Shown: positions 1 through 35,396 of the stretch, piece after piece
How the letters are laid out: every line of letters begins with the position of its first letter
Numbering within the stretch: the stretch's first letter is position 1
The notes under the pieces: generated by a model
The model's database searches: none
What the model was told of the DNA's origin: nothing
Seen by the model: only the letters and a program-made list of their open reading frames with translations
Position numbers and translations under genes: made by a program
Source of the DNA: a virus
Taxonomy: Duplodnaviria; Caudoviricetes
Strand: one strand, 5' to 3'
Virus record (IMG/VR): IMGVR_UViG_3300014168_000011
Span: 1-35,396 of that record
DNA: 35,396 nt

Positions 1-50
1 ACGGAGGTCATCCCATGCGGTTAGTAAAAAGCAGGGCCACGAGAATTCCG

Positions 51-79
51 TTGACAAGTACGATAGGAATTCGTACTAT
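51..79 (+). promoter_or_regulatory. sigma70-type promoter with overlapping inverted repeat
   Basis: TTGACA (51-56), 17-nt spacer, TACTAT (74-79); AGTACGA (57-63)/TCGTACT (71-77) inverted repeat overlaps it. Confidence 0.7.
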
Positions 80-98
80 CGAGGCGGGTAGTGAAGAC

Positions 99-533
99 GT
101 GGACGCCACCATCAAGAAGATCGTCGAGAACCTCCGCCGAAAGGAGATCGAGCGATTGAAGATCTCAATCGAGATCGACTCTTACCGTCGAACGCTGTCC
201 ATGCTCGGCGTGACAGTGGCCGAGGGTAGCCCGCTTCGTGAAGCGGACTATGCGGCGCGGCATCCCTTTAGCCGAATGGGGCTTCAGGAATCCTGCCTAA
301 TGATCTTGAAGGACCACCCCAATCAATGGTTGAGCAAGACGCAAGTCGAATATCTTCTGATGCGCGGCGAGTATTCATCAACTGCGAAGGACCCGAAAAA
401 CTCAGTGGACATCACGTTAAGACGCCTCGCAGACGACGGAGTGATTGAGGCGAAAAGGGCGCGTGGGGCCACTGGCAACCAGTACAAGGCGAAAGCACAT
501 GACGTAGCGCAATCGCGGGCCACCAATGGGTAG
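99..533 (+). CDS. hypothetical protein, probable C-terminal winged-helix DNA-binding domain
   Basis: ORF track 15..533; GTG 99 preferred because it lies downstream of the promoter; C-terminus SVDITLRRLADDGVIE..RGATGNQY resembles a wHTH recognition helix and wing. Confidence 0.5.
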   Translation: MDATIKKIVENLRRKEIERLKISIEIDSYRRTLSMLGVTVAEGSPLREADYAARHPFSRMGLQESCLMILKDHPNQWLSKTQVEYLLMRGEYSSTAKDPKNSVDITLRRLADDGVIEAKRARGATGNQYKAKAHDVAQSRATNG

Positions 534-582
534 GCCCATAACGGAACCGGGCCAGCATTGCTGCTGGCCCGCTCAAAAGCGT

Positions 583-653
583 GGGAGTGAGATGGTCTGC
601 CTGGGGTCCCTAAAACCTACCCGGCGCGGGTCCAAATCCCGCCACCTCCACCA
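583..653 (+). ncRNA. tRNA-like RNA resembling the tmRNA tRNA-like domain without mRNA-like domain
   Basis: Acceptor stem GGGAGTG/CACCTCC with G3.U70 and one mismatch, A73 discriminator, encoded CCA; T-arm GCGGG-TCCAAAT-CCCGC; central bulged stem GCCTGGGGT/ACCTACCCGGC. Confidence 0.55.
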
Positions 654-772
654 ATAACTCGGCCCGCTAGCAGTTAGAGCTACTAACGGGCCTCAATCCT
701 CACAGCCGAAGCTGATCGGAACTGCAACCCCATTATCGGCTGATCGGCTGTGAATCTCAAGAGGATTCACAG

Positions 773-1723
773 ATGACTTGCCACAACTGCCACTCGAACT
801 GTGAGCGCTATGGGCGGGACCGTTACGGCCACCAGCGCTACCGCTGCCGCAAATGCTCAAAGACCTTCCAGGAGCCGCGCGAGAAGCCGCTAGAAGGCAT
901 GTACACGCCGATGGACAAGGCTGAGATGATTCTCAAGCTGCTCGTTGAGGGCGTGAGTATCCGATCCATTGAACGGCTGACTGAGATTCACCGTGACACG
1001 ATCCTTCGGCTGCTGGTTATCGCGGGCGAGAAGTGCGCCACGCTGATGGGCCGATTGCTCGTCAACATTCCCGTTAAGGATGTGGAGTGCGATGAAATCT
1101 GGGGCTTCGTCTACAAGAAGGAAGGCCACAAGTGGCCGGTAGAAAAGGACAACCCCAACATCGGCGATGCCTACTGTTTCGTCGCCATCGAGCGCAATAC
1201 GAAGATCGTCCTGAACTTTGCTCTCGGTCGCCGGAGCCAGGCCACGACGGATGTGTTTGTTGAAGACTTGCGGCTCGCCACGGCAAAAGATCGGTACCAG
1301 ATCACCACCGATGGTTTTGTGCCGTATCAGTCGGCCATCGACACGACGCTGTGTGATCGCGTGGACTTCGCGCAACTCATCAAGGTGTACCGCGCCGAGC
1401 GGGAAGGGGAAGCGCGTTACTCGCCACCAGAGGTAGTTGGAACGGAGAAGATTACGATCACCGGGAACCCCGATCCGAAGCGCATTTGCACGTCCATTGT
1501 GGAGCGTCAGAATCTCACGATGCGGATGCAAATTCGACGCCTCACCCGACTAACGAATGCCTTTTCAAAGAAGTGGGACAACCTCTGGGCCGCGCTCTGC
1601 TTGCACTTCGCGTGGTACAACTTCTGCCGAGTCCATCGCAGCTTGCGCGTTACGCCTGCAATGCAAGCGGGAATCGCCGATCATGTCTGGGAAGTGCGAG
1701 AATTGCTGTGGACATCGCGATAG
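773..1723 (+). mobile_element. IS1-family DDE transposase (single ORF)
   Basis: N-terminal CxxC..CxxC zinc ribbon, HTH (EGVSIRSIERLTEIHRDTI), CDEIWGF, TTDG, TSIVERQNLTMRMQIRRLTRLTNAFSKK; terminal inverted repeats not located. Confidence 0.9.
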
Positions 1724-1819
1724 ACTGTACGGATTGTCGCCTCGTCCTTGATTCGGCTCAGTTTGTCGAATTGCCGGAAGAGACGATTGATTCGTTGCCG
1801 CAACGGCGATGGTATCGTC

Positions 1820-2194
1820 ATGATTAGCATTACGCCAGAAGAAGCATTCATCCTCTTTGAGGGATGGGAATCTGAAAGCGCTGTAGTCTCATGCACCTCT
1901 GGCCTTTTTGACTGGGCGTTTAGCTTCAAGGGGCGAATATCCTCCTTAACCCGCAACGGCGTTTCATTGATTTCCTTGGACCGAGCCGTATCTCTTACCG
2001 TGCCCTTGCTCCGAGAAGGTTTCTTCTTTGCATTCGCTGATACTCGGGAAGCCAATTTACCAGAAGCCCCCCAAGACACTCCATGCTTGGTCGTGGGTCT
2101 TCCGCCGCGCTTACGGCCATCTGAATTCTCGGTTACGGTAGGGCCACCACTGCGAGAAAAATTGATATTCATACAGTTGCCTAGCCAATCATAA
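1820..2194 (+). CDS. hypothetical protein, possible IS passenger gene
   Basis: ORF 1748..2194 with ATG at 1820; visibly more AT-rich than the phage genes. Confidence 0.5.
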   Translation: MISITPEEAFILFEGWESESAVVSCTSGLFDWAFSFKGRISSLTRNGVSLISLDRAVSLTVPLLREGFFFAFADTREANLPEAPQDTPCLVVGLPPRLRPSEFSVTVGPPLREKLIFIQLPSQS

Positions 2195-2868
2195 ACTCCA
2201 AGTATAAGAAATCGGCTCCGATGCCGCGTAGCCAACGCCGCTTGCATCTGATACAACGGACCTCATCGGTGCGAATCCTACCGCAAGCAAGACGCCGCAA
2301 GACGCCACGCTCCGACCGTCGCATCGGTGAGCTACCACCTAAGAGGAAGGCTCGGGAGTGAGACTTCCGCCCGCTCTCCGCCTCCATTTTCCCCTATGCG
2401 ACGGTATCGGGAGGCGCGCCGCGATGCGTCTATGGGCACGCCACGCATGGTACTAAAGTCCCGGTTTCGTCGTGTTTTCGCCAGTATTGGCTATCTGCCG
2501 GGCCGGAGCGTACCTCATGGTCCCATGATATCCGCTCGCCTGGGCCGCTGGCGACTCGCCACCTCGTTAGATGGGTGGCTGGCCGGGGCCACCGGGCCAG
2601 TTGGAGGCCGGAGCGGGTCGGATCGGAGCAGCCGCGCCACTCTTGGCCATCCTCACCAGGTTTGCACAGGGGTGCCGGGTGCGCCTGGGAGATCCTGTTT
2701 TTCTTAGACTGACCTCCGCCCGCGATTTTTCTGAAAAAAATAAATCAGGAAGTGAAAATGCAGAACCAATGTTTTCATGGAGATAGTCAGGGTACGCCAC
2801 CGTGCGGAGACAAGGGCGAAGTGGAAGATGGGGGAGTGGGGTCCGTTGTCCGCGAGTATCCTACAACA

Positions 2869-2956
2869 CGGGCGTCACTGACGGGGCGGAGGTGGAAATA
2901 GTAACGCCCGAGTCCACGCCCGGTCGTGGCCGAATCAACGCCCGAACTAACGCCCG
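2869..2956. repeat. cluster of ACGCCCG heptamers
   Basis: Direct copies at 2904, 2916, 2938, 2950; inverted copy at 2869-2875. Confidence 0.65.
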
Positions 2957-2963
2957 AATTGTG

Positions 2964-2993
2964 TTGACGTGCGAAGGGGAGGGGGAATAAGAT
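2964..2993 (+). promoter_or_regulatory. putative sigma70 promoter for a leaderless transcript
   Basis: TTGACG-18 nt-TAAGAT, ATG 2999 follows 5 nt later. Confidence 0.45.
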
Positions 2994-2998
2994 GGGGC

Positions 2999-3247
2999 AT
3001 GGACAAAAAAGAGAACCGGAAGGCGGACGGGCGGTTTGCGCCGGGGACGGAGACGGGGAAGGCGCATCGGTTTAAGGCGGGAGTCGAAATGCGGCCCCGG
3101 AAGGACTATTGGGGCGAGGAGTGGCTACGGATGCGGTACGTGACGGCGTGGCGGACGGTGGCGGATATAGCGCGGGAGGCTGGGTGCAGCGAGTCGAACA
3201 TCTGGCACTGGCTGAGGCGGCATGGGATCGAGAGGGAGGAACGATGA
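2999..3247 (+). CDS. small HTH DNA-binding protein, resembles N-terminal part of phage HNH endonucleases
   Basis: GRF..G..HRFK repeat-like N-terminus; WLRMRY..RTVADIAREAGCSESNIWHWLRRHGI HTH; no HNH domain present. Confidence 0.6.
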   Translation: MDKKENRKADGRFAPGTETGKAHRFKAGVEMRPRKDYWGEEWLRMRYVTAWRTVADIAREAGCSESNIWHWLRRHGIEREER

Positions 3248-3382
3248 GTCCATCTGGCGTGATGACAGTGATCGCGGTTGTGCTGTCGATGGGGTGATGT
3301 GGCCGAAGACCGAGCAGTGCCGGGGCGGGTACGTGGCGTGGTTCCACGAAGCGGCGTTGGTGACGCCGTTAAGTGAGGAGGG

Positions 3383-3577
3383 GTGATGTGCCTTCTGATT
3401 ATACCCGCCTTTAGGGCTTACGATCCGCCGCCGTCTGGCTATCTCCAATGGCACGAGTGGGCACGAGCACAGATTAAGGCGGGGCTGCGGCAGAAGCGAT
3501 GCCCGAAGTGCGGGCTGTGGCGGTTCCCGCAGGAGAAGTGCTGCGGTGACAAAGGGCGGGTGTTGAGGGATGGATGA
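3383..3577 (+). CDS. small Cys-rich phage hypothetical protein
   Basis: GAGGAG RBS; YLQWHEWA..QKRCPKCGLWRFPQE. Confidence 0.55.
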   Translation: MMCLLIIPAFRAYDPPPSGYLQWHEWARAQIKAGLRQKRCPKCGLWRFPQEKCCGDKGRVLRDG

Positions 3578-3999
3578 TGGCAACGAAGACCGTTTACATG
3601 GGCACGACAAAGATTGCGGTAGGTAAGACCTCTGGCGAGATTATCCAGGTGCTTGTTGCCTCCGGGGCACGACAGGTGGCAATGGAGTACACGCCCGCTG
3701 GGCGGCTCGCTGGGCTACGGTTCACCATTCCTGTAAGCGGCAGCGATGTGCTATTTGAACTCCCGGCGCGGGTCGATCCGCTGTTGAAGTACACCCGGCA
3801 GGACCGGGCACAGGCCGAGCGCGTGGCGTGGCGGCAACTGCTGCGATGGTGCCAAGCTCAATTGGCAATGATAGAAGTGGGGATGCTGAAGGCCGAAGAG
3901 GTATACACGCCTTACGCGGTGCAGCCGAACGGGCGCACCTTGTTTGAGGCGCTGACCGAGAGCCGGTTCAAGATGCTGGCGGCAGCGCAGGATGCGTGA
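3574..3999 (+). CDS. phage hypothetical protein
   Basis: Coupled 141-aa ORF; QAERVAWRQLLRWCQAQLAMIE motif. Confidence 0.7.
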   Translation: MMATKTVYMGTTKIAVGKTSGEIIQVLVASGARQVAMEYTPAGRLAGLRFTIPVSGSDVLFELPARVDPLLKYTRQDRAQAERVAWRQLLRWCQAQLAMIEVGMLKAEEVYTPYAVQPNGRTLFEALTESRFKMLAAAQDA

Positions 4000-4217
4000 T
4001 GACTGACGAAGTCAAGGTGCGCACCCCGACCGAGACACTACTGGAGTGTTTGGAGAAGTTCGGCGATGCCGAGCCGGATCGGGCAATGGTAGTGTGGACC
4101 GATGAGGCGGGCGACCTGTGTTGGGCGACGAGCGGCCAGCGAGGCTACACCGTGATGATCGGGATGCTGAAGTGTGTGGAGGCCGTGTTGATGGCGAAGT
4201 TTCTGGGATCGGAGTAG
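3996..4217 (+). CDS. hypothetical protein
   Basis: Start/stop overlap with upstream gene. Confidence 0.55.
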   Translation: MMTDEVKVRTPTETLLECLEKFGDAEPDRAMVVWTDEAGDLCWATSGQRGYTVMIGMLKCVEAVLMAKFLGSE

Positions 4218-4249
4218 TGGATCGAGCCGCTTAAAGCGGCGGGAGGGGA

Positions 4250-4519
4250 GTGATGACGGATCAAGAGAAGATCGACGAACTGGTTGCCGCGCTGAAGCCC
4301 GAGGACCGCCTCAACGCTGGCCGCGTCATTTTCGACGGTTACAAGCCTGAGAACGTCGTGGATCTGATCCAGTGCCTCGGCATCTGGCTCCATCAGGAGT
4401 TGGCGCGCGTAGGGAATGTCGATCACAGAACGACACGGAAGATCAAGCGGGAGATCAAGCGGGAGATCGACCGGCTAGGGAACCAGTGTTCAAGGGCAAT
4501 CGGGGAGGCTTCCCGATGA
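4250..4519 (+). CDS. hypothetical protein
   Basis: GGAGG RBS; contains a 12-bp tandem duplication (IKRE-IKRE). Confidence 0.55.
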   Translation: MMTDQEKIDELVAALKPEDRLNAGRVIFDGYKPENVVDLIQCLGIWLHQELARVGNVDHRTTRKIKREIKREIDRLGNQCSRAIGEASR

Positions 4520-5214
4520 CCACACCCCTAACCCTCCAGGAGTTGGAACGCCGGAAGCTGTCGGCCAACACGGCCAGCGGCATCGCGCTCTTTAACCAGA
4601 TCATCGCCGTTTTCAAGGAACGGGACGAACTCAAGGCTCAGCTTGCCGCCTCGCAGGCGCGGGAGTGTCGGATGTCGGAGGCGCTGCAAGGCGCTCACCG
4701 CGATTTCAATGAGCTACCCCAAGGCGCAAGCTGCGCGGACGAGATCGGGTTCGCGATGATGCATATCGAAATGGCCCTCTCCGCCTCCGGGCCGTGCCCG
4801 CACAAAGCCGAAGCAGACGGGCGGTTGAAACAACTGTTGACCCAGATCGAGATGAATCACGCCGCCATCCGCGAATGGAAGGCCGAAGTGGAGCGGCTGA
4901 ATGCGAAGTGCGCAGCGCTCCAAAAGGAAATCACCAATTGGATGGCTGCCGGAGAAAAAGCCGGGTACGTCTTCGGGCTGGCAAAGGATGGTGCTTTCGT
5001 TGAGCACAATCCGAAGTTGGCGACGGAGTGTATGTCGCTAACCATCGGCGAGCTTGAGTCCGAAGTGGATCAACTGCGGAAGCTGTGCGGCGAGGCGGCG
5101 GTATGGGTGCAGCGCTGGCTTGAAACCGCGAAGCAAAACGGGTTTGGGGAAGAACCAGTTGCGATAGAGATGCATAACGAGCTTCAGGCGGCGGCGGAAG
5201 GGCGGAAGGGATGA
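4516..5214 (+). CDS. coiled-coil phage hypothetical protein
   Basis: GGAGG then ATG 4516 overlapping the upstream stop; heptad-rich. Confidence 0.6.
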   Translation: MTTPLTLQELERRKLSANTASGIALFNQIIAVFKERDELKAQLAASQARECRMSEALQGAHRDFNELPQGASCADEIGFAMMHIEMALSASGPCPHKAEADGRLKQLLTQIEMNHAAIREWKAEVERLNAKCAALQKEITNWMAAGEKAGYVFGLAKDGAFVEHNPKLATECMSLTIGELESEVDQLRKLCGEAAVWVQRWLETAKQNGFGEEPVAIEMHNELQAAAEGRKG

Positions 5215-6131
5215 GCGACGAATTCACGGTTAGCGACATGCTCGACCAATTGGAAGGGAATCTGAAGATCGCTGGAGATGGATTGCTTATGGCGCAGTCC
5301 AAGGTCTCCCGCCTCACCACCGAGCTGGCGGCGCGGACGGAGGAACTGGCTGCGTCGAAGGCCATCGAGCGCGATCTGCTCGCAGTCACTGAAGATTACA
5401 AGGCGCGAGAGAAGGCGCGGACGGCAGAGCGGGACGCGGCGAGAGAATCGCTTCTCAACGTCGCCAAGGAACTCTGCCCTGGCTCACCGGAAGACAGCCA
5501 GCGGGCCGAAGTCGATATCGACGCAATGGGCGCTTGCCAGATCATCAGGCGGATGCGAAAAGAGCGGGACGCGGCCAACCGCAAACTCCAGGCCATCAGC
5601 TTTGCGGCCGGCAATGTCGCCGTGCATACCGGATGGCCTGTTGAGGCACAGAAGGCGCTCATTGCTTGCGGTGAGGAGCGGGACGCGGCCACCGAGCGCG
5701 CCGAGAAGGCCGAGCGGGAGCGGGACGGGCTGGCGGCGGCACTGGGCCAAGTGCAGGCAATCCTCCATGAGGCACCGGAGCTTAATCCGTCGAACTACAA
5801 CAGTGACGAGCTTCACGCCTTGAACGACGCCTGCATCGAAGCCTGGGAAATAGTCGCAACTGCAGCCGGCCAATTTGCCCCCATCCTTGCCGCCCACGAC
5901 GCCGCCCTCAAGGCCCGCGCGAAGGCTGAGGGGCTGAACGCTTTTGCTGACCACATCCGCGACACGTGGGGCCAGGCCTACCCGCTGGACATCTGGCCCG
6001 AACCATTGCCGTCGTCGATTCCGCCTGATCTGCGCTCGGTCTGCTCGGCTTCGATGGGGCGCCACATGGCCACAAAGATCGAGCAGGAAGCCCGGGAGAT
6101 GGCCGCGCAGGCTGAAGGAGAAGCGCAATGA
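5211..6131 (+). CDS. coiled-coil phage protein with ERDAA repeats (Ead/Ea22-like style)
   Basis: Coupled ORF; repeated GAGCGGGACG encoding ERDAA/ERDG. Confidence 0.6.
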   Translation: MSDEFTVSDMLDQLEGNLKIAGDGLLMAQSKVSRLTTELAARTEELAASKAIERDLLAVTEDYKAREKARTAERDAARESLLNVAKELCPGSPEDSQRAEVDIDAMGACQIIRRMRKERDAANRKLQAISFAAGNVAVHTGWPVEAQKALIACGEERDAATERAEKAERERDGLAAALGQVQAILHEAPELNPSNYNSDELHALNDACIEAWEIVATAAGQFAPILAAHDAALKARAKAEGLNAFADHIRDTWGQAYPLDIWPEPLPSSIPPDLRSVCSASMGRHMATKIEQEAREMAAQAEGEAQ

Positions 6132-6601
6132 TTGACTCCCGGCTCGAAACCCACAAGCACATCCAAACTGTTCAGCGCATTCTGGCACTCGCGATTGCTG
6201 ATCTAGTTCAGCGCGGGCCGGAGCACGATTCGACAAAACTGAAATCGCCCGAGGTTGAACTGTTCGACGAATTCACACCGCTTCTGGCGGCGACAACCTA
6301 CGGTACCGATGAGTACAGGGCGCTCCTCGCCAAGATCAAGCCAGCGCTCGACCATCACTACGCCGCACATCGACACCACCCCGAGCACTTTCCGGATGGC
6401 ATCCAGGGAATGAACCTGATGGATCTGCTGGAGATGATTTGCGATTGGATGGCGGTGGCGAAGCGTCACGCCGATGGCGATGTCGTTCGCTCTATTGAGG
6501 TCGGTAAAAAGCGGTTCGGCTACTCGGAAGACCTGTACTGGATACTTCTGAATACCGTCGCTGCGCTCGACGCTGCGCAGGCAGAGGCACCCCATGCCTG
6601 A
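6128..6601 (+). CDS. HD-like phage protein (DUF5662-like)
   Basis: HKHI, HDSTKL..PE, HHYAAHRHHPEHF, MNLMDLLEMICDW motifs. Confidence 0.75.
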   Translation: MIDSRLETHKHIQTVQRILALAIADLVQRGPEHDSTKLKSPEVELFDEFTPLLAATTYGTDEYRALLAKIKPALDHHYAAHRHHPEHFPDGIQGMNLMDLLEMICDWMAVAKRHADGDVVRSIEVGKKRFGYSEDLYWILLNTVAALDAAQAEAPHA

Positions 6602-6824
6602 TCTCACATTGAAGCGGGTGGACGCGGCGATCCACGCGGTCACATCCTGGGCAACCGGCTGGACGGATCGCGACCGCGCCATCTTTCTCGCCGGGATGAA
6701 AGCGGCTGCAGCGTTCGCCTGACAAGCGGGAATTGATGATCCGAAGCATCCGACGGGCCACGCGCGAGATGCCATCCGCACGGCGATTCGCGGGCTGAAG
6801 AAGGAGATGCGATGCAAGAGCTGA
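6594..6824 (+). pseudogene. small ORF interrupted by one in-frame TGA
   Basis: MPDLTLKR..AAFA*QAGIDDPK..EMRCKS; TGA at 6720-6722, frame stays open to 6824. Confidence 0.4.
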
Positions 6825-6865
6825 GACGGGCCGATGGGAGAACCTGAAAGCGAGGGCTAAGAGAG

Positions 6866-7129
6866 ATGAAGCACGCAAGGGCTGACCTGTTTGAAGCAAT
6901 CAACGCGAAGTGCCAGTCCAATGACAGAACTTGGGGCGGCGCAGAGCATGACGATCAGCACTCACGGCGCGACTGGATCGCGTTCATCGTCCGGCAGTTG
7001 GGAGACGCGGAGCAGTGGGCCGACTTCATTGCGACTGCTGAATACAAGGACCAGTTGATCGCGGTAGCCGCGCTTGCGGTCCAAGCAATTGAGAGCGTCA
7101 ACCGGATCACAGAAGGGCCGAAGCGATGA
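6866..7129 (+). CDS. MazG-like nucleotide pyrophosphohydrolase-fold protein (degenerate)
   Basis: WGG..HDDQH..WIAFI..LG..KDQLIAVAALAVQAIE pattern typical of small phage MazG-like proteins. Confidence 0.55.
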   Translation: MKHARADLFEAINAKCQSNDRTWGGAEHDDQHSRRDWIAFIVRQLGDAEQWADFIATAEYKDQLIAVAALAVQAIESVNRITEGPKR

Positions 7130-7365
7130 ACTATGGCAGACCAGACTGGGACCGGAAAGGGTTTCTGACGGAGGATAACCAGGAACCCATTTTCGTTATC
7201 CGTGGGCAGGACCAAGTGGGTGCCGCTGCCGTCCGTGCTTGGGCGCACATGCACCGTCTGAATGGTGGTTCGGATATCGTCTATGCGAGCGCCATGAGAC
7301 AGGCGGATGCGATGGATGCTTGGCCCATCCATAAAGCGGCGGACCTCCCGAGGCCCGAGCGGTGA
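7126..7365 (+). CDS. small phage hypothetical protein
   Basis: EPIFVIRGQD..AAAVRAWA..MDAW..KAAD motif; coupled ORF. Confidence 0.65.
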   Translation: MNYGRPDWDRKGFLTEDNQEPIFVIRGQDQVGAAAVRAWAHMHRLNGGSDIVYASAMRQADAMDAWPIHKAADLPRPER

Positions 7366-7631
7366 CGATTTGGCCCGTGCGAGAGCGTATCGAGGAGTCT
7401 GTGCTGCCATCGTACCACTATCGTTACTGGCGCACGGAGATGGATCTATCGGCCTCCATCGAAGGGCTCAGCCCGCAGGGCATCGTGGAGAACATTATGT
7501 CCCAGCGGGGCCTCTGGATATACACGCCGGGAAGACGGCACACGGTCTCTGCTCTATCCAGCACGATGGCGGCTCTTGACGAGATTCTGATAGAGGATGA
7601 GGATGATTTCTTTCCTGCGCCCTTTCGGTAA
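7362..7631 (+). CDS. hypothetical protein
   Basis: GTGA overlap with upstream gene. Confidence 0.45.
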   Translation: MTIWPVRERIEESVLPSYHYRYWRTEMDLSASIEGLSPQGIVENIMSQRGLWIYTPGRRHTVSALSSTMAALDEILIEDEDDFFPAPFR

Positions 7632-7875
7632 GCCGCCTGCCAATCCTCTCACGGGAACCGCCTGGGACGCCCACACCGAGGAGGACGTGCTGAAGGTTCT
7701 GACGGCTTGCACGGACTGGATGGGCGAGCGGCAGGTGATGATGGCGACGGGCATTCCCTTGCGCCGGGCCAGAACGGCCATCATCACGGCGGTGCGTCGG
7801 AAGCTGCTGGAGACGCGCACCCACGCCGTCAAGAACAGGTCGAACGTGAGGGACGAATACCGGATGCTTGCATGA
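7597..7875 (+). CDS. hypothetical protein, possible winged helix
   Basis: GAGG RBS; WMGERQVMMATGIPLRRAR..DEYRM. Confidence 0.45.
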   Translation: MRMISFLRPFGKPPANPLTGTAWDAHTEEDVLKVLTACTDWMGERQVMMATGIPLRRARTAIITAVRRKLLETRTHAVKNRSNVRDEYRMLA

Positions 7876-8087
7876 AACGCGATTTTGGATATTACTGGAT
7901 CAGGCTGGAACACGCCGACTGGCAACCAGCCGAGTTCACGCAAAGGCGTATCCCTGGACGAGACGGTGGGCTTGAGGCCGATTGGGAACCAGTCTGGTTC
8001 ACTTGCGGTGAAGGTGGTGGCCTGATTTGGGAGAAGGAGATTTTGGCCATTGGCCCGCGCATTGAAATCCCCGTGGAGTTGAAATGA
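7872..8087 (+). CDS. hypothetical protein
   Basis: ATGA overlap; GYYWIR..WQPAEF..IGPRIEIP. Confidence 0.55.
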   Translation: MKRDFGYYWIRLEHADWQPAEFTQRRIPGRDGGLEADWEPVWFTCGEGGGLIWEKEILAIGPRIEIPVELK

Positions 8088-8338
8088 AGCACTTATCGAA
8101 GCTGATTAGCAACTGGCGCTGGATGGAGCGGATCACGGCGCGGGAGGCTGCGGAGCAGATCGGGCTGAGTCCGTCCACTTATTCCCGGCTGGAGCGCGGG
8201 TGTCCAGTGGACGGCGGCACGCTGGCGATTGTGCTGACGTGGCTGCTGAAGCCGGACGCTGATGTGCCGAAGCCCAGTCTTGATGCAGACTTGGGCGATT
8301 ACCCAGCAGTAGAGGCCCCTGCCAATGCAGACATTTGA
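8084..8338 (+). CDS. XRE-family HTH transcriptional regulator
   Basis: ITAREAAEQIGLSPSTYSRLERG. Confidence 0.85.
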   Translation: MKHLSKLISNWRWMERITAREAAEQIGLSPSTYSRLERGCPVDGGTLAIVLTWLLKPDADVPKPSLDADLGDYPAVEAPANADI

Positions 8339-8663
8339 AGAAGCTCTCACCACCGTCTGCCAGACCGTTCCCGGCGATGAGGATGCCGAGCGGCGGGTTT
8401 GCAATCTCCAACGAGAGTTCCGCCCCGATATATTCGGGAATGAAACGCTACGGCAATTGGGCTACAGCTTCGTCAAGGCCATGGACGAACACCCGGACGA
8501 CGACATAGAGGAAGGCGAGCTGTCGACGGGGATGCTCGTCCAGTTCTTCCTGAACGCTGTCTGCCTGGGGGTGACCATCGGGGTACAGATGGAGCGCAAC
8601 GATTTGGACGATGCGCCGAAGTGCGGGCTGTGGCGGAGAGTGCGGGCGCTCCTTGCAAAATAG
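8325..8663 (+). CDS. hypothetical protein
   Basis: Overlaps upstream gene; CLGVTIGVQME segment resembles the next ORF. Confidence 0.55.
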   Translation: MQTFEEALTTVCQTVPGDEDAERRVCNLQREFRPDIFGNETLRQLGYSFVKAMDEHPDDDIEEGELSTGMLVQFFLNAVCLGVTIGVQMERNDLDDAPKCGLWRRVRALLAK

Positions 8664-8666
8664 ACC

Positions 8667-8695
8667 TTGCATTTCTGTCGCCCATTAACTAGGAT
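8667..8695 (+). promoter_or_regulatory. putative sigma70 promoter
   Basis: TTGCAT-17 nt-TAGGAT in intergenic gap. Confidence 0.5.
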
Positions 8696-8709
8696 AGTTG
8701 AGGGGTGCA

Positions 8710-8986
8710 TATGGCAATCAAAACCAAAACCGTGCAGGAAGCGTACACGTCGCTGTTGCTTGGTGACGCGCACCTTGCGTTCGTGCAGGACCAGATCACG
8801 GCCAGCGATCTCGCGATGAAGACCGTCACGTCTTTGGCGGGCGGGATCGTGCAGGGCGGGGCTATCCGGCAGAGCGCGTTGTTGTCCGCCATCGCGTCGG
8901 CGATGAGCATCGGCGTCAAGATCGGCTTGGAGATGAGCGGGGTGGTGACGCCCATCGTGGGGCCGGGAGGGGCGGTGCTGCAATGA
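8710..8986 (+). CDS. hypothetical protein
   Basis: GAGG RBS; ORF track 8705..8986, start approximate. Confidence 0.5.
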
Positions 8987-9657
8987 GGGCGGTCGCCTAC
9001 ATCCGAGTTAGTTCGGATAAGCAGGCAAAGAATGGTCTGTCGCTCGAAGCTCAAGACGCGAAGCTACGAGCCATGACGACCGTTCGCGAGGATGAACTAG
9101 TGGACATCGTCGTGGACGAAGAATCTGCGAAGCCGGGGTCTCTCAAGCGTGAGGGCGTCCAGCGAGTATTAGCGATGGTCCGCAAGAACGCAGTCGATGC
9201 CGTGATCGTCTGCAAGCTCGACCGATTGACTCGGAGTATCCGCGATCTCGCAGAGTTGCTGGACACGTTCGAGAAGCACAACGTCTCGTTGGTGTCTCTG
9301 GCCGAATCGCTAGACACCCACAGTGCCAGCGGAAGATTAGTCATCAACATCATGACCGCCGTTAGCCAGTGGGAAAGAGAAGCCATTGGCGAGCGGACCA
9401 AGGCTGTGATGGACTTCAAGAAGGAGCGCGGCGAGCGGCTGGGGAACACGCCCTATGGCTGGACCGGGCCGAAGAAGGGGGCGCTCAGTATCCATCCAGG
9501 GGAGCAGCTTATCATCGGCACTATGAAAGATTTAGTGCGCCTTGGGTGCGACTATACTGACATCGCTAGAAGGTTGAATATAATGGGCCATCGGACCCGG
9601 TGTGGCGGCGAGTGGCGGCGTGAGTACGTGGCAAGGATTCTGAAAGCGTCGGCATGA
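8983..9657 (+). CDS. serine recombinase (resolvase catalytic domain plus short recombinase DNA-binding domain)
   Basis: AYIRVSSDKQ catalytic Ser, KLDRLTRS, GRLVINIMTAVSQWEREAIGERTK, PYGW. Confidence 0.93.
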   Translation: MRAVAYIRVSSDKQAKNGLSLEAQDAKLRAMTTVREDELVDIVVDEESAKPGSLKREGVQRVLAMVRKNAVDAVIVCKLDRLTRSIRDLAELLDTFEKHNVSLVSLAESLDTHSASGRLVINIMTAVSQWEREAIGERTKAVMDFKKERGERLGNTPYGWTGPKKGALSIHPGEQLIIGTMKDLVRLGCDYTDIARRLNIMGHRTRCGGEWRREYVARILKASA

Positions 9658-9902
9658 ACGTAAGAATCATTGAACTCAACACGATGGACAATCCCTCGCC
9701 CAACTTTAGGGATGAGACTGCGCGGATTCGATGTGGGAAGTGCCGCAACCTCTTTCGGCTCGGCCCTGGCATGTTTTGGGAACCCCTGGAGACGGCGATC
9801 ACGATGAAGCATCTGGAATTATGTGAGGGCGATGCTGCTGTGACGCTCATGAAAATCGAGCAGGCTTACAAGGCCGGATGGCGACCCCAGGTGGAGTCTT
9901 GA
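9654..9902 (+). CDS. hypothetical protein with CxxC
   Basis: ATGA overlap; RCGKC..H..C. Confidence 0.5.
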   Translation: MNVRIIELNTMDNPSPNFRDETARIRCGKCRNLFRLGPGMFWEPLETAITMKHLELCEGDAAVTLMKIEQAYKAGWRPQVES

Positions 9903-10198
9903 CTAAGACTTCCAAGGAACCCGCTCAGCCGGGCCTGTTCGATCAGCCGAAGGCCAAGTTCGTCCGCTCCCGCTACGATGCTCCCGTCCCCATCGGGCGG
10001 TGGATGATCCAAGTGCCTGAGTCGTATCTGGCGGGGCTGCACATGGACGCCGTGGATCGCTACATCCTCGAAGAGCATCGGGCTTCGCCGGGATCGCTGC
10101 TGAGCCTGCGATGGTATCGCTACACGCCGGAGACCGTGCGAATTCTGAAGTGCCAGATGTGGGAGGATTATCAGGATGCCATTGATGAATGCCGATAA
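9899..10198 (+). CDS. hypothetical protein
   Basis: TTGA overlap preceded by GGAG. Confidence 0.5.
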   Translation: MTKTSKEPAQPGLFDQPKAKFVRSRYDAPVPIGRWMIQVPESYLAGLHMDAVDRYILEEHRASPGSLLSLRWYRYTPETVRILKCQMWEDYQDAIDECR

Positions 10199-10523
10199 GT
10201 TGATCGCTTCCGCCTGCAACCTTCCATGGCTGGCCCACTGGGGCTTGGGTAGCGTGAACGCCGTCAGGCGCGTGCGCGAGTCGGGCGCGTTGAGCTTCAA
10301 GGAGAACTGCTTCACTCCATGGGAGCCGTGCCCGCTCAAGGTGGAGGCGGAGACGTGCGTGCTGTTCCGCGTAGGGAAGCATCGCTACGTCGGGATTCGG
10401 GGCCTACCGGATAAGCCCGACGTCGTGTTCACCGAGTCGGCAGTGGACCCGTTCGTACCGCAGGGCTTTGAACTGATTGCGGCGGAAGAGGATCTGATGG
10501 CATGGCGGAAGGTGGCCGCATGA
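10185..10523 (+). CDS. hypothetical protein
   Basis: Overlapping ORF in the operon. Confidence 0.5.
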   Translation: MNADKLIASACNLPWLAHWGLGSVNAVRRVRESGALSFKENCFTPWEPCPLKVEAETCVLFRVGKHRYVGIRGLPDKPDVVFTESAVDPFVPQGFELIAAEEDLMAWRKVAA

Positions 10524-10738
10524 ACGGGATGGATTTGGCTAAACGCTTGAGAGAAACCAACCCCTCTGTGTTTATGAGGAGTACGGAGTCTATCCATGGA
10601 GAACCGTGGATGATGCCGATGTTCCTAGTAGAAAATCCGGTTTTCGCCGTTGAATATCTTTCATCTGAGGCCGTATTAGAGTCTATCACTGGCATTCTTG
10701 ATCCACGGCAGGGAGAACATGGCCATGAACTGGACTGA
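10520..10738 (+). CDS. hypothetical protein
   Basis: ATGA overlap. Confidence 0.4.
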   Translation: MNGMDLAKRLRETNPSVFMRSTESIHGEPWMMPMFLVENPVFAVEYLSSEAVLESITGILDPRQGEHGHELD

Positions 10739-10922
10739 GCTTGGCTGGCCTGCGGAGCCGTGGGAGCGTGGCGTCCCCTACGACGAGTGGCGGCGCTCGG
10801 CCACGCTCACGATGATCGAGCACTATGCCGCGAAGCGCATCCAGCCGGAGGAGCCGCCGAAGAAGCGGCCCGAGAAGAAGCCGAGCAAGAGCGCGGCAGT
10901 GTTCGGAGGGCTGTTCGGATGA
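10719..10922 (+). CDS. hypothetical protein
   Basis: GGAG RBS; basic C-terminus. Confidence 0.5.
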   Translation: MAMNWTELGWPAEPWERGVPYDEWRRSATLTMIEHYAAKRIQPEEPPKKRPEKKPSKSAAVFGGLFG

Positions 10923-11179
10923 TCGAGACTCCGTTGGCTAGCGCAATCAGGGGCGGAGACTATCATGCTGTCAGTCAGATAATCTTCCTAGACAATGGCC
11001 GTTTATGGATGGCGCTGCTGCGCGAATTCCAAGATGGGATATTCCATGAGTTCCACGAGGGGCAATCTGATCTTTCGTGGACAACTGCAAACGCCGTACA
11101 AAATGTTGTATCCGATCTGCAACGTGTGCTAGATTCAGTGCGTAGTGAGCCCAGAGGATCTCTTCCAAGCGCACGTTGA
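10919..11179 (+). CDS. hypothetical protein
   Basis: ATGA overlap. Confidence 0.4.
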   Translation: MIETPLASAIRGGDYHAVSQIIFLDNGRLWMALLREFQDGIFHEFHEGQSDLSWTTANAVQNVVSDLQRVLDSVRSEPRGSLPSAR

Positions 11180-11939
11180 CCGCGCTGAGAAAATAGCGAC
11201 GGCTTTGTGCTGGCGTTATCGGGTTTCTGGCGCACTCTTCTATCAAGACGAGGCAAGATCCGAGGCCCGCCTCGCACTCTGGCGAGCCTGCCGCAACTTC
11301 GATCCCACACGTCAGGAACTTGAGATCCGTAAGATACGCCAGCATGAGTTAGCCCACTTCTGGAACCCCCTCTTTGGCACTCCTCCCCCTCCCGACTGCG
11401 ATCATCAAGACCCCTACGGCAACTTTTGGATATGGGCCGTGCGCCAGATCTATGGCCGGGTGATCGACTGGTTCCGCTCGTACCACCTTATTAAGAGGAT
11501 GGCGAAGGGCGAAGGCCCATCCATGGTGTACCACGAGAGATTCCTCTCAATGACACGGGCGAAGGGTGCTGGGGTGATGGACGGAGACGGCCAAGGGCCG
11601 CATGACTTTGACGAGTGCCTTCCGTCCAGCGACCGTACCGATGGTTACGATGAGATAGAGGAGCAGAGGGCGATCTTGCACGGACTGGTCACAGCGGCGC
11701 GTCTCACGCAAACGGAGATTCAGAGCTTGAGACTGGCGTATGGGGATGACGAAATGGGGAAGGCCGAAATTGCGGAGTTGATGGGCGTAGCTCCATCCAC
11801 CGTGGCGACCCTGCTAAAGTCGGCGATGGGGAAACTGAAGGCCGTAGCGCAGGCTCAGGCCCAGTGCGCTCCAACCAATTCCCTCAACTGCTTGACGACG
11901 TTGTCGATGGCCCGCCCAATGCTCCGACCGGGCATATGA
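11145..11939 (+). CDS. sigma70-family RNA polymerase sigma factor (group 3/FliA-like architecture)
   Basis: Region 2-like DEARSEARLALWRACRNFDP..FWIWAVRQIYGRVIDWFR; region 4 HTH LTQTE..KAEIAELMGVAPSTVATLLKSAMGKLK. Confidence 0.8.
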   Translation: MSPEDLFQAHVDRAEKIATALCWRYRVSGALFYQDEARSEARLALWRACRNFDPTRQELEIRKIRQHELAHFWNPLFGTPPPPDCDHQDPYGNFWIWAVRQIYGRVIDWFRSYHLIKRMAKGEGPSMVYHERFLSMTRAKGAGVMDGDGQGPHDFDECLPSSDRTDGYDEIEEQRAILHGLVTAARLTQTEIQSLRLAYGDDEMGKAEIAELMGVAPSTVATLLKSAMGKLKAVAQAQAQCAPTNSLNCLTTLSMARPMLRPGI

Positions 11940-12073
11940 ACCAGATACTCTTTCGTGGCAGGCGTGACCCGGCATCCGATCCGAATCCTTTTCTTGTCCG
12001 GCCCGAGGGGCTTACGGCCCGTCTTCTTGGGAATCTTCTGTTGAGGGGCGACGAAATTGGTTGATTCTTCCAC
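11855..12073 (-). CDS. small DNA-binding protein, ribbon-helix-helix-like
   Basis: GRKPLGPDKKRIRIGCRVTPATKEYL..SIGRAID; TAGGAT -10 lies 6 nt upstream of GTG. Confidence 0.6.
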   Translation of the reverse strand: MEESTNFVAPQQKIPKKTGRKPLGPDKKRIRIGCRVTPATKEYLVHMPGRSIGRAIDNVVKQLRELVGAHWA

Positions 12074-12106
12074 GCTTCTATCCTAACATAGAGGTGGACA
12101 AAAACA

Positions 12107-12622
12107 ATGCCAAATACGCGGGAGCGTGAACTTGAAGCGATGGTTTTGGCGCTCGTCAAGCATGGCTGGACCTGCCGCAAGACTGGCGACTATGAAGGCA
12201 CTCCGGTCTGGCAGTGGATGTGCATAGACGGGACGGATCACGAAATCTTCGGCGATGTGGACGAGGTTCCGAATTTTCCCGATGCCGTATTCAAGGACGT
12301 GGCAAAGGCCGAGCGATGGCCCGAGTACGAGCCAATCCCAGAGAAACCACTCCCTGTGTTCACACCAACCGGCTACCTGGATAACGGAGTGCCCGTTGAT
12401 TACGGAACACAAAAGCAGTGGTATGACTTCTGGAACGGGCTGAATCCAGCCAGACGTTTCATGCCGAGCAACCAGATGTCTACCATGGCTGAGGCTGGAT
12501 GGATGTTGCTGGTCGATCCGCGCAACAACCATCTGGTCGCTATCGACGCTCCGGGTGCGCCGATTACCGTTCAGAAATGGTGCGAGGATAACCTCAAGCC
12601 AGCGCCCGCCCCGGCCGTTTAG
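12107..12622 (+). CDS. hypothetical protein
   Basis: GAGGT RBS; 171 aa. Confidence 0.65.
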   Translation: MPNTRERELEAMVLALVKHGWTCRKTGDYEGTPVWQWMCIDGTDHEIFGDVDEVPNFPDAVFKDVAKAERWPEYEPIPEKPLPVFTPTGYLDNGVPVDYGTQKQWYDFWNGLNPARRFMPSNQMSTMAEAGWMLLVDPRNNHLVAIDAPGAPITVQKWCEDNLKPAPAPAV

Positions 12623-12631
12623 AAGGTACAT

Positions 12632-13114
12632 ATGTTTCTCATCATCGTCCTCACCGTTCTGGCAACCGCCGTTGGCACTGCCGTCGCCACCTTATTGATC
12701 CCCTGGTTCGTCAGGCAGACCAAGGCGCGCATCGCGGCACAGCAAGAGTTCGCCGCCGCCATGAAGGAACTGTCGGCTACCGTCAAGGTGCTGGCCGACG
12801 TGCCTAAGATGATCGCGGGCCACGCTGCCGCCGCAAGCGCAATGGCGCTGGAGATTGGGAAGCTGCGGGAGGCCGTCTCCCAATTCAAAACTCTCGTCAT
12901 GAAGCCCGACACAGAGCCGGGGCCGGGAGCCGCTGAACCGCTGTCGTTCGTCAGCCACTCCGACGAGGCTTCGGCAGACCGGGCCTATCGAGTTGCAGAG
13001 TTGTGGGCGGAGGCTGCTGCGAACGGGGAGACCCCGAGCGTCGAAACGCTGAACCGCAAAGCACAGGACGAGATCGACCGGCAATCGTCGATGCCGTCTG
13101 TGAGTATGGAATAG
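12632..13114 (+). CDS. membrane-anchored coiled-coil protein
   Basis: N-terminal hydrophobic helix followed by Ala/Glu/Lys helix. Confidence 0.6.
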   Translation: MFLIIVLTVLATAVGTAVATLLIPWFVRQTKARIAAQQEFAAAMKELSATVKVLADVPKMIAGHAAAASAMALEIGKLREAVSQFKTLVMKPDTEPGPGAAEPLSFVSHSDEASADRAYRVAELWAEAAANGETPSVETLNRKAQDEIDRQSSMPSVSME

Positions 13115-13117
13115 GGT

Positions 13118-13273
13118 ATGCCCGCGAAGCGTAAACCACAATCCAAGCGACAACCGTTCGCTCGTCTACTCGGTGGGCAAAAGCCGAAGAAGCCCAAGCG
13201 CAAGTGGAATAGGGAAGAACGGGCTGGACGACCTTGCGCCGCAGACAAGGATATTCCGTTCGCTGGCTGGTAG
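13118..13273 (+). CDS. small basic protein (51 aa)
   Basis: MPAKRKPQSKRQPFARLLGGQKPKKPKRKW..; fills the gap between genes; below ORF track cutoff. Confidence 0.4.
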   Translation: MPAKRKPQSKRQPFARLLGGQKPKKPKRKWNREERAGRPCAADKDIPFAGW

Positions 13274-13285
13274 AGGGGGGGGGCG

Positions 13286-13513
13286 ATGACGGGAGCGGAA
13301 GTCCACAAGTTGCTTTGCCTTCCATGCGCACGAGCGAGCGCGGGCGTATCCGGTGCGTGGAATCTAGCCCCCCCGCGTGAGATGTTTCGCGGCTCCCTTC
13401 GTGAAGTACGGGATTTGGAAATAGATCTATCGCCGCTGTTCTTTGCTGTGCTTGAGCGGATCGAAGGCATCGGGAACAAGATTGGAGATCGACGTGATAG
13501 CGAAGCAGTATAG
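13286..13513 (+). CDS. hypothetical protein
   Basis: GAGGGG RBS. Confidence 0.4.
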   Translation: MTGAEVHKLLCLPCARASAGVSGAWNLAPPREMFRGSLREVRDLEIDLSPLFFAVLERIEGIGNKIGDRRDSEAV

Positions 13514-14321
13514 GCCGATAATTCTCAAAGTCATCAAGGACGGGAAGCGCTTTGGGTCTCCCGAGGAATTCGTAGACCACTTGATCGCCAAAATGGGCGA
13601 CTTCGAGGAGATGTTCTCGCTTGCCGTCGAGTCAATGGGTAACGTGACGCAGGCCCCGGCTCAGGAAAAGGGCTACACCCCGCTCATCATCACGCCATCC
13701 GAGGCCGCGCCCGTCACGTCATCTCGCCGTGAGGAAGACGCCTCCGCCCGGTTTGGGGCACAGCCTGCCACGACAGACCTGTTCCCTGAGCACTTCAGCA
13801 AGCAGGAGGTCTTCGATTACTACCAGCGGGAGTTGCCGAAGCGGATCGAAGTGAAGCCGCCGAAGTGCGACAAGCCCATCGTGCTGGAGAAGCGCATCAC
13901 AAGGTCTCCTGGCGACGACAAGATGGAGATGCGGCGTGGCGGGACGTACATGACGAATGTGCGGATCACCTACGCCATGCAAGGGGCCGATCCGGCCACT
14001 GGCGAGTGCGTGACGGAGTACGCCTACACAACCGATACCAGTCTTGATGCAGACGCCATGATGAAGAAGATCGTGGAGCAAGCGAACGCCATCTACAGTT
14101 CCGTTCAGAACAAGGTGCCGCCGCACTTCGCCATCCCGCCGCCTGCCGTCCTGACGGTGCCGGACATCAACGCGAGCCGGGGGGAGATCCTGGCGTCTAA
14201 TGCGTTCGGGGCCGCACAGACCGACATGCTCGGGCCGGACGGGAACGGCATGGACCTGGAGGCCATCAAGGCTTGGGGCCTGCCGTCAGCACCGGAGGCT
14301 GCGAAGAACTATGGCGGCTAG
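13494..14321 (+). CDS. phage hypothetical protein
   Basis: GGAG then GTG 13494; GC3-rich codons. Confidence 0.65.
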   Translation: MIAKQYRPIILKVIKDGKRFGSPEEFVDHLIAKMGDFEEMFSLAVESMGNVTQAPAQEKGYTPLIITPSEAAPVTSSRREEDASARFGAQPATTDLFPEHFSKQEVFDYYQRELPKRIEVKPPKCDKPIVLEKRITRSPGDDKMEMRRGGTYMTNVRITYAMQGADPATGECVTEYAYTTDTSLDADAMMKKIVEQANAIYSSVQNKVPPHFAIPPPAVLTVPDINASRGEILASNAFGAAQTDMLGPDGNGMDLEAIKAWGLPSAPEAAKNYGG

Positions 14322-14514
14322 CACTTCAGACCTCACGCGGATGGATATAATTCCTGGGTTGGCGATCAGCCGGATTATCGAATACGATTTCGCCCATACG
14401 CTATTCAAGTTTTTCTATATTGAAGTGGTTGTGCCCCTGCATGATATTTGCGACCCAGGGCGCACGGAAGCCGCTGTGGACGCCATCATGACAGCATGTT
14501 CTCCGATTCCCTAA
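14311..14514 (+). CDS. hypothetical protein
   Basis: Overlaps upstream stop. Confidence 0.4.
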   Translation: MAASTSDLTRMDIIPGLAISRIIEYDFAHTLFKFFYIEVVVPLHDICDPGRTEAAVDAIMTACSPIP

Positions 14515-14520
14515 ACGTGG

Positions 14521-14901
14521 ATGAATCCACCACTTGCAGGCGAAGACGCCATGCCATATACAGCGCAAAATGGGCATAGGCCGATGCACTTCACTACCGT
14601 GTTGCGCTGCCTCTCCATTACGGTCTCGGCGACCATGGCGTTGTATCTGCTTCTATGGGTGCCCGTATCCCCAAACGTAATTGCTCAGCGGCCCGCTTCC
14701 GAACGGCTGGCGACCGCCGAAAGTCAGATTTCAGACCTACGGGACACTGTGAAGGAATTGCGAACGATGGCCCAAAACACCGAAAATAAGATCAACACCA
14801 TCTCGGGAGTTGGCACGGGGGCCTTTGCAACGCTCGCCATACTGGACATTCTGCAACTGCTGGGCGCTAAGCGACGAAGCTCCCGCCACGATGACGGGTG
14901 A
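14521..14901 (+). CDS. membrane protein (TM-coiled coil-TM), holin-like candidate
   Basis: Hydrophobic helices flank ERLATAESQISDLRDTVKELR. Confidence 0.5.
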   Translation: MNPPLAGEDAMPYTAQNGHRPMHFTTVLRCLSITVSATMALYLLLWVPVSPNVIAQRPASERLATAESQISDLRDTVKELRTMAQNTENKINTISGVGTGAFATLAILDILQLLGAKRRSSRHDDG

Positions 14902-15065
14902 ACCAACAACGAGACGTGCTTCTATGTGTAATGCAACGCGTCGGCGCGGCCTTTGCTTCGCTCGTCGTGGTGTCTTGGATATTGCGCAGAATATGGGCAG
15001 TCGCCGAAGCTACGGCGCTGCTTCTTGAAGCAACCGTCGAACGAATCATGAGGTACTTCCAGTGA
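14898..15065 (+). CDS. small single-pass membrane protein
   Basis: GTGA overlaps at both ends; VGAAFASLVVVSWIL. Confidence 0.4.
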   Translation: MNQQRDVLLCVMQRVGAAFASLVVVSWILRRIWAVAEATALLLEATVERIMRYFQ

Positions 15066-15196
15066 CCAAGCCTGACTATCCCCCGCCCAAGCGCCGCAAG
15101 CAGAAGGCCAAGGCCGTTGCGGATGCTCCGCCGCCCACTCCCCAGATTGGGCCTGCCCCTAATCCTGGTGGTCCCGGAGGCGGCAAGGGCAAGTGA
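15062..15196 (+). CDS. small Pro/Lys/Gly-rich peptide (44 aa)
   Basis: GAGGT RBS; GTGA overlaps at both ends. Confidence 0.45.
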   Translation: MTKPDYPPPKRRKQKAKAVADAPPPTPQIGPAPNPGGPGGGKGK

Positions 15197-15810
15197 AGAA
15201 CGCCGAACTGATCGTCTGGTACGCCAGCTTCTTTATTGAGGCCGCACTCATTGTGCGGCTTTTGCTTTGTAGGGTGAAGCTCCGCATGTTCCTGGCGTAC
15301 TTGATGTTTGACCTTCCGCGATGGCTGATACTGGCGGGGATCGACCGCTGGTGCGTGGACGGAGCGTATCGAATTGCGTGGGTCATCACGGAACCCATCT
15401 CCATCGTGTTGTTGGCGTGCGTCGGGATAGAGTCGTTCGCAGCCGCGTTCAATGTGAGCCTCCGCCGATACGTCTACTACTTGGCGGGAGGGTTCGTGCT
15501 CGCCATCGTGGCGATAGTCCCCCCACTGGCCGATCTGCCCGATGAGCGGTTTTTCCTGGCCCGAGTGATTGTGGCTGCGCTGATTGTGCTATCCACTGTA
15601 GCGATGGGCGCGGCCCGAACCGGGGCGCATGGCGCGATACTGGCAGGCTTCTGCGCTTTCGATATCGTCCAGAACGTAGCCATTATTCAGGGCGCACGCG
15701 GTGACATCACGCCGGGAGCCTTGCTGGTCTTTGAGCAGACGGCCTGTTTGGTCCTCTGGTTAGCGCATACGCCCATCATTGCTAGGCAAACCTCCGATTA
15801 CCAGAGTTGA
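15193..15810 (+). CDS. multi-pass membrane protein (about 7 TM)
   Basis: Repeated ~20-aa hydrophobic segments across 205 aa. Confidence 0.7.
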   Translation: MKNAELIVWYASFFIEAALIVRLLLCRVKLRMFLAYLMFDLPRWLILAGIDRWCVDGAYRIAWVITEPISIVLLACVGIESFAAAFNVSLRRYVYYLAGGFVLAIVAIVPPLADLPDERFFLARVIVAALIVLSTVAMGAARTGAHGAILAGFCAFDIVQNVAIIQGARGDITPGALLVFEQTACLVLWLAHTPIIARQTSDYQS

Positions 15811-16199
15811 TGGCCGACGAAACAACCGCTTCGGATCAATCGCTCGAAGTCTGCGTCCAGACGCCTCCGCCCGCGCTCCTTGCCAAGAAGGTCACCCGCA
15901 AGAACCTTGCCCGCGTCCAGGAGAAGCATCTCCTCCGCAACATCGACGCGCTGATGGCGACCCTGTTCCCTGCACTTATCAAGAAGGTGAAGGACGGTAA
16001 CATCCAGGCGATCCGGCTCACCGCCGAGATCGCCAACCTCGTCAAAACCCAAGGCGGCGTGACGATCTCCCAAACGATTCTCCAGGCAAACTCCAACAGC
16101 GCCGATGGCAGTACGCGGTTCAGCTTCGATGCACTCGCTCGTAAACTGGATGGCCGGGACTCCAGCACTGCCGCCGTGATCGACGTGACGCCCGAATAG
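15807..16199 (+). CDS. putative terminase small subunit
   Basis: Immediately upstream of terL, 130 aa, helical; positional inference. Confidence 0.45.
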   Translation: MMADETTASDQSLEVCVQTPPPALLAKKVTRKNLARVQEKHLLRNIDALMATLFPALIKKVKDGNIQAIRLTAEIANLVKTQGGVTISQTILQANSNSADGSTRFSFDALARKLDGRDSSTAAVIDVTPE

Positions 16200-16210
16200 A
16201 AAGGCCAGCC

Positions 16211-18502
16211 ATGGCCGTATCCCGCTGGCACCAAGACGCTGAAGTCCGACAGCTTATCGAGCACCTCGATCAGCCGGACAAGTTTGAACAGCCGGGCCGT
16301 CTAACCCCTGCCGAGATCCGAGTCATCCTGAAAGAGCTTGACCGATGCCGCAAGGACTTCGTCTATGCCGCCCGCAACTACTTCTGGATCACCGATAAGA
16401 ACCTCCAGGACCAACTGTTCTCCCTGTGGCCGTCGCAGGAGTTGATCCTTGAGAAAGTCTTGGAATTGAGAAGTAAAGGAAAGCAACAGAAACTAATTAT
16501 AATCAAGAGCAGACAATTGGGGTGCAGCACGCTCATCGAAGCGCTGGTAGCGTGGCGCACGATGTTCTTCAGCAACGTCAACGCGCTCGTGGTCTCCTAT
16601 GACCGGAGCCACACCGCCGATGTGCTGTTCCCCATCATGACGTTCATTTACGACCGGATGCCGTGGTGGCTCAAACCGATGTGCGCGATGCGCAAGTCGG
16701 AGGAGGGCCTGCACTTCGACAACCCGAAGCCCGATCTCCGAGCAACAGAGCCGGGCCTGAACAGCCGAGTGTACGTCAAGGGAGCCAATAGCACCACGGC
16801 AGTCGGACAGGGCATCCGGCTTTCGGCGGTTCACGTGAGCGAATTTTCTGACTTCGAGGAACGCACCGCACGGGGGATTATTGATGAGGATATGGTCAAT
16901 GCTCTGGCCGAAGGGCCGGGCACGTTCGCTATTCTGGAGAGCACAGCAAAGGGCGCTAACACCTACAGCCATAGGCTATGGAAGCGCTGCGTGGAACTCG
17001 CCGAACGGGATCGGGCGGAGTGGGAGCCGCTGTTTCTACCGTGGTTTTTTGACCCGACCCATGTGCGCCCGGTAAGGGTGGACTTCCGGCTGGACAAGCG
17101 CGATCACGAGATCCGCGAGAAGACGATGTCGGACTGGGTGCGCTGCGACAATTCCGAGTGCCTCCAGTACCACACCCGCTACAAGTTGAAAGTGGATCGC
17201 GACGGCAGCATTTGCCCGACGTGCGAAACCGGCACGCTGCACTTCTACACCATCACGGATGCTCAACTGGCATGGATGCAGGACAAGCGGATCAACTATA
17301 GCCGTGACGAAGAGAGTGCCAAGAAACTGCTCCAAGAACAGGCCGGGACCGCCGAGGAGGCGTTCCAGGTAAGCGGCTATCAGATGTTCGGCCAAAAGGC
17401 TCAACAGTTTGCGAACATCAACGTGCGCCCGCCGTTGGCCGAAGGCGACTTTGATATGGCAGGGCGGTTCCATGGCGCGAACACGGCCAAAGGCCGCAAC
17501 GCTGAGGGGAAGTACCCATGCTTCCAGGAGGACTGCCATGTTGACCACGAGTGGGACGATGCGCCGCTGAAGATCTGGGAGATGCCAAAGCCGGAAGCCG
17601 AGTATTGCTGCGGGGCCGACGTGGCCGAAGGACTGGGTGGCAAGTGCGACTACAGCGTGGGTGTCGTCACGCGCATCAGCACAACGGGTAAGGGCGACTT
17701 CCAAGTAGCAACGTGGCGCTCTAACACTATCGACCCCATCGGGTTTGCGTACAAGCTGAACCACTTGGGACTGTATTACAACAGCGCACTCATGAGCGTG
17801 GAGTGCAACCGCTACGACATCTGCCTGGGCACGATGCGCTTCCAACTTGGCTATCCCAACTGCTATCGGTGGAAGCACCTCGATTCGATGAACATCATGA
17901 GCCAAAAGCTCGGATGGTACACGAACCTGTCCTCCCGCCCCCGGCTGTGGCAAACCTTCAAGCGGTGGCTCCAGCAGGAGTTGTACTTTGTCCGCTCCCA
18001 TAACCTTGCGGAGGAGATGAAGAACTTCGTCAAGGACGATGAGGACTCGTACCAAGCTGGGGCCGACAAGGACGAGCACGACGACGAGTGCATAGCCACG
18101 ATGATTTCTCTCTACTGCGCACATGAATCCGACTGGAACGACGCGCTCGGTATGATTAGCGTGAAGCAGGAACTCTCTAAGGATACGGCTCAGTACCATC
18201 TGCGCTGCACGAACTGCGGCAATCTGTGGTGGCAAAACGTCATCGAAGAGACGACGCTAGACCCTTCCGAATATAAGCCAACCCTCGACCTGAATAAACG
18301 GGTGGCTGAGAGCGGCGGGCTGCGTTGCCCCGGCTGCGGCAACCGGCGAATCGAGATCACGCGGAACCAGGGCGGCGCTGGATCGCTGGCCGAAACGGCG
18401 GACCCCGATGAGTTATACCGCGAAGCGGCGCAGGATTTCTGGTCCCCCGAGAAGGCATGGGATGCGGCGCAATTGAACTACGACTACGATTTGCCAACTT
18501 AG
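16211..18502 (+). CDS. terL: terminase large subunit with Cys-rich insertions
   Basis: Walker A KSRQLGCST, Walker B VHVSE, ESTAKG coupling motif, nuclease GADVAEG..DYS and HDD. Confidence 0.92.
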   Translation: MAVSRWHQDAEVRQLIEHLDQPDKFEQPGRLTPAEIRVILKELDRCRKDFVYAARNYFWITDKNLQDQLFSLWPSQELILEKVLELRSKGKQQKLIIIKSRQLGCSTLIEALVAWRTMFFSNVNALVVSYDRSHTADVLFPIMTFIYDRMPWWLKPMCAMRKSEEGLHFDNPKPDLRATEPGLNSRVYVKGANSTTAVGQGIRLSAVHVSEFSDFEERTARGIIDEDMVNALAEGPGTFAILESTAKGANTYSHRLWKRCVELAERDRAEWEPLFLPWFFDPTHVRPVRVDFRLDKRDHEIREKTMSDWVRCDNSECLQYHTRYKLKVDRDGSICPTCETGTLHFYTITDAQLAWMQDKRINYSRDEESAKKLLQEQAGTAEEAFQVSGYQMFGQKAQQFANINVRPPLAEGDFDMAGRFHGANTAKGRNAEGKYPCFQEDCHVDHEWDDAPLKIWEMPKPEAEYCCGADVAEGLGGKCDYSVGVVTRISTTGKGDFQVATWRSNTIDPIGFAYKLNHLGLYYNSALMSVECNRYDICLGTMRFQLGYPNCYRWKHLDSMNIMSQKLGWYTNLSSRPRLWQTFKRWLQQELYFVRSHNLAEEMKNFVKDDEDSYQAGADKDEHDDECIATMISLYCAHESDWNDALGMISVKQELSKDTAQYHLRCTNCGNLWWQNVIEETTLDPSEYKPTLDLNKRVAESGGLRCPGCGNRRIEITRNQGGAGSLAETADPDELYREAAQDFWSPEKAWDAAQLNYDYDLPT

Positions 18503-18625
18503 GATTGGCCCGATGGATGCACTGAAGTAATAGGAACGCCAGCCGCCAGGGTCTTCCCTGACTGTAATGATGGCGTAGTGCAAATCATGCACGATGGCAG
18601 GAGGCGAAGTGCAAATTTAGGTGTG

Positions 18626-18700
18626 TGGTTCGGCGTGCTTTGGTATGCCTAGGCTCGGTGGGGCAAGGCAGGGCACGGTTAGGCAAGCTAGGGTATGGTG
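18626..18700 (+). repeat. degenerate pentamer array (NGGYN) x15
   Basis: tggtt cggcg tgctt tggta tgcct aggct cggtg gggca aggca gggca cggtt aggca agcta gggta tggtg. Confidence 0.8.
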
Positions 18701-18728
18701 AAAGGGCCGGGACCGTCCCGGCCTTTTC
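18701..18728 (+). terminator. intrinsic terminator, possibly bidirectional
   Basis: AAAGGGCCGGGA..TCCCGGCCTTTT hairpin. Confidence 0.7.
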
Positions 18729-18730
18729 TG

Positions 18731-18759
18731 TTGCACATTAACACAGCCGGGAGTATTTT
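18731..18759 (+). promoter_or_regulatory. putative sigma70 promoter for a leaderless transcript
   Basis: TTGCAC-17 nt-TATTTT, ATG 18766 follows 6 nt later, no RBS. Confidence 0.5.
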
Positions 18760-18765
18760 AGAGTC

Positions 18766-19335
18766 ATGGCAGACCAACGAGTCAATATCCCCGTTACCGT
18801 CACATTGCGGCAAACGACACTAGACGCTTTTCAGGCTCAAGTCCAAGACGTCCCTCTTGCGGAATGGCTCAGCGTCCGCTGTCGGCAATGGCTTGAGGGC
18901 TATAAGGACGGCGGAATTTTTCTCACCCCCGATCAGGTTAAGAAGATCGAGGAACACAACGAGAAGCCCGTGGGGAACGGGGCCGACGTTGTGGCGGCTG
19001 TCGGTAAGGGTAACTCCATGGCGGCGGACGGAAGCCGCACCTTCCTGCTAAGTCTTGATCCGACGTGGGTTGAGCCGATCAAGAATCGGGCGCAGGAGAT
19101 GGGGATCACGGTCGAGCAACTCATCAACGATACGTGGTCGATGGCGCTGGACAACAATTGGGCGACGTACCTGGAAGCGAGCTATACGCCGCCCGTCTAT
19201 TTCCCGCACTACCGCGTGATCCAGACCCTCACGGGGAAGGACCGCCCAACGGGCGCAGAGATCGAGAAGGCCATCTCGGAGCTTGTGCAGGTGGCGAAGG
19301 CCGCGCAAAAGGCGACGGCGGAAACGGCGGCGTAG
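18766..19335 (+). CDS. hypothetical protein, possibly tandem RHH-like domains
   Basis: Two strand-helix-helix-like segments (VTVTLRQTTLDAF; FLLSLDPTWVEPIKNRAQEMGITVEQLI). Confidence 0.55.
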   Translation: MADQRVNIPVTVTLRQTTLDAFQAQVQDVPLAEWLSVRCRQWLEGYKDGGIFLTPDQVKKIEEHNEKPVGNGADVVAAVGKGNSMAADGSRTFLLSLDPTWVEPIKNRAQEMGITVEQLINDTWSMALDNNWATYLEASYTPPVYFPHYRVIQTLTGKDRPTGAEIEKAISELVQVAKAAQKATAETAA

Positions 19336-19336
19336 C

Positions 19337-19849
19337 GTGCCTATCTACGAAGTGGTCTGTCATTCCGAATCCTGCCCGGCGAAGGGCCGTGTTCGAGAAA
19401 CGCTCTTCAAGTCCTACACCGACATCATGCCGCCGTGCCCCGAGTGCGGCCACGCCACCGTGCGCGTCCCCTCGGTGGCCCACGCGATCTGGCTGGGCAC
19501 GCTGGATCGCTACAACGCGCCGGGATGCCAGACGCTCAATGGCGTGGAGGACGGCGGGCATATCGCCTACCGTACCCGCAGCAGTCGGATGGTGGACGGA
19601 AGCCCCGAGCCGGTGGTGATTCGGACCCGACAGGACCAGCGGGCGTACTGCAAGGCGGAGGGCCTGATGATGCCGGACGAGATGCCGCAGCACTGCGACT
19701 GGGCGGACAAGAGCGCCAGTTCACAGGGGTTGCCGGGGTCATGGGCGAGCGTGAACCCAGACTTCATTAAGTCAGAGGCGGCGAAGCCGCTGCCGCCTGA
19801 GACGGCGGCTCCTGCGTCGGTAACCGAGCCTTCTATAGAAGTACGATGA
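19337..19849 (+). CDS. FmdB-like zinc ribbon protein
   Basis: PIYEVVC..C..CPECG; position between terL and portal. Confidence 0.75.
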   Translation: MPIYEVVCHSESCPAKGRVRETLFKSYTDIMPPCPECGHATVRVPSVAHAIWLGTLDRYNAPGCQTLNGVEDGGHIAYRTRSSRMVDGSPEPVVIRTRQDQRAYCKAEGLMMPDEMPQHCDWADKSASSQGLPGSWASVNPDFIKSEAAKPLPPETAAPASVTEPSIEVR

Positions 19850-20514
19850 AGCCCTTAGCTATTGACCTATTTTGTGGACTTGGCGGCTGGACCGAAGGGC
19901 TGCTCGCAGAGGGGTACGATGTCGTCGGCTTTGATATTGAACGGCACGTCTATGGGGATCAGAAGTATCCAGCACAACTCGTTTTGCAGGATGTGCTCAC
20001 GCTTCATGGCTCCCAATTCCGTCATGCGGCGCTGATCGTGGCAAGCCCTCCCTGCGAAGGGTATTCATATCGGGCTATGCCGTTCAAGCGAGCACGATCA
20101 CTGCCTCCGCCGTCAAATGAATTATTTGATGCTTGTTTTAGGCTTCAGCGCGAAGCGTGCGAATCGGCAGGGCGCTACGTACCTATGGTCGTTGAGAACG
20201 TGCGCGGGGCAGAAAAATGGGTCGGGAGTGCCCGTTGGCATGTCGGCCCCTATTATTTGTGGGGGGATTGCCCTGCTCTATTCCCAGCGATGCGAGCGCG
20301 AAAAGGGACAGGGGGTGGATGGTTTGGAAAGTATGTGGAACGGGGAGATCCTTGCTCATATTTCAGTAGCAAGTCGCCTCATCGAAAGGTGATAGTAGCT
20401 GAGAGATCGAAAGTCCCTTTCGACATATCCCGCTACATCGCATCGGTTTACAAACCTGAAGCGACCGTCGCGGCATTGGTAACCGAACGATCCGTAGAAG
20501 TGCGATCCGAGTAG
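19846..20514 (+). CDS. DNA cytosine-5 methyltransferase (short form)
   Basis: Motif I DLFCGLGG, motif IV SPPC, motif VI ENV. Confidence 0.85.
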   Translation: MKPLAIDLFCGLGGWTEGLLAEGYDVVGFDIERHVYGDQKYPAQLVLQDVLTLHGSQFRHAALIVASPPCEGYSYRAMPFKRARSLPPPSNELFDACFRLQREACESAGRYVPMVVENVRGAEKWVGSARWHVGPYYLWGDCPALFPAMRARKGTGGGWFGKYVERGDPCSYFSSKSPHRKVIVAERSKVPFDISRYIASVYKPEATVAALVTERSVEVRSE

Positions 20515-20524
20515 GAGGCAAGCG

Positions 20525-20722
20525 ATGGGATATTACAGTGGGTCCAGCCAACCAAGCGGCTCAGCCATGGACGAGTGGAAACGCGGTGCGAGCCAACTCC
20601 TAGATAGTGCCGCAACCAAAGAGCAGCCGGAAACGGTCGAGAGCGAAAACGGCCAAGATCCAGGATCTGAAGCGCCTGCGGCGGCGACTGCTGTGGAGAG
20701 ATCGGTGGAAGTCCAGCCGTAG
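20525..20722 (+). CDS. small acidic hypothetical protein
   Basis: AGGAGG RBS; shares C-terminal motif with the two upstream genes. Confidence 0.55.
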   Translation: MGYYSGSSQPSGSAMDEWKRGASQLLDSAATKEQPETVESENGQDPGSEAPAAATAVERSVEVQP

Positions 20723-20756
20723 CAGACGATTCTCCATAAGAGAAGGACCGCATTGA

Positions 20757-20771
20757 GTCTTGACGTAGACT
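20757..20771 (+). promoter_or_regulatory. 15-bp motif GTCTTGACGTAGACT, copy 1
   Basis: Exact copies at 22746 and 28369, all intergenic. Confidence 0.65.
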
Positions 20772-20786
20772 TGTGCATTCAAACAC

Positions 20787-22682
20787 ATGGACTTTTTACA
20801 GCGCGGTCCCATTTGGGACACCAACTCTGACGGTGAAACTCCCCGCTACGCGGGAGGCAAAACCTCCGACGACCGCCGCAAGTACATCTCCTCCGTCCTG
20901 AAGTGGCGCGAGTCGGCCCGCGAGGAAGCCTTCCGCACGGCGGATCTGAACCCCGAGAAGGACGATGCCCTCAAGTACATGAACGCACTCGGCGGCAAGT
21001 GGTGGAACGACAAACGTGCCCGCTACAAGTCCAAGGCGTTCGACAACCGCCTGAACAACAGCCGCCAAGTAGATCTCTCTCTCCTCACGCAGATCCGGCC
21101 CACCATCGACATCTCCAGCCGCGTTGACGCCTACCAGGAGCAAGCCCAGATTGTGGGCAAGGTCATCCGCTCCGAGTGGCTGACCCGCGACATGGACATG
21201 GAGTTCATCCGGCTGAACGACATCGCCAAGCTGAATGGGACGGCCTTCTGGAAGATGGGCGCGGCTTACCCCGGCATGACGCAGACGCTCTCACTCGGGC
21301 CGGAGGCCGTGCTCCCGATCCAGCCCGGCTTCCACATCCAGCAGTCCACGGCAGTCCTGTACCGGACCTGGAAGTCGATCAACCAGATCCGCAAGCGGTT
21401 CCCGTTCACCAGCCAGGGCATAGAGAACGACGCCTCTTTTCTCGATCAGGGCTTCGGCAACCAGACTCGCTACGCTCGTCCGAACGACATCCCCGAGTAC
21501 ACATGGAATGGGTTAAGCCAGGGGATGCGGCGGCTGTACGGCGTGAAAACGTCGGCATCCGACATGGAAGGCCCGTCGATCTTCAGGTCGCTCGAACTTC
21601 AGGAATACTATGTCGATGACCCGTCGATCAACGAGTCGAACCAGCGCATCTTGATGCGCGATCCCTTCATGGGCCTGAAGTCGTACAACTGGTGGTACTG
21701 GGTGAATCCGGGCCAGCCGTTGTACCCGCGTAAGCGGCTGCTGGTGTTCTGCGGGCACCGGCTCTTGTACGATGGGCCATCGCCGTTCTGGCATGGCATG
21801 TATCCCTTTGCCTGCCTCCGCCTGAACCCAATCCCATTGAACTTCTGGGGCCTGAGCAAGTACCGCGATCTCCTGCCGCTCAATCAGGCGATGAACGAGA
21901 TTCTGGCGGGCATCCTGGACATGGTGAGACGCGCTCTGAACCCGACCGTCATCACCAAGGCGGGAGCCGTACCGCAGGCAACGTGGCGGGAGTTCTACCC
22001 CGATATGCCCGGTGGCAAGCTCTACATGCTGCCGAACAGCAACCCGAACTCGGACGTGAAGTACATTGACCCGCCTAACATCCCGTCCTGGGTTATGCAG
22101 GCGCACGGCTACCTCTCGTCGGAGTTTGATCGGCTGGCGGGCATCCTCGATCCATCTTCGGTCGGCAAGAAGAAGCAGGTGCCAGGCGGCGACACCATCG
22201 AGCAAATGCGCGAGATGATGAACACCGTCACGCAACTGGAGTCACGCTACGGCGAGTTGTTCCTGCGCGATGCTGGCGTGCTGGCGATGTCTAACATCTT
22301 CCAGTTCTTTGAGACGCCGATGCGCCTCAAGCTGTTGGGCAAAGACGGCATCAGTATGGAGGACTTCAACTACAACGGGCCTAACCTGATTCCCGATAAC
22401 GTGCCGCAGGAGGACCACTGGAAGTCCTTCGCGATGCTGATCTCGCCGGGCACCCTGCTTGGCTCGTCGCGAGACCGTGAGAAACAGACCGCCATCGGCA
22501 TGGCCGCTAAGGGGCTGTTGCCGTTACAGAAACTCTGGCAGGTGCTCGAAGCGGGCGATCCGAAGCAGTTGATGGAGATGATGAAACAGGAGCACGAGAT
22601 GGGCGTCAGCGTGAAAGGCGGCGGCAAAACCGCAGGCAGCGCCACCCGGCTGACGCGAGACCAGAGAACAGGCGGCGTCTAG
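20787..22682 (+). CDS. portal protein (P22/podovirus-like)
   Basis: 631 aa between terL and scaffold/capsid; GTAFWK, LLYDGPSPFWHGMYPF, FWGLS..LLPLNQAMN pattern. Confidence 0.85.
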   Translation: MDFLQRGPIWDTNSDGETPRYAGGKTSDDRRKYISSVLKWRESAREEAFRTADLNPEKDDALKYMNALGGKWWNDKRARYKSKAFDNRLNNSRQVDLSLLTQIRPTIDISSRVDAYQEQAQIVGKVIRSEWLTRDMDMEFIRLNDIAKLNGTAFWKMGAAYPGMTQTLSLGPEAVLPIQPGFHIQQSTAVLYRTWKSINQIRKRFPFTSQGIENDASFLDQGFGNQTRYARPNDIPEYTWNGLSQGMRRLYGVKTSASDMEGPSIFRSLELQEYYVDDPSINESNQRILMRDPFMGLKSYNWWYWVNPGQPLYPRKRLLVFCGHRLLYDGPSPFWHGMYPFACLRLNPIPLNFWGLSKYRDLLPLNQAMNEILAGILDMVRRALNPTVITKAGAVPQATWREFYPDMPGGKLYMLPNSNPNSDVKYIDPPNIPSWVMQAHGYLSSEFDRLAGILDPSSVGKKKQVPGGDTIEQMREMMNTVTQLESRYGELFLRDAGVLAMSNIFQFFETPMRLKLLGKDGISMEDFNYNGPNLIPDNVPQEDHWKSFAMLISPGTLLGSSRDREKQTAIGMAAKGLLPLQKLWQVLEAGDPKQLMEMMKQEHEMGVSVKGGGKTAGSATRLTRDQRTGGV

Positions 22683-22699
22683 GTATACTCCACCACCCC

Positions 22700-22745
22700 G
22701 CAGCGAAACGCCCGATTGGGTTTGTCCCCAGTCGGGCGTTTCTGC
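22700..22745 (+). terminator. hairpin, probable terminator after portal
   Basis: GAAACGCCCGATTGGG..CCCAGTCGGGCGTTTC. Confidence 0.6.
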
Positions 22746-22760
22746 GTCTTGACGTAGACT
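22746..22760 (+). promoter_or_regulatory. 15-bp motif GTCTTGACGTAGACT, copy 2
   Basis: Exact repeat directly after the hairpin. Confidence 0.65.
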
Positions 22761-22824
22761 CCCTGCCGATTCAATACGTTTGAATGATGTCCCGGCATCG
22801 GGGCAGGAAAGGAGCACCACCCGA

Positions 22825-22872
22825 ATGGGACGCAAGAAAGGTCGCGGCAAGGGCCGTCACGCCAAACGTTAA
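22825..22872 (+). CDS. 15-aa basic peptide MGRKKGRGKGRHAKR
   Basis: GGAAAGGAG RBS; similar peptide at 28260. Confidence 0.55.
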   Translation: MGRKKGRGKGRHAKR

Positions 22873-22983
22873 CTCAACACTCGCAGGCAAACTGCGATTG
22901 AGCTAACAGACATTGGGGCCGCGCTCGCCTGAGAGATCCCGAAGCAGGCGGCGTGGCCTCAAGCCACAAGGGTGAAACTCGTA

Positions 22984-23262
22984 ATGGACAAGCAACTTCA
23001 AGGCACAGCCGTTGATCTCAATCTCAACTCGCCGCTGAACGTCGAGCACGATGGTAGCACCGGGCGGATGGAGAAGGAACTCATGGGTTCTGAAGCCCCA
23101 ACGTCCAACACCCCCATCGGCCTCCAGGAGTTCGACAAGGGCACGCTGAACGGCGAGTTCCAACTCACAGGCGAGCAGGCTCCGCTCAGCTACAAACCGA
23201 TGCACGGGTGGCAGAGTGACCACGCTCCAAATTCCGAGAGGGCCATCCAGCAATCGAAATAG
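22984..23262 (+). CDS. hypothetical head-region protein
   Basis: ORF track 22972..23262; GC3-rich codons. Confidence 0.55.
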   Translation: MDKQLQGTAVDLNLNSPLNVEHDGSTGRMEKELMGSEAPTSNTPIGLQEFDKGTLNGEFQLTGEQAPLSYKPMHGWQSDHAPNSERAIQQSK

Positions 23263-23272
23263 CGAGTAACCC

Positions 23273-23644
23273 ATGACGACCGCAACCCCTCCTCTTCCTC
23301 CCGACGTAACCAATCAGCAGGCACCCGCAGCACAGCAGTACGCCCAACAGGCGGCTCAACAGCAGGGTGCTGGCGCTCCGCAGCAGGGGCCGCAAGCCTC
23401 CATGCAATTCGTCTTGGGGGAACTGAAGAAGATCGCGGACTCCATGGGGAAGGTCGCTCAAGTTTTAGCGGTGGAGAAGCCCGTACTCATGCCCATAGTT
23501 ACCCGCGCTGCGGGCATGTTGAAGATGATCGAAAAGCAGGCGCAAGAAAGTTCACAAGGTCAAGGCGCACCGTTAGGTCCAGGGTCGGAGCCGCCGCAGG
23601 CAGCGATGTCTGCGCCGGAAGGCCAGGAATCTCTCGGACTATAG
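23273..23644 (+). CDS. Gln/Pro/Ala-rich head-region protein
   Basis: Between portal and scaffold. Confidence 0.6.
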   Translation: MTTATPPLPPDVTNQQAPAAQQYAQQAAQQQGAGAPQQGPQASMQFVLGELKKIADSMGKVAQVLAVEKPVLMPIVTRAAGMLKMIEKQAQESSQGQGAPLGPGSEPPQAAMSAPEGQESLGL

Positions 23645-23665
23645 CGCCGCCGACTGGAGGCGAAC

Positions 23666-24595
23666 ATGGCAAAACCTACGGGCAGTGCGTTCGATGCGCT
23701 GCTTGAAACATTCGGAACAGACGAAGACCGTGCGGCGTTCCAATCCTTGGCGGAGAAGAACCCGAAGGTCAAAGAATTCGGTCTACGTCAAGACGACTAC
23801 TCCAGAAGGCTCGATCAGAATCGGGCAGAGTTGGATGAACTCCAGCAGTGGCGCACGTGGAAGGACAACAATTGGGACTCCGACCACAAGATGACCAAGG
23901 CGGAGCGGGCGAAGCAGGAACGGCTCGAAGCTCTGGAAACAGAGAAGGCCGAACTGGAAACCAAAATGGCAGCGATGGAAGTTGGAGGGTCGGACATGAC
24001 GTTTGAAGACGTGGAACGGATCGCCACTGAGGCGATGAAGAAGAACGGGGTTGACCCGAACAAGTTCGTGAGCACAAACACGCTGGACGAGAGAGTGAAG
24101 GAAGCCGAGACGTACATCAAGAATTTGAACGCCTACACGGCGGACGCCGCGATTCTGGTCCCCTATCTCAATGCCCAGCACCAGAAGGAATTCGGGGACA
24201 TGTTCAACCCGAAGGACTTTCTGAAGGCCGCAACCGAAGCGAAGACGACAGACCTTGAAGCGTTCTACCAGACGTTCACGGCGGACACCCGCATGAAGCG
24301 GATGCAGGCCGACGCGGACGCTAAGGTCAAGGCCGCGCAGGACGAGCGGGATGCCGCCGTCACGGCGGCAAACAAACGGAGCGAAGAAGCTCTAAACCGG
24401 ATTCAGGGAATGGGGCCACAGGGCCAGAACCCGGCTGACACCGAAGGGCCTCAGATGGGGCCGCTGCAACGGAAGATGCTTGGGCTTGACGTGCCCAAGG
24501 AAGGCGAAAGCAAGGCTCCCGAAGTGCCATTGGGCGAAGGCGCACTTGCTCAATTCGCCGCCCGAGAATTGATCAATCGACAGGCTGGCCGTTGA
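23666..24595 (+). CDS. putative capsid scaffolding protein
   Basis: GGAGG RBS; QDDYSR motif, charged coiled coil, directly upstream of capsid gene. Confidence 0.7.
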   Translation: MAKPTGSAFDALLETFGTDEDRAAFQSLAEKNPKVKEFGLRQDDYSRRLDQNRAELDELQQWRTWKDNNWDSDHKMTKAERAKQERLEALETEKAELETKMAAMEVGGSDMTFEDVERIATEAMKKNGVDPNKFVSTNTLDERVKEAETYIKNLNAYTADAAILVPYLNAQHQKEFGDMFNPKDFLKAATEAKTTDLEAFYQTFTADTRMKRMQADADAKVKAAQDERDAAVTAANKRSEEALNRIQGMGPQGQNPADTEGPQMGPLQRKMLGLDVPKEGESKAPEVPLGEGALAQFAARELINRQAGR

Positions 24596-24648
24596 ATCTA
24601 GTCTAGGTGAGGCGGTCGTCAGCCGATTAGAAAAAGCGAAGGAAAGGT

Positions 24649-24925
24649 ATGGCTCTTTCATACACTGATTTGACCGCCTTTACCGAGCAATACGTGGTTG
24701 AGCGCACGACTGATGTGATCTTCAAGCAGTCGCCGCTTTTCACGAGACTGCTCAATCGGCGTCGGATGAAGTTCCAGGGCGGAACTTTCATCCAAAGACC
24801 AATAATTTACAGTGAACTCAACGGCGATTGGTTCTCGAAGGGCGATATCTTCAACATCGCATACGTCACCACCGACACTGCGTTCACCGTCAACATGAAA
24901 ATGTCGTACGTCAATGTCACGCTGT
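24649..24925 (+). CDS. major capsid protein, exon 1
   Basis: RBS; MALSYTDLTAFT..TDVIFKQSPLFTRL..GGTFIQRPIIY; capsid-like sequence ends at VNVTL. Confidence 0.8.
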
Positions 24926-25689
24926 TAAAGAGACTGTTTGGCTGGCTGATCCCGAGTATGGACTTGGGCTTCTGCGTGAGCTAAACTAGAAGCAGCCTAT
25001 GACTCCAAGCTACGAGTACATCGCCGGGTTCATTGATGCTGACGGGCATGTGGGGATCGTGAAGTCGCGCCCCGCTAAATCTGCTCCGCAGTATTACGTG
25101 AGGCTGACCCTGTATTCGCAGAATCTTGCAGTGCTGAATGCAATCAGTGAAGTGATCGGTGGATACATCCAAGCATTTAACAACCAGAAAAGTAAGGTTG
25201 GTTTTGGATGCTATCGGTTGATGGTCAAGCCGTCAGAGGCCGTCCCTGCCCTTGAGAAGATCGTGCCGTTCATGATTATCAAAAAAGAGCAGGCGGGATT
25301 GGCTCTTCGGCTCCACGCCACAATCAGCCGTCACTCTTACCACGGGCGATCCAAGACGGATGGAATGCTGCGGACGCCAGGGCACATCACTGAGCAGCGC
25401 GAAGCAATGTATGTTGAGATGAAGCGTCTCAACCATCAAGATTCTCTGGAGTATAGTAAAATCTGGGTGAATTCAGAGGAAGCCCCGGAGGGGGTTACTT
25501 TGAGCCAAGCCGTAGAGGGCAAAGGTTCTACGGAAGGTGCAACGACTAGCTCGGTGAGTCCCAACAATAATCTGAGCCAAGAGCGCCCGGCCAGCGTAGC
25601 TGCTGGAAGACATAGTCTGGACAGCACGGTACTCGTTCAATAGGCAACGTGCTGATGTGCGGATAAAGAGCCGCACGATAACAAGTTCG
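24926..25689 (+). mobile_element. group I intron (IA-like) carrying a LAGLIDADG homing endonuclease
   Basis: P3 CTGGGTG(25463)/CGCCCGG(25584); P7 GACTA(25544)/TAGTC(25613); R-like GAAGGTGCAACGACTA; S-like AAGACATAGTC; 5' exon ends in U, intron ends in G; removal restores frame. Confidence 0.88.
24999..25643 (+). CDS. single-motif LAGLIDADG homing endonuclease
   Basis: YIAGFIDADG; L.KIVPFMIIKKEQA I-CreI-like C-terminal motif. Confidence 0.9.
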   Translation: MTPSYEYIAGFIDADGHVGIVKSRPAKSAPQYYVRLTLYSQNLAVLNAISEVIGGYIQAFNNQKSKVGFGCYRLMVKPSEAVPALEKIVPFMIIKKEQAGLALRLHATISRHSYHGRSKTDGMLRTPGHITEQREAMYVEMKRLNHQDSLEYSKIWVNSEEAPEGVTLSQAVEGKGSTEGATTSSVSPNNNLSQERPASVAAGRHSLDSTVLVQ

Positions 25690-26492
25690 ATGGCATTGAC
25701 GACATCCTGAATCGCGGCCCGCAGGCAGCGTTCAGTATTGTCGAGAGCAAGTTCGCCAACGCATCCATGAAGATGGCGAAGCTCATCGCTACGGCCCTCT
25801 ACCAGGACGGCCAGAGCGCGGTGAGTGCGCCATTCACTGGAGCATTGTCCGGCACCAAGTCGATGGACGGCTTGCTCGCCTGGATCGACGATGGCAACTC
25901 CAGCGGCTCGTACACGAGCGTTGGTGACCAGACCCAGAGCTTCCTGGCGGTCGGTGGCATCACCCGCACGAACCTCTTCCAGGTGGCTCCGACGTTCTCC
26001 AGCGCCATCACGCCGATCAGCGCAGTCCAGGGAGCCAACTCCTACGTGAACCGCGCCTTCAACACCTACTCGGTGAACGACGTGAACACGGCTTACGGCG
26101 CAGCGTGGTTCGGCAACGACTACGTTGACCTGATGGCGGGCACCCAGACTGCCTACAACAAGATCTGGAATACCCTCCAGCCGCAACAGCGGTACTACGA
26201 CAACCAGAGCGATGTCGGCAAGGTCGGCTTCCAGTCCTTCCGGTTCAACGCTTCGGAAGTCGTCATCGACAAGTACATCCCGTCCGATGGGACCAACGGC
26301 ATGATCCTGGGGTTGAACACCAACTATCTGGAACTCTACATCTCCACGAACAAGAAGTTCCAGTTTGGCTTCACGGGCTTCAAAGAGGCTCAGAACTCCA
26401 TCGACATCGCGGGCCAGTTCCTCTTCGCGGGTAATCTGATTTGCCCGAACCCACGCACGTCCTTCAAAATTTGCGGCACGGCGTTGCTTTGA
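25690..26492 (+). CDS. major capsid protein, exon 2
   Basis: Spliced junction CTG T|AT GGC gives ..NVTLYGIDDILNRGP..; joined CDS 1080 nt, 359 aa; GFQSFRFNASEVVIDKY. Confidence 0.82.
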
Positions 26493-26521
26493 TATGGGAA
26501 CCATGCATTAGCGAGGTACAA

Positions 26522-27172
26522 ATGATTAACTCAATCTCCATCGGTAACGAAACCCTCACGGTCACGTCGAGCACTACGCTCGGCTACGGCCCCGGCCAGA
26601 CTGCTCCGCCGCGTTTGCTGCTGTGCAGCCCTTCGGCCAACATGAACGTCGTGCTGCCTACAATCCCGCCTGTGCTCCCGAATCCTCCGGGCACGGTCGG
26701 CACGTCGCCGGGCACGGGCGACGGCCTCATCATCACCATCCGCAACCTGACGAGTTACGCCGTCACGGTGACGGCGGGTGGCAGCGACACCGTGTTCGAC
26801 GCGCCCATGCTGACGGGCGCTGGCGCAACGGCCAACCTCATCGCCTCCATCGGCAAGGGGTACTGGTACAACATCGTGTCGCCTTGGGGCGCGGCTGGCA
26901 TCCGTAGCGTCGGCGGCACGGCCAACACCGTGGCGACTACCGACCGTTACTTCTGCACGCCTACGGCGGGCACGGTGACCATCCTGGCTCCGACCAACTA
27001 CCCAGTGGGCGTGGAGTGCATCACGGTCATCAACACGTCGGGCAGTGCGGACACCCTCACTCCGGCCAGCGGCACCGTTGTGGGTGTTGGCGCGAGCTAC
27101 ACGCTCGCGACCAAGACCAGCGCGGGGCTGGCAACCGATGGCACGGCGTGGTATCTCACGCATTCCGCATAG
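26522..27172 (+). CDS. putative capsid decoration/head fibre protein
   Basis: GAGGT RBS; Thr/Gly-rich, two repeats ending in WY; directly after capsid gene. Confidence 0.55.
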   Translation: MINSISIGNETLTVTSSTTLGYGPGQTAPPRLLLCSPSANMNVVLPTIPPVLPNPPGTVGTSPGTGDGLIITIRNLTSYAVTVTAGGSDTVFDAPMLTGAGATANLIASIGKGYWYNIVSPWGAAGIRSVGGTANTVATTDRYFCTPTAGTVTILAPTNYPVGVECITVINTSGSADTLTPASGTVVGVGASYTLATKTSAGLATDGTAWYLTHSA

Positions 27173-27185
27173 AGGACTTAGCTGC

Positions 27186-27377
27186 ATGGCAGAGCGCTAT
27201 TGGACATGCCGCCAATTGAAGGCCGAATGGCCTTATAGCCATGCCGCCAGAGTGATTACTGCGCGCGATGGCTGCAACCCCAAGACCGACACCAAGGATT
27301 GCAGCCTTCGCGAGTGGCGAAAGCTCATGAAGCAAAATGGCGAAGAGTGGTGGCACAAGCGTCTGCGGGCAGCATAG
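27186..27377 (+). CDS. small hypothetical protein
   Basis: GAGGA RBS; MAERYWTCRQLK.. Confidence 0.45.
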   Translation: MAERYWTCRQLKAEWPYSHAARVITARDGCNPKTDTKDCSLREWRKLMKQNGEEWWHKRLRAA

Positions 27378-27385
27378 GAGTTAAT

Positions 27386-28186
27386 ATGGCCTTTCTCGAA
27401 GCGAAAACCTGGAACGTCAACCGCCAAGCGGTTTACTACGCAACGAACGGGGTGGCAGATATCCCGTCCACCGGCGACTTCTTCAACGTCGGGGATTGGA
27501 TCGTCAACATCAACCCAACGATGGCCGTGGGCGATGTACTGGCGTGGGTTTGCTCCGCCGTTTCGGGCAACACTCCTACATTTACTGCGCAGACCTATGT
27601 GGGCGCGGTGAAGGGCGTTACGACCCTCATCGCAAGCACGACCGTATCCACCACGGCGGGCACGGTTCTGGCGAATGCGACCAGCGCCGGGTTCACCGTC
27701 ACGATGCCCACTATGGGCACCAGCGCGGGCCAAGCCTACGGGGGCTACAACATCACCATCTTCAAGACCGACTCCAGTGCCAACCCAGTGACTATCGTGC
27801 CAGTGGGCACGAGCACGCTGGATGGCGCGGCTTCTCTCGTCCTGTATTCCCAGTACGAGAGCGCCGACTACCGCTCTTCCGGCGCGGCCAATGGTACTTG
27901 GTATAGGAGCGATTCTCCCGGCAACGTCTATGGACTGCGCAGCGCGGCAGCTAGCCAAACGCTCAGCACGTCCGACCAGATCTTCATCTCCAGTTCGGCG
28001 GGCACGTTGACGCTCCCCGCTGCAACGGCATGGCCCGTAGGGCAAGTGCTTTGCATCCACAACGTTGGGGTGAACACTATCACCCCTGTGAGTGGGAACA
28101 TCAACGGGGCTGCGTCAGTTACAAGCACTGCGCACTCGGCAATCCAGGCCACTAGCGATGGCACGAACTGGTATCAAATCGGCTAA
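27386..28186 (+). CDS. putative virion decoration protein, paralog-like to 26522
   Basis: AGGAG RBS; repeats T.T.P..G..I..T..P..SDGTNWY. Confidence 0.55.
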   Translation: MAFLEAKTWNVNRQAVYYATNGVADIPSTGDFFNVGDWIVNINPTMAVGDVLAWVCSAVSGNTPTFTAQTYVGAVKGVTTLIASTTVSTTAGTVLANATSAGFTVTMPTMGTSAGQAYGGYNITIFKTDSSANPVTIVPVGTSTLDGAASLVLYSQYESADYRSSGAANGTWYRSDSPGNVYGLRSAAASQTLSTSDQIFISSSAGTLTLPAATAWPVGQVLCIHNVGVNTITPVSGNINGAASVTSTAHSAIQATSDGTNWYQIG

Positions 28187-28259
28187 CCGCTGATCGGTCT
28201 TCGGGAAGTTTTGGTGCTAGATCCCCAGTGGGGGTTGCGCCGGAAAGGAGGGGTCCAAT

Positions 28260-28298
28260 ATGGCTCGCCACAAGAAAGGCCGGAAGGCGAAGCGCTAG
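28260..28298 (+). CDS. 12-aa basic peptide MARHKKGRKAKR
   Basis: GGAAAGGAGG RBS; similar peptide at 22825. Confidence 0.55.
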   Translation: MARHKKGRKAKR

Positions 28299-28320
28299 CT
28301 CGTAGGGGCCAGCCTCATAG

Positions 28321-28364
28321 CGAAGCGGGGGAGTGGGGTCAATTCCCCCTCCCCCGTTCGTTTT
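28321..28364 (+). terminator. intrinsic terminator
   Basis: CGAAGCGGGGGAG..CTCCCCCGTTCG followed by TTTT. Confidence 0.7.
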
Positions 28365-28368
28365 GGAA

Positions 28369-28383
28369 GTCTTGACGTAGACT
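28369..28383 (+). promoter_or_regulatory. 15-bp motif GTCTTGACGTAGACT, copy 3
   Basis: Exact repeat, after terminator, 9 nt before ATG 28393. Confidence 0.65.
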
Positions 28384-28392
28384 GGAGACAGT

Positions 28393-30126
28393 ATGGGACG
28401 AGTTCTATCCTTTGCCCTGAGTTTGCCGCTCTTGGGAGTGGCTGTGTTCGCGCAGCCGTATCCCGTCAGCGTCACGTTTAATAACCCATCCGGCCTAGCG
28501 TGTCAATCGGGGCAGGCGACGTTGTACGCCGCCGCGACGACGGTCATGTTCACCTGTCAGTCTGGCGTGTTCGTGCAGGTGACGGGCGGCGGGGGGAGCA
28601 TTGCCCCGTTCACGACGGACGGCACGAATGTGACGCTGCCAGCAGGGACGCTTACGGTGGTCGATACGGTGCTTGGGCCTCACCAGCAGATCGACGTGAA
28701 CTGCACGGGCAACGTGACCACGGCGTTGCAGGCTGCAATTAATACTTTGCAGGCCGCGAACGGAGGGACGATTCGGCTTTCCTCCGGCTCCTGCTATTCA
28801 ACGGCTCAGATCGTCAACACGTCCACGAGCGGATATGTAACCGCCAAGCGGATTACGGGAGCGAGCGCGAGTCCAAACGGCACGAGCCAAGCGCCTCATG
28901 GCGGCACTCAGTTGGATTTGCAGTATGCGTCTGCCGCGAAGGTCTATACGACCGGCTATGGCAGTTTGGAGATCGACCATATCACGTTCCTGGACACCGT
29001 GGACGGAACACAAGCATTCGCCCAGACTGGGAACACTAATCTGTACGTCCACGACAACGCCTTCTATGGCAAGACTGCCACGGTGACTACGCAGAACGGG
29101 ATCATCCTCGGGGACCGCTCGACTGGTTCCGTGCCCACCCCGACCATGTTCCAGGGCTACGGGACAGTCATCACATCGAACTTCTTCACCAACCTCCAAA
29201 TCGGCGTCTATCTTCAGAAGTTTGCCAATGCCGTAACTGTGACCAACAACGTCGGGTGGAACATTTGGGGAACATCTACAACAGGATTCATCCAATGCGA
29301 CGGAATCGACACCTCGGATACCGGGCTGACGGCCACGGGCAACCTTGTCGAGATGAATCATATGATCTATGGCGTTTATTTTGCTGCACTTTGCGGACGC
29401 TCGACGCTCATCAACAACTTCTACGATGGGACTGGCAGCACCCTCGGCCAGTATTACTTCTCAGCAGATTCTCTCAACAACACCGTCATCACCGAAGAGG
29501 GGCAGGGCTTCCCGGTTGTCGCAGGGCCTGGGGCGGCTGGAAACCTCATCATCGACGCCTATCAAAACGGCACGAACATTCCCGAGCAGGCGGCGTTTGG
29601 CGCTGCTATCACAACTAAGGGAATCACGGCGGCGGGACCGATTTCAACAACTGGAACGAACACTATCTCTGTGCCGAGCGGCCAGGTAATTGGCGTCGGG
29701 AATTCAAGCGGAGTCTACTCCACCTCTGGTGGCCTGTTCCTTCGCGCCAATAATCACGACAACTTTGAGATCACCAGTTCTGGCGATACTTTCATTCTGA
29801 ACGCTGCGACGTTTAACGCTGGTGGATTTCTCAACCTATCCAGTTCGACAGGGCGTGGGTTGCAATTCATCGGCACGGCGGGCCAACACATTGCCACTAA
29901 GCAGGCCGGGAATGATATCGCCGGAACATGCACGTTCTCGGGAACGGCTTGCACGGTGACGTTCACGACGGGCTACGCCGCCGCGCCAGCGTGTACGGCT
30001 ACCGATCAGACAGCTGCCGCGCCGCTGCAGGTTACGCCAGGAACAACAACGCTCGTCATCACGGGTGGCACAAGCGCGGGGGCGACTGACGTGGTGGCGT
30101 ACCACTGCATTGGCAACCCGAGCTAG
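28393..30126 (+). CDS. beta-helix (pectate-lyase-fold) tailspike/depolymerase-like protein with signal peptide
   Basis: TTALQAAIN..GGTIRL beta-helix cap, Asn/Thr-rich repeats; N-terminus MGRVLSFALSLPLLGVAVFA-Q. Confidence 0.65.
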   Translation: MGRVLSFALSLPLLGVAVFAQPYPVSVTFNNPSGLACQSGQATLYAAATTVMFTCQSGVFVQVTGGGGSIAPFTTDGTNVTLPAGTLTVVDTVLGPHQQIDVNCTGNVTTALQAAINTLQAANGGTIRLSSGSCYSTAQIVNTSTSGYVTAKRITGASASPNGTSQAPHGGTQLDLQYASAAKVYTTGYGSLEIDHITFLDTVDGTQAFAQTGNTNLYVHDNAFYGKTATVTTQNGIILGDRSTGSVPTPTMFQGYGTVITSNFFTNLQIGVYLQKFANAVTVTNNVGWNIWGTSTTGFIQCDGIDTSDTGLTATGNLVEMNHMIYGVYFAALCGRSTLINNFYDGTGSTLGQYYFSADSLNNTVITEEGQGFPVVAGPGAAGNLIIDAYQNGTNIPEQAAFGAAITTKGITAAGPISTTGTNTISVPSGQVIGVGNSSGVYSTSGGLFLRANNHDNFEITSSGDTFILNAATFNAGGFLNLSSSTGRGLQFIGTAGQHIATKQAGNDIAGTCTFSGTACTVTFTTGYAAAPACTATDQTAAAPLQVTPGTTTLVITGGTSAGATDVVAYHCIGNPS

Positions 30127-30193
30127 GCACTCTTTTTGTGGGAATGCAATGCTTAAACTCGCACAACTCATGAGCTTGCCGAAATAGGTAGTA

Positions 30194-31360
30194 ATGCCTC
30201 AATACGTAGCCACGCTTCAGTCCATGCAATCTCGGATCATGTTGCAGCGACCAGGGATTGATCGAAACCTTGTCCAACAGTTTCTCAACGAGCGGATGCG
30301 GCAGGCGATTGATCGGAAACCCAACTGGAGCGGCCTGCTGAAACGCACGGTACTCTCGATCCCCAACGCTTACACGCAGGGCGCTATCACGGTAACGACG
30401 GGTTCTCCTAACGTTACAGGCGTGGCAACGAACTGGCCCGTGAGTGACGTAATCAACACGACCATCGCGGAGCAGATCAGAGCGCCGGGGACGTACTGGG
30501 TCACTCCAGCGAGTATGGCGGGTTTCACACAGGACTCCGTGCTCTACGTGGACGCAGGCGGCACCCCAGAGATCGTTCCGGTCTTGGACACGCTAAACGG
30601 CCACGTGCAGTGCCCGTTCGCTTATGCACACAACGCCGGGGCTACGGCGACTATGAGTTCTCTGGCCAACCTGCAATTGCGCGTCAACTCGGTGAACCCC
30701 GTGTTCAGCGTGGTCGCCATCACCAGCCCCACTTCGCTCGTACTGGACAACCCTTGGGGACAGGCTTCATTCAGCGGGATGAGCTACCAGATGCTCCTGA
30801 TGTACACGACATTCGGAGTGCCTGTTAAGAATCTCATTGTCGTCAACGATCCCGTCCAGCAGATTACGTTGCGGGTCAACGTGAGCCAGGAAGAGGTCAG
30901 CCAGTACGACCCCAACCGAACGGCAACCGATAGCCCGCAGTGTATCGTGAGTTTGGGGCCGAACTTGAATCACAACTTCCTGTTCGAGGTCTACCCTCCA
31001 CAGAGCACGGCGTGGCAATTGAACGCACTCGTCCACGCGCAGACTCCAGACATGCGGCTCCCGTCCGACATGCCTCCGCCGTTTCTCAACTCCAACATGC
31101 TCATCATGGGAGCGTTAGCGGATGCGTTCAGGACTCCTTGCCCACGCCCGCCCGACAACAAGGACCCATTCTTTAGCATGGAGAACGCGGCGGAGTTTGA
31201 ACGCAGATTCGATCAGGCTGTTGTTGAAGCCATGAACAGTGACGAATCGCTCTACCAGCGTGCGTTTTCTTGGAATTACGCCCAAACCTTCGGTGGGATG
31301 AGCATGGGCGCTAGCTTCTTGCAAACGCATGACTTGGATGCTATGACGGGGAACTACTAG
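30194..31360 (+). CDS. putative head-tail adaptor with inserted beta-rich domain
   Basis: Helical N-terminus (QFLNERMRQAI..NWSGL), EVYPPQ, LIMGALADA C-terminal helix; position in late module. Confidence 0.55.
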   Translation: MPQYVATLQSMQSRIMLQRPGIDRNLVQQFLNERMRQAIDRKPNWSGLLKRTVLSIPNAYTQGAITVTTGSPNVTGVATNWPVSDVINTTIAEQIRAPGTYWVTPASMAGFTQDSVLYVDAGGTPEIVPVLDTLNGHVQCPFAYAHNAGATATMSSLANLQLRVNSVNPVFSVVAITSPTSLVLDNPWGQASFSGMSYQMLLMYTTFGVPVKNLIVVNDPVQQITLRVNVSQEEVSQYDPNRTATDSPQCIVSLGPNLNHNFLFEVYPPQSTAWQLNALVHAQTPDMRLPSDMPPPFLNSNMLIMGALADAFRTPCPRPPDNKDPFFSMENAAEFERRFDQAVVEAMNSDESLYQRAFSWNYAQTFGGMSMGASFLQTHDLDAMTGNY

Positions 31361-31365
31361 GGACA

Positions 31366-34300
31366 ATGAACGTTATGATGAAGCGACTGATGGTATTCCT
31401 CGTTCTTGGCGCTAGCCTTGCCGTGGCCCGCGCGCCGCGCATCTGGCTCACTCCTACGCTGCTGGCGAAGTTGCAAGCGAAGTATGCCGCTAACACCCCA
31501 GACTGGCAGGCGTTCAAAGCTATCGCGGATGGATACAAGGGCCGGACGGTTGCACCGTACTCGAACGCTGCTTGCTCCGGCTCGACGCAGATCTGCTACA
31601 ACGGCGGATATCAGGCGAGCTACCAAGGCAGCAGCTATCTTCAGGGCGGCTTCTACCTCAGCCTTGCGTATCAGGTGACCGGAGATACCGGGTACTCTGA
31701 CACTGCAATCCAGATCCTTGAAGCTATGAATGACTCATGGGACGGTCGTTCTGACTGTTCAACCTATGCGGCTGGAACCATTCCGATCTCGACCAACGAT
31801 AGTTGGTCGGATCGTGAGTATCAGGTAGCAGTGGCTCTGATCTACGACTGGAACAACGCTCGCCTAAGCACGACCGACCAGACGAACGCCGCCACGATGA
31901 CGTACTGTATGTACCAGTGGGCGGCGGCGCACGCGAATGACTGGCCTGGAAAAGGGACGTACCCAGGCGCGAACTATTACGGCGGCCATCTTCTCGGGTT
32001 CGGCCTGTCTGCAATTGCGATGACGGGCGACAACTCGCTCATGACCACACTGTATTCAACAGTGCTGGGGTGGTGGTCGGGGACACAAACCAATTCGGTC
32101 GCGACCCAATTCGCATCTGGTGTCTACCAGAATGGCTACAACCCCGAGAGTTACACCAATTATGGTTCTCCTCACATCGAGCGGTTGTTGCTCTACGCCC
32201 TGGCTATCCAGACATACACGGGTACGTCGATCATGGCGGACTATCCCAACCGGCTGTTTCACAACGAACTGTACAACGTCATGCCGGGGCGGCAGAGGAT
32301 CACGGGAGAGTCGGACTGGATCGGCCCTGGAGTAGGAGTTGTGCCAGGAAACAACTTCAACCTCTATGCCTACCTGCTGAACGGCACGGCGGATGGGGCA
32401 TATGCGCAATTCCTATGGAACAATCTTCCAGTCGGGCTTGACGGAAGAAACCCTCAGACGTACGCCGATGGCGTTCCTGTCGCTAACTGGGATGACCTGT
32501 TTTTTTTCGGAGATACTTCCCGTACCGCGACGGATTATTCTACCGTTCTGCCACCGTGGTTTGCCGGGGTTCCTTACTCGGACGGCCACACTTACGTCAG
32601 GAGCGACTGGACGGACTCGGCGGTCTGGGCATCCTACATCGGCGGCATCGCGATGGGGGGCGGCCATGAAATTACGATGGCCGGAACCGTTCAGATCAAT
32701 CGCGGGGGCGACTATCTGCTCCCGCAGATCGCCGACTGGTGGGGCACCAACGGTGTGACGGGAACGCCAGGTATCTACGATTCGCCCGGTGCGGGCGTTT
32801 ATCGTGGGAACTCGCTGTACTTCTACGATTATCCGTACCCCTACAATTCCTATGGCACCCTTTCTACTGCGACGGCAGCGGGGGCGACGTCGTTCACGCT
32901 GAAAGCCACCGCCTACGTGACGTGCGGCAACGTGATCGGCCTCGGCAGGGGAACGGGCAACGCTGAGTACGTAACGCTGACGGCGAGCCCTTGCGGCAGC
33001 GGCACCGCGACCCTGACAACCGCAACCCCGCTAGTGAATTCTCACGCCAGCGGCGAGTACCTCGACACTAACTGGAATGCAAATTACATTTCTGTCGGGG
33101 CTACGTATTTTGGAGGCCAGACCGGCAATCCAGGACGGGGATCATTTGCCCCTTGGGCAGGCGTGCCAGACGTGATGGCGGCCAAGCAGACGTCCAATTT
33201 CAGCTATACGCTGTCCCAATTGACCGGAGCGTACGATCAGGTTCCGGGGAAACTGAACACCACAAACCGGACGCTGCGCTCCTACTTCCGCACGTTCGTT
33301 TGGATGGGCGGCGGCTATTTCGTCGTCAAAGACAGGGCAATCTCCCACGCGGCCCGCGCGGGAGTGAGCACCTACGACAAACTGCTATTCTGGCACCTGT
33401 CGCCCGGCACAACCCCGGCGTGGACGGCTCCAACTGTAAGCGGATCGCGCGTCACGACGGCGACGATTGGGTCCAGTAAGCTCGTGATTGATACACTGCT
33501 TCCGGCCAGCCCATCTCTGACCATTCGAGAGACTGACGCCGGGACCACGATTGGCTCGCCTGCAATCGCGCAGATCAACGCGGGCCGCGCGGACGCAAAT
33601 ATCTTTGAAACAACCCCGGTAGTTCCCCTGACGTATCGATTGGAAGTGCGCGACCCGGCGCCATCCGACACGTTCTCTGCATTGACGGTTCTCTCTGCCC
33701 TTGGATCGACGGTGACACCGCCAGCAGTGAGCGCCGTTACGAGCATCAGTTCCACGCACGAAGGGGCGTACATCGCGGACGCCACCCCACGGCTGGCCAT
33801 TCTGCCTATCGACGACACGCAACAGTATTCAACCGTGTCCTTCACTCAGGCCATGACGGGAACGGCCAGCGTTCTGGTGGCAGGATTGAGCCCGGTCAAC
33901 ACGTACAACGTACAGCAGAATGGAACCACGATCCTGACCGCTCAGGTTGTTGGCGCCGATGGAACGCTGTACTTCGCGCCGTCTGGCGGCGGCTCCTTCG
34001 CCATTACCGTAAATGGCCAGGCTCCTCCGACGGCGCCCGTGATTACTACGGCCGGCCTGGCGAATGGCACGCTCAGCGTGCCTTACTCCCAGACGCTCAC
34101 GGCTTCCGGGAGTACGCCAATTACCTGGAGCATCGTCTCCGGCTCGCTGCCCTCCTGGGCATCGCTCGCCCCCGCAAGCGGGATTATCTCCGGCACGCCC
34201 AACGCCGTGGCCGTCACGAGTTTCACGGTTCAGGCAACCAACTCAGCGGGTACCGCCAGCAAGCCGCTCTCGCTCACGGTGGTCAGCAACATCGTGCCGC

Positions 34301-34608
34301 CCACGGTCACAACGACATCACTGCCGAATGGCGTCATCGGTGTGCCGTACTACCAAGTGCTTAGCGCAACAGGATCGTTACCAATCACTTGGTCAATTAT
34401 CGCGGGATCGCTGCCGAGTTGGGCTGCGTTAACCCCATCTTCCGGCGAAATCGCAGGCACCCCCGATGCTATAGGCACGACCTCATTTGTCGTAGAGGCT
34501 AGCAATACAGGCGGGGCAAGTAATCAAGCTCTGTCAATTACAATCACTGTGCGGCCTCCGACTATAAGCGGTAATGTTGTAGTATCAGGGAGAGTTGTAT
34601 TGCAATGA
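31366..34608 (+). CDS. secreted-type heparinase II/III / alginate-lyase-like protein with two C-terminal putative Ig domains
   Basis: Signal peptide MKRLMVFLVLGASLAVA; PRIWLT, VALIYDW, NYY..H, G..PES..YG, RSDW..GGH; two ITT..L.NG..PY.Q.L.A.GS.PITWSI..GSLP..G.I.GTP repeats. Confidence 0.7.
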   Translation: MNVMMKRLMVFLVLGASLAVARAPRIWLTPTLLAKLQAKYAANTPDWQAFKAIADGYKGRTVAPYSNAACSGSTQICYNGGYQASYQGSSYLQGGFYLSLAYQVTGDTGYSDTAIQILEAMNDSWDGRSDCSTYAAGTIPISTNDSWSDREYQVAVALIYDWNNARLSTTDQTNAATMTYCMYQWAAAHANDWPGKGTYPGANYYGGHLLGFGLSAIAMTGDNSLMTTLYSTVLGWWSGTQTNSVATQFASGVYQNGYNPESYTNYGSPHIERLLLYALAIQTYTGTSIMADYPNRLFHNELYNVMPGRQRITGESDWIGPGVGVVPGNNFNLYAYLLNGTADGAYAQFLWNNLPVGLDGRNPQTYADGVPVANWDDLFFFGDTSRTATDYSTVLPPWFAGVPYSDGHTYVRSDWTDSAVWASYIGGIAMGGGHEITMAGTVQINRGGDYLLPQIADWWGTNGVTGTPGIYDSPGAGVYRGNSLYFYDYPYPYNSYGTLSTATAAGATSFTLKATAYVTCGNVIGLGRGTGNAEYVTLTASPCGSGTATLTTATPLVNSHASGEYLDTNWNANYISVGATYFGGQTGNPGRGSFAPWAGVPDVMAAKQTSNFSYTLSQLTGAYDQVPGKLNTTNRTLRSYFRTFVWMGGGYFVVKDRAISHAARAGVSTYDKLLFWHLSPGTTPAWTAPTVSGSRVTTATIGSSKLVIDTLLPASPSLTIRETDAGTTIGSPAIAQINAGRADANIFETTPVVPLTYRLEVRDPAPSDTFSALTVLSALGSTVTPPAVSAVTSISSTHEGAYIADATPRLAILPIDDTQQYSTVSFTQAMTGTASVLVAGLSPVNTYNVQQNGTTILTAQVVGADGTLYFAPSGGGSFAITVNGQAPPTAPVITTAGLANGTLSVPYSQTLTASGSTPITWSIVSGSLPSWASLAPASGIISGTPNAVAVTSFTVQATNSAGTASKPLSLTVVSNIVPPTVTTTSLPNGVIGVPYYQVLSATGSLPITWSIIAGSLPSWAALTPSSGEIAGTPDAIGTTSFVVEASNTGGASNQALSITITVRPPTISGNVVVSGRVVLQ

Positions 34609-35243
34609 CTCTGACGGTTAAGGAACTTGGGCTCGCCTTCCCTCGCGTCACCGCAGAGCGGCTTGCGCTCTACGGGCAAGCCATGCTGGACGCTATGGAT
34701 GCGGCGGAGATCAATACTCCGCTGCGGCAGCGCCACTTCCTGGCTCAAGTCGGGCACGAAAGCGGCGATCTATCGGCGCTCGAAGAGAACCTGAATTACT
34801 CTGCCGAAGCACTCTATAGAGTCTGGCCCACTCGGTTCGGGGGCGGTCTGGCGGCGCACTATGCGCACGACCCTGAACGGATCGCCAATCGCGCCTATGG
34901 CGGGCGCATGGGCAATGGTGCCGAGACATCTGGCGACGGCTGGCGCTTCCGGGGCCGCGGATTGATCCAACTGACCGGGCGCGAGAACTACGAAGAGTTC
35001 GCGGTCGCAATGAGCTACAACGTCGTTGCAACCCCAGACATCATTCTGAGCGCGGAGGCTCCTGGCCCGCGCCTCTGCTGCGCTACCGCAACGTGGTTTT
35101 GGACGGTCCGCAATCTTAACGCGCTCGCGGATCACGACGACGTGGAGACCATCACTCGGCGCGTGAATGGTGGGCTGACGGGGCTGCCGGACCGGGTTGC
35201 ACGGGTGGATCTGATTAAAGAGGCTCTGGAGGCTGCGGCGTGA
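34605..35243 (+). CDS. glycoside hydrolase family 19 endolysin
   Basis: HFLAQVGHESG, EENLNYS, FRGRGLIQLTGRENY, ITRRVNGG. Confidence 0.92.
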   Translation: MTLTVKELGLAFPRVTAERLALYGQAMLDAMDAAEINTPLRQRHFLAQVGHESGDLSALEENLNYSAEALYRVWPTRFGGGLAAHYAHDPERIANRAYGGRMGNGAETSGDGWRFRGRGLIQLTGRENYEEFAVAMSYNVVATPDIILSAEAPGPRLCCATATWFWTVRNLNALADHDDVETITRRVNGGLTGLPDRVARVDLIKEALEAAA

Positions 35244-35396
35244 AACGCGTTGCCATCTCTTTGTTTTTGGCGCTCGCCTTCGCGGCGGGCGTGGTTGCGC
35301 AAGACGCTCACAGTTTAGCGGCCAAAGCTGATGCTGCGGCAGAGACATACTGGGCGTGCCTTGTTTCCGTGGACGTTCGCGATTGCAGCGAATTGG
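35240..35396 (+). CDS. partial CDS with signal peptide (runs off window)
   Basis: GTGA overlap; MKRVAISLFLALAFAAGVVA-QD. Confidence 0.55.
   Translation, partial: MKRVAISLFLALAFAAGVVAQDAHSLAAKADAAAETYWACLVSVDVRDCSEL

What the first reader, a model, noticed from the sequence alone, without database searches (positions are those of the whole stretch)
24649..26492. Major capsid gene split by a homing-endonuclease group I intron
Seen: complete ribozyme core (P3-P9 with P7.1), U at 24925, terminal G at 25689; excising 764 nt yields a 359-aa ORF reading NVTLYGIDDILNRG. Established: phage group I introns are best known in nucleotide-metabolism, polymerase, terminase and lysin genes, usually with GIY-YIG or HNH nucleases. 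A LAGLIDADG intron in the most abundant virion gene is unusual, makes capsid output splicing-dependent, and would be misannotated as three genes.
Basis: partly seen in the sequence, partly recalled or inferred. Interest (0 to 1): 0.85.

Follow-up and report, generated by a model that had tools for sequence, protein, structure and literature searches.

The report
Spliced intron splits phage capsid gene
A 764-base group I intron carrying a predicted DNA-cutting homing enzyme gene interrupts this uncultured phage's major capsid gene, and environmental RNA shows the two halves joined exactly, most likely by self-splicing; this is a known kind of mobile element, with the twist that the enzyme gene starts beside the splice-site helix and reads through the whole catalytic RNA.

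Summary
Confirmed. Bases 24926-25689 are a group I intron: U.G pair at the 5' site, terminal G, covarying P3-P7.1 core. Removing them gives a 359-aa HK97-fold capsid protein, 97% identical to an uninterrupted homolog. The exact junction appears in contigs of 6 of 7 metatranscriptomes laid; long bridges come from two runs of one study, and no DNA run could be laid as control. The intron encodes a single-motif LAGLIDADG protein, and the same site is occupied patchily in related capsid genes, as homing predicts. What remains of interest is the layout, shared with a 49%-identical capsid gene. Exon-1 read-through stops 6-14 nt before the nuclease start, that start has no Shine-Dalgarno and abuts the guide sequence, and the ORF crosses 181 nt of core. 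This suggests, untested, that each transcript either splices to make capsid or is translated to make nuclease.

The parts
24649..24925 (+). Major capsid gene, exon 1 (92 codons plus 1 base); strong Shine-Dalgarno upstream
   Evidence: 90 of 92 residues identical to uninterrupted P0001; anti-SD duplex -6.9 kcal/mol
24926..25689 (+). Group I intron, 764 nt
   Evidence: joint 24925 to 25690 in RNA contigs
24921..24996 (+). P1: exon 24921-24925 pairs with the guide sequence 24992-24996 (U24925.G24992), enclosing a long hairpin; in-frame stop at 24982-24984
   Evidence: MFE and centroid agree, z -2.84; pair probability about 0.7; same fold with changed sequence in L177 and L227
24999..25643 (+). 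Single-motif LAGLIDADG homing-endonuclease ORF, 214 aa; about the last 60 codons are written in the ribozyme core
   Evidence: PF00961 E 1.9e-5, 25.9 bits over cut-off 23.1; best PDB matches are I-CreI, I-MsoI and I-CvuI type; tail pLDDT under 50 in a weak model
25413..25433 (+). 9-bp hairpin at the P2 position, inside the nuclease coding sequence
   Evidence: same stem in L177
25463..25621 (+). Catalytic core: P3 25463-69/25584-90, P4 25473-78/25498-503, P5, P6, P6a, P7 25542-48/25613-18 (G25544-C25617, bulged C25543), P7.1 25549-77, P8 25591-606, 5' strand of P9.0
   Evidence: covariation over 23 relatives
25622..25689 (+). P9 (nuclease stop in its loop), P9.1, 3' strand of P9.0 (25686-88) and terminal G25689
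25690..26492 (+). Major capsid gene, exon 2
   Evidence: phrog_9953 major head protein E 1.1e-14; 257 of 266 residues identical to P0001; HK97-type fold for the family model

Best explanation
This is a group I intron in the phage's major capsid gene that most likely splices itself out of the capsid mRNA and likely spreads between related phages by homing, using the LAGLIDADG nuclease it encodes. Shown: the boundaries, the conserved core, restoration of a full-length capsid frame, the exact exon junction in RNA-derived contigs, and patchy occupancy of the same site in relatives. Inferred from group I chemistry: guanosine bound in P7 attacks after U24925 in P1, then the freed exon attacks after G25689, which P9.0 positions. 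Inferred from the family: the single-motif nuclease acts as a homodimer and cuts intron-free capsid alleles near codon 93 during co-infection, and repair copies the intron in. Inferred from layout (about 40% likely): the nuclease is made mainly from unspliced precursor. Ribosomes running over the 5' splice site would melt P1, stop 14 nt before the nuclease AUG, re-initiate there and unfold the core, whereas transcripts on which P1 forms first would splice and make capsid.
For: Homolog contiguity 117 of 120 and top rank of these boundaries among 3948 open excisions. Core covariation in 23 sequences: 97.2% of 760 cells paired, 24 of 34 pairs with changes on both sides, 0 of 500 shuffles as high, slid controls 33-42% paired. 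Joint 24925 to 25690 with no ambiguity of position in X1, X2, X3, X5 and X4, X6, X1. X5 record 27 (658 nt) has no other letters; X6 record 19 (609 nt) has none and one inserted base upstream of the gene. X1 and X3 also hold contigs across the unspliced junctions, and X5 holds an intron piece. X1 cover is high over 22.8-28.4 kb and near zero over 15.8-21.8 kb and 32.4-34.4 kb, a weak hint that the signal is RNA. The near-identical DNA records found all carry the intron (L146, L155). Mobility: the same-site intron is in L177 (84% nt identity) and L227 (capsid 49% identical), and is implied by P0149 and P0159. Each of 4 intron-bearing exon-1 alleles is as close or closer to an uninterrupted allele than to another intron-bearing one, and well-supported branches force at least 3 gains or losses. 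Window and L177 share 33 identical bases around the site while their exons differ at 21-22% of positions, and the joined site is the most symmetric 27-bp stretch of the gene, 10 of 13 pairs, 1 of 2104 centres. Layout shared by window, L177 and L227: guide sequence, two bases, AUG; an in-frame stop 6-14 nt before the AUG; a 213-214-aa ORF ending in the P9 loop, with the other two core frames closed. The window's nuclease start has no Shine-Dalgarno (-1.1 kcal/mol).
Against: No DNA run could be laid, so an intron-free allele with identical exons in the same samples is not excluded. X7 shows no joint. The Rfam score is under the gathering cut-off, and L227's intron had no Rfam match at E 0.01. 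I found no convincing P10: the 4-bp candidates are not kept in L177. The symmetry width of 13 pairs was chosen after I saw the repeat; at 11 pairs 6 of 2112 centres tie, and L227's site shows no such symmetry. The exon-1 tree is short and mostly unresolved, and some 'uninterrupted' proteins may come from RNA assemblies. For the coupling step: the AUG itself is paired in window and L177 but mostly free in L227, and it is a folding prediction only. Nuclease activity and self-splicing were not tested.
Confidence: 0.9

Rival explanations
1. The intron is real, but the joined RNA contigs come from a co-occurring intron-free phage allele, and splicing of this copy is not shown.
For: Uninterrupted capsid genes at 93-98% protein identity exist, some on 64-103 kb contigs. 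Contigs cannot tell RNA from DNA, and the joined form could not be looked up in other runs.
Against: The joined contigs match the window's exons letter for letter over 600+ nt. None of the 15 listed of 16 cluster members equals the spliced protein; the best has 353 of 359 identical. The only viral record with the window's exact exon-1 end is the intron-bearing one. The intron-bearing phage needs splicing to make any capsid.
Confidence: 0.1
2. The nuclease ORF's run through the core and its position next to P1 are neutral by-products of stop-codon loss ('core creep') and insertion history. Nuclease is made at a low level, perhaps from the excised intron, with no splice-or-translate partition.
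For: Core creep is a published, non-adaptive model (PMC3073962). The tail is dictated by RNA sequence and has low model confidence. In the common 5-bp P7.1 form, ORFs from the P5 region also creep into the core and stop at P7 (L051, L098). The open-frame class may be one lineage that inherited the state once.
Against: The frame stays open although the L227 core is only 129 of 181 nt identical. Among the 10 cores with a 6-bp P7.1, 8 have 60 or more open codons upstream in that frame: window, its duplicate L062, L177, L069 and L093 (both PF00961), L036 (HNH-like), L106 (cut by the flank) and L090 (no nuclease match). Local folding of the excised intron does not free the AUG in window or L227.
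Confidence: 0.5
3. Splicing needs the intron's own protein as a maturase, or a host chaperone, rather than the RNA alone.
For: [quoted passage not shown] No clear P10 was found.
Against: The core is complete and canonical. Many relatives with the same core have little or no room for an ORF between exon and P3 (psbA cases).
Confidence: 0.15
4. The insertion is a dead remnant or an assembly artefact, and the capsid gene is broken.
For: Rfam score below the cut-off.
Against: Two further DNA records carry the same intron. The core is intact, the nuclease ORF is intact in four homologs, and the junction is seen in RNA runs.
Confidence: 0.01

Closest known systems
Mycobacteriophage LittleE major capsid intron (Pope et al. 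2013, PMC3706429; abstract, passages and section 19 read)
   Same: About 800-nt intron in the major capsid gene, U before the 5' site and G at the 3' end, a putative LAGLIDADG ORF inside, uninterrupted close homologs.
   Different: LittleE's ORF is on the opposite strand; here it is on the sense strand and overlaps the core. LittleE splicing was shown by RT-PCR and N-terminal sequencing; here only by environmental RNA contigs. This intron's core had no blastn match in 50,697 GenBank phage records.
Group I introns in MCP genes of crAss-like phages, Delta and Zeta groups (Yutin et al. 2021, PMC7886860; passages read)
   Same: Group I introns with endonuclease domains split the major capsid gene of uncultured phages and confuse annotation.
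   Different: The capsid here is closest to Mx8, Mx9 and BUCT555 among GenBank phages; it has one intron, not several; the passages read give no splicing evidence.
T4 td intron with I-TevI, and the tabulated ORF/core overlaps (PMC2988022, PMC3073962; passages and one section read)
   Same: The nuclease ORF's 3' end is part of the ribozyme, and nuclease translation is restrained by RNA structure because it interferes with splicing.
   Different: td overlaps 20 nt and the review's five-row table tops out at 81 nt; here 181 nt (P3 to P9 loop). T4 uses a dedicated hairpin over a Shine-Dalgarno plus a late promoter; here P1 itself covers the initiation region and there is no Shine-Dalgarno. The review says most group I introns have a stop just after the 5' site; here it lies 57 nt in. 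From my own knowledge, yeast mitochondrial maturase ORFs also read through cores, so long overlap is not new in itself.
psbA introns of cyanophages (S-PM2 type; named in PMC3706429, details recalled)
   Same: 14 of 60 cores with the same P7/P7.1 motif lie at psbA genes.
   Different: Those are small, with 5-bp P7.1 and no nuclease between P1 and P3. I did not compare S-PM2's own intron.

Membership tests
Group I intron | U at the end of the 5' exon paired with G of an internal guide sequence (P1) | tested here: met
   U24925.G24992 in a 5-bp P1; same pairing in L177 and L227
Group I intron | Terminal G preceded by P9.0 | tested here: met
   G25689; 25619-21 pairs with 25686-88
Group I intron | P3/P7 pseudoknot with the G-binding G-C pair and bulge; P4-P6 domain | tested here: met
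   P7 100% paired, P3 96%, P4 90%, P6 100%, with compensatory changes
Group I intron | Precise removal from the RNA | tested here: met
   Joint in 6 of 7 RNA runs; contigs only, no DNA control
Group I intron | P10 pairing with the 3' exon | tested here: inconclusive
   Only 4-bp candidates, not conserved in L177
Group I intron | Protein-free, guanosine-initiated two-step splicing | not testable with these tools
   Needs an in vitro assay
Rfam RF00028 | Score at or above the gathering threshold (50 bits) | tested here: not met
   40.5 bits, E 1.6e-8; relatives with the same motif score 67-94 bits (L036, L056, L072)
Subgroup IA (label recalled) | P7.1 inserted between P7 and P3; match to subgroup models | tested here: inconclusive
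   P7.1 is present and covaries; no subgroup models are available here, so IA1, IA2 or IA3 is not assigned
Single-motif LAGLIDADG homing endonuclease | One LAGLIDADG motif with its acidic residues and the I-CreI-type domain | tested here: met
   PF00961 above cut-off, one stretch; aligns to I-CreI and I-MsoI over residues 6-106; D13 and D15 invariant in 4 homologs
Single-motif LAGLIDADG homing endonuclease | Pseudo-palindromic target at the insertion site | tested here: inconclusive
   10 of 13 symmetric pairs centred on 24923, width chosen afterwards; absent at L227's site
Single-motif LAGLIDADG homing endonuclease | Homodimer that cleaves the intron-free allele | not testable with these tools
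   Needs a cleavage assay; no complex job was sent
HK97-fold major capsid protein | HK97-type fold, homology to annotated major head proteins, place after portal and scaffold | tested here: met
   Model of P0001 (pLDDT 76) matches SU10, PhiTE and HK97 capsids, best E 1e-7; phrog_9953; Mx8 and Mx9 major head 24-27%; portal at 20787-22682
HK97-fold major capsid protein | Main protein of the virion | not testable with these tools
   Uncultured phage

The most novel reading that the evidence does not exclude
A lineage of capsid introns has turned the P1 splice-site helix into a splice-or-translate switch. The guide sequence doubles as the nuclease's initiation region, exon-1 ribosomes are delivered to it by read-through, and selection keeps one frame open through the whole ribozyme (a sixth P7.1 pair removes the stops), so each late transcript yields either capsid or nuclease but not both.
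Probability: 0.3. Interest if true: 0.62.

Novelty: new member of a known kind. Interest (0 to 1): 0.38.

Why it matters
It is a clean case of a capsid intron in an uncultured phage with matching RNA evidence from the environment, and it shows how such genes are lost to annotation: Rfam's default cut-off misses the intron and three false proteins are in public collections. If the coupling model holds, it gives a compact test of how an intron in a very highly translated gene balances splicing against making its nuclease. As a kind of element it is already known.

Tried and rejected
Rfam at gathering threshold over the window: 0 matches. A motif scan for a second group I core in the window found none; the 763-aa terminase has no intein or nuclease Pfam hit. 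Alternative splice sites: the next-best excision (24926/25690) scores lower and ends in A, not G. P10: not found. Internal promoter for the nuclease: the one sigma-70-like site lies inside the ORF and equals the shuffle expectation, 1 against 1.1. The idea that excision frees the nuclease start is not supported by local folding in 2 of 3 introns. Nuclease fold model too weak to search, pLDDT 51. Capsid profile against PDB sequences: 0 hits; only the fold search placed it. Nuclease searches in viral contigs returned only the duplicate record. The intron core had no match in GenBank phages. Lack of RNA cover outside the late genes is only a weak hint. In one search, the long frames ending at +10 in L035, L058, L084 and L103 were dropped: in L035 the nuclease lies in another frame and the others resemble it. 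L090's open frame was also set aside. Host not assigned: the three genome-bin contigs with relatives are only 38-48% identical and are labelled Alphaproteobacteria, Terriglobia and Acidobacteria. Literature searches for a P1-embedded nuclease start and for a survey of group I introns in IMG/VR returned no direct description; the library lacks most subscription papers, so this is not proof of absence.

Full report
Setting. The window is a 35.4-kb linear virus record, about 36% complete by CheckV. A 99-kb metagenome contig of the same phage is 99.93% identical over 5.8 kb and also carries the insertion (L155). The gene lies in the head module, after terminase (16211-18502), portal (20787-22682) and a 309-aa probable scaffold gene (the scaffold label is my inference from position).

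The observation. Because 3948 excisions in the scanned box are also open, I ranked them against a homolog: this one is first. Of 271 homologs found with exon 2, the 120 listed were aligned; 117 run without a gap across the junction, and the best, P0001, is 359 aa and 97% identical. The family model has the HK97 capsid fold, and GenBank relatives are annotated major head proteins of Mx8, Mx9, BUCT555 and two Tunturiibacter phages at 23-27%.

The ribozyme. P1, P3-P9, P7.1, P9.0 and P9.1 all pair in the window. Rfam finds the core at E 1.6e-8 but below its cut-off. A P7/P7.1 motif from the window matched 121 returned viral stretches, about 140 estimated. I aligned the window with 22 hand- and script-picked diverse cores out of 88 distinct ones. 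The named structure gives 97.2% paired cells and 24 of 34 pairs with changes on both sides; shuffles and slid controls fall far below. The structure was read from one of these sequences, which favours it over the slid controls. No P10 was found.

RNA evidence. Eleven RNA runs hold part of the stretch and I laid seven. The joint 24925 to 25690, skipping 764 with no positional ambiguity, is in X1, X2, X3, X4, X5 and X6 (five study codes, some perhaps one campaign) and not in X7. X5 and X6, one study, bridge it with 245-255 letters on the short side and exon letters identical to the window; the others have 19-30. Unspliced junction contigs occur in X1, X3, X4 and X7. These are assembled contigs and no DNA run was available, so an identical intron-free allele is unlikely but open.

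The nuclease and mobility. ORF 24999-25643 has one LAGLIDADG motif and resembles the homodimeric I-CreI, I-MsoI and I-CvuI enzymes. Five database proteins match it, two of them apparently partial copies of the window's own protein, the others at 91, 77 and 48%. Site 93 was empty wherever both sides were covered in the 23 viral loci. It was occupied in L155 and L177 among 35 metagenome loci and in L227 among 83 loci, which overlap the first set. Intron-bearing exon-1 alleles are scattered among uninterrupted ones. The same capsid family has other insertions near codons 47, 87 and 92 (L001, L169, L215, L106, L237). A 33-nt identical tract shared with L177 and a symmetric joined site fit homing, though L227's site is not symmetric.

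How common. For the 60 distinct cores with long flanks, PHROGs on the nearest open frames gave major-head families at 19 loci and psbA at 14. I did not map splice sites in each, so these are 'in or beside'. Pope 2013 (abstract, passages, section 19), Yutin 2021 (passages) and Pope's citation of Tuc2009 establish capsid introns; the Jug-phage preprint PMC12363816 (passages) already used metatranscriptomes to support 37 of 76 predicted phage introns. I read no supplements; intron tables there could hold members of this subfamily. The scan's own notes list 47 similar findings in at least 46 genomes, and some note ORFs running through the core. None was a look-alike of this DNA.

The layout. In window, L177 and L227 the guide sequence is followed by two bases and the nuclease AUG. 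Exon-1 read-through runs 12-20 codons over a P1 hairpin of differing sequence and stops 6-14 nt before that AUG. The ORF is 213-214 aa and ends in the P9 loop. L227 is distant: capsid 175 of 359, nuclease 96 of 214, core 129 of 181 identical. By contrast the codon-47 introns have a stop within two codons of the 5' site and the nuclease further inside the intron. Of 89 distinct cores, 79 have the shorter P7.1 and none of them is open upstream in this frame; 10 have the 6-bp form and 8 of those are open for 60 or more codons. These include the window's duplicate and one frame with no nuclease match. The overlap of 181 nt exceeds the five examples tabulated in PMC3073962 (0-81 nt; passages and section 8 read). 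PMC2988022 (passages) describes re-initiation within seven codons of a stop and shows that nuclease translation harms td splicing. From this I infer a splice-or-translate partition. It is untested, AUG pairing is not kept in L227, and neutral core creep in a single lineage explains much of the pattern.

Verdict. A real and very probably active group I intron with a LAGLIDADG nuclease gene in a major capsid gene. It is a new member of a known kind, made somewhat more useful by RNA support and a testable regulatory layout. Interest 0.38.

Noticed in passing
L001:3161-3864 (also L169, L215): A different group I intron (704 nt) at capsid codon 47 with its own LAGLIDADG-motif ORF further inside the intron and a stop right after the 5' site; Rfam E 1.8e-6.
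   Followed up: partly
L237:900-2010: Insertion 2-3 nt upstream of the window's site in a distant capsid gene, with a long ORF holding two LAGLIDADG-like motifs; no Rfam match at E 0.01.
   Followed up: no
L069, minus strand, both sides of the intron core: The intron appears to begin with a stand-in copy of the capsid's last 25 residues (19 identical to the 3' exon), so spliced and unspliced RNA would both give full-length capsid.
   Followed up: partly
L090, minus strand: One frame is open for 499 codons from inside the intron, through the core and into capsid exon 2; its intron part has no nuclease match.
   Followed up: no
window 22825-22872 and about 28260: Tiny Arg/Lys-rich ORFs (12-16 aa), the first with a strong Shine-Dalgarno, with similar peptides near the head genes of several relatives; possibly DNA-condensing core peptides, missed by gene callers.
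   Followed up: partly
window 25647-25684, run X1: A contig of another intron with similar P9 and P9.1 but different flanks is present in the same metatranscriptome.
   Followed up: no
window 24642: Runs X6 and X7 have one extra A just upstream of the capsid start, within the Shine-Dalgarno region: a strain variant.
   Followed up: no
window 16211-18502: The 763-aa terminase large subunit has Cys-rich, zinc-finger-like stretches and no Pfam hit.
   Followed up: no
window 773-1723, 8983-9657, 11145-11939, 19846-20514, 34605-35243: IS1-type transposase, resolvase, sigma-70-like factor, C5 DNA methylase between terminase and portal, and a GH19 endolysin.
   Followed up: no
window 18600-18720: Short imperfect G-rich repeats between the terminase and the next gene.
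   Followed up: no
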